DNA of 64,000 nucleotides from an uncultured Gammaproteobacteria bacterium (GTDB lineage: Bacteria; Pseudomonadota; Gammaproteobacteria; Enterobacterales; Succinivibrionaceae). Positions 1-64,000 of the stretch are shown here, piece after piece (positions within the stretch are counted from its first letter, which is position 1; each line of letters opens with the position of its first letter). The stretch lies in assembly GCA_900315395.1 (NCBI GenBank), contig OMZC01000107.1, forward strand, positions 573 through 64,572, written 5' to 3'. The notes below the pieces were generated by a model. That model was given only the letters and a program-made list of their open reading frames with translations. It ran no database searches and was not told where the DNA came from. Made by a program: the position numbers and the translations under genes.

Positions 1-419
1 TTTTAAAGAACCGTGATTTTGGAAAAGGAATTGATAAAAGCTTTAGCGAAGCACTTATTATTGCCTTATGCTCGTTAGTATCTTTAATTGTAGGCATGTA
101 TGATGGCATCTATGGTCCAGGTACTGGTACCTTCCTTTTAATTGGTTTTTGTACCTTTGCAAACTGTACCCTAAAGCATGCTAATGGTCTAGCTAAAGCG
201 GTAAATCTTGCGACAAACCTAGCTGCCTTTACAGTGTTCTGCATCAATGATTCTGTTATATTTACCTTAGGTCTTACAGCTGGTATTTTTAGTATTGCAG
301 GTAACTATGCAGGAGCTTTGTTCTTTGAAAAGAAAGGGGCTATCGGAACTAAACCTATCATGATCTTTGTGATTGCAATCTTTATTGTAAAGATCTGCTA
401 CGACCTCTTTAGCGTTTAG
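1..419 (+). CDS. TauE/SafE (YfcA-like) family anion exporter membrane protein, 5' end cut by the window edge
   Basis: The frame is open from base 3 to the stop at 417-419. It has the motif GMYDGIYGPGTGTFLL and Gly-rich hydrophobic helices typical of the TauE/SafE family. Confidence 0.7.
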   Translation, partial: LKNRDFGKGIDKSFSEALIIALCSLVSLIVGMYDGIYGPGTGTFLLIGFCTFANCTLKHANGLAKAVNLATNLAAFTVFCINDSVIFTLGLTAGIFSIAGNYAGALFFEKKGAIGTKPIMIFVIAIFIVKICYDLFSV

Positions 420-509
420 CAAAATCATAAAGCTAACCTAAGTTTAGCATTCTGAAAAGGCATAGTATCTATAAAGACTACACAATAAATAGATCTGAGC
501 TTTAAAATT

Positions 510-539
510 TTGAAAAAAGAAACAAAAATGCACTATAAT
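510..539 (+). promoter_or_regulatory. Sigma-70-type promoter of the antisense RNA (unit 1): TTGAAA-N18-TATAAT
   Basis: The -35 box is at 510-515 and the -10 box at 534-539. Equivalent boxes sit at 915-920/939-944 (TATAAT) and 1282-1287/1306-1311 (TAGAAT). Confidence 0.55.
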
Positions 540-545
540 TGAAGG

Positions 546-732
546 CAAGGCAAGAAATTTCTTTCTCACCTCACTTAAAGGGTGACTCTAATTTACCATG
601 CTGGTGTTGGCCATAATAGTAAAACTAGAATCACTAAAATAATTAAGGTTTTCATGCTAAATTCTTAATTTAAATTAGAAATTAGATTCTAATAATACTA
701 TAGAGCCATTTGCAGATGGCTCTATGTATTTT
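546..732 (+). ncRNA. Candidate cis-antisense antitoxin RNA (Sib-like), unit 1, about 185 nt
   Basis: It runs from the predicted TSS after the 534-539 -10 box, across the complement of the mini-ORF and its SD, to a 9-bp hairpin at 701-724 followed by UGUAUUUUA. Confidence 0.45.
593..655 (-). CDS. Candidate type I toxin, 20-aa hydrophobic peptide MKTLIILVILVLLLWPTPAW (unit 1)
   Basis: ATG at 655 and TAA at 593-595. Composition resembles Ibs-type peptides (a basic residue followed by an L/I/V run and an aromatic end). Frame, length and stop are preserved in unit 3 despite about 9 substitutions, including a synonymous CTA/CTG change. The SD is weakened here (AAGAA). Confidence 0.55.
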   Translation of the reverse strand: MKTLIILVILVLLLWPTPAW

Positions 733-825
733 AGAACCGCCCACCGCCTATAGCGCATCATGTTTTTTACCTGTTCTCTTGACTAATTAATAGTAATCAC
801 TAGTTTTTAATACTTTTTGGTATTT

Positions 826-856
826 GCTAAAACTACAGATTTTCAAGAATTGTAGT
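826..856 (-). terminator. Weak hairpin plus T-run on the minus strand at each unit boundary
   Basis: ACTACA (832-837) pairs with TGTAGT (851-856), followed on the minus strand by TTTTAGC. Equivalent 5-bp versions lie at 1201-1223 and 1872-1894, the last one downstream of tRNA-Leu. Confidence 0.3.
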
Positions 857-903
857 ACCGATCTGCCTAGATGAATATAATGATGGTGAGTTAAAATTTA
901 AGG

Positions 904-1023
904 TTAGAAAAATTTTGAAAACTGAATTAGAAATGCATTATAATTGAGAGTGAATCTAATTTCCAGTGCCGGAGCAGGCCATATTGGTAAAACTAGAATC
1001 ACTAAAATAATTAAGGTTTTCAT
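904..1023 (-). CDS. Variant or possibly decayed toxin-like mini-ORF, 39 aa MKTLIILVILVLPIWPAPALEIRFTLNYNAFLIQFSKFF (unit 2)
   Basis: The first 12 codons and the SD (AAGGA-N6-ATG) match units 1 and 3. A ~38-bp deletion relative to unit 1 removes the stop and the downstream hairpin, so the ORF reads on. Leu13 is replaced by Pro. Confidence 0.35.
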   Translation of the reverse strand: MKTLIILVILVLPIWPAPALEIRFTLNYNAFLIQFSKFF

Positions 1024-1100
1024 TCTCAATCCTTAATTTAAATTAGAAATTAGATTCTAATAATACTATAGAGCCATTTGCAGATGGCTCTATGTATTTT
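951..1100 (+). ncRNA. Candidate cis-antisense antitoxin RNA, unit 2, about 150 nt
   Basis: Same architecture as unit 1: promoter at 915-944, hairpin at 1069-1092, U-rich tail. Confidence 0.4.
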
Positions 1101-1317
1101 AGAACCACCCACGCCTATAGCGCATCATGATTTTTACCTGTTCTCTTGGCTAATTACTAGTAATCACTAGTTTTTTAATACTTTTTGCTATTTGCTAAAA
1201 CTACAGATTTTCAAGACTTGTAGCGTTGATCTGCCTAGATAAACTTAATGATGGAGAAATAAATTTAAGATTAGAAAAAATTTGAAAAAAGAATTAAAAA
1301 TGCACTAGAATTAAAGG

Positions 1318-1498
1318 TGAGGAAGAAATTGCTTTCTTGCTTCGGAGTGATTCTAGTTTACCATACAGGTTGGGCCCATAACAGTAAAACTAGAATCGCT
1401 AAAATAATTAAGGTTTTCATACTAAATCCTTAATTTAAATTAGAAATTAGATTCTAATAATACTATAGAGCCATTTCCCCGATGGCTCTATGTATTTT
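1318..1498 (+). ncRNA. Candidate cis-antisense antitoxin RNA, unit 3, about 180 nt
   Basis: Promoter at 1282-1311 (TAGAAT -10 box). The hairpin at 1466-1490 has the same stem but a different loop (TTCCCCG). Confidence 0.4.
1358..1420 (-). CDS. Candidate type I toxin, 20-aa hydrophobic peptide MKTLIILAILVLLLWAQPVW (unit 3)
   Basis: ATG at 1420, TAA at 1358-1360, SD AAGGA 6 nt upstream. It is a paralogue of the unit 1 peptide. Confidence 0.55.
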   Translation of the reverse strand: MKTLIILAILVLLLWAQPVW

Positions 1499-1574
1499 AG
1501 AACCACCCACGCCTATAGCGCATCATTATTTTACCTGTTCTATTGGCTAATTACTAGTAATCACTAGTTTTTTA

Positions 1575-1841
1575 ATAGCAGTTACGCATCAAACTGACCA
1601 TATTTCAACCAATTCTAAGAATTTCAACTTTAGTGCGTATTATAGTCAAATATAATACATAAACTTCGTCAATTTAAGTGTACCGATCATTTTACTTATT
1701 CTCTCTCCTTTATTTTTTCTGAAATTTGATCAAGTTATTAAACAATTTTGAATTTTTACTAATTTAGCTACAACCTTCAGAACGCTTTGGCTTATTTATC
1801 TGCTTCTAAAATTAAGTTGTAGCTTCATGCGTAACTACTAT
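1575..1841. mobile_element. 267-bp non-coding MITE-like insertion inside repeat unit 3
   Basis: Terminal inverted repeats are ATAGCAGTTACGCATCAA (1575-1592) and the reverse complement of 1824-1841, ATAGTAGTTACGCATGAA (16/18 match). Flanking direct duplication is AGTTTTTTA (1566-1574) and AGTTTTTA (1842-1849). Removing the element plus one duplicate restores the intact repeat consensus CACTAGTTTTTTAATACTTTT. There is no ORF inside. Confidence 0.6.
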
Positions 1842-2021
1842 AGTTTTTAATACTTTTGGTATCTGACAAAACTACAGATTTTCAAGACTTGTAGCATCGA
1901 GCAGCTTTGAAAATTAAACAGATCTCGAAAGAAATTTAAAATTAGTAACTTGTTGATACTACTTATAAATTTACTCAAAAGGTAAATTGAAATTTTGTAA
2001 GATAGGATAGAAGGAAAGATC

Positions 2022-2108
2022 TGGTGCCGAAGATGGGACTCGAACCCATACGCTTTTAAGGGCGGCGGATTTTGAATCCGCTGCGTCTACCAATTCCGCC
2101 ACTTCGGC
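2022..2108 (-). tRNA. tRNA-Leu (anticodon CAA)
   Basis: The reverse complement reads GCCGAAGTGGCGGAATTGGTAGACGC...GGATTCAAAATCC...GGTTCGAGTCCCATCTTCGGCACCA. It has a 7-bp acceptor stem, a long variable arm, a T-loop GGTTCGAGTCC and an encoded CCA. Confidence 0.93.
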
Positions 2109-2160
2109 ACAGAATGGCATCATTATATAGATCGTATCCTAGTTTGTCAAAGCACAATTC

Positions 2161-3225
2161 TTATGATTTTCTGTTCAAAAGATAGATTGCAAAGCCTGCA
2201 AAGATAATAGTAGCAAATGAAGCTCCTACAATCGGAGGAACGCCATAAACTATGGAGAATGGAGCTACGATCTGATTTAAAACATAGTAGCCAAAGCCTA
2301 AAGAAATACCAGATAGAATTCTTGCACCCATGTTCATTGAGCGCAATGGTCCAAAAATAGTAGATAAGGCTAATAGTAGCATCACAAGCATTACTAATGG
2401 CGACATGAACTTATTGTATAAAGCCAAACGGTAACGAGATGAATCGACTCCGTTGTGCTCAATGTAGTTAATATAGTCATAAAGCTGTAGCACTGATAGG
2501 TTCTCTGAAACATCGCTTAAAACTTCAATTCGCTTTAAGTTAATGCCAATCTGCCACACCTGCTTAGGAATATTCTCATGAACAGTTCCTGCATCAGTTA
2601 AAGTTAACTTGTTAACGTCATACATTACCCACTGATCATTCTCGTATTGTCCTATACGAGCCTTAGAGTATGACTTTAGCTTGTTACCTTCAACTTCATA
2701 GCGGACAACACCCATAAGCATGTTACCGTTAACAATACCTAAAATACCGATGTAGTTGTTCCCCTCTTTAATCCAAGTGCCATTGGTAGTTAAAGAAACA
2801 CCTACGTTCAGCGATGCCTTATCAAAATTCTCTTCAGCAATTTTCTCAAGTCTTGGGGCTACAAACTCACCAATGCACAAGATCACGATGATTAGAGGAA
2901 TAATGCTCTTTACACAAGAAACACCGATGTTAAGTTTTGACAGACCGATAGACTGTAAAATGATGATCTCTGAGTTTCTTGCCATCATACCAAGACCAAC
3001 CACACCACCAATCAGAATTGATACTGGGAAGAAGGTTACGCAAATGCCTGGAATTTTGTGCATCACATATTTGATAACAAATAGGAAATCAATAGAGCCA
3101 CGACCAATATAACGTAGAGCATCAATGAAAGTGATGAGACCTGCAAACAGGGTCATACACACCGCTACTAACAGCACTGATAAAATAATATTTTTGCCTA
3201 CATATCTATCGAGAATTCCGTACAT
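2161..3225 (-). CDS. lptG: LPS export ABC transporter permease LptG
   Basis: N-terminus MYGILDRYVGK and overall length match the LptG/YjgQ family. The start is moved to the ATG at 3225, which has GGAGA about 10 nt upstream; the track start at 3246 is a TTG extension. Confidence 0.85.
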   Translation of the reverse strand: MYGILDRYVGKNIILSVLLVAVCMTLFAGLITFIDALRYIGRGSIDFLFVIKYVMHKIPGICVTFFPVSILIGGVVGLGMMARNSEIIILQSIGLSKLNIGVSCVKSIIPLIIVILCIGEFVAPRLEKIAEENFDKASLNVGVSLTTNGTWIKEGNNYIGILGIVNGNMLMGVVRYEVEGNKLKSYSKARIGQYENDQWVMYDVNKLTLTDAGTVHENIPKQVWQIGINLKRIEVLSDVSENLSVLQLYDYINYIEHNGVDSSRYRLALYNKFMSPLVMLVMLLLALSTIFGPLRSMNMGARILSGISLGFGYYVLNQIVAPFSIVYGVPPIVGASFATIIFAGFAIYLLNRKS

Positions 3226-3708
3226 AGATTTCGTGTCTCCATTCAATTAGCACCATTTTATCATACGAAGGGAAAAAACTCTTAGTTCATAAAGGTATAG
3301 AGACATTTTCATAAAAGATGCATTTTCAGGAAGAACCTATTCACAATGGTGCATTTAAAAGTAAAACTTTGATCCATCTAATGATTTGAAATTAAATATG
3401 AAACTAGAAGTCAATTTTTTTGAGAAAAATGGCGTTTTTATCTTTATTTTATGCCTCATCTATTGATAACATAGTGAGTGTAAGCTCATTGATTTATAAA
3501 AGCAGTTTATTTTAATCTATCACTTATATATATCATGTATTATTATTTTCATGATAATATAATTGCAAGATTAAGTGTAAAATCTAAATAATAACGTTTA
3601 GCTTAGATTTTTTAGAACAAAAACGTGAATAAATCACTTGTTCTAAAAAGACTTTATATACATGAAAAATCACCTATATAAAGCTTATTAACATAAATAA
3701 AAATAATT

Positions 3709-4602
3709 ATGAAAACAAATTATCCAATACCTGTTAGAGAGAGAACGATAAACTTCCCTTTTGAATACTATCATTATGATAAGACTAATGACTTTTTCGT
3801 AGTGCCTTTCCACTATCACGAAGATCAGCAGTTATTCAGAGTGATTAAAGGAAGTGTCACCATCACTGCTAATTCACACCTCATTACCTTAAATGAAGGT
3901 GACTGCAGTGTTATTGGAGCTAATGCGGTTCATGCCTGTCAGCCTTGCTCTGAAGAAACTGAATATGAGTCTATTACCTTTAATTTAAGAGATATCTATG
4001 ATCTCTCAATGCCTCATTATTCAATCATCAAAATGATGGTTACTCATCAGTTAGAAGTACAGACCTTCTTCACTAGAGACGATGACAAAGAGATCACTGC
4101 TGTAATTGAAGATATCTTCAGTCACGTCAAAGATGACGATCTGTGCACAAGTATCAGATTGATTGGCAAGCTTACCAATCTGTTTACCCTAGTTGTTGAA
4201 AAGAATGATTACACTCTTTATGACAATGAGGTGGCAGGTCGTTTCTACAAACACTTTACCAAAGCTAATAACGTCTTTAGATATATCTTTGATAACTATA
4301 CTCAGGACATTACCCTTGAGGATATGGCTAAGTCTGTAGAATTATCTGAAAAGTATTTCTGTAAGTTCTTTAAAGAGCTTACAAGTTACAGACCAATGGA
4401 ATACTTGAATAAGTTCAGAACTGAAGTAGCTGCAATTGAGCTTACAACTACCTTAGACAGCATCAATGAAGTTGCTAAAAGATGTGGTTTTAAAGATCCT
4501 TGCTACTTTACCAAGCTCTTTAAGAGGTTTGTGGGTGTTTCTCCAAGAGAATACAGAGAGAACCATCCTAATCGTGTAACTTACGCTTACTCTCTAGAGT
4601 AA
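3709..4602 (+). CDS. AraC family transcriptional regulator (N-terminal cupin, C-terminal double HTH)
   Basis: Cupin-like region HYHEDQQLFRVIKG...GANAVHAC. C-terminal AraC signature EDMAKSVELSEKYFCKFFKE...VAKRCGFKDPCYFTKLFKRFVGVSPREYR. Confidence 0.85.
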   Translation: MKTNYPIPVRERTINFPFEYYHYDKTNDFFVVPFHYHEDQQLFRVIKGSVTITANSHLITLNEGDCSVIGANAVHACQPCSEETEYESITFNLRDIYDLSMPHYSIIKMMVTHQLEVQTFFTRDDDKEITAVIEDIFSHVKDDDLCTSIRLIGKLTNLFTLVVEKNDYTLYDNEVAGRFYKHFTKANNVFRYIFDNYTQDITLEDMAKSVELSEKYFCKFFKELTSYRPMEYLNKFRTEVAAIELTTTLDSINEVAKRCGFKDPCYFTKLFKRFVGVSPREYRENHPNRVTYAYSLE

Positions 4603-4619
4603 ATTAAGTTCGACTCTTA

Positions 4620-4650
4620 CAAAAAAATGCAGCTTAAGCTGCATTTTTTA
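4620..4650. terminator. Bidirectional intrinsic terminator between the AraC gene and lptF
   Basis: AAAAAAATGCAGC-TTAA-GCTGCATTTTTT is a perfect 7-bp GC-containing stem flanked by an A-run and a T-run. Confidence 0.8.
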
Positions 4651-4675
4651 TCATCGTCTTTCTCAATAACCTTTC

Positions 4676-5794
4676 TTAGCTTTTTACCTCAAGAGTCTTT
4701 TTTGACTTCTTAATTTTCTTCTTAATATCGATATTCAAAGGAATAGCCACAAAGATTAAATAAATTATAGGTACGATGTACATGCCTGGATATAAAGGCA
4801 GTTTCTCAGAATTTAATAGATTTCTGATTGAAAGTAATACTAAGTAATAGCTTACAAACAGTAAGATAGCTGGTCCTAAACGCGCAAACTTACCCTGACG
4901 AGGGTTAATCATAGACAGAGGAATAGCCAAGATTGCAAAGATAAAGCAACCTAAAACAGGGGCTATACGCCACTGTAGCTCTACTTTTGACTTAACCTTA
5001 TCTGAGTGAATTAAATCTAATGTAGAAATACCCTGCAATACATCATCCTTTAGATTGCTGTTTCTGTCAGCAGGAACAGGTACTGCTAGAGTGTCATAGC
5101 TTGTATTCTTTAGAGAACCATCTTTACCGCTGGTCTGATAGAGGTTACCCTCTCCTAAAGTTAACCATCTTATGCCATCTTCATCAGTACGGATGTAACC
5201 TGTTTTAGCTACATTGAATACAGTTTCTTTGTTTTTAATCATCACTGTATCAAGGTTCTTAATCACAACTACTTGATCTAGTGACTTATCCTTTTTCTCG
5301 CCACCGTTTACAGTCTGAATGTAGATAGTGTAGTCTCCAAAGTCTGAAAACTTACCGCTTTCAATTGGCATATAGCTAGGGTTATTCTGAGTATTGTTGC
5401 TCAATACCTTCTGCTCATAGGTAGCTTTAGGCATTAAGTACAGACAATTTACAGCAGTAAAAACAGCTGTAATTAAGGCCAGTAATAAGCCTATCTTCAT
5501 GAAGGTAACACCAGAAATACCAATTGATTTCATCACTACCATTTCTGAATCTGATGACATTCTTGATAAAGAAACAATAATGCCTACATACAAGGTCATA
5601 GGAAGCAGAATGAAACCTACTGATGGCATTGAATAGAGCACTAACTCTGAAACAATGTTTACAGGAACAGAGCCTGAAGATGCCTGACCTAAAAGCTTAA
5701 TTACGGTTTGACATAAAAAAACGGTAAACAGTACGGCAAAGCATACTACCTGAACTTTTAGAATGTCTTTGAAGATATATCTGGTTAAAATCAA
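4676..5794 (-). CDS. lptF: LPS export ABC transporter permease LptF (TTG start)
   Basis: The N-terminus MILTRYIFKDILKVQ aligns with E. coli LptF MIIIRYLVRETLKSQ. It has the periplasmic beta-jellyroll insert and C-terminal TM helices. Confidence 0.85.
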   Translation of the reverse strand: MILTRYIFKDILKVQVVCFAVLFTVFLCQTVIKLLGQASSGSVPVNIVSELVLYSMPSVGFILLPMTLYVGIIVSLSRMSSDSEMVVMKSIGISGVTFMKIGLLLALITAVFTAVNCLYLMPKATYEQKVLSNNTQNNPSYMPIESGKFSDFGDYTIYIQTVNGGEKKDKSLDQVVVIKNLDTVMIKNKETVFNVAKTGYIRTDEDGIRWLTLGEGNLYQTSGKDGSLKNTSYDTLAVPVPADRNSNLKDDVLQGISTLDLIHSDKVKSKVELQWRIAPVLGCFIFAILAIPLSMINPRQGKFARLGPAILLFVSYYLVLLSIRNLLNSEKLPLYPGMYIVPIIYLIFVAIPLNIDIKKKIKKSKKTLEVKS

Positions 5795-5843
5795 AACTAT
5801 CTACCTTTGTTAAGTTAGCTAAAACGCTTAAATCTTAAGATTT

Positions 5844-6971
5844 TTAGTTGTCTTTGCGCTTTAATGCCTGTATCCATGCTTTGATTAAAGCTATTGGAGC
5901 TCTGCTAGGGATCAAGTTACCGTCTGCTCGAATAAACTTGAGATCATTAAAGGCTTCAAATAAATGTGTTGCAGGCAAACGACATAATGCTGATAAATCT
6001 ATACCTGCTAGCAAAACTAACTCTGTAAGCTTACATCTAGACTTATATTTTAGCAGTTCTGTAACTATCTTTTGCAAAATATGAGCGCTCTCTGAAGGTG
6101 TGAGAGAATTTAGTAAATCTACAAGCTCATTTTCTTTAATATTTGCTAAATTAGTGTCATTGCATGAAATAACAGTTTCTAGCTTTTGCACAACGTCTCT
6201 TGCGACCTTATCTTTTTGAGCATAATAAATCTGCAACGCACCAGTTGGAGAACCATCAGCTAAAGATAAGGCAATCTTTGCTCTTAGCTCTTCAAAATCG
6301 TTACCTAATCTTTGCTTTAAATACTCAAAAGAATCCTCAACTCTTACAGCTGGGATCTGAATTTTAGTAGCTCTAGAGAGTAAAGTTGGAGGCAAGTCCT
6401 CAAAAGCTCTAGTTAATAAAATGATCATGGTATCAGCAGGAGGCTCTTCAAAAGTCTTTAAAAGAGCATTTGAGGCTGAATCTAACATGGTATGAGCATT
6501 AGAAATAACTGCTACCTTACCATGTGAGAAGACAGAGCCTTCGCTTACCCACTCATTTAGCTTACGAATACCATCAACTCTGACACTTCTTGAGGCATTA
6601 GAGACTTTATTTTCACTTGTAGCTAAATACTCTTCAGCAGAGAAGGCGCCTTCCATGTTTACAATCAGATCTCGAAAGAAATGAGTTAAATCCTCATCTT
6701 TATCACTTTCATCTACAGTTGAACTCAATAGAGCGATAAAGTCAGGATGAGAGCCTGTCTGCAGTTCATTGAACTGTAAACATGATTTACAGCTATTGCA
6801 GTAGTGATCTTCATGGCGATTGAGGCATAAGTAGAGTTTAGCGCACTCAATAGCCAGTCTTGCGCCACCTAAATTAGGGTTACCAGCAATGATTAGAGAA
6901 TGAGGAGCTCTTCCCTGTAAAAGAGACTTTGAAAATATGTTAAATGATGATCTTAACCAGTTCTCAAGCAT
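5844..6971 (-). CDS. holB: DNA polymerase III subunit delta prime
   Basis: Motifs HSLIIAGNPNLGG, the zinc module CNSCKSC, NALLKTFEEPP and LSRATKI. It lies in the conserved tmk-holB context. Confidence 0.85.
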   Translation of the reverse strand: MLENWLRSSFNIFSKSLLQGRAPHSLIIAGNPNLGGARLAIECAKLYLCLNRHEDHYCNSCKSCLQFNELQTGSHPDFIALLSSTVDESDKDEDLTHFFRDLIVNMEGAFSAEEYLATSENKVSNASRSVRVDGIRKLNEWVSEGSVFSHGKVAVISNAHTMLDSASNALLKTFEEPPADTMIILLTRAFEDLPPTLLSRATKIQIPAVRVEDSFEYLKQRLGNDFEELRAKIALSLADGSPTGALQIYYAQKDKVARDVVQKLETVISCNDTNLANIKENELVDLLNSLTPSESAHILQKIVTELLKYKSRCKLTELVLLAGIDLSALCRLPATHLFEAFNDLKFIRADGNLIPSRAPIALIKAWIQALKRKDN

Positions 6972-7590
6972 TTAAATTATCCAAACAAGATATTACATCT
7001 TTACTTACAGCCAAGATTTCCTTTTGACCATCTACAACTTTAACAAACTCAGGATGATGCTTTGCATACTCAAGATAGGTATTACGAACGCGCTCAAAGA
7101 AATCAATTTGAGATAATTCAAATCTGTCTAGTTCACCACGGTTTCTTGCTCTTTGCATACCGATCTTAGGATCGACATCGATGACAATAGTAAGATCTGG
7201 TCTGAAATCACCTAAAACAACTTTTCTAATAGCATTGATATCATCCATATTCATGCCTCTGCCACCGCCCTGATAGGCTACAGTAGACAAATCATGGCGA
7301 TCACAGATAACATCTGTTCCTTGTGCTAATAAAGGCTTAATTACGGTTTCTACTAATTGAGCGCGAGCTGCATACATTAAAAGAAGCTCAGTCTTATCGC
7401 ACATATTGTCATCTTTACGAGGAGTCTTTAAAAGAGTTCTGATCTCCTCAGCAATAGGAGTACCACCAGGTTCTCTTAAACATACAACCTTATGACCTTT
7501 TGCTTCCATATGTGCTTTGATAACAGCTATCTGAGTTGATTTTCCAGACCCCTCAGTTCCTTCTAATGTGATAAATAAGCCTTTTTTCAT
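6964..7590 (-). CDS. tmk: dTMP (thymidylate) kinase
   Basis: P-loop FITLEGTEGSGKST and the DRH/DLS motifs. It overlaps holB by 8 nt. Confidence 0.93.
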   Translation of the reverse strand: MKKGLFITLEGTEGSGKSTQIAVIKAHMEAKGHKVVCLREPGGTPIAEEIRTLLKTPRKDDNMCDKTELLLMYAARAQLVETVIKPLLAQGTDVICDRHDLSTVAYQGGGRGMNMDDINAIRKVVLGDFRPDLTIVIDVDPKIGMQRARNRGELDRFELSQIDFFERVRNTYLEYAKHHPEFVKVVDGQKEILAVSKDVISCLDNLNA

Positions 7591-7685
7591 CGTTCTTTTC
7601 TAAAGTTAAATGTATGTACAACAATAAGTACTAAAAAACTGTAAGGCACAAGAGTATCTTACAGTAAATAAAAATTGACTGATGA

Positions 7686-9434
7686 CTAATCGACCTTTAT
7701 GACGATCTCATCTTTTTTAGTCTCAACCTGAACTGGTGTTTCCTTTTTAAAAGCATCCTTTTGGATCTGTCTAATTCTAGCAAGTCTGTCCTCTTTACTC
7801 TCATCAGTTTTTGCTTGTGTCTTTGTACTCTTCAAAGACTGAGTTTCAGCTTTGACTGATTTTTCTGAGGATTTTTCTTTATTTGCCTCTGTTTTCTTTA
7901 CAGTTGAACTAGATTTTTCCTGCTGAGTAGATTTTTCCTGTTGATTAGTCTTTTTGATCTCAGCATTAGTTTTACTTTTAGCTATCTTATCCTTTTGTGA
8001 ATTGTTATCACTTACAGAAGTCTTTTTAGTGTTTGTTTTATCTGATTTTTCAGAACTCTTAGTTGGAGCTTTGCTCTGAGAATCAGTCTTTCTCTGAGAG
8101 TCAGTCTTGCTGTTAGTTGCCTTCTTTAAAGACTCTTTGGTGGTATCAGAACTATCCTTATTTGCAACACTGTTTTTATTTACAGCATTGTCTTTAGTGT
8201 CGTCGCTCTTACTCTTCTCAGATGTAGTATCTGCCTTATTATTAACACCAGAATTATTGTTCTGAGCTTCATTTTCAGCTTCAATTAACTCGTCCTGGCT
8301 TGAATCAGCAATCTGCTGTTGCTTTAAGTAATCTGATACTTTCTTTCTGTATGACTGTACTGCTTTGTTGTGCTCATCTAAAGTACTGCTAAAAGAGTGG
8401 CCTTCTTTTGGAGATACACCTTTTGCAACAAAGTACAAAGCCTTTGAGTCCTCAGGATGTAGCGCTGCATGAATAGATTTTTCCTGAGGCATACAAATAG
8501 GAGTAGGAGGCAGACCGGCTCTTGTATAGGTATTGTATGGGGTATCTGCTTTTAAGTGCTTTTTGGTAAGCTTACCTGTAAAGTTGGAACTTACGCCGTA
8601 CATCACAGCAGGATCAGTTTGCAAACGCATCTGATTTTGTAATCTGTTTTTAAATACAGATGAAACCTTACTGCGCTCTTCATCTAAGAAAGTTTCCCTT
8701 TCAATTAAGGATGCAAGAATTAAAGCTTCATAAGGAGTCTTGATAAAATCATTAGGATCACGATTTTCCCATTCTTTTTTTAAGATCTTAACCTGATTTA
8801 TCATGCCTCGTTTAAAGAGGTTGTATAGAGGAGATTTCTCATACATAGGATAAGTAGCAGGAGCTACTAGTCCTTCAAAATTATCTTTTGGACCACCGAT
8901 AAACTCTAAAAGATCAGGATGCTCAGAGAATACATCCTCCATAAACTTTTTATGATCTTTTATAAGTGAATAGAATTTCTTGTCATCAACCTTACGCTTG
9001 CTGATGTTGTTTAAGATCTTTGATAAATTAGCGCCCTCTACCACAGTAAAGGTAGGATAGATCTTCTCGACCACATTACCTGCAACCATGTCTTTTAAGA
9101 TATCTAAAAGACTCTTTTTACCATCCACTAGGTACTGACCTTTTTGTACCGCTGAGTACTCCTTGTGGAAGCGTAAATACATATGATCGATTTGCTTTTC
9201 GATTGGATTAGTTACGAACGCATTAACCACAGTTGATGCGTTATCTCCGGTCTTTAAAGAATAAAGCTGCTCTTTATAGATTGCAGGAGACTTCTGAAAT
9301 GAGCTGATTGATAAGTAAACGACAACACAAAATCCACCTATTGTCACTACTATTAAAGCTAGACAAATCAACAATAGACGGCGATACCGTTTGAGAACAC
9401 TACTGTTCTTATTATTTGAATTTAACTGACTCAT
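7686..9434 (-). CDS. mltG: Endolytic murein transglycosylase MltG (YceG family) with a ~210-aa low-complexity C-terminal extension
   Basis: N-terminal TM helix and a YceG core (LASLIERET, LQTDPAVMYG, YNTYTRAGLPPTPICMP). Residues from about 373 to 582 are K/S/T/E/D-rich. Confidence 0.85.
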   Translation of the reverse strand: MSQLNSNNKNSSVLKRYRRLLLICLALIVVTIGGFCVVVYLSISSFQKSPAIYKEQLYSLKTGDNASTVVNAFVTNPIEKQIDHMYLRFHKEYSAVQKGQYLVDGKKSLLDILKDMVAGNVVEKIYPTFTVVEGANLSKILNNISKRKVDDKKFYSLIKDHKKFMEDVFSEHPDLLEFIGGPKDNFEGLVAPATYPMYEKSPLYNLFKRGMINQVKILKKEWENRDPNDFIKTPYEALILASLIERETFLDEERSKVSSVFKNRLQNQMRLQTDPAVMYGVSSNFTGKLTKKHLKADTPYNTYTRAGLPPTPICMPQEKSIHAALHPEDSKALYFVAKGVSPKEGHSFSSTLDEHNKAVQSYRKKVSDYLKQQQIADSSQDELIEAENEAQNNNSGVNNKADTTSEKSKSDDTKDNAVNKNSVANKDSSDTTKESLKKATNSKTDSQRKTDSQSKAPTKSSEKSDKTNTKKTSVSDNNSQKDKIAKSKTNAEIKKTNQQEKSTQQEKSSSTVKKTEANKEKSSEKSVKAETQSLKSTKTQAKTDESKEDRLARIRQIQKDAFKKETPVQVETKKDEIVIKVD

Positions 9435-9592
9435 AAGTAAGATTATAGATGATAATTTTGAGTTTAGTTATCAAGAAATCAAAAATATCATCTACAGGTG
9501 AATTGACGTTGCAAAGATAATTAGACAGGTTGCTGTTGCAATGTGTTTTATCAAACAGGCTATTCATCAAGATAGCTATCTTATCAGGTTAC

Positions 9593-10984
9593 CTATTTGT
9601 TATCCTCGTCTGCGTCCTTATAGAACTTGTCATGATTGGTGTCTAAAACTTCATTGGCTCTGTGAAGTAAGTTTTTAAGCTCACGACCATCTTCAATAGA
9701 ATTTGAGTAACCTAAAAGCACAGACTGTTTTACAGCATAGTTATTTGCATAAACAGTGGTACTCATCTCTGATTTAATATCAGAGCAGATCTTCTCAACA
9801 TCCACAGCACTCTTGATGTTGTCCAAGAAGATAAAGAACTCAGCACCCAAACGGCAGATCTTGTCGTTATAGCCGATTACAGAATGCAATCTCTTGGTAA
9901 TTTCAATTAAAAGTTCATCACCAGTCTTATAACCAAAGATGTTGTTAACCTGTTTAAAGTGAACCAACTCGACAATGATAATGCCAAATTCTTTGTCCTT
10001 TTCAGCTAGATGCTCGTTTACGAAATTAGTAAAGGTGTCATGGTTAATGGTACCTGTCAGTACATCGTAAGTTCTAACAGAGGTCAGTGAGAAAGCAGTC
10101 TTTACAAAGAACATCACTACTACTAAGGTGATGATGTATAAAGAGAACATTACAGCATAGAACAACTGGAAGTATCTGCTTGCAAGATTGCCCTCTTTTA
10201 CCTTTAAAGCTAAATCCCAACGCTGTTTACCAAAGAACAGAGATTTTTGTCTGGTGTTAACGCTCTTACGTTTAAAGAGCTTGTTATCACCCCAGATAAA
10301 ATCACTGGTACCTTTAAATACTGATGATCTGATACCATAAACAAATAACTCGTCTTCAACGTTCAGGCGTACGCATTCTAGGAATTTGTAGAAATCGGCA
10401 CATAAACCAACATAGCCCCAGTACTTACCATTTACATATACAGCCTGACGGTTATATACCAGAACCTGATGGTTACGTGGAGAAATCAATGGTCCCTGTA
10501 CCACCACGTCACCAGGGTTATTCTTGGCTAATTTTAAGTAGTACTCTGAATTAGGATCATTAAAAAATGCAATGTCAGGAGAATTTGTCTTACTAACAGG
10601 ATATGTAACCGAGATCATATCCTCTGGTGCGATGACATATGCATATACGAAATCGGTGTTCTTTCGATTAAAGAAAGAGGTTAAATCACGAGGCATTAAA
10701 ACAGTCTTTACGAAATCTTCCATCTGTTTTAATGAATCATTTGGATGAGCTTCAATATAAGCTGCCAGTTTATTGGTGTGCTGGAAGATAATGTCATAGT
10801 CCTTTACCATCTCGTTTGAAAGGTTAATCATTCTTTCAACACCAATGGCATGGTTCTTTTCATCTACAACTTTTACTAAGGTTCCGCTCAAGTATAAAGT
10901 TGCAAGTAAAAAGCAGGCACTTGTGAGCGCGAATGCTCCCAAGAAAACGAGTTTTTTATAGTATTTAGCTAAGATTATTTCCAT
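9593..10984 (-). CDS. Membrane sensor protein with a periplasmic domain and a degenerate GGDEF domain
   Basis: TM helices at about 12-32 and 272-295 with a ~240-aa periplasmic domain between them. C-terminal GGDEF fold (DVLTG...FKQVNN..GYKTGDELL...) whose signature reads RLGAEFF (9833-9853). Confidence 0.7.
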   Translation of the reverse strand: MEIILAKYYKKLVFLGAFALTSACFLLATLYLSGTLVKVVDEKNHAIGVERMINLSNEMVKDYDIIFQHTNKLAAYIEAHPNDSLKQMEDFVKTVLMPRDLTSFFNRKNTDFVYAYVIAPEDMISVTYPVSKTNSPDIAFFNDPNSEYYLKLAKNNPGDVVVQGPLISPRNHQVLVYNRQAVYVNGKYWGYVGLCADFYKFLECVRLNVEDELFVYGIRSSVFKGTSDFIWGDNKLFKRKSVNTRQKSLFFGKQRWDLALKVKEGNLASRYFQLFYAVMFSLYIITLVVVMFFVKTAFSLTSVRTYDVLTGTINHDTFTNFVNEHLAEKDKEFGIIIVELVHFKQVNNIFGYKTGDELLIEITKRLHSVIGYNDKICRLGAEFFIFLDNIKSAVDVEKICSDIKSEMSTTVYANNYAVKQSVLLGYSNSIEDGRELKNLLHRANEVLDTNHDKFYKDADEDNK

Positions 10985-11280
10985 TGACTACTTATTATTC
11001 ACACACAAAAATTCACTTACATTGTAACCTAACTATTAGTTTTATCGATAAAACCATACAAGTTTTGTAGCTCATAGCTCAAAAATTTCATATTTGTATA
11101 ATCTAATTAACATTTCAGAGCTAGAACAAAGCTAAAAAACTAAAACTACCTTCCCATTATGTACTTACATTGTTAAGAAATTACTTTTACTCATTTGATA
11201 AGATGAGAGAAAGCGCAAAAAGTGTTAAAATAATCAAAATTTTTTGCACTTATAAAAATAGATTTCAAGGCATTTTTACT

Positions 11281-14151
11281 ATGGATATGGAAAAGACCTA
11301 TACCCCTGAGAATTTTGAAAGCTCTATTTACCAGAAATGGGAAAAAGAAGGCTTCTTTAGACCAAATTATGATGAATCAAAGGCATCATACTCAATTGCA
11401 TTACCTCCTCCTAATGTAACGGGTTCTTTACACATGGGTCACGCTTTCCAGCAGACCATCATGGATACCTTAATCAGATACCACAGAATGAAGGGTGACA
11501 ACACCTTATGGCAGTGCGGTACTGACCATGCTGGTATCGCAACTCAGATGGTTGTTGAGAGAAAGCTAGCTAAAGAAGAGAATTTAACCAGACACGATTT
11601 AGGTCGTGAAAAGTTCATTGAAAGAATTTGGAAATGGAAAGAGCAGTCAGGTGGCACTATCACCCGTCAGATGAGACGTTTAGGTGCTTCTGTAGACTGG
11701 ACTCGTGAAAGATTTACCATGGACGAAGGTCTTTCAAAGGCAGTACTAGAAGTTTTCGTAAGACTATATGACGAGGACTTAATTTATCGCGGTAAGAGAC
11801 TGGTTAACTGGGATCCTAAACTGCGTACTGCTATTTCAGATCTTGAAGTTGAGAACAAAGACGTTAAAGGCTACATGTGGTACATCAAGTACAAGTTAGC
11901 TGACGGTGTTAAGACTTCAGATGGTAAAGATTACGTTTTAATTGCAACCACCAGACCTGAAACCTTATTAGGTGATAGCGCTGTGGCTGTTAACCCTTCA
12001 GATGAAAGATTTAAGTCAATCGTAGGTAAGTACTTAGAGTTACCTTTAGTTGGCAGAAAGATCCCTGTTGTTGCAGATATCCACGCAGACATGACCACAG
12101 GTACTGGTTGCGTTAAGATCACCCCTGCTCATGACTTCAACGACTATGCTGTAGGTAAGAGACAGAAGCTACCTATGTTAAACATCCTGACTGAGGATGC
12201 TCACATTAGAGATGCTGCTGAAGTTTTCGATACTAACGGTAATCCTACAGATGAGGTTTCAGACTATATTCCTGAAGCTTACAGAGGCTTAGACAGATTT
12301 GAAGCTCGTGACAAGATTGTTGAGGACTTAAAAGCTCTAGGTCTTTTAGATCATATCGAAGATCACAACTTATCACAGCCTTTTGGTGACCGTGGCGGTG
12401 TGCCAATTGAACCTATGTTAACCGATCAGTGGTATGTTCGTGCTAGCGTATTAGGCAAGCCTGCTATCGAAGCTGTAAAAGATGGCAGAATTAAGTTTGT
12501 TCCTGCTCAGTACACCAATATGTACTACTCATGGATGAACGACCTTCAGGATTGGTGTATTTCTCGTCAGTTATGGTGGGGTCACAGAATTCCTGCATGG
12601 TACGATGAGAACGGTAAAGTTTACGTTGCTCATAACGAAGAAGAAGTTCGTACTAAGTACAACCTGTCAGCTGATGTAAAACTAACAAGAGATCCTGATG
12701 TTCTAGATACTTGGTTCTCATCTGCTCTATGGACCTTCTCAACCTTAGGTTGGCCTGAGAATACCAAAGAGTTAAAGATGTTCCACCCAACTTCAGCTCT
12801 TGTAACCGGCTTTGATATTATCTTCTTCTGGGTTGCTCGTATGATCATGATGACCATGCACTTCATGAAAGATGAGAACGGCAATCCACAGGTACCTTTC
12901 AAGACTGTATATGTAACCGGCCTTATCAGAGATGAGGAAGGTAACAAGATGTCTAAGTCTAAGGGTAACGTCTTAGATCCTTTAGACATGATTGACGGTA
13001 TTGATAAAGATACCTTAATCACTAAGCGTACTGCTAACATGATGCAGCCTCAGATGGCTGAGAAGATTGCAAAGCGTACAGCTAAACAGTTCCCTGATGG
13101 TATTGCTCCACATGGTACCGATGCACTACGTTTCACTCTCTGCGCTCTAGCTTCAAACGGTCGTGACATCAACTGGGATATGAAACGTCTTGATGGTTAC
13201 AGAAACTTCTGTAACAAGATCTGGAACGCTTCACGTTTCGTACTCATGAACGTAGGTGAAATGAAGTTAACTAAGCCTAATGCATCTGACTTGTCTCTAG
13301 CTGATAAGTTCATCCGTTCAAAGATGAGAAAGGCTATTGAGGATGTAACCGCATCAATCAATGCTTATAGATTCGATCAGGTTGCAACTAATATCTACGA
13401 GTTCATCTGGAACGAGTACTGCGACTGGTACTTGGAGTTCACCAAGGCTATCTTAAAGTCAGATACAGCAACAGATGCTCAGAAGAACGCTACAGCTTAC
13501 ACCTTAGTTGAGGTACTAGAGGCTGTAATGAGACTAGCTCATCCTGTAATGCCATTCTTAACTGAGACCATCTGGCAGCAGACCGCTCCTATGGTTGGCA
13601 AGTTAAATCAGGATAAGACCATCATCAACGCACCTTACCCTGTTGTTTCAGACTTTGATGCTGACAAAAATGCAGAAAAAGACATCGCATTCATCAAGGA
13701 CTTTGCTACAACAGTTCGTAACTTACGTGCTGAAATGAAGGTTGCTCCTTCTGTAACCTTAGCTCCTATGATGCGTGGTGCTTCAGATGCTGAGAAGGCT
13801 TGCGCAGAAGCTAACTTCATCTTCATGAAAGACTTAGCTAATATCACTCCTGTTAAGTTCGTAGGTCAAAACGACGAATTACCTCCTTGTGTTGCTAAAC
13901 CTATGGGCAATGCAGAAATTCTGTTTGCAATGACCGATGTTGTTAATAAGGATGAAGAGATCAAGCGTCTAAAAGGCATGATTGCTAAACTTGAAGGCAA
14001 CATCAAGTCAGGTGAGAGCAAGTTATCTAACGAGGCTTTCGTATCTAAGGCTCCTGCTAAGATCATTGAAGGCGCTAAGGCTCAGTTAGAGCTTAACAAG
14101 ACTCAGTTAGCTAAAGTACAGGCTCAGCTAAAAGAAATGGAAAATCTCTAA
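11281..14151 (+). CDS. valS: Valine--tRNA ligase
   Basis: Motifs [14 protein letters not shown] (HIGH) and KMSKSKGN (KMSKS), with a C-terminal coiled coil. The start is set at [13 protein letters not shown] (11281); the track start at 11170 is a TTG extension. Confidence 0.95.
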
Positions 14152-14172
14152 TTTTTTGATTAGAATTTAGAT

Positions 14173-14212
14173 AAAGCCTCAGTAACCTCTAAGGTTTCTG
14201 AGGCTTTTGTTT
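14173..14212 (+). terminator. valS intrinsic terminator
   Basis: AAAGCCTCAG (14173-14182) pairs with CTGAGGCTTT (14198-14207), followed by TTTTGTTT. Confidence 0.75.
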
Positions 14213-14239
14213 ATGTACGAACAAAACCGTCAAGCCGAG

Positions 14240-14632
14240 ATGTTGATGAAAAAACTGCTATCTACCCTGCTTTTATCTTTTCTCTTATTGTTTTCAGCAT
14301 CCTCTTTTGCTGAGACTGATAACTACTTATGCTCTCGCTATAACAAGCTTAAGATTAAGAATGTAGAAAAAGTACTGGCTGTGGGTATCAGACGCGTTTA
14401 TACCTCATCTGTATCTGTCTACGTCTTAGGTTATGGCACACCTATTAAGGTAAGTCTAAACCGTATTAAGTTAGGCTCAGATGAAGTTGCTAAAAGACGT
14501 GTTCTAAAATGCGGTGATGAAATTGTAGGTCAAATTCGAGTTTATGATCTGTCAAATCTTGGGGTGAAAGTAGGTGAGTTTGTAATTGAAAGTGGAGACA
14601 AGAAAGTCTCCACCTATATTGAAATTAACTAG
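14240..14632 (+). CDS. Small secreted hypothetical protein (signal peptide MKKLLSTLLLSFLLLFSASSFA)
   Basis: The ORF has a clear Sec signal peptide. The track start at 14207 lies inside the valS terminator, so the start is probably 14240 or 14246. I recognise no family. Confidence 0.5.
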   Translation: MLMKKLLSTLLLSFLLLFSASSFAETDNYLCSRYNKLKIKNVEKVLAVGIRRVYTSSVSVYVLGYGTPIKVSLNRIKLGSDEVAKRRVLKCGDEIVGQIRVYDLSNLGVKVGEFVIESGDKKVSTYIEIN

Positions 14633-14656
14633 TAGTTAATTAAAACTTGAGCTCTA

Positions 14657-15928
14657 TTAAACCTTAGCTAGAGCTGCATCAAGATCTGCAATGATATCCT
14701 CAAGATCTTCAAGACCTACTGACAGACGTACTAAGCCTGGAGTAATACCACACTCAATTAACTGAGCATCAGATAACTGTCTGTGAGTTGAGGTAGCAGG
14801 ATGTAACAGACAGGTTCTGATATCTGCTACATGTACTTCAGGAGATGACATTACTACACTGTCAATAAACTTCGCACCAGCTTCTCTACCACCTTTAATT
14901 ACAAGTGATAAAACGCCTGAGCATAATCCATCCTTTAAGTACTTCTGACCTAACTTATAATCAGGATTTGACTCAAGGCCTGGGTAAATTACCTTTTCAA
15001 TCTTAGGATGTGACTCTAAGTGCTTAGCAACAGCTAAAGCATTTTGTGAGTGCTTTACAATTCTCAATGGTAAAGTTTCAATACCTAAATTTAAGTAGAA
15101 AGCGCCCTGTGCTGTCTGACAGCAACCTAGATCACGCATGATCTGCACTCTTGCTTTAACAATGAATGCAGCCTTGCCAAAAGTCTTGGTGTAAATCAGA
15201 CCGTGGTATGAGTCATCAGGAGTTGTAAACTCTGGGAATTTACCAGATGCAGCCCAATCAAAATTACCGCTGTCAACCACGCAACCGCCTACCTGTACAG
15301 CATGACCGTCTAAGTACTTGGTAGTTGAGTGAACCACGATATCAGCACCAAACTCAAATGGTTTGCATAAGCATGGAGTTGCGAAGGTGTTATCTACAAT
15401 CAGAGGTAAATGGTGCTTGTGAGCAAGCTTTGCAAATCTTTCAATATCAAAGATAGTTAAAGCAGGATTTGCAATGGTCTCACCAAAGACTGCTTTGGTG
15501 TTCTCTTTTATCTTTGCTTCGATTTCTTCATCTGACTCTGACTGTTCAAAGAAGGTTACATCAATACCCATTCTCTTGAAGGTAACAGCCATCAGGTTGA
15601 AGGTACCACCATATACAGTTGAGCTACATAGGATGTGATCACCTGCTTTGGCAATAGTAAGCACAGCAGTTAAGGTTGCAGCCTGACCTGATGAGGTTAG
15701 CATTGCACCTACGCCACCTTCTAGAGCAGCAATTTTTTCTTCAACATGACCGCAAGTTGGGTTGCCAAGTCTTGTGTAGAAATAGTCAGCTGTCTTTAAA
15801 TCAAAAAGATCTGCAATAGCTTTGGTGCTATCAAAACGGAAGGTTGTGCTTTGCACAATTGGCATCACACGAGGACCAGCATTTTTAGGGGTATAGCCTG
15901 CGTGCAAGCATTTAGAAGAGTCTTTCAC
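14657..15928 (-). CDS. metY: O-acetylhomoserine sulfhydrylase / aminocarboxypropyltransferase (PLP-dependent, MetY type), GTG start
   Basis: Cys/Met-metabolism PLP family: N-terminus HAGY...IVQSTTF, YTRLGNPT, and the PLP lysine in STTKYLDGH. AAGGAG lies 6 nt upstream of the GTG. Confidence 0.85.
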   Translation of the reverse strand: MKDSSKCLHAGYTPKNAGPRVMPIVQSTTFRFDSTKAIADLFDLKTADYFYTRLGNPTCGHVEEKIAALEGGVGAMLTSSGQAATLTAVLTIAKAGDHILCSSTVYGGTFNLMAVTFKRMGIDVTFFEQSESDEEIEAKIKENTKAVFGETIANPALTIFDIERFAKLAHKHHLPLIVDNTFATPCLCKPFEFGADIVVHSTTKYLDGHAVQVGGCVVDSGNFDWAASGKFPEFTTPDDSYHGLIYTKTFGKAAFIVKARVQIMRDLGCCQTAQGAFYLNLGIETLPLRIVKHSQNALAVAKHLESHPKIEKVIYPGLESNPDYKLGQKYLKDGLCSGVLSLVIKGGREAGAKFIDSVVMSSPEVHVADIRTCLLHPATSTHRQLSDAQLIECGITPGLVRLSVGLEDLEDIIADLDAALAKV

Positions 15929-15988
15929 TTGTGTCTCCTTAAAGTACTCAAATGGCTTAAAAGCCAGGTATTATCTTACCTTTAAGGT

Positions 15989-16927
15989 TTAAATACTTAC
16001 TTCCTTTGGTAATGGGAAGCTTTTTTCTTTTAAATCGCAGCCAAATTCTTCAACATTGACTGCTCCATGGGCACATAAAAACTCAACAATTTCAGACACA
16101 ACATATTCAGGAGCTGAAGCGCCAGCACTGATACCTACAGATGAGACATTCTCAAACCATTTAAGATCGATCATAGAACTGTCATCAATCAGGTATGCAT
16201 TAGTACCTTCACTAATAGCTACTTCCTTTAGTCTGTTTGAATTTGATGAATTAGAACTGCCTGCAATTAACACGAGATCACAGACTTTTGCTAAGTCACG
16301 CACCGCGTTCTGTCGAACCTGAGTTGCTCTACAGGTATCGTCAGCCTTTGGGCCGATTATTTTTGGATACTTTTTCTTTAAAGCTTCAACTACATGACGG
16401 GTCTCATCTACGCTTAAAGTAGTCTGAGTTGCAAAAAAGGCATTGTCTCCATCAATATTTAAAGCTTCAATATCTTGAATTGAATTTACTACATGAACCT
16501 TATCAGGTGAGCCTGTATATTGTCCAATAGTACCTACTACTTCCTGATGTCCCTTGTGACCGATAACTACCACATCCTGATTGTTATTACCTGCCCTATT
16601 CATTTTTTTATGAATAGCAGTAACAACTGGACAGGTAGCATCGATTACTTTAACACCTAAAGCTTTAGCTTCATTTTCAGTCTTAATGCCAACACCGTGT
16701 GCTGAAAAAATTAACACACAGCCATGAGGTACTTCTGAAAGTGTTTCAACAAAGTGAGCACCTGCCTTTCTTAAATCATCCACAACATGCTTGTTGTGAA
16801 CTACTTCATGCAGAACCCAAACTTTGTTTTGACCATACAGTTCTATAGCTTTTTGAACTACGCTGATGGCGCGCTCAACACCTGCACACATGCCTCTTGA
16901 TTTGGCAATCTTTAACTGAAATGACAT
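15989..16927 (-). CDS. ispH: 4-hydroxy-3-methylbut-2-enyl diphosphate reductase
   Basis: Motifs GMCAGVERA, HEVVHN and SAHGV, in the conserved lspA-ispH context. Confidence 0.93.
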   Translation of the reverse strand: MSFQLKIAKSRGMCAGVERAISVVQKAIELYGQNKVWVLHEVVHNKHVVDDLRKAGAHFVETLSEVPHGCVLIFSAHGVGIKTENEAKALGVKVIDATCPVVTAIHKKMNRAGNNNQDVVVIGHKGHQEVVGTIGQYTGSPDKVHVVNSIQDIEALNIDGDNAFFATQTTLSVDETRHVVEALKKKYPKIIGPKADDTCRATQVRQNAVRDLAKVCDLVLIAGSSNSSNSNRLKEVAISEGTNAYLIDDSSMIDLKWFENVSSVGISAGASAPEYVVSEIVEFLCAHGAVNVEEFGCDLKEKSFPLPKEVSI

Positions 16928-16929
16928 TC

Positions 16930-17451
16930 CTATTTACTCTCTTTATTATCTTTATTCTCTTTACCAAAGAAACCGATGATAATGAGTAAACCGGCTCCAC
17001 AGCAAACTGCAATATCTGCTACGTTGAATGCTGGGTAGTAATAGGAGAATGAGTCTGTCTTAATGTAGAACAACAGAAAATCTACTACATAAGACAAACA
17101 AACTCTGTCGATAAGGTTGCCTAAGGCGCCACCAATCACAAGAGAAATTGCAAGACAAGTCCACTTTTTCTCTTTATGAGTGCGCAATAGAGCGATGAAC
17201 AGAACAATGCTGATGGCAACAGCTATCAGCATAAAGAAATACCTCTGCCAGCCGCCGCTTGAAGCTAGAAAACTAAAAGCAGCTCCTTCATTATGAACAT
17301 GAATGATATCAAAGAAAGGAGCTACCCTGTAGCCGATTGAGTTTACAGGGATAGTGCTAACAATCAGGTATTTTGTAAGTTGATCTAAGACAACTACAAG
17401 CAAGCTCCATAAAAGGAACTTGCTTCCATTGTTTTTTACGATAAATGACAT
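16930..17451 (-). CDS. lspA: Lipoprotein signal peptidase II
   Basis: Four TM helices, motifs NEGAAFSF and FNVADIA, positioned between ileS and ispH. Confidence 0.92.
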   Translation of the reverse strand: MSFIVKNNGSKFLLWSLLVVVLDQLTKYLIVSTIPVNSIGYRVAPFFDIIHVHNEGAAFSFLASSGGWQRYFFMLIAVAISIVLFIALLRTHKEKKWTCLAISLVIGGALGNLIDRVCLSYVVDFLLFYIKTDSFSYYYPAFNVADIAVCCGAGLLIIIGFFGKENKDNKESK

Positions 17452-17460
17452 AATGTATCT

Positions 17461-20289
17461 TTATGCAAAATGTCTGATTTCACCAGTTGACTTAACATTC
17501 TGAACGCAGCGCTTGCATAAGCCAGGGAACTCTGGATCTGCATCAACGCTTTCTTCATAATGCCAGCAACGCTCGCACTTCTTAGCCTTTGATTTCTCAA
17601 CAGAGAAAGCACAATCTAAAACTTCTGACTTGAAGGCATCAGCTGGTGCTTCTTCATCAGATACGATTGCCTTAGAAGTGATTAGAACGAAGCATAACTC
17701 TGATTCAATCTTCTTTAAGTCTTCTAGTAACTGGCCATTTGCGTAAATCTTAAGCTCAGCTTCTAGTGAACCACCAATTACGCCGTTGTTACGAGCAGTT
17801 TCAATTGCCTTGTTAGCTTCATTTCTGAAGTTTAACATTCTAGCCCAGTACTCAGAATTGAACTCTGAAGACTCATCAATCTCATGTAAATCGTCATACC
17901 AGGTTGAGGTGAATACGAACTCATCTCTCTTACCAGGCATTGCTTCCCATGCTTCCTGAGCTGTAAATGACAGGATAGGAGCAATCCAACGGATTAGAGA
18001 TTCTGCAATTATGTATAAAGCGCTCTGGCATGAACGACGTGCAGCACTGTCAGCCTTAGCTGTGTACTGACGGTCCTTGATGATATCTAAGTAGAATGAA
18101 CCTAACTCGATTGAACAGAAGTTCATTAGGATCTGAACTACCTTGTGGAAGTCATACTCTTCGTAGCACTTTAATAATTCTTTCTGAGTCTTTGAAGTCA
18201 GTGATACTGCCCACTTATCTAACTCAACCATATCATTAAATGCAACCTTATCAGTCTCAGGATTGAAGCCGTTTAAGTTTGCAAGTAAGAATCTTACAGT
18301 GTTACGTACACGACGATAAGCATCTGAAGAACGCTTAAAGATTTCGTGTGATACAGCCATATCACCGGTGTAGTCATTTGATGCAATCCATAGACGTAGA
18401 ACATCAGCACCTAACTTGTCGATGATCTCCTGTGGAGCAATAACGTTACCTAATGACTTAGACATCTTGCGGCCCTGACCATCAACGGTAAAGCCGTGGG
18501 TTAGAACCTGCTTGTATGGAGCCTTGTCTTTAGTTGCAACAGACAGCATCAATGAAGACATGAACCAGCCACGATGTTGATCTGAACCTTCTAGGTATAA
18601 GTCAGCGCTGTGGTGATTAAACTCAGGACGCTGATCAACTACTGAGAAGTGAGTTGAACCTGAGTCGAACCAAACGTCTAGAGTGTTTGGATCTTTGTGA
18701 TAGTTTTTAGCCTCTTCAGGACCAATCAGATCTTCAACCTTAAGATCCCACCATGCCTGAATACCATCTTTTTCAACAGCCTTAGCAACCTTCTCGATGA
18801 TTGCTGGTGTATCAGGATGGATCTCATTAGTCTCATTGTTGATTAAAACAGCACATGGCATACCCCAAGTTCTCTGACGAGAAATACACCAGTCAGTACG
18901 CTGTTTTACCATTGCTTCAATACGGTTCTGGCCCCATGCAGGGATCCACTTGGTCTTCTTGATTTCTTCTAAAGATCTTGCACGTAAGCCCTTAGCATCC
19001 ATTGAAATGAACCACTGTGGAGTTGCTCTGAAGATTACAGGGGTCTTATGACGCCAGCAGTGTGGGTAGCTGTGAGAGATTACCTTTAGTTTTACTAAAG
19101 CACCTTTCTCTTTTAGAACTTCAATTACGTTAGGATTTGCCTTTAATACGTTAAGACCTGCAAAGTACTCAACGTCATCCTTAAAGCAGCCATCAGGACC
19201 TACTGGGTTGTAAATCTCTAAACCGTATTTAACAGAAACGTTATAGTCGTCTAGACCATGACCACCTGCGGTGTGAACACAGCCAGTACCAGCTTCTAGG
19301 GTTACGTGAGCACCTAAAATTACTGGAACATCAAAGTTTAAGAATGGGTGATGGAATTTCTGTAACTCTAAAGCCTTACCTGAAACTTCGTCACCTAAAA
19401 CAGAGTACTCTTCGATACCGCACTCTTTCATCACAGTCTCTACAAGATCTGCTGCCATGATGAAACGCTCTGCGCCTTTATCGGTCTTAACCTGTACTAG
19501 AACGTACTTTAACTGCTCGTTCATACAGATAGCTCTGTTAGCAGGTAAAGTCCATGGAGTAGTAGTCCAAATTACGCATGAGATAGGACCTTCGCCCTTT
19601 CCCTGAGCATTGAAAGTAGCTAATACCTTGTCATCATCAGTGCTTGCAAAACGAACATAGATAGAATCGGATTTAACATCAGCGTACTCAACTTCAGCTT
19701 CAGCTAATGCTGACTGACAGTCCATACACCAATAAACAGGCTTTAGACCACGTACGAAGTGACCATTTGCAATAACCTTACCTAAACATCTTAAGGTATC
19801 AGCTTCGGTCTTGTAGTTCATGGTCAGGTATGGATTATCCCAATCACCTAAAACACCTAGACGCTTGAAATCTTTTCTCTGACCGTCAACCTGGCTCTGT
19901 GCATACTTACGGCACTCTTTTCTGAAGGTTGCTGCATCAACTTTAACGCCTGGCTTACCGATTAAGCTTTCAACTTTAACCTCGATTGGAAGACCATGAC
20001 AGTCCCAACCTGGAACATATGGAGAATCAAAGCCAGATAGAGTCTTTGACTTTACAATAATGTCCTTTAATACCTTGTTAATTGAGTGACCAATATGAAT
20101 ATTGCCGTTTGCATATGGAGGACCATCATGCAGAATAAACATATTTGCACCTGCTCTTGCAGTGCGGATCTTCTTATAAAGACAACGCTTCTCCCAGTCC
20201 TGTAACATACCAGGCTCACGCTGAGCTAAATTACCACGCATTGGAAATGCGGTATTAGGAAGGTTTAAAGTACTTTTGTAATCAGCCAT
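17461..20289 (-). CDS. ileS: Isoleucine--tRNA ligase
   Basis: Motifs [13 protein letters not shown] (HIGH) and KMSKSLGN, plus a C-terminal zinc-finger pair (CERCWHY...CKRC). Confidence 0.96.
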
Positions 20290-20315
20290 TTTTCCAATCT
20301 ACCAAAAACAATAAT

Positions 20316-21263
20316 TTAAAATTCTTCGTTACTATGTTTTGCAAGGATCTCTTTTGCCTTTTCTTTATCAGCTAAAAGCTGTTCTTGCAAAACTTCAATA
20401 TTTGAAAACTTTACTTCATCACGGATCTTACTGATAAAGAAAACTCTAATGCTCTCTCCGTACAGATCCTGTTTGAAATTGAATAAATTTACCTCAAGCA
20501 GAGCCTTGTTCTGCCCTGCTACTACAGTAGGTCTGTAACCTACGTTTGCCATTCCATCATAAAGAGATACTTTAGACAGAACTTTTACAGCGTAAACACC
20601 TCTTAGAGGTGAAATTCTACGGTTAATATTCACATTAGCTGTAGGGAAACCTAAATTTCGTCCAATTTGATTTCCATGAACGACAATGCCTGACATGGAA
20701 TAGTATCTACCCAAAGCTTCTTTAGCTAGATCAAGCTGACCATGAAACAGATATTCTCGTATCTTAGTGCTAGAGATTCGCTCGTGATTGAGCAATACGC
20801 CGTCTATAGCACTAGCTTCCATTCCTACTTCTGAACCTAACTTTTTAAGATCATCAATAGTGTACTTTCCACCCTCTCCAAAATTAAACAGAGAGCCTAC
20901 AGTTACACTCTTAACCTGAAGCTTTTTGTATAAAAGATCGATTACATATTCTCTTGCAGATAATGCTGCAAAAGCAGCATTAAACTTCATACAAAAAACG
21001 ATCTTTACACCAGCTACTTCAAGAGCTTGAAGTTTATCTCTTAAAGAATATAAACGAGCTGGAGATTTATCTTTAGAAAAGAATTCTAATGGTTGCGGTT
21101 CAAAGATCATGACAGCTGGCACTAGATCAAGCTTTCTAGCTTTCTCTTTCATGCATTCGATAACTGCCTGATGACCTTTATGAAATCCGTCAAAATTGCC
21201 GATAGCTAAGGCAACACCATTTGGTGTACCTTTAAAATCTGACAAACAACGGATTAAACGCAT
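20316..21263 (-). CDS. ribF: Bifunctional riboflavin kinase / FAD synthetase
   Basis: Motifs GNFDGFHKGHQ and the C-terminal riboflavin kinase region (GFPTANV...). Conserved ribF-ileS linkage. Confidence 0.93.
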   Translation of the reverse strand: MRLIRCLSDFKGTPNGVALAIGNFDGFHKGHQAVIECMKEKARKLDLVPAVMIFEPQPLEFFSKDKSPARLYSLRDKLQALEVAGVKIVFCMKFNAAFAALSAREYVIDLLYKKLQVKSVTVGSLFNFGEGGKYTIDDLKKLGSEVGMEASAIDGVLLNHERISSTKIREYLFHGQLDLAKEALGRYYSMSGIVVHGNQIGRNLGFPTANVNINRRISPLRGVYAVKVLSKVSLYDGMANVGYRPTVVAGQNKALLEVNLFNFKQDLYGESIRVFFISKIRDEVKFSNIEVLQEQLLADKEKAKEILAKHSNEEF

Positions 21264-21573
21264 TGGTGATCCTTAAAATAAAACTTATTAGATTTTCTAA
21301 AAACAAACAGGTTCAAAAGCCCATAGAATGAGTAATTATAGCCTAAAAGCACCTTTCTTAACAGTTTTAATTTCTTTGAATAAAATACTTTAAAAACAAA
21401 AAGATATAGAAGATTACCGTACTTTTGTGTTGTTGTTTTATAAAAGTGATGTAAAATAACGCGCAAATTATGGTGTTCTACTTTAATTTTGTAAAAAAAA
21501 TTGTTAGAATACAGCGATTATGTGCCACATCATGACGGAAAGTGGCAATTGTTTAAGAATTCAGGAGCTATTT

Positions 21574-21837
21574 GTGCCTAATATTAAGTCTGCAAAGAAG
21601 CGCGTTGTTATTTCCGAGAAAGCACGTCAGCATAACGTAGCTGCACGTTCAAAGATGCGCACTTTAATCAAGAATGTTTTAAAAGCTGTTGAGTCTGGTG
21701 ACAAAGAAGCTGCAAAGAATGCATTTGCAGTTGCTGAGCCAGTTTTAGACCGTGCTGCATGCAAGGGTCTTGTTCACAAGAACAAAGTTGCTCGTCATAA
21801 GAGCAAGTTAGCAGCTTCAATCAAGGCTATGAACTAG
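21574..21837 (+). CDS. rpsT: 30S ribosomal protein S20 (GTG start)
   Basis: (M)[20 protein letters not shown] is the canonical S20 N-terminus, and AGGAG lies 7 nt upstream of the GTG at 21574. The track start at 21520 is an extension. Confidence 0.9.
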
Positions 21838-21857
21838 TCTTCAGACAGCTGATAGAA

Positions 21858-21882
21858 AAGCCTCGCTATGCGAGGTTTTTTT
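21858..21882 (+). terminator. rpsT intrinsic terminator
   Basis: CCTCGC-TAT-GCGAGG followed by TTTTTTT. Confidence 0.8.
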
Positions 21883-22093
21883 ATGGCCTTTTAAGACCGT
21901 TATCTTTTCCCATTCCGATATAACACTCCTCGCTTATACCTCTCTGCTACACCATAACACCTTAAGAACTTTTACTTTCTTCAAATCAATTATCCCCTCT
22001 GTCTTATTACCATCTCTGACATTTGAACAAATCAGCACTTGAAAAGCTATGTCATACAGTCAACTTTAAGAATTATTAGAAAGTTTATGATCT

Positions 22094-22236
22094 GAAAAAA
22101 GAAAGCGGTTTTGAGCGCATTTCTCAAAACCGCAAAAGAAAAGGCGTACCACCTTTTTAGAACACATGCAAACGAGTCATTTGCTTGCCTAACTAACGTA
22201 ATTAGTTTTGGTTAACTCGTGTTAGTCTATGCTAAC
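22094..22236 (-). ncRNA. Candidate ~140-nt small RNA (function unknown)
   Basis: Minus-strand TTGAAA-N17-TGTAAT (the plus strand reads TTTCAA at 22266-22271 and ATTACA at 22243-22248). An 11-bp terminator GCGGTTTTGAG/CTCAAAACCGC (22105-22133) is followed on the minus strand by TTTCTTTTTT. No ORF lies between them, and there are several internal hairpins. Confidence 0.35.
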
Positions 22237-22306
22237 CTTAAAATTACATTAAATCAATAGCTTTTTTTCAAATTTTTTCATTTTGCATTATTTTTGACAT
22301 TTGTTT

Positions 22307-22333
22307 GAACTTTTTAAAAGTAGATCACTCTAA
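22307..22333 (+). promoter_or_regulatory. Sigma-E (RpoE)-type promoter A: GAACTT-N16-TCTAA
   Basis: GAACTT at 22307-22312, an exact 16-nt spacer, and CACTCTAAG with TCTAA at 22329-22333. Compare E. coli rpoE P2 GGAACTT-N16-TCTAA, which carries the same CAC before TCTAA. Confidence 0.65.
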
Positions 22334-22339
22334 GGAATA

Positions 22340-22405
22340 TAAAGTGGTTAACCACAAATAATTTTACATCCCATAATAAACCTAGCTCTGCTAGGTTTTT
22401 TTTTT
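22340..22405 (+). ncRNA. Candidate sigma-E-dependent short RNA A (~65 nt), body unrelated to B, C and D
   Basis: Runs from the predicted TSS to the terminator AACCTAGC-TCTG-GCTAGGTT plus T10 (22378-22405). Contains the GUGGUUAACCAC hairpin. Convergent with the binding-protein gene, and the terminator can act on both strands. Confidence 0.5.
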
Positions 22406-22440
22406 ACTTTTTTCGGTGCTATCTACTTTGGGGTTGATAC

Positions 22441-23481
22441 CTATCTTTTGTAAGGCGGAGTGTATTTTTGCTTCATGTAGTTTTTAAATGATGCTATCTT
22501 GATGTAAGGAAGTAAGGTCTTATGATTCTCTGTCTTGTACCAAACAAGTTGAGTTACTTCCTCGTCAGTCTGGGCATCAGATGTTGCAATTTCATAACAT
22601 ACTTTAGCTAATGCAGAAAAATCTGAGAATAGAGTTCCTGTGGCACGACCTGCTTCTACCTCTTTTAACATTTCAGGTAAACCATCTACTCCAAAGACTG
22701 GAATATAGTGCTCTTTATCTTTTACGTCGGTGTTATAACCAAGACTCTTTAGAGCGTCTAACGCTCCTAGAGCCATAGCATCATTATTGGCTACGACAAT
22801 TTCAATATTGCTTATGCCCACAAGATCGATCTGTTTTAAAAGATCCTGTTTTGCATTATTACGATCCCAATTGTCATAGTTTTTAGAAATGATATTAAGA
22901 GGATAACCTTTTTCCTTTAACTTAGTTACGGTCATTACTGTTCGGTTAAAGGTATCTTGGTGGAATTTCTCTCCTTGTAGGATGACCATATCTAACTGAC
23001 CGTTTTTATTCTTATCATAGTGACTTACAGTCTTAAAGTAGTCATCGATTTCATCAGCAATAAAGACACCGGATTGCTCTGAATTAACACCTACATACCA
23101 ACAGTCATCATAGCTTGCTAGAGCTGAGTCAGCAGGTAATCTATTAACAAAGACTACTTTACTACCAGAATCTTTAGCTGCTTCTAAAACCTTAGGTGCA
23201 TCATTTACATCCACAAGATTCACTATGGCAGGCGATCCAGAATAAAGCCCAGTAATAATATTTTCTAACTGTTCTTGATGACGATTTTGAGCATCATAAA
23301 ACTTGAAGTTCAAAGGAGATCTTTCGGAGAGTTTGCCTAAAAATCTGGCAAAAAGATTGATGTAATTGTCATTACCATTGTAATAGTAAACATTGATATT
23401 CGATATTGCATAACATGAAGTTACAGTAAGTCCTAAAGATAGAGAGATAACTTTTAATAAATTCATGCAAAACCGATTCAT
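22441..23481 (-). CDS. Periplasmic sugar-binding-protein-like protein (Peripla_BP / MglB-RbsB-like fold), orphan
   Basis: Signal peptide MNRFCMNLLKVISLSLGLTVTSCYA and alternating beta-alpha pattern (VVFVNR, VVANNDAMALGALDALK, VFGVDG) typical of type I periplasmic binding proteins. Start chosen at the ATG at 23481, with AGGA 8 nt upstream. No ABC permease or ATPase gene is adjacent. Confidence 0.6.
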   Translation of the reverse strand: MNRFCMNLLKVISLSLGLTVTSCYAISNINVYYYNGNDNYINLFARFLGKLSERSPLNFKFYDAQNRHQEQLENIITGLYSGSPAIVNLVDVNDAPKVLEAAKDSGSKVVFVNRLPADSALASYDDCWYVGVNSEQSGVFIADEIDDYFKTVSHYDKNKNGQLDMVILQGEKFHQDTFNRTVMTVTKLKEKGYPLNIISKNYDNWDRNNAKQDLLKQIDLVGISNIEIVVANNDAMALGALDALKSLGYNTDVKDKEHYIPVFGVDGLPEMLKEVEAGRATGTLFSDFSALAKVCYEIATSDAQTDEEVTQLVWYKTENHKTLLPYIKIASFKNYMKQKYTPPYKR

Positions 23482-23872
23482 GACACCATCCTGCTTACGT
23501 TGACCAACGTTAGTCGATAACAATAGGTACGCATACCTAGTTTTATATTTTAGGTGATAATTTGCCTTTCTAAGGGATAAATCCCTATATATGCAAATAC
23601 AGTCACAGTAAAAAGTGAATAAAAACTTAGCTTAATCAAAACTTTGCTAAAAGGAATGATTATTGTTAAGAGAAATGTGATCAGAGATCTTTTGATAACG
23701 ATAATGTAATAGTTTTAACAACGCTTTCCAAACGGTCGTGTATTTTAGGTCTAAATTTGATTAAATGCTTGTAAATCAACAAAATTGCAAAGTATTGCAA
23801 GTAAAAATGAGATCTTATTTTAAGAATAATGAGGCAAATAAAAAAAATATTTGAAAAAATCGAAAATTTTTT

Positions 23873-23899
23873 GAACTTTTTTAAATCAAGGCACTCTAA
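23873..23899 (+). promoter_or_regulatory. Sigma-E-type promoter B: GAACTT-N16-TCTAA
   Basis: GAACTT at 23873-23878, a 16-nt spacer, TCTAA at 23895-23899 preceded by CAC, and an A/T-rich upstream region. Confidence 0.7.
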
Positions 23900-23904
23900 G
23901 AAGT

Positions 23905-23994
23905 ATATCAGTTAAGATTTCTTCAAGCTGGTGACTTTTTTCATTATATATTTTCCTCAAAAGGCCCAATAAAAAGTTATTGGGCTCTTTTTTT
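23905..23994 (+). ncRNA. Candidate sigma-E-dependent sRNA, paralogue B (~90 nt)
   Basis: Conserved body GUAUAUCAGUUAAGAUUUCUUCAAGCUGGUGACUUUUUUCAUUAUAUAUUUUCCUCAAAAGGCC. Terminator GGCCCAATAA/TTATTGGGCT followed by T7 (23988-23994). Confidence 0.65.
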
Positions 23995-24135
23995 ATCTGT
24001 GCTCTACTTTTTATAAGCTGAACTTTAAACTCGAACTTTTTAGAAAAAAACTTTTATAAATGAACCTTAATTTGGCTACAGATAAGACTTTCAGAATAAG
24101 TCATTAATATTTTTGAAAAAATGCAAAAATTTTTT

Positions 24136-24162
24136 GAACTTTTTAAGATTAATGCACTCTAA
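24136..24162 (+). promoter_or_regulatory. Sigma-E-type promoter C: GAACTT-N16-TCTAA
   Basis: GAACTT at 24136-24141, a 16-nt spacer, TCTAA at 24158-24162 preceded by CAC. Confidence 0.7.
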
Positions 24163-24167
24163 GTAGT

Positions 24168-24262
24168 ATATCAGTTAAGATTTCTTCAATGCTGGTGACT
24201 TTTTTCATTATATATTTTCCTCAAAAGGCCCGATAACGAGATGTTTATCGGGCTCTTTTTTT
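24168..24262 (+). ncRNA. Candidate sigma-E-dependent sRNA, paralogue C (~95 nt)
   Basis: Same body as B with a 1-nt insertion (CAATGCTGG versus CAAGCTGG). Terminator GGCCCGATAA/TTATCGGGCT followed by T7. Confidence 0.65.
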
Positions 24263-24376
24263 CTAGTAGCCTATACTGCTGTCAGCAAAAAGACGTTGAG
24301 TTTTCCTTTCATTATCGAAAAATGAATCATACTTATCAGTTTTTTTACCTCAGGATAAAAAATTTGAAATTATTTT

Positions 24377-24403
24377 GAACTTATTGATAGAACAGTACTC
24401 TAA
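24377..24403 (+). promoter_or_regulatory. Sigma-E-type promoter D: GAACTT-N16-TCTAA
   Basis: GAACTT at 24377-24382, a 16-nt spacer, TCTAA at 24399-24403 preceded by TAC. Confidence 0.65.
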
Positions 24404-24408
24404 GAGGT

Positions 24409-24500
24409 ATATCAGTTAGGAATTCTTCAAGCTGGTGACTTTTTTCATTATTTATTTCCTAAAAGGCCTGATGACAAAATGTTCATCAGGCTCTTTTTTT
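24409..24500 (+). ncRNA. Candidate sigma-E-dependent sRNA, paralogue D (~92 nt)
   Basis: Same body with a few substitutions. Terminator GGCCTGATGA/TCATCAGGCT followed by T7. Convergent with tilS. Confidence 0.65.
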
Positions 24501-24540
24501 ATATATTCAGGAAATGAACTACTAGAGAGAGTTCATAAGA

Positions 24541-25854
24541 CTAATCTTTAAGAGTGATCTTCAAAGGAGAGAGCTTAGCTTTTGAAGGATAATCTGAGGT
24601 TATAAAGAGATCGCCAAAAGCAATTACACCATCGGTGTCACGGTCTTTTACTAAGCAATGAACGCCACGTAACCATGCAGGTACTTCGTACTCACCAAAG
24701 AGTTTTTTAATCTCTCTACTGTGAGATCTTGTTAGAGGCTTTAATTTACTACTACCAGTGTAGTTAAAATCAAGAATGACCTCATCTTTTACAAAGTCAT
24801 TATCTAGTGAATACTCAAAACTACCTAGTCTTAAGCGCTCCCCTTTCTTTAAGGGATAGGACTTCTTTTGAGGTAATTCAAGCTTTTTTACAAGATATAA
24901 ATAATGCTTAAAGCGCTTTACTGAGTAATCGCCTAAAAGGATGTCTCCATGCTGATCAGCTGTACTTTGACACAATCTTAAGGTCTCTTGAACCTGATTG
25001 TACTCAGGAGGCATTAGAGTCTTTTCATTTAAGAATAGTCTTATGATACAGGTAGCAAGCGCTGTATCATTTACGTCAAACTTGCTGATATCAAGACGCA
25101 GGTTGTCTTTATCAAAGGCTTCAACATACTTTTCTTTAGCATAGCGCATTGCTAAATCATGTTCATAAGAGCACAGCTTAGCGCTTCTTAAGATAGAGCC
25201 ATCAATACCATTGAAGCGTTCCCTTAATAAAGGCAACACCTTTAATCTCATGAAATTTCTTTCAAATTTTAAATAGGTATTAGAAATATCAAAGACGTGA
25301 TCGTAACCTAAAGCTTCAATGATCTCGATGATCTCGTGCTTGGTATACTCTAGTAACGGTCTTAATATCCTGCCTCGGTTATCCTCAATATAAAAGCTCA
25401 TTCCAGATAAGCCATAAGGACCAGAACCACGCTTTAGAGCCAATAAAAAGTTCTCTACCTGATCATCTGCCTGATGACCTAAGAGCAATACACCATTGTC
25501 TTTAGCATTAGTAAATAAGGCGTTATATCTTTCAGCACGAGAGACTTCCTCAGGTGATCTGCCATTACCATAGACAATATGTAGCTTCGGAGTTACCAAA
25601 GGAGCATCTACTTTTTTACAGAGCTTTTGACAGTGAGCAAGCCAAACAGGATCATCGGCATCTAAACCATGGATGCAATGAACTGCAAGAAGAGAGTAGC
25701 GAGGATCTTTAACTGTAACAGCCTTACCGACTATTAGTGCTAAAGTTGAATCGGCACCACCAGATAAGCCTACGACCAATCTGCATGGTGCCACAGTATG
25801 AATAATTTTATCTGCAAGCTCATTTACAACTTGCAGAGCTTTTTCTTTTAGCAA
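24541..25854 (-). CDS. tilS: tRNA(Ile)-lysidine synthase (probable TTG start)
   Basis: PP-loop motif VGLSGGADS, an N-type ATP pyrophosphatase domain and a C-terminal TilS domain. It overlaps the accA stop by 7 nt. Confidence 0.88.
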
Positions 25855-26804
25855 TATCCGTACTTCATTAAACGAGAATAACGCTGTTCAACGATTCTGT
25901 CAGCAGAAATACCTGATAACTCAGCTAAATCAGTTTCAATACGCTGTTTTAGATTTTCTGCCATCTCATCGTAGTTACGATGTGCACCACCTAGTGGCTC
26001 TTTTACAACGTTATCAATTAAACCTAAGTCCTTGATGCGGTGAGCTGTAATGTTCATAGCTTCAGCAGCTAAAGGAGCCTTATCAGCTGATTTCCATAGA
26101 ATAGAAGCACAGCCTTCAGGTGAAATTACAGAGTAGGTTGAGTACTCCAACATATTTACTCTGTCACCTACACCGATAGCTAAAGCACCGCCTGAACCAC
26201 CTTCGCCGATTACAGTGCAAACTACTGGCACAGTAAGATCAGACATTAACTTTAAGCTCTCAGCAATAGCACCAGCCTGTGAACGCTCTTCAGCACCAAC
26301 ACCTGGATATGCACCTGGAGTGTCAATAAAGGTAATTACAGGCATACCAAATCTTTCAGCAAGCTTCATCAAACGCATTGCTTTACGATAGCCTTCAGGA
26401 CGAGGCATACCAAAGTTTCTTAAGGTACGCTCTTTGGTATCACGGCCTTTCTGATGACCGATTACCATAACAGGTCTACCATTTAAGCGAGCTAAACCAC
26501 CAACGATTGCCTTATCATCAGCAAATGCTCTATCACCTGCTAATTCATGGAAATCTGTAAAAATTCTCTGAATGTAGTCTAAGGTGTATGGACGCATTGG
26601 ATGTCTTGACAGCTGAGAAATCTGCCAATCGCTTAATGAAGAGAAAATCTTTTTGGTCAACTCAAGATTTTTCTTCTCTAACTGATTTAGTTCTGAAGTT
26701 AGATCAACTCCTGAGCTTGAATCAGCGCTAAGTCTTTTTAATTCTTCAATATGAGCTAGCAGATCTGCAATTGGCTGCTCGAATTCTAGATAATTAATAT
26801 TCAT
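25848..26804 (-). CDS. accA: Acetyl-CoA carboxylase carboxyltransferase subunit alpha
   Basis: [15 protein letters not shown] aligns with E. coli AccA MSLNFLDFEQPIAEL. Also has the motif [10 protein letters not shown]. The track start at 26879 is a TTG extension. Confidence 0.94.
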
Positions 26805-26884
26805 CACGTTGGATTTAACCTCACAGGTTTTCCTATTAGTCAATCGTTCAATTTTACTACAAAAGCTGAATTTAGACAAAAGTT

Positions 26885-27553
26885 CTACAGTAATGACTCA
26901 AGAGAGTCAGTAGAATTACCAAGATTTTGATTTTTTGCCTCTAAGACCTTTCTTACAGGACCATAGGTTTTTCTATAGCATGAAATAACAGGGAGCTCAT
27001 TTAAGAGTTCTAAATGCAACTTTGTAGGATAGCCTTTGTGCTTTGCAAACTGGTACTCTGGATACTGCTTATCAAGCTCATACATCTGTCGGTCACGTTC
27101 TACCTTTGCAAGAATAGATGCTGCAGCAATCTCAGCTACACGAGCATCCCCCTTTACTACCGCTTCACATTTAATCTCAATATTCTTGATGGTCTTGTTG
27201 CCGTCCACTAAGATTAAATCGCACTTTAAAGCCATGTTCTCATAAGCTCTTTTCATAGCCTCAAGAGAAGCATTTAAAATATTCATTTCGTCGATTTCTT
27301 GAGGAGTGCACTGACCGATGCCGTAAGCGAGAGCTTTTTCTTTGATAAGAGGCTCTAGAGCATCTCTTTTCTTTTCAGATAACTGCTTAGAGTCATTTAA
27401 TCCTGCAATAGGATTGTTAGGATCTAAAACCACACAGGCTGCAACCACGTTACCCATTAAAGGTCCGCGACCTGCCTCATCGGCACCGCAAACCTTAAAT
27501 ACAGTTGGATCAACGGGGTAAACAAAAGGTTCAAAGACTATCTTTTTAGCCAT
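26885..27553 (-). CDS. rnhB: Ribonuclease HII
   Basis: Motifs [17 protein letters not shown] and DSKQLS, in the conserved lpxB-rnhB linkage. Confidence 0.93.
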
Positions 27554-27581
27554 GTTAATTTCTGTAGATGTAAATTACTAC

Positions 27582-28958
27582 TTAATTTTGATCTTGCTTT
27601 AACTCATTAGAGTTAATTGCTTGAGCACTACTTGCTTGAATGCTGGTTGCTTGAGGATTTGCATCCTGCTCTGATGATACGTTCTGACTGTTATTCTGGT
27701 TCTCAGTTGCATTGCCATTTTCAACCTGAGCACTTTCAAATTCAGCACTTTCAATCTGAGCAGTACTCTCTAAGGTTGAATTGTCTTCACAGCTTCTGTG
27801 AATAACCTTAAATACAGCCTCGCATGCTAACTCATCAGAGTTACAACGCATGCTCTTGTGAATATCCTCAAACTCTTTTTTCATGAGGATGTTATCGTAG
27901 ATAAGAAGCTTGTGCATCTCATCGGCTAGAGCTGCGCTAGTGCAATCTTCCTGAATGAATTCTTTAACAATCTTTCTACCTGCAATTAAATTTGGTAGAG
28001 AGTATGTATCAATCTTAAGTAAGCGTCTTGCAATAAATGCTGAGAGTGGGCTTACCTTATATGCAACAGCAAATGGTGTCTTTAAAAGCATGGTTTCAAG
28101 TGCAATAGTGCCACAGGTTAAGAGCACAGCATCTGATGATGCAATCACATCTTGAGTGTTGCCTACAAAGACAGTTATAGATAAATCAGGTGCAACTTCA
28201 AGCCAGAGATCTTTAATTAAAGTTGCCTGTTTATAGCTTGGCACTGTGCAAATGAAGACAGTGTCTGGAAGTTTTTTCTTAATAATTCTTGCTGCGTGAG
28301 CATAGATAGGTAACATCTTAGTGATGATACCCTTTCTAGAGCCTGGCAGAATTCCCATTACCTTACCTTTGACAGGCTCTACGCTTGTCTTGAACAGGTT
28401 AATTCTCTCTCTGCACTGAGATTGAGATACGGCAAGTGGGATTGAATTTGCTAAGGTATGACCTACATAGGTACAGTGAATACCACGTTGAGCATACCAG
28501 TTCTTTTCAAAAGGAAGTAGAGCTAAAATCTCGTCACAGGCGTTCTGAATACGCTTAACGCGATTCTCTCTCCAAGCCCAAACTGATGGGCTTACATAGT
28601 GAACAGTTGGAATTCCAGCTTTCTTTACTCTTTCTTCAACATATAAGTTAAAGTCAGGTAAATCAATACCTATAAAGACACATGGCTTTGCTTCAATGAT
28701 GTTCTTTACAGCTTTTGATCTGATTTTTAGGATCTTAGGAAGCTTTAGCAGAACTTCTGTAAGTCCCATTACTGCTAAATCTTCCATATTTGCAGATGAA
28801 CGCAGGCCCTGATGGATCATCTTTGGTCCACCAATTCCTATGAATTGAGCCAAAGGATCACGTCTTTTAATAGCCATGATAAGGCCAGAACCTAAAGTAT
28901 CACCTGAAGGTTCACCTGCAATTAAAGCGTAAAGATGTGGATTTGCATTAGCCAGCAT
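27582..28958 (-). CDS. lpxB: Lipid-A-disaccharide synthase with a ~70-aa low-complexity C-terminal tail
   Basis: N-terminus IAGEPSGDTLG plus the GT19 fold. Its ATG overlaps the lpxA stop (TAATG). The last ~70 residues are Q/N/S/E/A-rich. Confidence 0.92.
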   Translation of the reverse strand: MLANANPHLYALIAGEPSGDTLGSGLIMAIKRRDPLAQFIGIGGPKMIHQGLRSSANMEDLAVMGLTEVLLKLPKILKIRSKAVKNIIEAKPCVFIGIDLPDFNLYVEERVKKAGIPTVHYVSPSVWAWRENRVKRIQNACDEILALLPFEKNWYAQRGIHCTYVGHTLANSIPLAVSQSQCRERINLFKTSVEPVKGKVMGILPGSRKGIITKMLPIYAHAARIIKKKLPDTVFICTVPSYKQATLIKDLWLEVAPDLSITVFVGNTQDVIASSDAVLLTCGTIALETMLLKTPFAVAYKVSPLSAFIARRLLKIDTYSLPNLIAGRKIVKEFIQEDCTSAALADEMHKLLIYDNILMKKEFEDIHKSMRCNSDELACEAVFKVIHRSCEDNSTLESTAQIESAEFESAQVENGNATENQNNSQNVSSEQDANPQATSIQASSAQAINSNELKQDQN

Positions 28959-29746
28959 TAGCGAATGATTCCTCTTCCGTCCTGCTTTAAGAAGTCAACT
29001 AATGGCTGAACTTCACTGTGCTCTTTAGCTAATTTCTCAATTTCAACTAAAGCCTCTTCTAAGGTTAAGCTCTTCTTGTATAAGAACATATAAGCCTGGA
29101 AGATTGCTGAGATAGCTTCTTTTGAGAAACCACGACGCTGTAGACCAACTTTGTTAATACCAAAAGGTTTAGCATAGTGACCTGCTGCCATCACATATGG
29201 AGGAACATCCATATTCAATGCAGCCATACCGCCAACCATAGCATGACAACCTACACGACCAAACTGGTGAATTGCAGCTAAACCACCAAATACAACATAG
29301 TCATCGATAGTTACGTGACCTGCTAGAGTTGCATTGTTTGAGAAAATGCAATGATCGCCAATAATGCAATCGTGTGCAACGTGAGTGTTGATCATGAACA
29401 GGTTATGTGAACCTACAGTAGTAGTACCTCTACCCTGTACAGTACCTCTGTGCATTGAGCAATGCTCACGGATAACGTTGTAATCGCCAATAGTTAATGT
29501 TGTAGGTTCACCTGCATACTTTAGATCCTGACAACCTTCACCGATTGAGCAAAACTGGTAAAAGTGATTTCCTTTACCGATTGTGGTTGGACCACGTACT
29601 ACACAAAAAGGTTCAAATATGCAGTCATCACCTACAGTAACATCACCCTCAATGATTACATTCTCGCGAATGGTAACATTCTTACCTAACTTTACGTCTG
29701 GTCCAATTTTTGCGATTGGATCAATAATTCCTGTAGCTTGAGTCAA
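28958..29746 (-). CDS. lpxA: Acyl-ACP--UDP-N-acetylglucosamine O-acyltransferase (probable TTG start)
   Basis: Left-handed beta-helix hexapeptide repeats and a C-terminal helical domain. Located in the fabZ-lpxA-lpxB context. Confidence 0.93.
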
Positions 29747-29766
29747 TGTCTTTTACCTTTTGATGA

Positions 29767-30231
29767 TTAGTGTTTAGCGCACATTAAATCAGCTGTGCAA
29801 ACTACCTTGCCATCTACACTTGCAACACCGCTAAATGAAGCAATACCACGCTTTTCCTTGAAGTATTCAACATCAAGAACTAGCTGATCACCAGGTACTA
29901 CTGGTCTCTTGAAACGAGCATGATCGATTGCAGCAAAATAATATAACTCACCATCGTTTGGCTTACCAACCATGGTAAAAGCTAAGATACCGGTAGCCTG
30001 AGCCATAGCCTCTAAAATCAGCACACCAGGTAAAATTGGCTTGCCTGGGAAATGGCCCTGGAAGAAAGGCTCATTAAAAGTAATGTTCTTAATTGCTCTT
30101 AAAGTTTTGTGCTCTTCGGTAATTGAATAGTCTACAACTCTGTCGATCATTAAAAATGGATATCTGTGTGGTAACAGAGCCATGATCTGCTCAACATCTA
30201 ATGTATGCTTATTTTCTACAGTATCAGTCAT
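29767..30231 (-). CDS. fabZ: 3-hydroxyacyl-ACP dehydratase FabZ
   Basis: Motifs [13 protein letters not shown] and [16 protein letters not shown]. Confidence 0.95.
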
Positions 30232-30249
30232 TTAATCACCTTTTCTATT

Positions 30250-31281
30250 TTATTGCTTTAATTGCTTGGTCAAAGACTCTACCTGTTCCTCAAGAGCAGA
30301 TAAACGATGATACATTTCGTTAATATGTAGAGTTCTTGCTGCAGTAATACGCCATTCCTTATTGGTCTGAGCAGGAATACCTGATGAATAGATACCTGGC
30401 TTGTCAATAGAACGCATTACCATACACATACCGCTGATGGTTACACCATCACAGATGCTAATATGACCATTAAATACAGAAGTACCGCCAATTATACAGT
30501 ATTTTCCGATGGTTACAGAACCGGCAAAGGTGGTACCACCTGCAACTGCTGTTCCATAGCCAATATGAACGTTATGAGCAATCTGGCAGAGGTTATCAAT
30601 AATTACGTTATCTTCAATAACGGTATCATCAATAGCACCACGGTCGATACAGGTACAAGCACCGATTTCAACTCTGTTGCCGATTACTACACGGCCAGTC
30701 TGAGGGATCTTAATCCACTCACCACGTTCATTCGCATAACCAAAACCGTCACCGCCAATTACAGTTCCTGACTGAACTAAGCAGTTGTCACCAATTACAC
30801 AATCATGGTAAAGGCTAACATTAGGATACAGCTTTGTGTTATTGCCAACTTTTGCTTTAGGACCGATTACAACATTAGCGCCTAATTGAACGTTATCTCC
30901 AATTACAGCACCTGCTTGAATGTTGACATTAGGTCCAATAGATACATTCTTACCAATTGTAGCCTCAGGAGAGATCACAGCAGAGCTGTCTACACCTTTG
31001 GCAATAGCAGGGGTTGTATCTAATAACTGAGCAACTTTAGCAAAGCCTACATAAGGATCCTTCATTACCAATACAGCGCATTTAGCGTGTGGTACATCTT
31101 CTTCTTTTAAGATCACAGCACCAGCGTGAGATTCGCTTAATACAGCTCTGTATTTAGGATCTGATAAAAAGCTGATTTCTTTTTCTTTTGCAGTCTTTAA
31201 ATTGGCAACATGAGTAATTTCAATCTCGCCATTGCCAATTAGCTTTGCACCAAGTTTCTCTGCAATATCTTTTAACAGCAT
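30250..31281 (-). CDS. lpxD: UDP-3-O-(3-hydroxyacyl)glucosamine N-acyltransferase
   Basis: Hexapeptide-repeat beta-helix with a C-terminal coiled coil, in the skp-lpxD-fabZ context. Confidence 0.93.
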
Positions 31282-31298
31282 AGATTAATTCCTGTTAA

Positions 31299-31892
31299 TT
31301 ATTTCTTGCTATCCTTGTTGTCTTTATTGTCTTTGTTCTCTTTCTTAGCTGGCTTTAGCTTTGAAGCTCTTGCGATAACTTCCTCAGAAATATCAACAGC
31401 ATCTGAAGCAAATACAACTGACTCACCACGAACTACTAACTCGATACCACGCTCTTTTGCGATTCTATCAATAGCAGTCTGGATTAACTTGCCTAGCTTC
31501 ATCTCAGCTTCACGCTGTCTCTTCTGAGAGTCTTCCTGTAAAGCCTGGCCCTTTAAGTCGTAATCTGCCTTTAATTTTGCTAATTTACGCTGAAGCTCAG
31601 TTGCCTTGTCGCCCTGTGACTTCTGTAATTCAGCTTCTAACTTAGCGCCTTCCTGCTGGATTTTCTGTAACTCTTCAGAACGAGGACCGAATTCCTTCTG
31701 CATAGCCTCAGACTCAGCCTTAGCCTGTGGAAGCTCTGCCATGATTAAACGGAGATTTACAACTGCAATATTGGTTGCTGACTTCTTAGCTGCCTGCTCT
31801 GTCTTACCTGCATCAGCAGCATCTGCTGCATAAGTTGAGGTTGAAATTAAAGCCATAGAAATTGCAGATGCTAATAATAACTTTTTTAACAT
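31299..31892 (-). CDS. skp: Periplasmic chaperone Skp (OmpH)
   Basis: Signal peptide followed by a long K/E/Q-rich coiled coil, located immediately downstream of bamA. Confidence 0.88.
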   Translation of the reverse strand: MLKKLLLASAISMALISTSTYAADAADAGKTEQAAKKSATNIAVVNLRLIMAELPQAKAESEAMQKEFGPRSEELQKIQQEGAKLEAELQKSQGDKATELQRKLAKLKADYDLKGQALQEDSQKRQREAEMKLGKLIQTAIDRIAKERGIELVVRGESVVFASDAVDISEEVIARASKLKPAKKENKDNKDNKDSKK

Positions 31893-31907
31893 TTTATACT
31901 CCTAGTT

Positions 31908-34307
31908 TTAGAAACTGCTTCCGATGTTGAAATTGAACTGCTGAGTATCATCACCGTCATACTTCTTAATTGCTTTAGCTAGGTTAAATGATAGAGGTCC
32001 CATAGGAGACATCCATGTTAAAGCAAAACCTATAGAAGTACGGTATTTACCAGGATCTGAGTAATCAACAGTGTACATCTTTGAACGGGTATCCCATAGA
32101 GCACCAGCATCAAAGAATACAGCTGATCTTACGCTGCTCTTATAAGCTTCTGCTACTAATGGGGTTGGAATTACAAATTCAGCTGTAGCTGTCCAGAATG
32201 CGTTACCACCAACTGAGGTTGATGACTCATAATAACTATCAGCAAATGGATACTTATATAGTGCACGTGGACCGATTGAGTTACGGCTAAAGCCTCTCAT
32301 CCACTCTGAACCACCTAATGAGAAGTTATCGAAGAATGGAAGAATTTCTCTTACGCCATTCTTTGATCTGTAACCATTACCATAACCGATTCGACCGCGA
32401 ACGGTGAATACGTACTCATGGTACATATCAATTGGGAAGTAATGGTAGGTTTCAGCAGTAGCCTTGTAATAGTGCATATCTGAATTAGGTGTAGTAGCAG
32501 TTAAAGATACTGTCTGCTTATTACCTGATGTAGGGAACACACCTTTATCAAGACTGTTATGAGTAATATCAAAACCTAACTTGTAGTCTAAGAAGTTAAC
32601 AGAACGGGTAGCATCCTTTGAATACATACTAAAGAACACATCAGACTGCTCGAAACGAGTACCGTTATTCTTAATCTTTGACTTCTCAATACCTAAATTG
32701 TAGTTAACAAACCAGTTTTCAGAAATTGGGTAACCTAGGTTGAAGGTAGCACCATAAGTATGGTTGGTGTAATCTACAACATCATCGTCATCATCACCAT
32801 CATACTTATCTAAGTATAATCTGCCACCTAAGCTTACGTTATCTACAGTAAAGTATGGATCGGTATAACCAATTTCCATATGTTTTCTATAGTCGTTCTC
32901 ATAAGAGGTAATGTTTGCTCTTGTACCCCAACCAAAGAGGTTGTTCTGAGAGATACTTGCCTGAATGGTTAAACCTGAGTCAGTACCAATACCAATACCA
33001 CCTGAGATAGAACCTGTAGGACGCTCTTTAACCTTGGTGTTGACGTTAACAGTATCATCAGTTGCACCAACGTTCTCTGTGGTTACATCCACAGTCTCAA
33101 AGTAACCGGTACGATTTAATCTGGTCTTTGATACTTCAATAGCTTCAGATGATAACCATGAGCCATCCATCTGTCTTAATTCACGTCTGATTACGGTATC
33201 ATCGGTAGAATCATTACCGGTAATTAGAACCTGTGATACATGAACACGAGAGCCTGGATTTACGTTGAAGTTTAAATCAACAGTCTTCTCTTTATCATTG
33301 TAAATTGGGAATGCCTTAACCTCAGAGTTTGCATAACCGTATTTACCTAAGATAGAAGCTAAGGTCTTTTCGTTCTCGGTTACACGACGCTGATTGTAAA
33401 TTTCACCTTCATGTAAGGTAATAGCTTCATTTAATTCAGCGCCATACTTTAAGGTATCACCGCGAACTGAGAATGAATGAACCTTATAACGTTCACCTTC
33501 ATCAATAGCGATAGTTAAGTAAATACCTTTTCTATCAGGGGTAAGTTCAACTGAGGTTGAATCAACTTTGAAGTTCACAAAACCTCTATCCATATAGAAG
33601 GTCTTTAATGCTTCCAAGTCTGCACGGAATTTCTGACCGTTAAATCTCTGGTTAGCCATGAAGTTCCACCAAGGAACATCATCACGTAACTGCATCTGAG
33701 CTAACAGCACATCTTCATCAAAAGATTTGTTACCTACGATGTTAATCTGCTGAATTTCAGCAGCCTTACCTTCGGTGATTTCAATCTTAATATCCACACG
33801 GTTTCTAGGTAACTGAGTGATCACGGTATTTACCTTAGCTTGGTACATACCTGATGAATGGTAGAAATCCTCTAAAGATTTTTGGATCTGATTTAGAGAT
33901 TGAGTATTTAAAGCTTCGCCTACGCGGATACCCTGCTGATTGATGATCTTTTCAAGATCTTCTTTTTTGATATTGTTATTACCAGAGAAGTCAACAGCAC
34001 CAATGGTAGGTCTTTCTTTTACGGTAACAATGAAAGTGTCACCATCACGTGACAGCTTAACATCATCAAAATCGCCTGTTGCATATAACTGCTGCATAGC
34101 CAGAGCGGTATTTTGAGGTGTCATTACATCGCCTTCTTTAACAGGCAATGCTAATAAAACTGCACCTTTTGACACACGATTCAGACCACGGATCTGAATG
34201 TTAGAAATAACCGGATCACCTGCAGCACTTACTGCTTGAGGAGTTGCAATTGCTGCTGCAACTGCTGCACTTAAGGCTGCTGTCTTAATAAAAGTTCTTC
34301 TTTTCAT
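31908..34307 (-). CDS. bamA: Outer membrane protein assembly factor BamA
   Basis: Signal peptide, five POTRA-like repeats and an Omp85 barrel ending in ...FNFNIGSSF. Confidence 0.95.
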   Translation of the reverse strand: MKRRTFIKTAALSAAVAAAIATPQAVSAAGDPVISNIQIRGLNRVSKGAVLLALPVKEGDVMTPQNTALAMQQLYATGDFDDVKLSRDGDTFIVTVKERPTIGAVDFSGNNNIKKEDLEKIINQQGIRVGEALNTQSLNQIQKSLEDFYHSSGMYQAKVNTVITQLPRNRVDIKIEITEGKAAEIQQINIVGNKSFDEDVLLAQMQLRDDVPWWNFMANQRFNGQKFRADLEALKTFYMDRGFVNFKVDSTSVELTPDRKGIYLTIAIDEGERYKVHSFSVRGDTLKYGAELNEAITLHEGEIYNQRRVTENEKTLASILGKYGYANSEVKAFPIYNDKEKTVDLNFNVNPGSRVHVSQVLITGNDSTDDTVIRRELRQMDGSWLSSEAIEVSKTRLNRTGYFETVDVTTENVGATDDTVNVNTKVKERPTGSISGGIGIGTDSGLTIQASISQNNLFGWGTRANITSYENDYRKHMEIGYTDPYFTVDNVSLGGRLYLDKYDGDDDDDVVDYTNHTYGATFNLGYPISENWFVNYNLGIEKSKIKNNGTRFEQSDVFFSMYSKDATRSVNFLDYKLGFDITHNSLDKGVFPTSGNKQTVSLTATTPNSDMHYYKATAETYHYFPIDMYHEYVFTVRGRIGYGNGYRSKNGVREILPFFDNFSLGGSEWMRGFSRNSIGPRALYKYPFADSYYESSTSVGGNAFWTATAEFVIPTPLVAEAYKSSVRSAVFFDAGALWDTRSKMYTVDYSDPGKYRTSIGFALTWMSPMGPLSFNLAKAIKKYDGDDTQQFNFNIGSSF

Positions 34308-34426
34308 TGTAAAACCAAACTGTTTGTTTAAGTGATTTTGAACTTGCCTAGCTAAAATAACAAAAAAATCTCAAAAAAACAGCTTTTAAAGTCTGTTTTT
34401 TTAAGGTTCGATGATAAATCAGCTAT

Positions 34427-35788
34427 CTAAAAACCTTTGATATCATTAAATACTGCAAAAATCATCATTGTCAGCAGTATTGCTGCGCCAAATGATGTAA
34501 GAACCATCTGGGTTCTTGCACTAGGCTCTTTACGCATTATTGCTTCATAAGCCAAAAATAAAAGCTGACCGCCATCTAAAACTGGAATTGGCATCAAATT
34601 GAGAATACCTAAGTTTACACTAATAGCAGCTAAAAAACTTATAAAGATTTTAAAACCGAAACTTGCACTCTCTTTTGCGCCCTGAGCAATTGCTATAGGA
34701 CCTGAGATATTGTCAGCTGAAATAGTGCCATTTGCCAGTTTATAAGTAGATACTAAAACAAGCTTTGCCATTGAAGCAGAATCTGCTACAGCTTTAATCA
34801 TGCCATCGACTAGACCATATTTAGTAGTCTTTCTAAGGCTTGGTATTGGCTCATACTCTGGAGCAATACCTACATAAGGTACAGTCTGTTTAGTCTTTTC
34901 AGAGTACTTGTTCTCAGGAATAACAGTTGTCTGGTATAAAGAGCCATCTCTTTTTACCACAAGATTCAATGGAGCGCCGTTAGAATCATGGATCATGTCT
35001 ACAATACGGAACCATGAAGTTACCTCTACTCCATTTACCTTTTCAATCTCATCACCTTTCTTTAATGATGCTTTTTGAGCAGGTGAGCCTGGCTCTACCA
35101 TGGCTAAAGTTGTCTTAATCTTGCCAATGCATGGCTCAAGACCAACCTTTTTAATTGGAGATTCGTTTCTGTTTAAAACGATAGAACTTGCATCTAATGA
35201 CAGAACTCTCTTTTGACCGGTACCTAAATCTGAAGATACAGTAACAGATGCTGGAGTGCTTGAGCCCATGATCTCTACTAACTCGTACATCACATCTTTC
35301 CATGAGGTGATATCTTTACCGTTAATATCTTCGATTAAGTCGTAATCTTGAAAGCCAGAGGTATAAGCTATTGAATCAGGTTTTACATCACCTACAACTG
35401 GTGAGAGTTGAGTGATACCTGACATATTGATATAGGTAAATAAAAGTACTGCTAGTACCAGATTAAAGAAGGGGCCAGCAAAGATAATAATGGCTCTTTG
35501 CCAAACTTTTTTTGACTTGTATGAACCTTCTGGTAATGAGCTCTTGTCTTCAACCGGAGTATTCTCGCCTTCCATCTTTACATATCCACCTAAAGGGATA
35601 GCACTTACGGCATACTCACAGTTGTCTTTGCCCTTTTTCTTAAAGAGGATCGGACCAAATCCTAATGAAAATCTAAGAACTTTTACACCACAAGCTTTAG
35701 CTGCTAAAAAGTGGCCTAACTCGTGAATAGTTACAAGTATTCCCAAAGCAATCAAAAAATAAAACAGACCACCTAGAATACCTAACAT
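34427..35788 (-). CDS. rseP: Sigma-E protease RseP (site-2 zinc metalloprotease)
   Basis: HELGHF zinc motif at the N-terminus, two PDZ domains and the motif NLMPIPVLDGG. Confidence 0.93.
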   Translation of the reverse strand: MLGILGGLFYFLIALGILVTIHELGHFLAAKACGVKVLRFSLGFGPILFKKKGKDNCEYAVSAIPLGGYVKMEGENTPVEDKSSLPEGSYKSKKVWQRAIIIFAGPFFNLVLAVLLFTYINMSGITQLSPVVGDVKPDSIAYTSGFQDYDLIEDINGKDITSWKDVMYELVEIMGSSTPASVTVSSDLGTGQKRVLSLDASSIVLNRNESPIKKVGLEPCIGKIKTTLAMVEPGSPAQKASLKKGDEIEKVNGVEVTSWFRIVDMIHDSNGAPLNLVVKRDGSLYQTTVIPENKYSEKTKQTVPYVGIAPEYEPIPSLRKTTKYGLVDGMIKAVADSASMAKLVLVSTYKLANGTISADNISGPIAIAQGAKESASFGFKIFISFLAAISVNLGILNLMPIPVLDGGQLLFLAYEAIMRKEPSARTQMVLTSFGAAILLTMMIFAVFNDIKGF

Positions 35789-36978
35789 TAAATAGCTCCT
35801 ACGATTGATTTAGCAATTTCTCTTGCTTTTCTGTCTGTCTCTAAGACTTCGTCAATACTTGATAAAGAACCTACATTTGCCTTTTGCAAGACACCATCTA
35901 CAACTTTTGCAATATCAAGATAAGCAATCTGGTTATGTAAGAAAGCATCAACTGCTACTTCGTTTGCAGCATTAAGACAGGTGGTAGCCCCCTGACCTGA
36001 TTTACTTGCCTGCATAGCAAGCTTTAAGCATGGGTAACGCACAAAATCAGGTGATCTAAAGGTAAGCTCTGATAACTTTTCAAAATCGAGCATATCCACA
36101 CCTGAGGTCAGTCTCTGAGGGAAGCCTAAAGCTACAGCAATAGGAGTTCTCATATCAGGCTGTCCTAATTGAGCTAGGATGGCGCCATCTGTAAATGACA
36201 CCATTGAGTGAATTACAGACTGTGGATGAATTACAACTTTGATATCATCATCAGTTGCATTGAAAAGATATCTTGCTTCGATGAATTCTAAGCCTTTGTT
36301 CATCATAGTAGCTGAATCTACAGAGATCTTAGGTCCCATAGACCATACAGGATGAGCAATAGCCTGAGCTGCAGTTACTGTCTTTAATGACTCTAAAGGT
36401 GAGTCTCTGAATGGACCGCCTGAGCCTGTAAGTAAAATCTTATTAACGTTAGCCTGTTTTAAGTCACAGTAACCTAAATTGATTTGAGCTTCATATGGTA
36501 AGCACTGAAAGATTGCACTGTGCTCACTGTCTACAGGTAATACCTTAGCGCCGTACTTTTTAACAGCTTCAAAGAAGATCTGACCTGACATCACTAATGC
36601 TTCTTTGTTCGCAAGAGCAATAACACAGCCAGTTTTTACAGCTGCAATTACAGGTTTAAGACCTGCAGCACCAACGATTGCGCCTACTACAACATCAGCA
36701 GCACCGTCGCCTGCTACCTCTTCAACACCACAAGCTCCAGCTAAAACCTCAGCATATAAGCCTAAATCTTTAAGTTTTTGATTAAGCTCCTGAGCGCTTT
36801 TTTCATTATGCATGGCTACACGTTCAGGTTTAAATTCCTGAACGATTGCTACCATTTTATCCACAGATGAAGACGCAGCTACAGCATGAAGTTTAAATTC
36901 ATCTTTATGGCGTCTTAACACATCTAAAGTTGATGTTCCAATAGAGCCTGTGGCACCTAATAAGGTAACATTACGCAT
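35788..36978 (-). CDS. dxr: 1-deoxy-D-xylulose-5-phosphate reductoisomerase
   Basis: Motifs LGATGSIGTST, LANKE and DSEHSA. Its stop overlaps the rseP ATG. Confidence 0.94.
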   Translation of the reverse strand: MRNVTLLGATGSIGTSTLDVLRRHKDEFKLHAVAASSSVDKMVAIVQEFKPERVAMHNEKSAQELNQKLKDLGLYAEVLAGACGVEEVAGDGAADVVVGAIVGAAGLKPVIAAVKTGCVIALANKEALVMSGQIFFEAVKKYGAKVLPVDSEHSAIFQCLPYEAQINLGYCDLKQANVNKILLTGSGGPFRDSPLESLKTVTAAQAIAHPVWSMGPKISVDSATMMNKGLEFIEARYLFNATDDDIKVVIHPQSVIHSMVSFTDGAILAQLGQPDMRTPIAVALGFPQRLTSGVDMLDFEKLSELTFRSPDFVRYPCLKLAMQASKSGQGATTCLNAANEVAVDAFLHNQIAYLDIAKVVDGVLQKANVGSLSSIDEVLETDRKAREIAKSIVGAI

Positions 36979-36980
36979 AA

Positions 36981-37841
36981 TTAGAATAGCTCTCCGCTAA
37001 ATAGCCAAACCATAGTTAAAAATACAGGTACAGCAGCTAGCTGTGAATCAATACGGTCTAACATACCGCCGTGGCCTGGGAAGATTTTGCCTGAATCTTT
37101 AATACCAGCTAAACGCTTGAACATACTCTCTACAAGATCACCAATTACTGAGAAGATAATGGTGATTACAGCAGCGATAACTAATACCCACTGCTTTTGA
37201 GAATACTGACCGAACCAGCCTAATTTATCAAAGATATATAAGCCAATTAGAGCGGTGATAATGCCACCTGCTAAACCTTCAACAGTCTTTTTAGGGCTTA
37301 CGTTAGGTAACATCTTGTGTTTACCTAAGAATCTGCCTGCAAAGTAAGCGCCAGAGTCAGCACACCATACTAGAGCCATCACTGCTAAAACAAGGCATGC
37401 ACCTGCGTTATAGTCAATTGCGTAATCGCTTGAACGTAAAATTAAGATACCCTCTAAGAAAGGTAATAACATCAGAATTGCAATTACTGTATTTAAAACT
37501 ACATTCTGATGCCAAGCAGTATCTTTAGGGAATTTTAGTAATAAAGGGATAGAGACAAACCAGACGATGAGTCCTGAGGCTACTACATACTGGCTGAACT
37601 TTGGAATTCCTTCAACGATATATAAACCAGGATTTGCTACAAAGAAAGCAATTGAAGCTACAACAATAGCTACAATGATAAAGGGAATTCTTGACTTATA
37701 GCCTAATAAAGTTCCCATCTCGTAGGCACTTACAGCATAAATGAAAAGCGCGCCCATTGAAAAGATTTCAAAATTTGCTTTAAATAGCCATGCTAGCACG
37801 GCTGCAATTAGAACAACTGCAGTAATAATTCTAGTCAGCAT
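36981..37841 (-). CDS. cdsA: Phosphatidate cytidylyltransferase
   Basis: Polytopic membrane protein with the CTP-transferase signature SMFKRLAGIKDSGKIFPGHGGMLDRIDS. Confidence 0.92.
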   Translation of the reverse strand: MLTRIITAVVLIAAVLAWLFKANFEIFSMGALFIYAVSAYEMGTLLGYKSRIPFIIVAIVVASIAFFVANPGLYIVEGIPKFSQYVVASGLIVWFVSIPLLLKFPKDTAWHQNVVLNTVIAILMLLPFLEGILILRSSDYAIDYNAGACLVLAVMALVWCADSGAYFAGRFLGKHKMLPNVSPKKTVEGLAGGIITALIGLYIFDKLGWFGQYSQKQWVLVIAAVITIIFSVIGDLVESMFKRLAGIKDSGKIFPGHGGMLDRIDSQLAAVPVFLTMVWLFSGELF

Positions 37842-38592
37842 TATCCTTTTCCTTATTCTGAACTTGAGCTGATGTCATACCAAAACGGCGCTCTCTTGAA
37901 TTGAAGAAAGTAAAAGCTTCAATCAAATCCTTTTTATCAAAGTCAGGCCACAAGGTATCGGTGAAAAATAACTCAGCATAGGCTGCCTGCCACATTAAAA
38001 AGTTACTAATGCGCTTTTCACCACCAGTTCTAATTAACAAATCCACATCAGTTGGAACACTTAAGTTTTGACTGATGCTGTCCTCGTTAAGTTCATTAAA
38101 ATTTAGATTTTCTTCAGTGCACTTCTTTAAAAGTTTTTGGGTTGCCTGAAGAATGTCCCACCTGCCGCCATAGTTTGCAGCAATGTTCAGTTTCATTACA
38201 GAGCAGTCTTTAGTGAGCTCTTCTACTTTCTTAATCTGATCTTGTAAGATGGCAGGAAAACGAGTCTTATCACCTACGATGCAGGTTTTAATACCGTTTT
38301 CTTTTAATGACTTGCTTTCTTTTTTAATGGCTTGAACGAACAATGTCATCAGCGCATTAACTTCTAAGGCAGGACGTTTCCAGTTTTCGCTGGAAAAAGC
38401 AAAAAGTGTAAGCTCTTTTACACCTAATTGCGCAGATAAACTTATAACTCTTCGAACGGCGTTCGCTCCCTCACGGTGTCCACTGACACGCTGCTTACCG
38501 CGAGATAAGGCCCACCTTCCATTGCCATCCATGATAATGGCAAGATGACGAGGAGCAGTAATGCTCCCCGGAATATCACAAATATCTGACAT
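37831..38592 (-). CDS. uppS: Ditrans,polycis-undecaprenyl-diphosphate synthase
   Basis: Motifs HLAIIMDGNGRWA and FAFSSENWKRP. Confidence 0.94.
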   Translation of the reverse strand: MSDICDIPGSITAPRHLAIIMDGNGRWALSRGKQRVSGHREGANAVRRVISLSAQLGVKELTLFAFSSENWKRPALEVNALMTLFVQAIKKESKSLKENGIKTCIVGDKTRFPAILQDQIKKVEELTKDCSVMKLNIAANYGGRWDILQATQKLLKKCTEENLNFNELNEDSISQNLSVPTDVDLLIRTGGEKRISNFLMWQAAYAELFFTDTLWPDFDKKDLIEAFTFFNSRERRFGMTSAQVQNKEKDNAD

Positions 38593-38601
38593 AAGAGCTA
38601 A

Positions 38602-39159
38602 TTAAATTTCCATTAACTCTTTCTGCTTTGCAGCTAACAGATCATCAGACTTCTTGATTGAAGCATCAGTTGCTTTCTGGATCTTCTCTTCACCTGAACG
38701 CTGCTCATCCTCAGAGATCTCTTTGTTCTTCTGAAGATCTTTGATTTCAGCATTAGCGTCACGACGAATGTTACGGATCTCAACTTTGGTCTGCTCAACT
38801 TCAGCCTTAACAATCTTAACAAGCTCCTTACGGCGCTCCTCAGTTAAAGGTGGAAGTGGAACACGGATTTCAACACCTGCAACTACAGGGTTTAAACCTA
38901 ATTCAGACTGCTGAATTGCCTTCTCAACTGCCTTAATTGCGTTTCTATCGAATACGCTTAACTTTAAGGTACGAGCATCTTCAACATTAACCTGTGCAAC
39001 CTGACGTAATGGGGTTGGGCTACCATAATAGTCAACCATAATACCATCTAAAAGAGCAGGCTGAGCACGACCTGTACGGATCTTGCAAAGGCGACCATCT
39101 AAAGCTTCTAAAGCTTTATTCATGCGTGTTTCTGCTTTATTTTGAACGTCTTTTAACAT
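38602..39159 (-). CDS. frr: Ribosome recycling factor
   Basis: Length of 185 aa, motifs RTGRA and [11 protein letters not shown], in the pyrH-frr context. Confidence 0.95.
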
Positions 39160-39170
39160 AATCTGACTCC

Positions 39171-39896
39171 TTAATCGCTTACCACTGTGCCTTCTGCTTC
39201 GCCTTTAGCGGCTCTATCAAAAGCACCAGGTTTATTCATAGAGAATACTCTAATTGGCATGTGATGTTCACGTGCAAGTGCAAAAGCTGTTAGATCCATC
39301 ACCTGTAACTGCTTTGAAATAACCTCATCAAAGGTAAGTCTGTCAAACTTGGTTGCAGTCTTATCTTTTACAGGATCAGCAGTATAAATACCATCAACCT
39401 TTGTGGCTTTTAATACTTCAGAGCATTGAAGTTCAATTGCGCGAAGTACAGCTCCGGTATCAGTTGTAAAGAATGGTGAACCAGTACCACCTGCTACAAT
39501 CAAGCTAGAGCCTTTCTTTAAAAGTTCTCTACCTTCAGTTGCGCTGTACTGAGTTGTAATAGATGGAATGCCATAAGCACTCATCAGTACACATTCTCCA
39601 CCTTGAGCCTTGAGTTCTTCTCTCATAGCAAGACCGTTCATGATAGTAGCAAGCATACCCATCTGGTCGCCTGTTACTCTGTCAAAACCAGCCTTTTGCA
39701 GAGCTGCACCACGGAAGATGTTACCACCACCGATTACTAGTACAGTCTGAACTCCCTGTTTCTGAACATCACGGATAGCTTTAGCTGTCTGTGATAAAAC
39801 ATGAGGATCAATACCAAAACCTGTATCACCACTTAAAGCCTCACCAGAGATCTTAAGTAGGATGCGTCTTACTTGACTTTTTTGCTCTGAAGACAT
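39171..39896 (-). CDS. pyrH: UMP kinase
   Basis: Motifs [11 protein letters not shown] and GGGNIFRG. Confidence 0.95.
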
Positions 39897-39911
39897 TACT
39901 TAACTCCGCAA

Positions 39912-40799
39912 TTATTTCTTAGCGGCATCAACCTGAGCCTGAACTTCAGCAGCAAAGTCTACGACCTGCTTCTCAATGCCTTCGCCTACTTCGTAACGTA
40001 CGAATGAAACTGCATCAGCATTGTGTTCCTTTAAGTACTGACCTACAGACTGCTCTGGGTTCATAACGAATGGCTGACCAGTTAAAGAAACTTCACCGGT
40101 GAACTTCTTCATACGGCCTTCAACCATCTTCTCAGCGATGTTCTGTGGCTTGCCTGACTTCATAGCGATGTCGATCTGAACCTGACGCTCGTGAGCTACA
40201 ACTTCAGCTGATACGTCTTCTGGGTGTACGAACTCTGGCTTTGAAGCGCAAACGTGCATAGCAATGTGCTTAGCTAACTCTGCGTCGCCCCCCTTTAGGA
40301 TTACAGCAACACCGATACGCTTGTTTGAGTGAACGTATAGACCTACAGTCTGACCGTCCTGTGCTTCAACGATTGCTACACGGCGAACCTGTAAGTTCTC
40401 ACCGATCTTAGCAACTAAAGCAGTTAAACCTTCAGCAACAGTCTGACCATCTAAAGTAGCAGCCTTTAAAGCTTCAACGTCAGAAATGTTGTTTGCTAAT
40501 GCTAAATCAGCAACTTTCTGAGCAAATGCAACGAACTCAGCGTTCTTTGCGCAGAAGTCGGTCTCTGAGTTAACTTCTACTAAAGCAACTTTTGAACCAT
40601 TCTGTGCAACAGCAATGATACCTTCAGCTGCAGTACGGCCAGCTTTCTTAGCAGCCTTAGCAGCACCGCTCTTACGCATTGCATCGATAGCTTTCTGCAT
40701 ATCACCATCAGCTGCAACTAGAGCTTTCTTACAGTCCATCATACCTGCGCCAGTAGCGTCACGTAGTTCTTTAACCATAGCAGCGGTTACGTTAGCCAT
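39912..40799 (-). CDS. tsf: Translation elongation factor Ts
   Basis: Contains [19 protein letters not shown], the UBA-like N-terminus of EF-Ts. Confidence 0.96.
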
Positions 40800-40817
40800 G
40801 TTTTATTTCCTCTTAAT

Positions 40818-40846
40818 CTGTAAAAGGCCGGATGAACCGGCCTTAG
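40818..40846 (-). terminator. rpsB-tsf intergenic hairpin (attenuator or partial terminator)
   Basis: AAGGCCGG-ATGAA-CCGGCCTT is an 8-bp GC-rich stem followed on the minus strand by TTTTAC. An rpsB-tsf intergenic attenuator is known in E. coli. Confidence 0.55.
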
Positions 40847-40906
40847 AAATTTTCTAAAGTTCTGTGTAAACACAGGATCAGGATCTTACGATCCTAGAAC
40901 GAAAAC

Positions 40907-41659
40907 TTACTCAGCCTTCTGAGCGTCGTCAGCCTTAGCCTCAGCAGCAGCCTTAGCCTCTTTCTCCTGACGAACTACATCAGCACGTGCTGCGTTGATA
41001 GTCTCAACAGCACCCTTTAGATATAGATCAACAGCACGGATAGCATCATCGTTACCAGGAACAACGTAGTTAACGCCATCTGGGTTTGAGTTTGTATCAA
41101 CGATTGCTACAACAGGAATACCTAAGTTGTTAGCTTCTTTGATAGCGATGTGCTCTACTTCAGCATCGATTACGAATAATGCATCTGGTAGACCGCCCAT
41201 ATCCTTGATACCGCCTAATGAACGGTTTAACTTCTCAAGTTCACGGGTACGTAATAAAGCTTCTTTCTTAGTTAACTTCTCTAAAGTACCGTCCTGAGTC
41301 TGAGTCTCAAGCTCCTTTAAGCGCTTGATTGACTGACGAACAGTCTTCCAGTTTGTTAACATACCGCCTAACCAACGGTGATCAACGTAGAACTGACCAC
41401 ATGCAGTAGCAGCAGGACCTACTTTATCAGCAGCTGCGCGCTTGGTACCTACGAACAGAACCTTGCCCTTGTGAGCAACAGTGCTGCTTAGGAAGTTTAA
41501 TGCTGCATCGTAGCACTCAACGGTCTTCTCTAAGTTGATGATATGAATGCCGTTACGAGCACCGAAGATGTACTGTTTCATCTTAGGATTCCAGTAACGA
41601 GTCTGATGACCGAAGTGAACGCCAGCCTGTAGCATGTCGCGCATAGTGATGGTAGACAT
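40907..41659 (-). CDS. rpsB: 30S ribosomal protein S2
   Basis: Starts [27 protein letters not shown], with an acidic/Ala-rich C-terminus. Confidence 0.96.
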
Positions 41660-41973
41660 AAATAATATCCTCTAAAATTAGGGTTGTGCCTCCACTGTTT
41701 CGCTTGTACAACCAAGTAAGAAACACATCTTAATTGGCACCCAGTACATAACGTTAATAAACAGTGTGCGATTTCTTAAAAACAATCTTGTGTCTTATCT
41801 AAATTTGACAGACACAATACCCCTGTGTACCTACACAAAGGCACGTTATTCTAACATGGATTATTTTAAAAATTTTGCCTTAATAAGAAAAAAAATCGCC
41901 ATTCCTTTCATCATTTGTCAGAAACTTACAAAAAATCATTATAATAAGCCATAGTTAACTAAGGATGAGCGTT

Positions 41974-42762
41974 ATGGACATTACTTTAAAATCACCAAAC
42001 GAAATTGAAAAAATGCGTATTGCAGGCGCTGCTACTGCAAGAGTTCTAGAAATGATCGAGCCTTATGTAGTTCCAGGTGTTACTACTGAGGAACTTGACA
42101 ACATCATGAACGACTACATCGTTAATGTTGAAAAGGCTAAAAGTGCTGATTTAGGCTACCAAGGTTACCCTAAAGCTACCTGCATCAGTATCAATGAAGT
42201 TGTATGTCACGGTATTCCAGGACCTCATAAGTTAAAAGAAGGCGATATCGTCAACATCGATGTTACCGTGTTAAAAGACAGGTTCCACGGTGACAGCTCA
42301 AGAATGTACATTGTAGGTAATCACACCTCACCTAGAAACGAGCAGTTATGTAAATGTGCTCAAGAGTCAATGTACGAAGCAATCAAGACAGTAAGACCTG
42401 GTTCTAACCTTGCTGACATTGGTGATGCTATTCAGAAAGTTGCTGACAAAGCAGGCTTCTCAATTGTAAGAGATTACTGCGGTCACGGTATTGGTATTGG
42501 TTTCCATGAAGAACCTTCTGTATTACATTACAGAAACAATGAGAATTTAATTCTGCAAGAAGGCATGTGTTTTACCATTGAGCCTATGATCAATGCTGGT
42601 ACCTATAAGTGCAGAACTAATAGAAAAGATGGTTGGACTGTAACTACAGCTGATAAACAGCCTTCAGCTCAGTATGAGCACACTCTATTAGTAATTCCTA
42701 ACGGAGTTGAAGTTTTAACCTTACGTAAGGATGAAGACTTCCCTCGCATCATTACTCACTAA
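41974..42762 (+). CDS. map: Type I methionine aminopeptidase
   Basis: MDITLKSPNEIEKMRIAG aligns with E. coli Map. Metal ligands are in the DVTV, HGIG and FTIEP contexts. AAGGA lies 8 nt upstream of the ATG at 41974. Confidence 0.93.
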   Translation: MDITLKSPNEIEKMRIAGAATARVLEMIEPYVVPGVTTEELDNIMNDYIVNVEKAKSADLGYQGYPKATCISINEVVCHGIPGPHKLKEGDIVNIDVTVLKDRFHGDSSRMYIVGNHTSPRNEQLCKCAQESMYEAIKTVRPGSNLADIGDAIQKVADKAGFSIVRDYCGHGIGIGFHEEPSVLHYRNNENLILQEGMCFTIEPMINAGTYKCRTNRKDGWTVTTADKQPSAQYEHTLLVIPNGVEVLTLRKDEDFPRIITH

Positions 42763-42833
42763 TTTATAGCTAAAAGCTTCTAACCGTTCATAAACTGTTC
42801 ATAAAATGGTGCAAAGCTTTTAAGTTATGAGAT

Positions 42834-42864
42834 GCCTGCCATATTCTTTGGCAGGCTTTATTTA
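42834..42864 (+). terminator. map intrinsic terminator
   Basis: GCCTGCC-loop-GGCAGGC followed by TTTATTTA. Confidence 0.65.
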
Positions 42865-42961
42865 CAGCATGACTATTAAGCTTACAATTATCATTCCAAA
42901 GATAAAGAGCTTAATTAACCTAAACTAATGATCTTTTAAGATCTAAACAGAGTTACCTATC

Positions 42962-45613
42962 ATGTTTGAGTCCATTTCTATTCCAAGAAAGGTAAATACC
43001 GCTGACGTAAACGAAGCTTTTCCTTTTAAAGCTCCAGCTCTTGATGTCTATGACATCAAACAAGGGCGTGAACTTGTAAAACTGTATAAGGAATACCACA
43101 AAGAGTGTTTCTTAAAAGGCTTTCAGGTAGCTAATCTTTTAAAATGTGAGACTCAAAGTTTAGATAACTTTCTAAAAAAGATCTGGGAGCATTTTTTAGG
43201 TAACAACTACGATTACCTCACCCTAGCTGCTGTTGGTGGCTATGGACGCGCTGAACAGTTCATTGAATCAGATATTGACCTTTTAATTGTCTCAGGACTT
43301 GATCCTATTCCTGATGATGCCCGTAATGCTATTGAAAAGTTAGTCTCTTTCTTATGGGATCTAAAACTTGATTTAGGCACCTCTGTAAGAACTATCAAAG
43401 AAACCGTTCTTGCATCCCGTGAAGACATCACCATCATTACCAATCTTTTAGAAACTCACTATATTGCAGGTAACAAAGATGTCTATGATCATCTTTTAAT
43501 TGCACTTAAAAACGATGAGTTCTGGGATGATGAAAAATTCTTTGAAGCTAAAGTATCCGAGCAGATGCAACGCTATCACAGCTTTAGAGATACAGTATAT
43601 TCACTAGAGCCTGATGTTAAGAATAATCCAGGTGGTCTGCGTGATCTGCACATCATGCAGTGGCTCGCCATTAAGATCTTCCATGCCACACGTGATGATG
43701 ACTTATGCTCTGTAGGCCTTCTTACCAAATCTGAGTACGAGGAGTACCTCTCCTGTCAGTCTTTCTTGTGGGATGTGCGTTACGCTATTCACTGTAACTC
43801 CAACTCTAATATCCTAAGATTGGACTTTCAAAAGACTGTAGCTTCTATCCTAGGTTACGGAGATGAAGGTAATGCTCCTGTAGAAGCGATGATGCGCGAT
43901 CTTTTCCGTATCTTCCACAGAGTTCGTGAATTAAATTACATTCTAGTTCAGCAGGCTTCAATCAAAGTTAAAGGTTATGTAGGTAAAGAGTTCTCTGATC
44001 CTGTATTTATTGACAGTTCCTTTGTACAAAAAGGTACTTTTATCGATGTTTTAGATCATGAGCTCTTTAAAAACGATCCTGCTAAGATCTTAGATCTGTT
44101 CTTAGCAATCGACTCTCGCCCTATTATTCATAATATTCATGTAAATTGCTTAAGAGCTTTACGTGAAGGACGCAGAGTTCTAAAAGATTACTTGATTACT
44201 GATCCTAATTGCCGTGAGAAGTTCAGACAGTTACTGCAAAAAACAGACAGTGCACCTCTACTCTTCTCTTTAATGCATGAAACACGTGTGCTTTCAAGCT
44301 ACATGCCTCAGTGGGCAAGAATTGAAGGTTTAGCTCAATTTGACAGATTCCATCTGTTCAGTGTTGATGAACACTCCATAAGAGTAATTAAAAACATCCA
44401 CGATTTGGCTCAATCTAAAGATCCTATCTATCAGCTCTTTAAAATCGTCGTCAAAAAGATCTCAGAGCCTGAGCTTTTAATCACAGCTGCCCTCTTACAC
44501 GATATTGCTAAAGGTCGTGGTGGTAACCATGCTCAAAAAGGTTCAAAAGAAGCTGAATCATTCTGTAAATTACATGGTTTTAACGATTATCAGACCGGTA
44601 TTATCAGCTGGCTTGTAGCATCACATCTGCAGTTTAGTACCACCGCTACAAGACGTGATATTACCGATCTTGAGGTGATAAATAAGTTCGCTGACTTTGT
44701 AGGTGACGAGGAGCACTTAAACTTACTGTACTGTCTGACTGTAGCTGATATCAGTGCAACAAACGACAACGTTTGGAACTCATGGAAAGATAACATTTTC
44801 AAACAGCTCTACCAGTCCACAAAGATTGCAATTTCACAAGGTGAAACCGATCTTGAGACTAACATGCAGCAACAGGCTTTAGAGCGTAAAGAAAAGGTCA
44901 TCGAACTTACTAAAGACTGCAAGAAGGATGATATCTTAAAGTACATCAGACAGTTCCCTATCGAGTACTTTATCCACTATCAGCCTGAGGATATCAGCTG
45001 GCATGCTCGTAATATCTTAAGATATTCACATACAGATAAGCCTTTAATCCTGTTCTCACAGACTCCAAATGTGGGTACTGAGCTTTTGGTTTACTATCAG
45101 AGCAATTCTCCAAAATTCTTTGGAAATTTAGTTAAAACCATGGCAATTAAGCAGTTGAACGTTTTTAGTGCACAGATATTTTTAACGCACAATTTTCATG
45201 CATTATGCACAATTATGTTCCAAAACAAAAAAGGACTGCCCCTTGATCATGACCGCTTAAATGGACTTAGAAAAGCAATTCTCTCAGGTCTTGATGATGA
45301 GTCGCAAAGCCTTATTCTATCTAATTCTGGACGTAAGATTTTCGATCTTCCAACCACGATTTCTTTCTTAGATTCAGGTTCTGAAAAGCAGACTAAGCTT
45401 GAAATCTCTACGCTTGACAGACAAGGTCTATTGGCTAAAATCGGCATAACACTTGGTAATTTAGGCTGTCTAATCAGTGCTGCTAGAATCACCACCACAG
45501 GTGAAAGAGCAGACGATTACTTTGCAATTACCGATGAAAACGGATTACCTCTAGATTCAATCAAAAAAGAAGAACTGACCACAGCATTAAAAGCAGCTCT
45601 TGATGAATCTTAG
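42962..45613 (+). CDS. glnD: [Protein-PII] uridylyltransferase / uridylyl-removing enzyme
   Basis: Nucleotidyltransferase motif AVGGYGRAEQFIESDIDLL, an HD domain (LLHDIAKG) and two C-terminal ACT domains. Located in the map-glnD-dapD context. Confidence 0.92.
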   Translation: MFESISIPRKVNTADVNEAFPFKAPALDVYDIKQGRELVKLYKEYHKECFLKGFQVANLLKCETQSLDNFLKKIWEHFLGNNYDYLTLAAVGGYGRAEQFIESDIDLLIVSGLDPIPDDARNAIEKLVSFLWDLKLDLGTSVRTIKETVLASREDITIITNLLETHYIAGNKDVYDHLLIALKNDEFWDDEKFFEAKVSEQMQRYHSFRDTVYSLEPDVKNNPGGLRDLHIMQWLAIKIFHATRDDDLCSVGLLTKSEYEEYLSCQSFLWDVRYAIHCNSNSNILRLDFQKTVASILGYGDEGNAPVEAMMRDLFRIFHRVRELNYILVQQASIKVKGYVGKEFSDPVFIDSSFVQKGTFIDVLDHELFKNDPAKILDLFLAIDSRPIIHNIHVNCLRALREGRRVLKDYLITDPNCREKFRQLLQKTDSAPLLFSLMHETRVLSSYMPQWARIEGLAQFDRFHLFSVDEHSIRVIKNIHDLAQSKDPIYQLFKIVVKKISEPELLITAALLHDIAKGRGGNHAQKGSKEAESFCKLHGFNDYQTGIISWLVASHLQFSTTATRRDITDLEVINKFADFVGDEEHLNLLYCLTVADISATNDNVWNSWKDNIFKQLYQSTKIAISQGETDLETNMQQQALERKEKVIELTKDCKKDDILKYIRQFPIEYFIHYQPEDISWHARNILRYSHTDKPLILFSQTPNVGTELLVYYQSNSPKFFGNLVKTMAIKQLNVFSAQIFLTHNFHALCTIMFQNKKGLPLDHDRLNGLRKAILSGLDDESQSLILSNSGRKIFDLPTTISFLDSGSEKQTKLEISTLDRQGLLAKIGITLGNLGCLISAARITTTGERADDYFAITDENGLPLDSIKKEELTTALKAALDES

Positions 45614-45642
45614 ATTGCAAAAAATGCCAATAGGAGATTTAA

Positions 45643-46488
45643 ATGTCTGTTTTAGACTTACAACCAGTAATTGAAGAGGCTTTTGAGAATCGCGCTTCTA
45701 TCAATTCAAAGACTGTTACCCCACAATTAAGAGACGCTATTGAACAGGTTATCGCAGCTTTAGATGCTGGTGAGATCCGCGTAGCTGAAAAGAAAGATGG
45801 TGACTGGGTTACCAATCAGTGGGTAAAAAAGGCTGTATTACTGTCTTTTAGAATTGAAGATAACTTCTTAACTGAAGTTCCAGGTGGTGCTTTCTACGAT
45901 AAGGTTCACTTAAAGTTTGAAGGCTATACCGCTGAGCGTTTTGCAAAAGAAGGCATTCGCGCTGTTCCTGGCTGTGTTGTTCGTCGTGGCGCTTATCTTG
46001 AGCCAAACACCATTTTATTACCATCATTTGTTAACATCGGTGCTCACGTAGGTTCAGGCACCATGGTTGATACTTGGGCTACTGTAGGTTCATGTGCTCA
46101 GGTAGGTAAGAACGTTCATATTGCAGGTGGTGCTGGTATCGGTGGTGTTCTAGAGCCTGTACAGGCAGGTCCTACCATTATTGAGGATAACTGCTTTATC
46201 GGCGCAAGATCAGAAGTTGTTGAAGGTGTTATCGTAGGTGAAGGCTCAGTTATCTCTATGGGCGTTTTCTTAGGTAAATCTACCAGAATTTATGACAGAA
46301 CCACAGGTGAAATTTCATACGGCAGAATTCCACCTCACTCAGTAGTTGTAGCAGGTAACTTACCTTCAAAGGATGGCAAGTATTCACTGTATGCAGCTAT
46401 CATCGTAAAGCGTGTTGATGAGAGAACCCTATCAAAGGTTGGTCTGAACGAGTTATTACGTCAGGCTCAAGAAGAAGTTCACGGCTAA
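45643..46488 (+). CDS. dapD: 2,3,4,5-tetrahydropyridine-2,6-dicarboxylate N-succinyltransferase
   Basis: DapD N-terminal domain plus a hexapeptide beta-helix. TAGGAG SD upstream. Confidence 0.93.
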
Positions 46489-46509
46489 TTCCCTGCCCTG
46501 AACAGTTAG

Positions 46510-46540
46510 AAAAATGCCAGCTGATGCTGGCATTTTGTTT
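46510..46540. terminator. Bidirectional terminator between dapD and the convergent 659-aa gene
   Basis: AAAAATGCCAGC-TGAT-GCTGGCATTTTGTTT. Confidence 0.8.
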
Positions 46541-46612
46541 ATCTACGTTGACGTAGACTGTTTTGAATATCGACTTAAGATATTCCTGTATTCTTACAGG
46601 CTAAAGTCTATC

Positions 46613-48592
46613 TTAATAAGGCACGATGATATCATCATCCACATCTGCATCAGGATCATCATCAACATCATCATCCTGATAATCCTGATACTTATCCTGT
46701 TCAATAGTCATCTTATTACCCTTCTCATCTACAACATCGCCATCTGAATTGGTATCATTCTTTAAAGATACATCAGGTAACTCTGCCCTATCATATGGGA
46801 AGTTTAACAGAGCGTTAGTTTGAATGATGCAGGCAAGACCTTTTACAAAGCTTGCTCTCCATTGTGGAAGATAACCTTTGTCTACTAACTCATCTAAGTA
46901 ATCATCTAAGGTATGATAGTAATCAAGCCATAACTCATTGAGATCATTTAGCTTTTTACCATCACTGTCTGAGACATTAGTAATTGACTCTAATCTGTAT
47001 TTAAACTCTTTTGAATAGGTGCTATAAGCTTTATGAGCTTCATAGCTACAGATATCCACATCTCGACTGGAGATACACTCTCGCAGTAAGAAATAGTCAC
47101 CAAAGCCGTATAGTTTAAATAAAGAGAGAATAGCCAAACCTAAGTTTGCTCTTGGATGTTCACCTACAGCATCATCGATACTGTCGTTATAGAACTGAGA
47201 ATGAGACCATGCATTTGAGAAAGCATCCCACTTAGATACTACTTTGCTATACCTTTCTGTATTTAGTGGAGAGGTTCTCATGTAGTCATCAATGCCGTTG
47301 ATGCAGCTGTCGGATGCAAAGTAGAACTGCTCGCCGTTAGCGCCTTCAAAGAATGAGCATTGTGATTCTAATGGTTCACCAGTTACAGTCTTACCACCTG
47401 TACCCTGTTTAAAGGCATTTTCAGGTAATAATCTGATGCCCTGAGGTTTACCAGCTAAATTCCAAATTCTCATCAGCATGGTTCTGTAAATAATAGGTCT
47501 TATAGCCTGAGCCTGCTGAATATTTGGAAGAGCACCTGATAACTGTCTGTAAAAATCAGCCCAGATCTTTAAGGACTTCTCTACAGCATTTACAGCTGAA
47601 ACTGATCCTTTTACTCGTCTGTATAAAACAGATGAGTATTTTAATAGCTCCATCTCATAGCGATTATCGGTGTCATAGACTACAGTTGTAGGATCACCAT
47701 GTAATGATTTAATGGTATAGAAGCTACCAGGAAACTCTTTAATGTGTCTTTTACCTACTAAGGAGTACAAAGCTAGATACCACTCACGGCCATCTGCTTT
47801 TACTGGCAGGTTTAAAGCTGAAGCTGAGCTTAACGAAACAACCTTATTCCAGCTTTCGTTATACTTATTAAATGCAGAGCTCTTATCATTAAAGAGCTTG
47901 TAGATATATGAAAGTGGGCCAAGACCGTCCTTTTTATAGAATCTGTCTAAAGCTAACTTACATGAATCTGAGTAATTGAATTTGTACAGATTTGGTCTTA
48001 CCTGAGCTGTACACAGATCATCGACATTGTCTATATAAGACTTCTCATATCTGTCCTGAGGCCAAAGCAGTGATGAGAGCAATGGAAAATTACATTTAAA
48101 GTCGTTGCCGATGCACAGTGCTGTACACTCAGATGCTACATTACGAATAGTCATGTCGGCACCAGACATTGACACATCGATAGTAGCAGGGATTCCTAAA
48201 TACTCAGCATCTTCTTTGTCAAAGATTAAAGTTAACTTTGTAGAATCAGGAATTGCTAATAGTAGATTCTCATCTATTTGTAAATCAAGAGAATTTCCTG
48301 AAACCTCACCATACTCTTCGACATTTAACTCATCAGTCTTTACGGTAACTTTAATTACTGAATCAGAGTCTATTTTTTTAGGTAAGAGTAGAGTGAAGCG
48401 ATAATTGTCCTGAGAGTTCTTTGAACAAAGAACTGCCTGAAGTTGTGTATCTCCTGAAGCATTTACAAAAGCAGAGACCTCTGTCTCACCATTTGCATAG
48501 GTAAGATCGCCTGCTGCCCACATTGCTGCATTTGAATTTGTACTATAAGTTAGGGCTCCAAGTACAAATAAATATGATAGTGACCTCATCAT
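46613..48592 (-). CDS. Secreted Cys-rich hypothetical protein with a poly-acidic C-terminal tail
   Basis: Signal peptide MMRSLSYLFVLGALTYSTNSNA, about 13 cysteines in the mature part of the chain, and a tail reading DKYQDYQDDDVDDDPDADVDDDIIVPY. I recognise no family with confidence. Confidence 0.6.
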   Translation of the reverse strand: MMRSLSYLFVLGALTYSTNSNAAMWAAGDLTYANGETEVSAFVNASGDTQLQAVLCSKNSQDNYRFTLLLPKKIDSDSVIKVTVKTDELNVEEYGEVSGNSLDLQIDENLLLAIPDSTKLTLIFDKEDAEYLGIPATIDVSMSGADMTIRNVASECTALCIGNDFKCNFPLLSSLLWPQDRYEKSYIDNVDDLCTAQVRPNLYKFNYSDSCKLALDRFYKKDGLGPLSYIYKLFNDKSSAFNKYNESWNKVVSLSSASALNLPVKADGREWYLALYSLVGKRHIKEFPGSFYTIKSLHGDPTTVVYDTDNRYEMELLKYSSVLYRRVKGSVSAVNAVEKSLKIWADFYRQLSGALPNIQQAQAIRPIIYRTMLMRIWNLAGKPQGIRLLPENAFKQGTGGKTVTGEPLESQCSFFEGANGEQFYFASDSCINGIDDYMRTSPLNTERYSKVVSKWDAFSNAWSHSQFYNDSIDDAVGEHPRANLGLAILSLFKLYGFGDYFLLRECISSRDVDICSYEAHKAYSTYSKEFKYRLESITNVSDSDGKKLNDLNELWLDYYHTLDDYLDELVDKGYLPQWRASFVKGLACIIQTNALLNFPYDRAELPDVSLKNDTNSDGDVVDEKGNKMTIEQDKYQDYQDDDVDDDPDADVDDDIIVPY

Positions 48593-48811
48593 AATAGTAG
48601 TTTTTTATATAGCGCTTTATTTTTTTCGATAGTATATATCCAAATACAAAAATTGTTACTTATTTTCAGAAAAAAAGTAAAACTGCACAATAACTAAGAG
48701 AATTTAAAGGAGATAAATTTGGGAGATTTACAGTATTTTAAGAGATAACTGTCTGATCTAGTGAGTGGAAATAATAAGAAATGTAAAATGAAATTTATTT
48801 GCAACTACAAC

Positions 48812-48835
48812 AAGGCCTGCTAAAAAGCAGGCCTT
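48812..48835 (-). terminator. Probable nqr operon terminator
   Basis: AAGGCCTGC-loop-GCAGGCCTT is a 9-bp stem. The U-tail on the minus strand is poor (GUUGUAGUUG). Confidence 0.5.
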
Positions 48836-48863
48836 GAGCGCTATTTGATAGCTTGTTTACTTA

Positions 48864-50090
48864 CTAGCCACCGAAGTTATCGAATAAGATATTCTCATCT
48901 TCAACGCCTAATGAGTGAAGCATATCAACTGCTGACTTAGACATCATAGGAGGTCCGCACATGTAGTACTCAACATCCTCTGGGTTCTTATGATCTCTTA
49001 AGTACTGCTCATATAGAACATTAGCAATAAAACCTGTTAAACCAGTCCAATGATCTTCTGGCTGAGGATCTGACAGAGCTAAGTGCCATGTAAAGTTTGG
49101 ATGTTCCTTAGCTAACTGATCGAACTCATCAGCATAGAAAACTTCCTGTAATGAACGAGCACCGTACCAGAAAGAAATCTTACGCTTAGAGTTAAGTCTC
49201 TTTAACTGGTCGAAGATGTGTGAACGCATTGGAGCCATACCAGCACCACCACCAATGAATACCATTTCATTGTCGGTATCACGAGCAAAGAACTCGCCGA
49301 ATGGACCTGAAATAGTAACCTTGTCACCAGGCTTTAAGCTCCAAATATATGAAGACATAATTCCTGGAGGAGCTGATGGGTTGCTAAATGGAGGTGTAGC
49401 AATACGTACGTTTAACATGATCAAGCCTTTCTCACCTGGGTAGTTAGCCATTGAGTAAGCTCTGATAGTTGGAGTATCAACCTTTGATACTAACTTATCA
49501 AAACCAAAGTGCTTGAATGCGCCCATGTACTGTGGTTCGATATCGAAATCTGCATACTTAACAGTATGTGCAGGAGCTTCGATCTGAATATAACCACCAG
49601 CGCGGAATGGAACTTCCTCGCCCTCTGGAATACGCAGACGTAACTCTTTAATGAAGGTAGCAACGTTGTGGTTAGAAATAACCTCACATTCCCACTTCTT
49701 AACACCGAATACTGATGCAGGTAATTCAATCTGACAGTCATTTTTTACAGTAACCTGACAAGCTAAACGCCAGCCTTCTTTAATCTCCTTCTTAGTGAAG
49801 TGAGAATACTCGATAGGTAGAACGTTACCACCGCCTTCGGTTACCTTAACTTTACACTGACCGCAAGCACCACGACCACCACAAGCTGATGATACGAAGA
49901 TACCTTTTTCTGATAAGTCATTTAATAACTTACCGCCAGCAGGACAGGTTAAAGTCTTATCTGGATCGCCGTTAACACCAATCTTGATGTCACCTGACTG
50001 AACCAGGAATTTTCTAGCAATTAAGATCAGAGCTACCAGTACTACGACGATAGCGCAGAACATTGCAACACCGGCTAGAATAGTTTCCAT
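48864..50090 (-). CDS. nqrF: Na+-translocating NADH:quinone reductase subunit F
   Basis: N-terminal TM helix, 2Fe-2S ferredoxin motif ([10 protein letters not shown]) and an FAD/NADH-binding domain. Confidence 0.95.
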
Positions 50091-50100
50091 CTATTCCCCC

Positions 50101-50700
50101 TTACAACTGAATACCAGAGAAGGACATGAAGGCAACAGCCATCAGACCTGCAGTGATAAAGGTTAAAGGTAAACCGCGTAAGCCAGCTGGAGCATTTGCA
50201 TACTTGAGCTTTTCGTTAATAGCTGCAAGGATGATGATAGCCAGTGCCCATGATGAGCCTGAACCTAATGCATAAACTACTGACTCGCCGAAGTTGTATT
50301 CACGCTGAACCATGAATGAAACACCAGCGAAGATAACGCAGTTAACAGTGATCAATGGAAGGAAAATACCTAAAGCTGCGTACAATGAAGGCACGTATTT
50401 ATCTAGGAATACTTCCAAGATCTGAACAAGAGCTGCAATCACACCAATATAAGTAATGAAACTTAAGAATGATAGATCTAAACCTGGTGCTAAAGCATCT
50501 GGTTTTAAGATGTAGGTGTTGATTAAGTTGTTAACAGGAACAGCTAAAACCTGAACCATGATAACAGCTGCGCCTAAACCTGCAGAGGTAGAAACTTTCT
50601 TTGACACAGCAAGGAAAGTACACATACCTAAGAAGAAGGCTAAAGCCATGTTCTCAATAAAAACACTCTTAATGAAGAGAGAAATATAATGCTCTAACAT
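50101..50700 (-). CDS. nqrE: Na+-NQR subunit E
   Basis: A 199-aa polytopic protein of the NqrE/RnfA family, in the correct operon position. Confidence 0.93.
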
Positions 50701-50702
50701 TA

Positions 50703-51362
50703 TTAGTAATCCTCCCTATGAGTATCGTATACGAGAGGCTCCTGTAAGTCCTTACGAATTGACTTAACACCCCAGATTAGTAAACCTAAGATGAAGAATG
50801 CGCATGGAGGCATTACAAGTAAGCCGCATGGTACGTACCAACCGCCGTTGTTTACAGTCTCAAATACGGTTAAACCAAACCAGGTACCTGAACCGAAGAT
50901 CTCACGGATAGATGCGACAACACATAAAACCAGAAGATAACCTAAACCATTTCCCAAGCCATCTAAGAATGATGGTAGTGGTTTTGATTTTAAGGCGAAA
51001 CCTTCAGTTCTACCCATAACGATACAGTTGGTGATAATCAAGCCAACGTAAACTGATAACTGCTTTGACAGATCGTAAGCAAAAGCTCTTAAGATCTGGT
51101 CAACGATGATTACCAATGAAGCAATAACAGTCATCTGAGCAATAATACGTACTGAGTTAGGGATGTAGTTACGTACGATAGAAATAGCTAAGTTAGCTAA
51201 AGCACATACGCAAGATACTGAAATACCCATAACAAAAGCAGTCTTCATGCTAGAGGTAACTGCTAAGGAAGAACAGATACCTAATACCTGAATCATTACA
51301 GGGTTATTTGCAATGATAGGAGTTAGGAATGTTTCCTTTAAGCTAGGACCCTTGTTACTCAT
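50703..51362 (-). CDS. nqrD: Na+-NQR subunit D
   Basis: A 219-aa polytopic protein of the NqrD/RnfE family, in the correct operon position. Confidence 0.93.
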
Positions 51363-52146
51363 TTACAACGATCTCCCCTTTGCTAAGTTTCTCTAGGAAT
51401 GGCTTGTAAGCATCACCTAGCCAGTAAGCTGACAGATGATCAACACCGTTAGAGGTTAAGGTTGCACCTGACAGAGCATCGATGTCGAAATCTTTGTTCT
51501 GTGCATGTTTGGTGATATGGAACTTATACTCGCCATTCTCATCGGTTAACTTCTTGTTAACCCATAGAGCCTGCCAACGAGGATTGTCAATTTCACCACC
51601 TAAGCCTGGAGTTTCACCGTGTGAGTAGAAGGTAACACCTAAGATAGTGTTGCCATCAACTGGTGAAAGAGCTACGTAGCCATATACAGTTGACCATAGA
51701 GCCTGACCATAGAATGGTAGGATTACACGCTCAACTTTACCGTCATCGTTCTTTGCAAAATATACAGGCATTAACTTTGAACGAGTTAAGATACCAGCAA
51801 CATCCTTATCCTTAGGAATAGATACTGATGTCTCAGGTTTCTTAGCTAATGAAGCGAAGTTATAACCTTCAATTTCGTCTTTATTAACTTTGTCGTCAGC
51901 TAAAGCACCGGTATCAACATCGATTAGATGTGATTCAATGTGCTTGTTGAAAGTATCAGCAACTGAGCCTTTAACTTCAAAGCCAGAAACTTTCAGGATA
52001 CTTACCTGACGATCGTTAGCAACTGCTGCTGCCTTAAATGGATTTAAAGCAACTACTGCAGATGAAACTAACACAGAGCAAACTAAGCAGAAGGTAATAA
52101 TGATGACAAAAGTACCTAATGCGGAGTCTTTATTAAGCTTTGACAC
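51355..52146 (-). CDS. nqrC: Na+-NQR subunit C (GTG start)
   Basis: Single TM helix and the FMN attachment motif SGATLTS. Confidence 0.92.
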
Positions 52147-53383
52147 GGGCTAGTCTCCTCTTGATATTGCGCTGAGTTGCTAGGTAGTCGAATAGAGGAG
52201 CCCAGCAGTTAGCGAATAGAATTGCAAGCATCATGCCTTCTGGGTAAGCAGGATTTACGGTACGGATCAGAATTACCATTACGCCGATTAGAACGCCGAA
52301 TGCCCACTTACCTTTGTTAGTGAATGAGCTTGATACTGGATCTGTTGCCATAAATACGGTACCAAAAGCAAAGCCGCCTAAAACTGCGTGCCACTCAAAT
52401 GGCATGTTGAACATCTCATTGGTGGTTGAACCAATTGCGTTGAACAGAGTTGCAGTTAAGAAAGCACCTACTAAGATACCAACCATGATACGGAATGAAG
52501 CAACACCGGTAGCTAGGATAATTGCAGCACCAACTAAAATCATTAGAGTTGAGCCTTCACCAATTGATCCTGGAATGTTACCTACGAATGCGTCCATCCA
52601 GTTGATTGCGTTACCAGCAGCATCTTTTAGAGCCTCAGCACCGCCCTGTGACCACTGAGCCAGAGGAGTTGCGCCTGAGAAACCATCTACAGGAACCCAG
52701 CAGTTGGTACCTGAAATTGATGCAGGGTATGCGAAGAACAAGAATGCACGACCGCACAGTGCAGGGTTTACGAAGTTTCTGCCAGTACCACCGAATACTT
52801 CCTTACCGATAACAACACCGAAGGAAATACCTAAAGCAGCCTGCCATAATGGCATGGTTGGAGGTACAACTAATGCGAACACGATAGAGGTTACGAAGAA
52901 ACCTTCGTTAATCTCATGGTGACGGATTAAGCAGAATAAAACTTCCCAGAATGCACCAACAGCAAATACTACGATGTAGATTGGTAAGAAGTAAACTGCA
53001 CCAATTACCATCTTTGAGTAGATGCCTGCATCAGTACCTAAGCTTGCGCCTAAGATCTGAGCGATTGCATAATGCCAGTCAGCACTGAATAGGCTGTAGT
53101 TCTGAGAAACAACATCAGTTGCGTTTGACAATGTTGAGATTGCTAAAACAGTCTGATTACCAATGTTGTACCAGCCCCAGAACATTGCAGGGAAAACTGC
53201 TAACCATACGATGATCATGACTCTCTTTAAGTCAACGAAGTCACGTACGTGAGTCTTACCTGTAGTTACACGGCCTGAGCTGTATAAGAAAGTGAAAGTA
53301 CCCTCATATAAAGGATAGAACCATGATAATAGGCCACCCTTTGTAAAGAGTAGAGAGAACTTCTTTAAGACGTCTAATAACAC
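52133..53383 (-). CDS. nqrB: Na+-NQR subunit B (GTG start)
   Basis: Polytopic protein with FMN attachment motif GFSGATPL, of the NqrB/RnfD family. Confidence 0.93.
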
Positions 53384-53386
53384 TTA

Positions 53387-54745
53387 TTAACCCTCCACTT
53401 CGATCTTAGTTAAGCTTCTGCGAAGCAGTGGACCGAAGTCGTTCTTGCCAGGGCAAACATAAGTAGCCAATGCAATATCTTCTTCAGAAAATTCTAAGAT
53501 ACCAAGTAGCTTAGCCTGATCGGTATCGTTAATATCGATAGCACGAACAAGCATAGTTGCTTCAACATCATATGGAGCTAATACTTTCTCGTAGCAACCA
53601 ATTGGCATGATTGAACGTGGACCGCCGTTTAAAGCAGTGTTGAAAGTATATGTGCTTGGATGAATAAAGTTTGCTAAGAAAGCTCTTGTAGCTGAATGGC
53701 GGTGAATACCTAAGCCCATCCAGTTCTTTAAGAAGAACTCGTTCTTGGTGCCTTCTTCTAACAGTGCAACGCCCTGATGATAACGACCTAAGTAAGCATA
53801 TGGACCTACAGCGGTGTTACCCCAAAGTACTGTACCAGAAATTACACGAACACCCTGTGAAGAAGCAACAATCTCGCCTTCTGTTAACTCTGCAACAGAA
53901 GCACCGATAATTGTCTTAACTAGACGAGGTTTCTTAGCCTGTGGACCTGCAAGAGAAATAACGCGAGTATTGTAGAACTCACCTTCTACGAACAGATGAC
54001 CAATTGCGATTACGTCCTGATAACCAATGTGCCATACAGTCTTGGTCTCTGAAACAGGATCAAGATGGTGGATATGAACGCCTGGTAAACCAGCTGGGTG
54101 ATGACCTGCGAAAGTCTCTTCCTGAACGTTAGGAGCAGTAACTGAAGGTAATGACTCTGCACCTTTGCAAACGTATACCTTGAAATCGCCGATGCGGCTT
54201 AACACCTTGATACCATTTGCAAAAGCTTCAGCTTCAGCATCAATGATAACCTTAGGGTCAGCAGCAAGAGGATTTGTATCAATTGCTGTTACAAAAATTG
54301 AATGAGGTAAAGTACCGATTGTAGGTACTTTGTCGAATGGGCGAGTGCGGAATGCTGTCCACATACCTGATTCAACTAACTCATCAATAACTTCTTTTGA
54401 GGACAGGCCTAACAACTTGTCAGCAGGAGTCTTTTTAAACTCTACGCTCTCACCGTTAGGATCTACTTCAATCACTAAAGACTGGAATGCACGACGCTCG
54501 CCTCTGTTGATAGCGACTACAGTACCAGCTGCTGGTGCTGTAAAACGTGTTCCAGGATTTTTCTTATCTTCAAAGAGAACCTGACCTTTCTTGACTTTCT
54601 GACCAGCTTCAACAGACATTGATGGACGCAGACCAACGTAGTCAGAGCCGATTAAGGCTACATGCTTAACGCTAGGGCTGTCGCTCACCGCCTGCTCAGG
54701 CTTGCCGCCAATAGGCAGATCCAATCCTTTTTTGATGTTAATCAT
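53387..54745 (-). CDS. nqrA: Na+-NQR subunit A
   Basis: MINIKKGLDLPIGG matches the canonical NqrA N-terminus. The track start at 54757 is a TTG extension. Confidence 0.93.
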   Translation of the reverse strand: MINIKKGLDLPIGGKPEQAVSDSPSVKHVALIGSDYVGLRPSMSVEAGQKVKKGQVLFEDKKNPGTRFTAPAAGTVVAINRGERRAFQSLVIEVDPNGESVEFKKTPADKLLGLSSKEVIDELVESGMWTAFRTRPFDKVPTIGTLPHSIFVTAIDTNPLAADPKVIIDAEAEAFANGIKVLSRIGDFKVYVCKGAESLPSVTAPNVQEETFAGHHPAGLPGVHIHHLDPVSETKTVWHIGYQDVIAIGHLFVEGEFYNTRVISLAGPQAKKPRLVKTIIGASVAELTEGEIVASSQGVRVISGTVLWGNTAVGPYAYLGRYHQGVALLEEGTKNEFFLKNWMGLGIHRHSATRAFLANFIHPSTYTFNTALNGGPRSIMPIGCYEKVLAPYDVEATMLVRAIDINDTDQAKLLGILEFSEEDIALATYVCPGKNDFGPLLRRSLTKIEVEG

Positions 54746-55199
54746 AGACGGTTCCAATAAAAAAATTAAGGAGCTAATCTCCTATAACCTACCTGACAAA
54801 TGCCATAGCAATTTGACTTCTTTTTTTCAAAAAAAGTCACAATTACTAAACAAACAGGTGTACGCATGAATTTTATCATTAAAAGGGGCTAATTGAAATT
54901 TTTGCACACAATAAAATTTAACAAAATCTAAAATGTTAGATAAAAATCTTAAATTGAAAAACAGTTGTGTAAATACGTTTACAAAAGTTTTACCTGTATT
55001 CTGAAATGTTAAGAATTGACGAAAATTGTAATGTTTGAAATAAAGAATTTTTGAGTAAAAAGACCGTTATAAATTTTCATTTTAGGTCAGTTTCGACTTA
55101 TAGCAAAAACGAGAAGTGGTGTTCTGAAAAATTCCTCAGACTTTAACTCAAAAGTATTTAGATCTTTTCTAATGATTTAGTCAGAGGAAACTGTGAAGT

Positions 55200-55385
55200 T
55201 TAATTTAATTTTGAATTTTGTAAGATTTTTTTCATAGAGATATAACCAGGATCTTTAGTTATATCTCTTAGTGTGCCTGTTTCTTTTCTTTCTTTATAGC
55301 GACGCTCAGCAGCATCTGCTCTTTTTAAGAAATTAGCTGCAGCTTCACCTGTCAGTGTAGGGATCTCTTTAATTGGTCTTGACAT
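55200..55385 (-). CDS. Small (61 aa) basic hypothetical protein
   Basis: An isolated ORF 122 nt downstream of ampG on the same strand. It has charged, helical-looking composition (AANFLKRADAAERRYKERKE). The SD is weak. Confidence 0.35.
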   Translation of the reverse strand: MSRPIKEIPTLTGEAAANFLKRADAAERRYKERKETGTLRDITKDPGYISMKKILQNSKLN

Positions 55386-55507
55386 ATTTCAGGTCTCTTA
55401 AATCGGCATTCTTAAATAATCATTTCAATTGCACATTTGTTCATTGTACACAGATACTCAAGAATATGCACGATGAGTAAATATATGCCTGTATTTTATC
55501 TTCCCCG

Positions 55508-56776
55508 TCAGTTAAAAGATTTAGCTTCTGCATTAAAAGGAGCTACTTTTAATAAGAGCAACATGCCAGGAATTGCTAAAACGGTACAAAAGATAAAGAA
55601 GTTCTCCCAGCCCATGAACTCTACTATATAACCAGTTGTAGCGTTACAGAAGGTACGAGGCACAGCACTTAATGAGGTTAAAAGCGCAAATTGAGTTGCA
55701 GCATAGGTCTTATTAGTTTGAGCTGATAAGAATGCAACAAAAGCAGAGGTACCTAAACCTGCACCAAGACACTCAGCGATGATCACAAAAGCTAATAAGA
55801 ATACAGAAGGAGCCGTATCAGAGCCAATGCCTTCATGGGCAAGAATTACAAAACCTAAGATTGTAATTAACTGACCAAAGCCAAAGTACCACAGTGCTTT
55901 GTTAATACCGGTCTTTAGCATGATGACACCACCTAGGATGCCACCTATGAGCATTGACCACAGCCCCGCGTTTTTTGCTACCAGTCCTATAGTTAATAGA
56001 TCATAGTGCAGATCGATATAAAAAGGAGTTGCTAGAGCTGTAGCCATTGAATCACCTAGTTTGTAGCAAAACACAAACAGGATGATTAAAAACATAGACT
56101 TTAGACCGCGTCTGTCTTTGAATTCACGGAAAGGCTCAATTATCGCCTGACGCAAATTTCTAGGAGCATTGATAGTCTCTGGCTCTTTTATAAAAAAGGT
56201 CACCAAAAGAGCTGGCAACATAAAAGCTGCAGTTATAAAAAAGACATCTGACCAGGATAAGAACTGAGCAATCACTAAAGAGAGACCACCTGGTACTAAA
56301 CTTGAAGCTCTTGAAGCTGTGATAAATAAAGAGGTACCAAGACCTAACTCTCTGTCAGTTAAGATCTCACGTCGGTAAGCATCAATTACGATATCCTGTG
56401 TAGCTGATGCAAATGACAAAATTACAGAAACAACAGCAATTACAGCCAGACTTGTTTTAGGAGAAAACTGACCTAGTAAAAAGATTGAAAAGAAGACTGC
56501 AATCTGGGAGATTAACATCCAACTGCGACGTCTTCCTAAATGAAAGAGATTGTACCTGTCAACAAGTGGAGACCACACAAATTTCCAGGTATAAGGGATC
56601 ATAATTAGAGAGAACAAACCGATTTCTTTTAGGTTTACTCCCTCTTTTCTTAAATATGCTCCTAATAAGGTTAAAACTACAAAAAGAGGCATTCCTGAGG
56701 CAAAGCCTAAAGATAGGCATAAAGCAATCTTTTTGGAAAAGATCTCTTTTAAAAGTTGATTCTTACTAGAAGACAT
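55508..56776 (-). CDS. ampG: AmpG family muropeptide MFS transporter
   Basis: Motifs GFASGMPL and FVWSPLVDRY...GRRRSWML, with the C-terminal half ending TQFALLTSLSAVPR. These align with E. coli AmpG. Confidence 0.85.
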   Translation of the reverse strand: MSSSKNQLLKEIFSKKIALCLSLGFASGMPLFVVLTLLGAYLRKEGVNLKEIGLFSLIMIPYTWKFVWSPLVDRYNLFHLGRRRSWMLISQIAVFFSIFLLGQFSPKTSLAVIAVVSVILSFASATQDIVIDAYRREILTDRELGLGTSLFITASRASSLVPGGLSLVIAQFLSWSDVFFITAAFMLPALLVTFFIKEPETINAPRNLRQAIIEPFREFKDRRGLKSMFLIILFVFCYKLGDSMATALATPFYIDLHYDLLTIGLVAKNAGLWSMLIGGILGGVIMLKTGINKALWYFGFGQLITILGFVILAHEGIGSDTAPSVFLLAFVIIAECLGAGLGTSAFVAFLSAQTNKTYAATQFALLTSLSAVPRTFCNATTGYIVEFMGWENFFIFCTVLAIPGMLLLLKVAPFNAEAKSFN

Positions 56777-56784
56777 ACTGTAGG

Positions 56785-57273
56785 TTAGTCTCTAAAATTC
56801 TCGTACTGTAGAGGCTGTTCGATCTTAGAACCTCTAACTAGAGCGATAGTAGCCTGAAGATCATCTCTCTTTTTGCCAGTTACTCTGATGATGTCATCAT
56901 TGATCTTTGCATCAACCTTTAACTTAGCATCTTTGATCTGCTTGATGATCTTTTTAGCAAGCTCTTTATCAATGCCTTCTTTAAAAGACACAACCTGAAT
57001 TGATTTCTTGCCTGAACGGGTGATCTCTTTAAACTCGGCTGCAGTAGCTTCGATGTTACGCTTAATTAACTTCTGTCTTAAGATATCATCCATCTGCTGG
57101 ATCTGGAATTCCTCATCAGCTTCAAGCTTTACTTCGTTTTTGGTCTTATCAAAATTATAAGAAGCCTCAACGCCTCTGAAGTCATAGCGGGTCTGAAGTT
57201 CACGGTTAGCATTATCAACTGCGTTTTGAACTTCATCTTTTTTTAATTTAGAAACAATGTCAAATGATGGCAT
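56785..57273 (-). CDS. yajQ: YajQ family nucleotide / cyclic-di-GMP-binding protein
   Basis: MPSFDIVSK...YDFRG, 162 aa, the UPF0234 signature. Confidence 0.9.
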   Translation of the reverse strand: MPSFDIVSKLKKDEVQNAVDNANRELQTRYDFRGVEASYNFDKTKNEVKLEADEEFQIQQMDDILRQKLIKRNIEATAAEFKEITRSGKKSIQVVSFKEGIDKELAKKIIKQIKDAKLKVDAKINDDIIRVTGKKRDDLQATIALVRGSKIEQPLQYENFRD

Positions 57274-57310
57274 AACTATCCTTTATTCTATTTGAACTAT
57301 TCTTAATGTA

Positions 57311-59200
57311 CTATTCGTCTTTGAGAATAGTCTGTACTAAGTTTTCAATACTATCGTTATCAAGAGCTTCGTCATGTAATAACTCATCTCTTGTGCCTTC
57401 AAGTATGAAGTGATCAGCAAAACCTTTTACTATAACTTTAGCTTTTGTCTTAGAGTTGTCTAAAGTTTCATTAAACTCTTCGACAACATCTAATATTTCC
57501 TGACCAATGCCACCATGAACTACACCTTCTTCTAGGGTAATAATGGTGTCATGGGTAGATGCTAATTTCTTTACAAGTTCAACATCCAATGGCTTTACAA
57601 AGCGCATATCAGCTAGAGTCAGGTTATATTTTTGAGCTACTGAGTAAACTCTCTTTGCAATTGAGCCAAAGGCACAGATTGCAATCTTTTTACCTTCTAA
57701 AAGTAATCTGCCCTTACCAATTTCAATGGTGTCATCTAATGACAGACCACTTACACTTGAGTTATCACTGGTTCTTTCATATCTTACAACACAAGGTTTG
57801 TTTAACTTATAACCTGTGTTGAGCATTAAGAACTGCTCTTTTAAGTCTGATGGGGTCATGATCACCAGGTTTGGTATGCAACGCATGAAAGCTATATCAA
57901 ACATACCCTGATGAGTAGGACCATCAGGACCTACAATACCACCTCTATCTACTGTCACTAATATTGGCAGATCTTGAATTGCCATATCATGGATTAAACC
58001 GTCATATGCTCTTTGCAAGAAGGTAGAATAGATAGAAACTACTGGATGTAAACCACCTGCAGCTAGTCCTGAAGCAAAGACAAAAGCATGCTGTTCAGCA
58101 ATACCTACATCATAGAATTGCTCAGGATATTGCTCTGAGAACTTTTGCATACCTGAACCTAATGGCATAGCTGGAGTTATACCAATAAGTTTCTTGTCAT
58201 TTTTAGCTCTTGCGCATAACCAAGAACCAAAGCCTTCAGAAAATGAGATTTGACCATGTTTGTCCTTATCAGTGATACCTAATTCTGGATCAAAGGATGG
58301 AACTCCATGGTATTTGGTAGGATCTTTTTCAGCTGGTTCATAGCCTTTACCTTTTTTGGTAACAACATGAACTAACTGCAATCCACCTATCTTTCTTACA
58401 TTCTGTAAGATTGAAACTAAGCCTGCAACATCATGACCGTCAACAGGTCCAATGTAATTAAAGCCTAACTCCTCAAAGAAGGTACCAGGCATGATCATGC
58501 CTTTTACGTGTTCTTGAGCTTTTTCTGCTAATTGCTTAATTGCAGGCAGACTTTGTAATACTTTTTTACCACCTTCTACGAATTTTACGTAGTAAGGGTT
58601 TGCAAGAATTGAAGCTAAGTATTGAGCAACAGAGCCTACGTTTTTAGAGATACTCATCTCGTTATCATTTAAGATAACGATTAAATCGATATCTTTAGTT
58701 GAACCAGCGCAGTTTAAAGCTTCATAGGCAGCACCACCTGAGAGTGCACCATCACCAATGACAGCAACTACTTTATTGTGAGTATCCAGATCTTTTTGAG
58801 CGACAGCTAAACCTAAGGCTGAACCTATAGAGGTTGAAGCATGTCCGGTGCTGATAAGATCATACTCAGTCTCTCCTCTCCAGATAAAAGCATGCAGACC
58901 ACCTTTCTGTCTGATCGTTCTTAGCTCATCTTTATGACCGGTTAAGATCTTATGAGGATATGACTGATGACCAACATCCCATACGATTTTGTCATCTGGG
59001 GTGTTAAACACATAATGAAGCGCAGTAGTAAGTTCAACTACAGCAAGTCCAGATGCTAAATGACCTGCTGTCTTACTGACTGAATCCACAAGATAAGAAC
59101 GTACCTCTTGGCAAACATTTGGCAATTCTTCAACTGGAAGATTGCGCAAATCTTTAGGTGAGTGGATCTTATCTAATAGTGGTGTAGAAATTTCTGTCAC
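57311..59200 (-). CDS. dxs: 1-deoxy-D-xylulose-5-phosphate synthase (GTG start)
   Basis: Motifs DVGHQSYPHKILTG and the TPP-binding GDGALSGG, in the ispA-dxs context. Confidence 0.95.
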   Translation of the reverse strand: MTEISTPLLDKIHSPKDLRNLPVEELPNVCQEVRSYLVDSVSKTAGHLASGLAVVELTTALHYVFNTPDDKIVWDVGHQSYPHKILTGHKDELRTIRQKGGLHAFIWRGETEYDLISTGHASTSIGSALGLAVAQKDLDTHNKVVAVIGDGALSGGAAYEALNCAGSTKDIDLIVILNDNEMSISKNVGSVAQYLASILANPYYVKFVEGGKKVLQSLPAIKQLAEKAQEHVKGMIMPGTFFEELGFNYIGPVDGHDVAGLVSILQNVRKIGGLQLVHVVTKKGKGYEPAEKDPTKYHGVPSFDPELGITDKDKHGQISFSEGFGSWLCARAKNDKKLIGITPAMPLGSGMQKFSEQYPEQFYDVGIAEQHAFVFASGLAAGGLHPVVSIYSTFLQRAYDGLIHDMAIQDLPILVTVDRGGIVGPDGPTHQGMFDIAFMRCIPNLVIMTPSDLKEQFLMLNTGYKLNKPCVVRYERTSDNSSVSGLSLDDTIEIGKGRLLLEGKKIAICAFGSIAKRVYSVAQKYNLTLADMRFVKPLDVELVKKLASTHDTIITLEEGVVHGGIGQEILDVVEEFNETLDNSKTKAKVIVKGFADHFILEGTRDELLHDEALDNDSIENLVQTILKDE

Positions 59201-59204
59201 GGAT

Positions 59205-60092
59205 TTAATGATCTCTATTTACTGCAAATAAGGCAAATTGCTCTAAAAGAGAAGTATCAATAGCCAGATCTTTTAATGAAGCGATAGCTTTTTGAGCACA
59301 CTCATGAGCGAACTCTTTAGCTTTATCGATACCTAATAGTGCAGGATATGTGCTCTTATCTAATGAAATATCAGAGCCCTGTGTTTTTCCCATCACAGCA
59401 GTATCGCCAATTACATCTAAGATATCATCCCAAACCTGGAAAGCAAGACCAGTCCACTTTGCGTACTCATCAAGTTTCTCTATTTGAGCATCAGTTGCAT
59501 TGTCAGCGCAAGCTGCTCCCATCAGGACAGCAGCTCTAATTAGAGCACCTGTTTTCTTTGAATGTAACAGACGTAGTTCATCAAAAGATAAGTGTTTACC
59601 TTCTGATGCCAAATCAATTGCCTGACCACCGCACATTCCTTGATAGCCAGCTTTTGTAGATAGTAATCTAGTTAATTTAGCTACAGCTCTATCTGAAAGA
59701 CCTGATTTTTCATCAGAGACAATTTCAAAAGCAAGTGTTTGCAAAGCATCACCTGCTAATAAAGCTACAGTTTGAGAAAACTTTACATGCACTGTGGCAT
59801 GACCACGACGTAATTTGTCGTTGTCCATTTCAGGCATGTCATCATGAATTAAAGAATATGCATGCACACATTCAATTGCAGCTGCTGCATAGTCAAGTTT
59901 TTCAATACTCTGACCTAAAGCTAGGCCTGTAGCATAAACAAGTAAAGGACGCGCTCTTTTACCACCTAAAAGCAGACCATAACGCATGGACTCTTTAAGC
60001 TCTGGTGCATCATCATCAAACTTGTTTATGTATGACTCCATGAATGAGTTAATTCTAGAAGCCACATCTTTTGCAAATTCTTTAAGTTCCAA
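59205..60092 (-). CDS. ispA: (2E,6E)-farnesyl diphosphate synthase (TTG start)
   Basis: Contains LIHDDMPEMDND and DDILD, the two Asp-rich prenyltransferase motifs. Confidence 0.92.
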   Translation of the reverse strand: MELKEFAKDVASRINSFMESYINKFDDDAPELKESMRYGLLLGGKRARPLLVYATGLALGQSIEKLDYAAAAIECVHAYSLIHDDMPEMDNDKLRRGHATVHVKFSQTVALLAGDALQTLAFEIVSDEKSGLSDRAVAKLTRLLSTKAGYQGMCGGQAIDLASEGKHLSFDELRLLHSKKTGALIRAAVLMGAACADNATDAQIEKLDEYAKWTGLAFQVWDDILDVIGDTAVMGKTQGSDISLDKSTYPALLGIDKAKEFAHECAQKAIASLKDLAIDTSLLEQFALFAVNRDH

Positions 60093-60172
60093 TTTATTCT
60101 CTTTACAAGATGTTAAATTCTAAATTCGTTTGCGTATCACTTTTAAGTAAAAAAACTATAAAGTCCTTTTAC

Positions 60173-60487
60173 TTAAAAAGGTAAATCGTCTGATTTAGAT
60201 GAGCTTTTAGCCTCAAGTTCATCTAAAGCATCATCAGTCGCACTATCTGGTAGTGCTTTATCTGATAATGCTTCATCAGATAAAGATTGCTGAGCCTTTT
60301 TACGGGCTACAGTAATCTTTTGTGAGAGTGAATCTAGCGATTTCTTACATGATACCGCCAGATCCATACCCTGACTGTAAACAGATATAGCCTCATCAAT
60401 AGAAAGATTACCTTCCTCTAATTTGGAGGTTAACTCTTCAAGTTGTTTTAAACGCTCTTCAAGAGATGTCATCTGTTTTGCAGCCAT
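60173..60487 (-). CDS. xseB: Exodeoxyribonuclease VII small subunit with an extended C-terminus
   Basis: MAAKQMTSLEERLKQLEELTSKLEEGNLSIDEAISVY is the typical XseB helix-hairpin. GAGGA lies 5 nt upstream of the ATG at 60487. At about 104 aa it is longer than the 80 aa of E. coli XseB. Confidence 0.88.
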   Translation of the reverse strand: MAAKQMTSLEERLKQLEELTSKLEEGNLSIDEAISVYSQGMDLAVSCKKSLDSLSQKITVARKKAQQSLSDEALSDKALPDSATDDALDELEAKSSSKSDDLPF

Positions 60488-60498
60488 TTTTATCCTCA

Positions 60499-62877
60499 CT
60501 ATGAACGAAGTACTGCGCCGAACTTGTTCTTTGCTTCTTCAACAATCTTTGAAGATAACTCATCAATCTGAGCATCCTCTAAGGTGTGTTCAACATCCTG
60601 AGCAATTACACCTAAAGCTACAGAACGCTTATCACCTAAAGACTCATCCTCGAATACGTCGAAGATCTTAACATCCTGAACAATTGCACCACCTACAGAC
60701 TTGATTAGAGCTGTTAATGAAGCAACTGGTACAGACTTGTCAATTACAAAAGCAAAGTCACGACGAACTGATGGGAACTTAGAAATTGGGTGGTATACAG
60801 GAACCACTCTCTTCTCAACAGCAGAACGTAATAACTCAAAGACACCAACGTGCTGCTTGAAGCCTAATGCTTTAGCAGTTAATGGGTGAAGCATACCAAC
60901 GAAGCCTACCTTTACGCCGTTCTTAAAGATGTCAGCACTCTGACCTGGGTGTAAGAACTTCTCATTTGAACGAGCAAAGGTGTATGCGTCAGCATCAGCA
61001 GTTACTGCTAATAAAGCTTCAACGTCGCCCTTTACATCAAAGAAGTCTACAGCTCTGCTCTTTTGTGTCCATGACTCGTCATCAATGTCACCTACAGAGA
61101 TACCTGCAATCATAGCTTCCTGACGAACACAGTTTTCTGCATCTTTATCGATGATGTAACGTAAGCCCTGCTCAAATAAGCGAACTTTACGTTGCTGACG
61201 GTTTGCATTGTACTTAGCTACAATTGAAAGACCAGCTAATAAGCTTGTACGCATTGCTGATAGCTCTGGTGAAATAGGAGTTGTCAGCATTAAAGGTTTG
61301 ATATCAGAGAACTCTGATAATACTTTAGGATCGGTAAATGAGTATGTAATAGCCTCATTGTAACCTACATCAACTAAAGCCTTCTTAATCTGTCTGTCTA
61401 ATACAACTTCTTCTTTTTCATGAACCATGTAAAGCTCACTTACAGGAGTTGCATTAGGAATGTTGTCATAACCGTAGATACGAGCAACTTCTTCGATTAA
61501 ATCCTCTTCAATAGCAATATCAAATCTGAAGCTTGGGCTTACAGCGGTGAAACCACCGTCAACCTTAACAGGATTTAACTCAAGATTCTTTAAGATGGTA
61601 TATACGGTGTTCTCATCAATGGTCTCACCTAATACCTTGTATAGCTTTGATAAGCGCAGAGTAATTGGCTTGTGTACTGGGATCTTATCTTGTGCTACAA
61701 CTTCGTTTACAGGACCTGCTTTACCGCCTGCAATCTCAATTAACAACTGAGTTGCTCTTTCCATAGCACGTAGCTGATTGTCATGATCAACACCGCGCTC
61801 GAAACGGTGAGAAGCATCAGTATCTAAACCGTACTGACGAGCTCTACCCTTGATTGCATCAGGTGAGAAGAATGCTGACTCTAACAGAACGTCAGTAGTG
61901 TTCTCATCAATACCTGAGTTTAAGCCACCAAAGATACCAGCTAAAGCTACAGGACCTTTGTTATCAGCGATAATTAAGGTGTTGTCCTTTAACTTAATTT
62001 CTTCACCTGAAAGAACAGTGATTGGCTCGTCCTTGTGAGCTTTACGTACAACAATCTTGTCATTTAATTTGTTTAAATCAAATGAGTGTAATGGCTGGCT
62101 GTACTCAAGCATTACGTAATTGGTTACGTCAACGATTGGAGATACAGAACGGATACCACAACGACGTAATTTCTCAACCATCCATAGTGGTGATTTAGCT
62201 TTCTGATTTACGCCACGAATTACTCTGTCGATGTAACGTGGGCAAGCCTCTTTATCTTCAACTTCAACTGGGAAGACATCCTGAATTTCAGGAGCTACGC
62301 TCTTAACCTCAGGGTACTTAAACTCTTTACCTAAAAGCACAGCAACTTCACGAGCAATACCGCAGATACCTAAGCAGTCTGGACGGTTTGAAGTTAAATC
62401 AACATCGATTACGTTGTCGTTTAACTTGAAGTACTCTCGAATATCCATGCCTAAAGGAGCATCTTCAGGTAACTCTACGATACCGTCAGACTCTTCTGCC
62501 ATACCTAATTCTTTGTATGAGCAGAGCATACCGTTTGACTCAACACCACGAAGTTTTGCTTTCTTAATAGTGATGCCATTTACATGAGCACCAATTAAAG
62601 AGCAACATACTTTTAAACCTTCACGGCAGTTGTGAGCGCCACATACGATCTGGAAAATCTGACCATTACCAACGTCAACTTTAGTTACGTGCATGTGGTC
62701 TGAATCAGGATGTGGAACACATTCTAAAACTTTGCCTACTACAACTTTATCGAAGTTGTCAGCAACAGGGCTTATAGAATCAACCTCTAAACCTGCCATG
62801 GTGATCATGTCAGATAACTGTTCTGCACTTAGGTTGTTCTCAACCCACTCATCAATCCATTGTTTATTGAAAATCAT
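60499..62877 (-). CDS. pheT: Phenylalanine--tRNA ligase beta subunit
   Basis: 792 aa, with an N-terminal tRNA-binding domain followed by B3/4, B5 and FDX-ACB domains. Confidence 0.95.
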   Translation of the reverse strand: MIFNKQWIDEWVENNLSAEQLSDMITMAGLEVDSISPVADNFDKVVVGKVLECVPHPDSDHMHVTKVDVGNGQIFQIVCGAHNCREGLKVCCSLIGAHVNGITIKKAKLRGVESNGMLCSYKELGMAEESDGIVELPEDAPLGMDIREYFKLNDNVIDVDLTSNRPDCLGICGIAREVAVLLGKEFKYPEVKSVAPEIQDVFPVEVEDKEACPRYIDRVIRGVNQKAKSPLWMVEKLRRCGIRSVSPIVDVTNYVMLEYSQPLHSFDLNKLNDKIVVRKAHKDEPITVLSGEEIKLKDNTLIIADNKGPVALAGIFGGLNSGIDENTTDVLLESAFFSPDAIKGRARQYGLDTDASHRFERGVDHDNQLRAMERATQLLIEIAGGKAGPVNEVVAQDKIPVHKPITLRLSKLYKVLGETIDENTVYTILKNLELNPVKVDGGFTAVSPSFRFDIAIEEDLIEEVARIYGYDNIPNATPVSELYMVHEKEEVVLDRQIKKALVDVGYNEAITYSFTDPKVLSEFSDIKPLMLTTPISPELSAMRTSLLAGLSIVAKYNANRQQRKVRLFEQGLRYIIDKDAENCVRQEAMIAGISVGDIDDESWTQKSRAVDFFDVKGDVEALLAVTADADAYTFARSNEKFLHPGQSADIFKNGVKVGFVGMLHPLTAKALGFKQHVGVFELLRSAVEKRVVPVYHPISKFPSVRRDFAFVIDKSVPVASLTALIKSVGGAIVQDVKIFDVFEDESLGDKRSVALGVIAQDVEHTLEDAQIDELSSKIVEEAKNKFGAVLRS

Positions 62878-62910
62878 TTTTCTTTATCCAACTTGTATTA
62901 GGCTAATGTA

Positions 62911-63894
62911 CTAGGCAAACTGCTTTAAGAAACGCAGATCATTTTCAAAGAATGCGCGTAAGTCATTTACGCCATAACGAAGCATAGTCAAACGCTCTAC
63001 ACCCATACCAAAAGCATAACCAACATACTTATCTGTATCGATACCTACATTGCGAAGTACATTTGGATGAACCATACCGCAACCTAAAACTTCAAGCCAC
63101 TTGCCACCTTTTCTGCGCAGATCAACTTCTGCTGAAGGTTCTGTGAATGGGAAGAATGAAGGACGGAAACGAACCTCTAGCTCTTCTTCGAAGAACTTTA
63201 ATAAGAACTCGTTTAAAACACCTTTTAACTCAGCAAATGAAGTGTGCTCTTCAACTAACAGACCTTCAACCTGGTGGAACATTGGGGTGTGAGTCATATC
63301 GTAGTCGTTACGATATACACGACCAGGAGCAATAATTCTGATAGGTGGTTTCTGAGTCTCCATGGTTCTTACCTGAACTGATGAAGTCTGAGAACGTAAT
63401 AGAAGACCGTTTTCTACAGAGAAAGTATCCTGTGAAGAACGTGCTGGATGATTTGGTGGAAGATTTAAAGCATCAAAGTTGTGGTAGTCATCTTCAATCT
63501 CAGGACCACCTACAACAGAGAAGCCCATTGAACCGAAGATCTCTTTAATTCTTTCAATAGTACGGCTAATTGGGTGCTCATTGCCAAGCTCTCTCTTGCG
63601 ACCTGGAAGAGAAATATCTACAGTCTCTTTAGATAGTTTTTCTTCTAAAGCAGCTTTTTCAATCTGAGCTCTACGAGCTTCAACAGCCTCTACAACAGCC
63701 TGTTTTGCTTCATTGATAACAGCACCACGCTGAGGACGCTCTTCAGCTGACAGCTTGCCAAGCTCTCTCATAAAGGCAGCAAATTCGCCTTTTTTACCTA
63801 AAAAATTAACACGAACAGCATCTAACTCTTGAAGATCTTTTGCGTTATTTGCTGCTGCAACGCCATTTAACTTGGCTTCTTCTAACTTGTCCAT
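62911..63894 (-). CDS. pheS: Phenylalanine--tRNA ligase alpha subunit
   Basis: Class II aaRS motifs ([19 protein letters not shown]), 327 aa. Confidence 0.95.
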
Positions 63895-64000
63895 CGATAT
63901 ATACCAGTATCTAAAAGGACTTGATGTCCAAAAATTACAATTATAGATAACCCACTATTATCGCATTTTTAACGCTGAATAGGAAATTAAAATCATCTGC

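Follow-up and report, generated by a model that had tools for sequence, protein, structure and literature searches.

The Ibs peptides of E. coli and Salmonella are inserted into the inner membrane and bring growth to a halt. Together with the Sib RNAs, they form the closest known system to the locus described here (Ibs/Sib, of the Enterobacteriaceae and Pasteurellaceae; Ibs_toxin, PF13956; SIB_RNA, RF00113), and an antisense RNA that spans the whole open reading frame (ORF) is its distinguishing feature, found only there according to the T1TAdb paper (PMC8594479). Among the Sib RNAs, SibC carries TRD1 and TRD2 (PMC2943612). In a second system, Ldr/Rdl, the Ldr peptides are about 35 amino acids (aa) long, going by the title of Kawano 2002 as cited in PMC2887945, and the Rdl antisense RNA lies 5′ of the Ldr ORF and does not cover it (PMC8594479). 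A third, AapA/IsoA of Helicobacter, was called "apparent Ibs homologs" by Fozo et al. 2010. As far as their main text goes, neither that paper nor the T1TAdb paper mentions the Succinivibrionaceae, the host family of the modules analyzed here.

A tandem array of three repeat units was analyzed within the window, by which we mean the whole 64,000-nucleotide stretch of DNA, from a gut Succinatimonas-like bacterium. The array looks like an unannotated relative of E. coli Ibs/Sib, and we put the probability that every unit represents a type I toxin-antitoxin-like module laid out like Ibs/Sib at roughly 0.75. All of the computational tests applied pointed to such a module. As in Ibs, the encoded peptide is hydrophobic and about 19 to 21 aa long; it starts with M(M)K, continues with an I/L/V core, and ends in an aromatic residue. 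As in Ibs/Sib, a predicted cis-antisense RNA crosses the entire ORF and its ribosome-binding site, and the elements follow one another in the order of the E. coli Sib RNA, namely, 5′ stem-loop, anti-stop, anti-ORF, anti-Shine-Dalgarno (anti-SD), and terminator. Tandem copies share one intergenic region in both cases (periods of 335 and 376 bp in E. coli versus 405 and 367 bp here), and copies are multiple, with tandem pairs in E. coli, three tandem units here, and two separate loci in Succinivibrio dextrinosolvens ACV-10. The C-terminal motif differs, being W-x4-W here and SF-xx-Y in Ibs, as does the length of the RNA, which would be about 185 to 195 nucleotides (nt) here versus about 136 to 145 nt for Sib, the stretch from anti-SD to terminator being about 35 nt longer here.

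The direct repeats extend from 489 to 1575 plus a tail at 1843 to 1960, with a mean column identity of 83% over the three units, and no further copy was found elsewhere in the 64 kb. Measured start to start, the promoter block recurs after 405 and 367 bp, the periods given in the initial annotation, and the unit body recurs after 368 and 397 bp. Unit 1 (489 to 893; repeat families D1 to D4 and alignment A1) carries an intact module, unit 2 (894 to 1260; alignment A1 and CM R1 score) carries a degenerate one, and the body of unit 3 (1261 to 1575) again carries an intact one. The third copy of the unit tail (1843 to 1960; repeat family D2; 63% identity) is parted from the unit 3 body by an insert of approximately 270 bp with inverted ends; in a relative with a single unit, the tail lies directly 3′ of the unit body. 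The possibility that the insert is a multicopy MITE was rejected, as it was single copy in all sequence examined. The array was said to lie between a TauE gene and tRNA-Leu, and it is indeed flanked on the left by the 3′ end of a TauE/SafE-family gene (96 to 419, plus strand; PF01925, E = 5.9e-11) and on the right by tRNA-Leu(CAA) (2022 to 2108, minus strand; ARAGORN; Rfam tRNA, 60.6 bits). The statement that every repeat carries the same module holds in that promoter, mini-ORF, and hairpin are present in all three, but not in that unit 2 is degenerate: a 37-bp deletion (A1 columns 55 to 91) eliminated both the toxin stop codon and the stem-loop next to it. Judged from the alignment, unit 2 is a decayed copy.

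The minus-strand ORFs were found as described, with 20 codons in unit 1 (655 to 593; MKTLIILVILVLLLWPTPAW) and unit 3 (1420 to 1358; MKTLIILAILVLLLWAQPVW) and a 39-codon variant in unit 2 (1023 to 904). The unit 2 ORF is probably inactivated given its L13P change, its missing stop, and the continuation of the frame through the antisense promoter. The ORFs of units 1 and 3 differ at 8 positions, not the "about 9" first counted, and keep frame, length, and stop as had been noted. Across the family there are eight distinct intact peptides of 20 to 21 aa with the pattern MKTLIIL…W….W, in which MK is followed by an I/L/V core of 12 to 13 residues, a hydrophobic, membrane-type layout. M1, K2, T3, L4, I6, L10, L13, W15, and W20 are invariant in all eight. 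The search patterns demanded an MKT(L) start and the hairpin core AGAGCCAT/ATGGCTCT, and thus the invariance of both, as well as the narrow taxonomic range, is partly by construction.

Nucleotide changes in the ORF are mostly synonymous, and its pN/pS is 0.38, a value that alone cannot tell this frame from the rival stop-free frame on the opposite strand, which shares wobble positions and has a pN/pS of 0.35. That ambiguity favors a reading in which the array consists of tandem genes for a plus-strand noncoding small RNA, trans-acting or other, with the mini-ORF as a by-product, and so do the plus-strand promoter and terminator, which are the strongest signals present, and the high degree of structure and covariation in the RNA. 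Other features of the ORF make this reading highly unlikely. Variable columns at codon positions 1, 2, and 3 number 10, 4, and 12, such that position 2 varies least (4 of 22 columns), and one Leu codon is seen as CTA, CTG, CTT, and CTC. The sole indel is 3 nt long and in frame, and substitutions keep hydrophobicity. ATG, SD, stop, and both Trp codons are kept in all intact copies, and the two Trp residues, each specified by a single codon, are invariant even within an otherwise variable loop. The SD is AAGGA, 6 to 8 nt 5′ of the ATG, the exception being AAGAA in unit 1. Moreover, 9 of 10 copies show much better folding of the post-stop hairpin on the ORF strand, where a U-run lies 3′ of it. 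Plus-strand ORFs of 28 to 38 aa antisense to the mini-ORF were also considered and rejected, as they have no SD, an ATG in none of the copies, and no start codon of any kind in 3 of 9; the antisense frame is open because it is automatically open opposite NUN codons. We conclude that the conservation of the mini-ORF is that of a coding sequence and that the coding constraint claimed from units 1 and 3 extends across two genera.

Plus-strand promoters were found with the sequences first reported, TTGAAA-N18-TATAAT at 510 to 539 in unit 1 and 915 to 944 in unit 2 (each an 11/12 match) and TTGAAA-N18-TAGAAT at 1282 to 1311 in unit 3 (10/12). Matches of 10 to 11 out of 12 occur in 10 of 13 units of the family, the −10 element ends 101 to 113 nt from the anti-AUG, and the position is fixed even though the DNA around the promoter is unalignable between genera. 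The predicted antitoxin RNA of unit 1 (545 to 734, about 190 nt) would form four stem-loops in the consensus structure and scores 182.4 bits with CM R1, a covariance model of this antisense RNA family built here; it would contain both the ORF (593 to 655) and its SD (661 to 666), in agreement with the antisense arrangement predicted earlier, and the same holds in unit 3 (1316 to 1500, about 185 nt; 188.3 bits), the RNA of which has a minimum free energy of −57.5 kcal/mol (z = −6.85). The predicted RNA of unit 2 (922 to 1102; 136.6 bits) would be without the 5′ stem-loop.

All three predicted RNAs would end at the hairpin H1, found by terminator scan at 699 to 726 in unit 1, 1067 to 1094 in unit 2, and 1464 to 1492 in unit 3 (plus strand). 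In every unit, TATTTTAG follows an H1 stem of up to 12 bp, which bears out the conserved hairpin with a U-rich tail, and the stem base shows UA/AU/GC compensatory changes. It is a predicted antitoxin terminator on one strand and a predicted hairpin in the toxin mRNA 5′ untranslated region (UTR) on the other. Terminator-like sites numbered 7, compared with 0.8 expected from shuffles. In the antitoxin sense, 92.1% of cells are paired, compensatory changes occur in 10 pairs (32 cells) and in the four stem-loops, and the covariation score was reached by 0 of 500 shuffles; both strands are far more stably folded than their own shuffles (z = −5.5 to −9.0). As judged by comparison of the units, the putative antisense promoter and terminator keep a conserved position.

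The predicted toxin mRNA contains a hairpin that would sequester the SD and the AUG (minus strand; 641 to 670 in unit 1, AAUUAAGa/cCUUAAUU with the AUG in the loop and the SD AAGAAT at 661 to 666; 1009 to 1038 in unit 2, SD AAGGAT; 1406 to 1435 in unit 3, SD AAGGAT at 1426 to 1431). The helix, 106–113/130–137 in alignment A4, is 93.8% paired and shows a UA-to-CG compensatory change. Two Rfam look-alikes, the S4-Flavobacteria leader and RsaD, scored far below threshold and were set aside, the first merely tracing the SD hairpin, the stem of which a weak look-alike outlines in unit 2. In a second hairpin (582 to 634 in unit 1 and 1347 to 1399 in unit 3, minus strand), codons 8 to 13 would pair with the stop codon and 3′ UTR and leave the variable C-terminal codons in the loop; its helix (147–162/185–199 in A4) is 88% paired, with compensatory changes in 4 pairs. 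A third, GC-rich hairpin lies directly 3′ of the stop (545 to 574 in unit 1 and 1317 to 1343 in unit 3, minus strand) and is predicted to be either the terminator of the toxin mRNA or its 3′ stem-loop. In unit 1, its complement is the 5′ stem-loop of the predicted antitoxin RNA, its energy is −14.5 kcal/mol on the minus strand versus −5.2 kcal/mol on the plus strand, and 5 of 7 pairs show compensatory changes. Overall, 91.9% of cells are paired in the toxin sense, with 9 compensatory pairs, and again 0 of 500 shuffles reached the covariation score. Raw hairpin energies favor the toxin strand in 9 to 10 of 10 copies; this asymmetry was dropped as proof of a minus-strand RNA, as the greater raw stability may be compositional because z-scores are similar on the two strands.

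The extent of the toxin mRNA was set by the 3′ hairpin with its U-run and by a candidate −10 element, TAAAAA at 764 to 769 in unit 1, which is weak, and TAAAAT at 1528 to 1533 in unit 3 (minus strand). Nine of 13 units have a −10-like hexamer that ends 36 to 51 nt upstream of H1, and no convincing sigma-70 promoter was found for this mRNA beyond that hexamer and a poor −35 element. The heavily structured mRNA and sequestered SD predicted here are shared with AapA/IsoA, as PMC8594479 and PMC6733600 describe that system. In contrast to AapA/IsoA, the antisense RNA here would span the entire ORF, the trait confined to Ibs/Sib by T1TAdb (PMC8594479), and a 5′-3′ long-distance closing helix, between GGGUGGUUCUAA upstream of H1 and UUAGAAUCACCC after the stop, is weakly supported (80.5% paired, 0 compensatory pairs). 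Being weaker than the local-hairpin model, the long-distance helix was retained as a possibility only.

In the mechanism we propose, the minus strand would give rise to a short, tightly folded mRNA of about 210 nt encoding the 20-aa hydrophobic peptide, in which an 8-bp stem around the AUG would hold the SD, the second hairpin would hold the stop codon together with the 3′ half of the ORF, and the GC-rich hairpin with its U-rich tail would end the transcript atop the antisense promoter. From that promoter, strong and of the sigma-70 type, a plus-strand RNA of about 185 to 190 nt would run to the conserved hairpin terminator and would perfectly complement the entire ORF together with the SD and most of the 5′ UTR. 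A duplex of the two RNAs would prevent ribosomes from binding, probably make a substrate for RNase III, and keep the peptide off. A drop in the antisense RNA would allow synthesis of the peptide, which would insert into the inner membrane and stop growth. Most of the divergence between units 1 and 3 falls in the 5′ third of the antisense RNA (54% identity in the 5′ stem-loop, 68% in the SL2 loop, and 85 to 100% elsewhere), a region that may confine each RNA to its own mRNA in a manner resembling TRD1 of the Sib RNAs; in Sib, as here, paralogue differences concentrate in the part of the RNA that overlaps the ORF (PMC2943612). Alternatively, the clustering of these differences could have arisen by partial gene conversion and not by selection for discrimination.

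The search of related genomes suggested in the initial annotation found the same ORF in Succinatimonas UBA6849, at two loci in S. dextrinosolvens ACV-10, and on five metagenome contigs, with the reading frame kept in the eight distinct intact peptides. Two matches of the metagenome scan (L026 and L029) and 11 of 15 genome matches were discarded as chance pattern matches, most being the starts of longer or unrelated ORFs, and an apparent 100-bp insertion in L003 was a scaffold gap of Ns. The modules sit between unrelated housekeeping genes that differ by locus, which bears on whether the repeats are functionless leftovers from a mobile element or from duplicated integration sites at a tRNA-Leu hot spot. 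The array does adjoin tRNA-Leu, integrase or resolvase genes lie next to this tRNA in other strains with identical flanks, unit 3 is broken by an insert with inverted ends, and copy number varies among close relatives (three, one, and a decayed one). The remnant reading is nonetheless extremely unlikely: in another genus, unrelated non-tRNA loci retain the module as a whole, and coding constraint, promoter conservation, and compensatory changes all hold there, and the unit itself has neither terminal inverted repeats nor a transposase.

Pseudogenization is frequent, as 4 of the 13 distinct units carry inactivating ORF lesions. Besides unit 2, with its lost stop and L13P, L024 and L025 each have a 1-nt frameshift, and in L011 W15 is replaced by a stop, the hairpin is lost, and the promoter is weakened. 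Read from the sequences, this pattern of decay appears typical of toxins and would lend indirect support to the predicted toxicity.

Database searches located the module relative to annotated families. The eight peptides of 20 to 21 aa were absent from approximately 15 billion predicted proteins, and the 39-aa unit 2 variant, unnamed, was the only form present in public protein sets. DNA searches gave no match in plasmid and phage collections and no similarity to 5,426 E. coli genomes, a viral contig scan gave 0 matches, and no model of Rfam, Pfam, or NCBIfam reached threshold on the peptides or module. Pfam Ibs_toxin was the top match for 4 of 6 peptides, over residues 1 to 13 only, at 9.3 to 14.4 bits (E = 0.04 to 1.6) against a gathering cutoff of 27 bits; NCBIfam returned no Ibs-type match. 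Rfam SIB_RNA had no match at E ≤ 1 in window positions 1 to 4000 or at E ≤ 10 in five related loci, and the control sequences sibA, sibB, sibD, and sibE of E. coli scored 142 to 150 bits.

Profile comparison supported the likeness to Ibs toxins suggested in the initial annotation, yet the Pfam scores lie below the cutoff. Alignment of the eight peptides with five E. coli Ibs peptides by hhalign gave a probability of 93.7% with 53% identity over 15 columns; the score, 25.2, is higher than any of 100 full column shuffles (maximum, 17.6) or of 100 further shuffles with MMK fixed (maximum, 22.0), although short hydrophobic peptides can converge. With filters off, CM R1 matched E. coli sibE, sibD, sibA, and sibB at 17.9, 11.4, 9.2, and 3.0 bits, weak scores with rough calibration, at ranks 1 to 3 and, for sibB, 5, on the correct strand and with nearly the annotated boundaries. 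In a 193-kb search, sibE was the best non-family match (E = 0.089, likewise roughly calibrated). A distant relationship to Ibs/Sib is plausible from these comparisons. We conclude that the label "Ibs/Sib-like" is right and that membership in the Ibs/Sib family falls short of demonstrated because the Pfam Ibs_toxin and Rfam SIB_RNA thresholds were missed.

Many bacterial small membrane proteins resemble these peptides in size and hydrophobicity. The architecture could accordingly be real and yet serve a nontoxic small membrane protein tuned by cis-antisense RNA (such as one that modulates a transporter or sensor) rather than a toxin-antitoxin system; coding constraint and an antisense gene are what the data show, and toxicity is predicted. 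We consider this unlikely, as tandem amplification, scattered nonsyntenic copies, and inactivation of 4 of 13 units better suit a selfish or toxic module, the likeness to Ibs exceeds that of shuffled controls, and the translation start would be sequestered and wholly covered by a strongly promoted antisense RNA.

The initial annotation had left the choice between Ibs/Sib and Ldr open. With Ldr/Rdl, the locus shares tandem direct repeats of a few hundred base pairs, each with a small hydrophobic peptide ORF and a cis-antisense RNA, and Ldr is of known toxicity. However, the peptides here are 20 to 21 aa long, not about 35 (the length in the title cited in PMC2887945), the predicted RNA spans the entire ORF whereas Rdl lies 5′ of it (PMC8594479), and no Ldr family in Pfam matched even at E ≤ 10. 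An Ldr/Rdl-type module is thus barely credible, and the Ibs/Sib half of the original description is the one that stands.

If confirmed, the toxin-antitoxin reading would extend the Ibs/Sib design to the Succinivibrionaceae, abundant gut and rumen anaerobes, supply a second, independent set of paralogues for cognate versus noncognate discrimination by fully complementary antisense RNAs, and make a covariance model and a peptide profile available for the annotation of Succinivibrionaceae genomes. It would be an incremental addition to a well-known class and bring no new principle. A more tentative version, which we hold possible but doubtful, is that the modules form a separate type I family confined to gut and rumen Succinivibrionaceae, in which the Ibs/Sib design is convergent or has diverged beyond recognition and the peptide C terminus is shaped by selection for recognition of only the cognate RNA among paralogues and not by peptide function. 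Residues 16 to 19 of the toxin-like peptide, variable and set between the two invariant Trp residues, fall in the loop of a hairpin on both predicted RNAs.

Direct-repeat comparison and alignment resolved three tandem units, located at 489-893 (unit 1), at 894-1260 (unit 2), and at 1261-1575 with a separate tail at 1843-1960 (unit 3), with a mean column identity of 83%. The initial annotation had described direct repeats with periods of 405 and 367 bp, values that matched the start-to-start spacings of the promoter block, and the spacings of the body were 368 and 397 bp. The array lies, as proposed, between the end of a TauE-family gene (96-419) and a tRNA-Leu(CAA) gene (2022-2108, minus strand), and no fourth repeat copy was found elsewhere in the 64-kb window. 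Each unit carries a predicted near-consensus promoter on the plus strand, TTGAAA-N18-TATAAT in units 1 (510-539) and 2 (915-944), with 11/12 matches each, and TTGAAA-N18-TAGAAT in unit 3 (1282-1311), with 10/12. Minus-strand mini-ORFs were found at 655..593 in unit 1 (MKTLIILVILVLLLWPTPAW), 1023..904 in unit 2 (39 aa), and 1420..1358 in unit 3 (MKTLIILAILVLLLWAQPVW). Moreover, hairpins whose stems reach at most 12 bp, each with TATTTTAG after it, were present at 699-726, 1067-1094, and 1464-1492 in units 1, 2, and 3, respectively, and a terminator scan found 7 terminator-like sites compared to 0.8 expected from shuffles. The promoters, the mini-ORFs with their 39-aa variant, and the conserved hairpins with tails had all been claimed in the initial annotation. 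A 37-bp deletion in unit 2 took out the stop codon and the adjoining stem-loop, and an insert of approximately 270 bp parts the body of unit 3 from its tail, features that the initial annotation had not described; units 1 and 3 are intact, and unit 2 is decayed. We conclude that the repeat array is real and that, within the limits of computation, its original interpretation stands.

A search for the repeats in related genomes, suggested with the original claim, was run as a single degenerate pattern scan across 185,579 species genomes and another across metagenomes, with patterns that demanded the first ORF codons and the invariant core of a terminator stem-loop, SL4. Intact ORFs were recovered from Succinatimonas, Succinivibrio dextrinosolvens, and metagenomes. 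The genes flanking the array were 100% identical to those of metagenome contigs and of MAG GCA_017468785.1, and several contigs with such flanks contained an identical three-unit array. Flank identity was 94% with Succinatimonas sp. UBA6849, which has one syntenic unit encoding MKTLIILAILVLLLWATPVW, and 81-84% with Succinatimonas sp. CAG:777, in which the syntenic unit is decayed (W15 changed to a stop, hairpin deleted, and promoter weakened). S. dextrinosolvens ACV-10 carries two nonsyntenic loci encoding MKTLIILIVVLILLLWSAAVW and MKTLIILVILVFLIWSSPLW, and other metagenome copies were either intact (L027, L028, L030, L032, and L033) or contained 1-nt frameshifts (L024 and L025). The neighbors were different housekeeping genes at each locus (DAHP synthase with a MetE-like gene, SerA-like, Usp, and PTS EIIA), and we therefore infer that the module acts as an autonomous unit. 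Inactivating lesions were present in 4 of the 13 distinct units, a frequency that fits a potentially harmful predicted product.

Eight distinct intact peptides of 20 to 21 aa share invariant residues M1, K2, T3, L4, I6, L10, L13, W15, and W20, the invariance of the first codons being partly by construction, as the search patterns required them. The pN/pS of the ORF frame was 0.38, variable columns at codon positions 1, 2, and 3 numbered 10, 4, and 12, and one Leu codon appeared as CTA, CTG, CTT, and CTC across copies. The sole length change within the ORF was an in-frame 3-nt indel. The ORF starts at a conserved ATG with a Shine-Dalgarno sequence (SD) 6 to 8 nt upstream, AAGGA (AAGAA in unit 1), and a conserved stop codon directly follows the last Trp. 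One antisense frame with common wobble positions gave a similar pN/pS (0.35). That frame was rejected as coding because it stays open automatically opposite NUN codons, has an ATG in none of the copies, lacks any start codon in 3 of 9, and is without an SD. Based on the pN/pS, the codon pattern with its synonymous Leu changes, the in-frame indel, and the conserved ATG, SD, and stop, we conclude that the minus-strand ORF is under purifying selection as a peptide, in agreement with the coding constraint first suggested for it.

On the plus strand, the best promoter scored 10-11/12 in 10 of 13 units, in which the −10 element ended 101 to 113 nt from the anti-AUG though the surrounding sequence is unalignable between genera; decayed copies scored 8-9/12. 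Covariance model matches placed the predicted antisense RNA at 545-734 in unit 1 and at 1316-1500 in unit 3, both on the plus strand, and its predicted length across the family was 183 to 197 nt. The predicted fold comprises four stem-loops: SL1, at the 5′ end; SL2, which is antisense to the 3′ half and stop of the ORF and holds the variable C-terminal codons in its loop; SL3, an anti-SD/anti-AUG hairpin; and SL4, the terminator, with a core whose invariance the search patterns demanded. When 12 copies were aligned to the model, 92.1% of cells were paired and compensatory change occurred in 10 pairs (32 cells), with a covariation score reached by 0 of 500 shuffles.

The mirrored helices of the ORF strand were 91.9% paired, with 9 compensatory pairs and a score that 0 of 500 shuffles reached. 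The SD is part of an 8-bp stem (AAUUAAGG/CCUUAAUU) whose loop contains the AUG and in which one copy has a compensatory UA-to-CG change. A hairpin just past the stop was much more stable on the ORF strand in 9 of 10 copies (−14.5 versus −5.2 kcal/mol in unit 1) and is followed by a U-rich run overlapping the antisense −10 box; we read this hairpin as the putative terminator of the toxin mRNA. The strand asymmetry in stability may be compositional, as z-scores against own shuffles were alike on both strands (−5.5 to −9.0). When tested, a helix closing the 5′ and 3′ ends of the toxin mRNA was weakly supported. The scan found no consensus promoter for the toxin mRNA; in 9 of 13 units, a −10-like hexamer accompanied by a poor −35 element ended 36 to 51 nt upstream of the conserved hairpin, and the model is weakest at the toxin promoter. 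A palindrome, ACTAGT-AATC-ACTAGT, at 1156-1171 and 1553-1568, with an imperfect copy near 789-804, coincides with the −35 position ("TAGTAA") of the candidate toxin promoter and could serve as a repressor-binding operator.

The modules had been likened to either Ibs/Sib or Ldr systems. An antisense RNA that covers the complete ORF is the feature that sets Ibs/Sib apart, and in Hok/Sok and Ldr/Rdl the antisense RNA is located 5′ of the ORF (PMC8594479), whereas the predicted RNA in the window covers the ORF, and thus the layout is Ibs/Sib-like and the Ldr alternative was dropped. The E. coli tandem pairs sibA/B and sibD/E, whose periods are 335 and 376 bp, have the same element order. To assess the proposed resemblance of the peptide to Ibs, five Ibs peptides of E. 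coli were compared by hhalign, which returned a probability of 93.7% and a score of 25.2 that exceeded all 200 column-shuffled controls, but Pfam Ibs_toxin, the best match for 4 of 6 peptides, scored 9 to 14 bits, below its cutoff of 27. Rfam SIB_RNA gave no match at E ≤ 10 compared to 142 to 150 bits for E. coli controls, and formal Ibs/Sib membership fails on both models. By contrast, CM R1, a covariance model built from the Succinivibrionaceae antisense RNAs, picked out all four E. coli sib genes tested. When CM R1 was run unfiltered on two E. coli loci, sibE, sibD, and sibA ranked first to third and sibB fifth, with low scores (17.9, 11.4, 9.2, and 3.0 bits, respectively) on the right strand and at nearly full length; the matches (1090-1235 and 714-860, minus strand, in L035; 716-862 and 1049-1190, plus strand, in L034) fell near annotated boundaries. 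The hhalign and CM R1 results point to a distant relationship to Ibs/Sib, with the odds of true homology roughly even. Enterobacteriaceae and Pasteurellaceae have been reported to carry Ibs homologues (PMC2887945), with no mention of Succinivibrionaceae in the main text of that report or of the T1TAdb paper (PMC8594479). The eight 20- to 21-aa peptides were absent from a collection of ∼15 billion proteins, and the unit DNA had no match in plasmid, phage, and E. coli collections. We conclude that the repeats are, with a probability of about three in four, a toxin/antisense module, and that they represent a previously unannotated, predicted Ibs/Sib-like type I family in Succinivibrionaceae.

Ibs is a 19-aa toxin that causes growth arrest, for which a 2025 preprint reports inhibition of the FoF1 ATP synthase (10.1101/2025.05.26.656083). 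Given the module anatomy and the established behavior of Ibs/Sib, an antisense RNA transcribed at a high level, with full complementarity to the ORF, its SD, and most of the 5′ untranslated region, would pair with an mRNA that is tightly folded and only weakly transcribed. The resulting duplex would prevent translation and probably be cleaved, and upon loss of the antisense RNA, a membrane-active peptide would be made. Sib RNAs repress only their cognate mRNAs and do so through TRD1, within the ORF, and TRD2, at the start of translation (PMC2943612). Most of the differences between units 1 and 3 fall in SL1 (54% identity) and in the loop of SL2 (68%), with 85 to 100% identity elsewhere; discrimination between paralogues could account for this pattern, and partial gene conversion could do so equally well.

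The ∼270-bp insert in unit 3 (1575-1841) is AT-rich, with 21-nt imperfect inverted ends (1575-1595/1821-1841; 86% complementary) and similar short sequences on either side (TAGTTTTTTAATA/TAGTTTTTAATA). It resembles a MITE, yet it is single-copy in all sequence searched and confined to contigs with flanks identical to those of the window. The unit tails and the lone tail by tRNA-Leu carry an inverted repeat, CTACAAG...CTGTAG followed by TTTTAG (840-866, 1208-1234, and 1866-1890, minus strand), of low predicted stability (−4 to −10 kcal/mol), which may be a weak terminator insulating the units from tRNA-Leu/lptG read-through. In contigs of the same species as the window, all with a tRNA-Leu/lptG flank 100% identical to its own, tRNA-Leu is adjoined by a phage-type integrase gene (L001, 2855-4075) or by a resolvase gene with a large ORF (L002, 2610-3188). 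The repeat unit was not found within ∼4 kb in either contig or within ∼1 kb in a third, L005, and tRNA-Leu(CAA) appears to mark a hot spot of integration. In two independent loci, the module is directly downstream of, and co-oriented with, a PD-(D/E)XK nuclease-domain (PDDEXK_9) gene (L019, 409-2049, also with an AAA-ATPase-like domain; L028, 849-1439), which could reflect hitchhiking or a functional link. Finally, a gene for an AraC-family regulator with cupin and HTH_18 domains (3709-4602, plus strand) lies in the window between an lptG-like (2161-3246) and an lptF-like (4676-5794) permease gene, both on the opposite strand.

Follow-up and report, generated by a model that had tools for sequence, protein, structure and literature searches.

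Three tandem small RNA genes with predicted sigma-E-type promoters in a Succinivibrionaceae genome

The window, ie the whole 64-kb stretch of DNA analysed here, belongs to a Succinivibrionaceae bacterium of the gut or rumen and carries on its plus strand three paralogous small RNA units (family 1), each running from a promoter to a run of seven Ts (23873-23994, 24136-24262 and 24377-24500). The third copy is convergent with tilS. The three genes adjoin genes for outer-membrane biogenesis, and RseP, BamA, Skp and lpx genes are encoded in the same window. The features referred to below are as follows.

22307-22405, plus strand: family 2 sRNA; promoter GAACTT-N16-TCTAAG at 22307-22334, then a unit of about 67 nt with hairpin GUGGUUAACCAC, linker AAAUAAUUUUACAUCCCAUAAUAA, terminator at 22378-22398 and a T-run
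23871-23900, plus strand: promoter of copy 1; TTGAACTT (-35, GAACTT at 23873-23878), 16-nt spacer, CTCTAAG (-10, TCTAA at 23895-23899)
23903-23994, plus strand: sRNA copy 1, about 92 nt, 5' end predicted to within about 3 nt; 5' hairpin 23903-23935, unpaired anti-RBS linker 23936-23958, terminator hairpin 23963-23986, T-run to 23994
24134-24163, plus strand: promoter of copy 2; TTGAACTT (GAACTT at 24136-24141), 16-nt spacer, CTCTAAG (TCTAA at 24158-24162)
24166-24262, plus strand: sRNA copy 2, about 97 nt; 5' hairpin 24166-24199, linker 24200-24222, terminator hairpin 24227-24254, T-run to 24262
24375-24404, plus strand: promoter of copy 3; TTGAACTT (GAACTT at 24377-24382), 16-nt spacer, CTCTAAG (TCTAA at 24399-24403)
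24407-24500, plus strand: sRNA copy 3, about 94 nt; 5' hairpin 24407-24439, shorter linker 24440-24460 (CAUUAUUUAUUUCCUAAAA), terminator hairpin 24465-24492, T-run to 24500
24541-25854, minus strand: tilS
34427-35788: rseP, encoding RseP

All three units have the same layout: a 5' hairpin, an unpaired U-rich linker of about 21-23 nt, a GC-rich terminator hairpin and a T7 tail. A first-pass annotation of this DNA had described units of about 90-95 nt ending in a GC-rich hairpin and seven Ts, and the lengths found were 92, 97 and 94 nt, with the T7 at 23994, 24262 and 24500. When the three copies are aligned, the first 57-62 nt or so are nearly identical, in agreement with the 60 nt first reported, and the mean column identity over promoter plus RNA is 87%. 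The copies differ by a 1-nt insertion in copy 2 and by two separate 1-nt deletions in the linker of copy 3; the 5' hairpin of copy 2 has one additional U on the 3' side of its apical part. The earlier argument that a 1-nt indel excludes a common reading frame is sound, and no frame common to the copies was found on either strand.

Each of the three RNAs folds better than 200 of 200 shuffled sequences, with z-scores of -3.7 to -4.7 (-3.9 for copy 1), and covariance-model scores are 107.3, 112.6 and 103.1 bits for copies 1, 2 and 3, respectively. In the consensus structure 98% of cells are paired, compared to 31-54% when the partners are slid. The terminator scan gave the stems GGCCCAATAA/TTATTGGGCT, GGCCCGATAA/TTATCGGGCT and GGCCTGATGA/TCATCAGGCT, followed in each case by CTTTTTTT, and there are four terminator-type sites in the 1.3-kb stretch against 0.4 expected. 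The compensatory differences that had been pointed out between these stems are real: double changes occur at 6 of the 12 terminator pairs. All four subtypes retain the basal 5' stem, even with apical inserts of 12-18 nt; because three of its pairs are G.U, it forms on the plus strand only. No double compensatory change was seen in the basal stem, and five of its seven pairs never vary; that invariance may therefore reflect a function of the sequence and not of the structure.

Upstream of each RNA the first-pass annotation had recognised GAACTT, a spacer of exactly 16 nt and (C/T)ACTCTAAG, and this arrangement was found again at 23873, 24136 and 24377. GAACTT-N16-TCTAA occurs four times in the 64-kb window against 0.13 expected, and four sites were reached in none of 100 shuffles; the fourth site, at 22307, is the head of the different small terminator-ended unit listed above as family 2. 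The 16-nt spacer is exact in all 27 distinct family 1 upstream regions, where (T/G/A)GAACTT and CTCTAAG are invariant and the middle of the spacer varies. Over about 189 kb of Succinivibrionaceae DNA, each site with 16-nt spacing is followed by a family 1 or family 2 unit, short and closed by a terminator, and the sole other match to the motif has a 15-nt spacer and lies on the minus strand in the xseB/ispA region (window position 60220). The same boxes at the same spacing make up the E. coli rpoE leader promoter. Of 5426 complete E. coli genomes, 5423 have GGAACTT-TACAAAAACGAGACAC-TCTAA at the rpoE leader (rseD), so the match to that promoter had been correctly drawn. The E. coli sigma-E consensus boxes are GGAACTTTT (GGAACTT) at -35 and GTCAAA at -10 (PMC1804206). 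The TCTAA of family 1 and of the E. coli rpoE promoter fits the general -10 pattern TCNAA. From the motif match, the family 1 promoters are predicted to belong to the RpoE-type (ECF02, sigma-E) class; a scan for promoter-type sites gave no sigma-70-like site on the plus strand around the three copies. TGAACTT-N16-CTCTAAG is a sharp motif, with which all of the sigma-E regulon could be mapped in Succinivibrionaceae genomes.

The distribution of the family was determined by scanning 185,579 species genomes with an exact pattern for the RNA core, of which the promoter formed no part. There were matches at 12 Succinivibrionaceae loci and at 17 unrelated loci. Every Succinivibrionaceae copy has (T/G/A)GAACTT-N16-CTCTAAG at a constant distance, whereas the promoter is missing from all 17 unrelated loci. 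By this exact core pattern family 1 is confined to the Succinivibrionaceae, in one or three copies: a single one in the S. dextrinosolvens lineage, which in cultured strains lies at the same site near tilS, and three in the lineage of the window. The same three orthologous copies are present in independent assemblies from different studies; copy 1 is identical in one other locus (L038) and copy 2 in two (L021 and L038). Between genomes the RNA bodies are 88-100% identical, the tilS DNA 77-92% and the spacers 48-81%, ie the RNA bodies are better conserved than the adjoining coding DNA. The RNA body, about 90-97 nt long, and the two promoter boxes are under strong purifying selection, and the three units are independent promoter-to-terminator genes. 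A mobile-element origin was looked for by blastn against 72,556 plasmids and 50,697 phages, with no match.

In all subtypes the linker contains CAU, 7-9 nt and UCCU, which is the mirror of a ribosome-binding site (anti-AUG, 7-9 nt, anti-SD). The mirror is exact for SD, 7-9 nt, AUG and AAAAA(A)G, and AAAAA(A)G after AUG is the start typical of exported 'MKK...' proteins. The invariant sequence of the linker and the 3' stem arm is GCUGRUGACUUUUU(U)CAUWAU...UUCCU. Because the linker mirrors a ribosome-binding site, trans-acting repression of translation initiation is suggested. The sequence features of the Hfq class are also present, namely a U7-tailed intrinsic terminator preceded by a U-rich single strand. 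On balance we favour the reading that these are three paralogous, Succinivibrionaceae-specific genes for trans-acting sRNAs, each with its own RpoE-type promoter and terminator, which repress translation initiation of envelope proteins.

By this mechanism envelope stress would release sigma-E; the window encodes RseP, the site-2 protease of the pathway. Sigma-E would then direct RNA polymerase to all three genes and also to family 2. Hfq would probably bind the RNAs through the U-tail and the U-rich linker. Through the linker and the 5' hairpin's 3' arm they would pair with translation-initiation regions of mRNAs, and ribosome binding would be blocked, lowering envelope-protein synthesis in the manner of MicA, RybB, VrrA and MicV. 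Three copies would provide a higher dose, and the shorter linker of copy 3 may shift its target preference.

Targets were sought in several ways in about 190 kb of related DNA. Duplex energies for ATG-started ORFs of at least 50 aa from 18 Succinivibrionaceae sources gave no convincing target, and fuzzy matches to the complement of the seed gave no usable one. When the translation-initiation regions of the window were ranked, the best real gene was skp, at an unconvincing -14.2 kcal/mol. The length of the U-run differs between subtypes (U6 compared to U5), which argues against one long orthologous target within a coding region. No match to ompA, ompC, lpp or pal was obtained by tblastn in any of the DNA covered, which contains no OMP gene. 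The adjacent gene for a periplasmic binding protein was considered as a target and rejected, as in four genomes the sRNAs gave no better duplex energies with it than their shuffled versions; a contig look-up with a shortened ORF of the binding protein gave no match.

At the gathering thresholds of Rfam no described family was reached in the region, and the novelty suggested in the first-pass annotation stands. That annotation had also seen no obvious similarity to MicA, RybB, MicL or VrrA. For the first three this was borne out, since they are not listed even at E<=10 (nor is MicV) in Rfam scans of 23500-24700 and 21840-22460; for VrrA it needs qualifying, as architecture and linker are weakly alike. 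VrrA (RF01456) is the sole sigma-E-dependent family to appear in the E-value scan of the window copies; on copy 1 it ranks in the top three of the matches below threshold. Its match recurs, with 22.7 bits on copy 1, 19.7 on copy 2 and 19.3 on the S. dextrinosolvens copy. The gathering score is 50.

The RNAs could thus be highly diverged orthologues of Vibrio VrrA and hence belong to a known family, which we regard as unlikely. VrrA likewise has a sigma-E promoter, and it sequesters the ribosome-binding sites of omp mRNAs (PMC6694218). The layouts agree in a 5' hairpin with U-rich sequence at its 3' foot (UG-CUUUUU compared to UGACUUUUUU), an unpaired anti-SD region (CUCCU/UUCCU) and an intrinsic terminator, and Vibrionales and Succinivibrionaceae are both Gammaproteobacteria. 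However, the scores are less than half the gathering score, with E-values of 0.2-1.4 even in very small search spaces, and generic terminator-bearing models (rli38, SdsR, Qrr, csRNA and McaS) score equally high. VrrA is about 140 nt long with a long 5' hairpin, whereas family 1 RNAs are 92-97 nt, and it is single-copy in Vibrio in another genomic context, whereas family 1 is triplicated in tandem. The seed CRCUGCUUUU (R1 of VrrA), which is common to VrrA, MicV and RybB (PMC6694218), is absent from family 1, which has GGUGACUUUUUU instead and GCUGGUGACUUUUUUCAU at the equivalent place. Subtype C has no VrrA match among its Rfam matches. The claim of a new, triplicated sRNA family, of sigma-E type as judged by its promoters, accordingly survives, the family being specific to Succinivibrionaceae and matched by no Rfam family at threshold. 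It is a solid new group of a familiar kind of regulator, not new biology.

A second alternative accepts the RNAs as real but has their promoters read by another sigma factor (another ECF factor or sigma-70), outside the envelope-stress response. The promoters of several ECF groups have a -35 box containing AAC, and the approximately 320 kb of DNA covered contain neither rpoE nor rseA nor hfq; tblastn with E. coli RpoE likewise gave no match in the window and 38 loci, which amount to a few percent of a genome. The sigma factor and Hfq are expected in Succinivibrionaceae genomes from what is generally known of Gammaproteobacteria. Against this alternative, the full motif TGAACTT-N16-TCTAA, which is that of the E. 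coli rpoE promoter, is specific to the RpoE/AlgU group, no sigma-70-like site was seen on the plus strand here, and the window encodes RseP. We consider it highly unlikely.

It is extremely improbable that the functional product is instead a small peptide (MKKVTS...) from the opposite strand, for instance of a Sib/Ibs-like type I toxin-antitoxin pair with the plus-strand RNA as antisense. The minus strand of every copy does read GAGGAAA, 7-9 nt and ATG AAA AAA, ie an SD and an ATG with 10-47 codons; copy 3 gives a weak match to SIB_RNA (18.5 bits against a threshold of 56), and the tandem arrangement resembles that of SIB repeats. But the peptides would be 10, 19, 10, 13, 12 and 47 aa long, and neither frame nor stop codon is conserved because the apical inserts differ by non-multiples of three. 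Unlike type I toxins, most are hydrophilic (GRAVY -0.8 to 0.5), and a conserved hydrophobic toxin ORF of about 18-19 aa, as in Sib/Ibs, was not found. The minus strand has no promoter-like site across 23400-24700, the G.U pairs become C.A mismatches on it, and the conserved promoters and T-tails are oriented to the plus strand.

That the units are inert intergenic repeats (duplicated terminators or REP-like elements) or an assembly artefact, as the breaking of several metagenome contigs within the array (L002, L003, L007 and L008) might suggest, is already refuted as far as sequence data allow, by the three orthologous copies in independent assemblies, the single copy in cultured S. dextrinosolvens strains, conservation above that of adjoining coding DNA and a promoter footprint of invariant boxes around a variable spacer.

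With trans-acting sRNAs as the preferred reading, family 1 can be set beside other known systems. Like MicA, RybB, MicL and MicV, its members are short, with a promoter of the same class (-35 GGAACTTTT; PMC1804206), an intrinsic terminator and a U-tail, and by analogy would presumably lower envelope-protein synthesis. Two sigma-E-type families coexist, as do MicA/RybB or VrrA/MicV. In contrast, there is no similarity of sequence or model to those four RNAs, their seeds are at the extreme 5' end whereas the unpaired region of family 1 lies between two hairpins, and none of them is tandem and multi-copy. OmrA/OmrB, PrrF1/PrrF2 and LhrC1-4 are adjacent duplicates in which each copy has its own regulated promoter and terminator and the seed is conserved between copies. 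Family 1 shares with them the tandem paralogues and the promoter and terminator for each copy, but they have other regulators (OmpR, Fur and LisR) and unrelated sequences.

The csRNAs of Streptococcus are CiaRH-dependent and have two stem-loops around an unpaired anti-SD/anti-AUG region (PMC3091779). Family 1 has the same two stem-loops around anti-SD and anti-AUG (CAU), a resemblance that is functional only. The csRNA consensus linker ACUUUUUUCAUAAUAAUCUCCUAAU nearly equals ACUUUUUUCAUUAUAUUUUCCUAAU of family 1, and the Rfam model (RF02379) aligns the family 1 linker almost base for base, scoring 25.2 bits on the S. dextrinosolvens copy (L024) and 18.9 on a further locus (L019) against a gathering score of 57; it is not listed for the window copies in the E-value scan. 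The csRNAs are also multi-copy paralogues, five in S. pneumoniae, under a cell-envelope-related regulator (PMC3091779), the family 1 regulator being predicted as sigma-E. They differ in belonging to a Gram-positive phylum and in having a CiaR direct repeat on a sigma-A promoter; TTTAAG-N5-TTTAAG does not occur on either strand of 23701-24550. Convergence on a generic RBS mirror is the best reading of this resemblance.

A bolder proposal, which we judge quite unlikely, is that family 1 is a Gram-negative, sigma-E-driven counterpart of the csRNAs, acting as a class-wide brake through a generic RNA directed against initiation regions, within an envelope-stress RNA island. If so, the invariant GACUUUUUUCAU...UUCCU would recognise SD, AUG and Lys-Lys codons, with which exported 'MKK' proteins characteristically start in AT-rich genomes, and the brake would act on secreted and envelope proteins as a class rather than on a few omp mRNAs. 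Family 1, family 2 and the minus-strand candidate described below would then form an RNA island ending the rseP-bamA-skp-lpx cluster.

Succinivibrionaceae abound in the rumen and in the guts of non-industrialised human populations, and a literature search found no regulatory RNA described in them. The two promoter-defined sRNA families, one triplicated, would give a first testable entry to the envelope-stress circuit of these bacteria. They would also be a data point for a sigma-E sRNA arm rebuilt with unrelated RNAs across gammaproteobacterial lineages, and family 1 a case of convergence between a sigma-E-type sRNA and Gram-positive csRNAs on the RBS-mirror design. The alignment and covariance model of family 1 could directly seed a new Rfam family.

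Family 2 is conserved together with its promoter in five other loci (L001, L006, L013, L020 and L038), and diverged forms of it are present in four more (L019, L025, L009 and L032). A further conserved RNA candidate lies on the minus strand at 22095-22245.

Three small units (family 1) lie in direct orientation between a binding-protein gene and tilS. Sequence reading of positions 23400-25000 and alignment of the three units bore out the promoters, 16-nt spacers and T7-tailed hairpins described in the first-pass annotation.

23873-23994, plus strand: family-1 copy 1, GAACTT at 23873, body 92 nt
24136-24262, plus strand: family-1 copy 2, GAACTT at 24136, body 97 nt
24377-24500, plus strand: family-1 copy 3, GAACTT at 24377, body 94 nt
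22441-23523, minus strand: periplasmic sugar-binding protein gene, flanking the array
Other flank, minus strand: tilS-accA-rnhB-lpxB
Further along the window: lpxA, fabZ, lpxD, skp, bamA and rseP

Each unit runs from an A/T-rich stretch through TTGAACTT, exactly 16 nt and (C/T)ACTCTAAG into a body which closes with a GC-rich hairpin followed by T7, at 23994, 24262 and 24500. The 64-kb window has four GAACTT-N16-TCTAA sites compared to 0.13 expected, and 0 of 100 shuffles reached four. No sigma-70-like promoter was found on the plus strand of the scanned region. A terminator scan recovered all three hairpins, with the compensatory differences between copies that had been listed; four terminator-like sites were present in 1.3 kb, compared to 0.4 expected. 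Two more GAACTT hexamers (GAACTTTAAACTCGAACTTTTTAGAAAAAAACTTTTATAAATG) lie in the spacer separating copies 1 and 2 (24021-24065, plus strand). Sixteen nt past the second stands TATAA, not TCTAA, with no terminator-ended unit after it, and this stretch may be a decayed promoter remnant.

Each body folds as a 33-34-nt 5' hairpin, an unpaired U-rich linker of 21-23 nt (GACUUUUUUCAUUAUAUAUUUUCCUCAAAA) and the terminator, and beats 200 of 200 dinucleotide shuffles (z -3.7 to -4.7). Standard pairs fill 98% of cells in the consensus structure; sliding the 3' partners by 1-3 columns lowers this to 31-54%. Double compensatory changes occur at six of the 12 terminator pairs, and none of 500 shuffles reaches the covariation score. 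The 7-bp basal stem of the 5' hairpin is kept in all four subtypes (variants of the RNA), while the apical part varies (12, 13, 14 or 18 nt). Two one-sided changes in this stem preserve pairing (U.G to U-A and A-U to G-U); double changes are absent among family members, so the stem's support is conservation, not covariation. It includes three G.U pairs, which would be C.A on the opposite strand, and this establishes that the functional strand is the plus strand. Between genomes the RNA bodies are 88-100% identical, tilS coding DNA 77-92% and the inter-unit spacers 48-81%. Copies and subtypes differ by indels whose lengths are not divisible by three, no plausible ORF was found on the plus strand of the units, and the minus-strand ORFs starting opposite the linker (10-47 aa, mostly hydrophilic) differ in frame and stop codon. 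The sRNA interpretation as a whole is supported by this independent comparative evidence.

The three-copy array is also present in L001 and L006, syntenic contigs fetched through TilS homologues (TilS identity 84-89%); another contig, L009 (63%), has one copy at the corresponding site. One genome per species (185,579 species) was scanned with TCAGTT-N8-38-GCTGRTGACTTTTT(N)CAT, a pattern for the RNA core alone, the promoter being deliberately excluded. Of the 29 loci found, 12 are in Succinivibrionaceae, including S. dextrinosolvens DSM 3072 and ACV-10, Succinatimonas sp. CAG:777, UBA6849, RUG171, RUG260 and several Succinivibrio MAGs. The remaining 17, scattered chance matches, lack family-1 promoter, hairpin or terminator features. 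GAACTT-N16-CTCTAAG stands at a fixed upstream distance in all the Succinivibrionaceae copies and in none of the 17. A covariance model, R1, built from 21 distinct members (alignment A2), detects three copies in the window and no more (103-113 bits), and recovers a third copy in contig L013 which the exact pattern missed. Among the window and related contigs, three copies are found in the window's lineage (the window, L038, L020/L021, L001, L037, L006 and L013), and one in the S. dextrinosolvens lineage and in L019, L025 and L029; the tilS-sRNA-binding-protein synteny is common to both lineages. Judged by its sequence, the source organism (window GC about 38%) is a member of the Succinivibrionaceae (Gammaproteobacteria), since its TilS relatives are exclusively Succinivibrio-labelled or unlabelled gut or rumen metagenome sequences and the sRNA core matches are in Succinivibrio and Succinatimonas genomes.

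Some arrays are irregular. Four metagenome contigs (L002, L003, L007 and L008) end within the array or at its edge, as expected if near-identical tandem copies break short-read assemblies, and copy number in MAGs may be underestimated. Copies 1 and 2 have one terminator type in L006 (5339-5855, minus strand; CCCGATATAAAAC[T/A]GTATGTCGGG) and are near-identical, including the promoter spacer, in L013 (7192-7708, plus strand), which suggests gene conversion or re-duplication inside the array. In contig L004 (5330-5440, minus strand; TilS 84% identical) a different sequence (GUGAGGUAUGUCACCCUUGUUGUUAACUAGGGUGACGGGAG...) occupies the copy-3 position beside tilS. It has only the terminator 3' half (TTCATCAGGCTCTTTTTTTT) in common with copy 3 and no GAACTT promoter, and the contig ends 242 nt past tilS; either recombination left a scar here or the assembly is chimeric.

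The same promoter type precedes a second small unit, and a further conserved block lies beside it.

22307-22405, plus strand: family 2, candidate sRNA; GAACTT-N16-TCTAAG, short 5' hairpin GUGGUUAACCAC, linker AAAUAAUUUUACAUCCCAUAAUAA, terminator 22378-22398
22095-22245, minus strand: conserved intergenic block of about 140 nt, 78-96% identity across distant Succinivibrionaceae

Family 2 (core UUUACAUCCCAUA) is unrelated to family 1 and lies 1.5 kb from its array. Unit and promoter are kept in L001, L006, L013, L020 and L038, and diverged forms occur in L019, L025, L009 and L032, in the first two directly upstream of the family-1 gene. It has no Rfam match; its CAUCCC stretch faintly recalls MicA. 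The block is divergent from the family-2 gene, has relatives in L038, L020, L001, L006, L013, L032, L025 and L019, and ends on the minus strand in a strong terminator (GCGGTTTTGAG...CTCAAAACCGC plus TTTCTTTTTT, 22133-22105). Its sole Rfam match at E<=1 is a ctRNA at 17.7 bits, and it is probably a third conserved sRNA gene.

When 27 distinct upstream regions are compared, the mid-spacer is near random, whereas the -35 box, CTCTAAG and the 16-nt distance between them are invariant. The family-1 boxes agree with the published sigma-E consensus (-35 GGAACTTTT, -10 GTCAAA; PMC1804206). They are the same as those of GGAACTT-N16-TCTAA, the rpoE leader promoter of E. coli, which 5423 of 5426 genomes of that species carry at rseD/rpoE. 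Across about 189 kb of DNA from Succinivibrionaceae, each 16-nt-spaced site lies upstream of a short terminator-ended unit of family 1 or 2; the sole other match has a 15-nt spacer (window 60220, minus strand, xseB/ispA region). If a dedicated sigma factor has an sRNA arm, a promoter class common to two unrelated small units is to be expected. The window encodes RseP, which is the sigma-E pathway's site-2 protease; tblastn gave no rpoE match in the window or fetched related loci, a few percent of a genome.

No family reached its Rfam gathering score in the region, MicA, RybB and MicL are absent from the matches even at E<=10, and VrrA is sub-threshold. No similar DNA was found on the plasmids or phages searched, and a full-text literature search turned up no paper on Succinivibrio sRNAs. 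The Vibrio sRNA VrrA sequesters the ribosome-binding site of ompT (PMC6694218); it has the same layout as family 1 and is one of two recurrent weak matches (22.7, 19.7 and 19.3 bits). The other is the streptococcal CiaRH-dependent csRNAs, in which an anti-ribosome-binding-site region is flanked by two hairpins (PMC3091779); this linker-between-hairpins design is common to family 1, and the Rfam model aligns the family-1 linker nearly base for base (25.2 and 18.9 bits, sub-threshold). A very distant common origin of family 1 and VrrA would fit the layout, and we consider it unlikely; the seed CRCUGCUUUU, common to VrrA, MicV and RybB (PMC6694218), was not found in family 1. The VrrA and csRNA scores miss the thresholds by more than half. 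Family 1 would be a sigma-E sRNA of VrrA type in its manner of working; it belongs to no curated family, and appears to be a new lineage-specific, tandemly triplicated one. The regulatory principle is already well established; the Succinivibrionaceae, an understudied yet ecologically important family, offer a clean, directly testable case.

In all subtypes the linker reads CAU, 7-9 nt, UCCU. Its complement, GAGGAAA-N-AUG-AAAAA(A)G, places a Shine-Dalgarno sequence and a start codon at canonical spacing and continues with lysine codons, as at exported-protein N-termini. Because the linker mirrors a ribosome-binding site, and by the csRNA and VrrA parallels, we propose that family-1 RNAs, putatively induced by sigma-E and probably assisted by Hfq, would repress translation initiation of envelope-protein mRNAs. 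Triplication would give higher dosage, and the shorter linker of copy 3 might shift target preference. No convincing pairing partner was found in the window or related loci, the neighbouring binding-protein gene paired no better than shuffled controls, and no OMP gene was found within the window and fetched related DNA. Among clearly real window genes, the skp start (31870-31915, minus strand; AGGAGUAUAAAAUGUUAAAAAAGUU) paired best with the linker, at -14.2 kcal/mol. Its AUG/A-run register is off by one codon, and it is unconvincing as a target.

A relaxed sigma-E-like motif, GAACTT-N17-TCAAA (38094, minus strand), lies within ORF 37831-38592, upstream of ORF 36981-37841, a dxr-like gene and rseP-bamA, and may be an internal promoter of the envelope cluster or a chance match. 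Directly after rnhB comes accA (25848-27553, minus strand), in a cluster without dnaE, which lies between these two genes on the E. coli map. Only two Rfam matches in the window are above threshold.

41683-41789, minus strand: t44 RNA, upstream of rpsB (45.9 bits, threshold 44)
2025-2108, minus strand: tRNA
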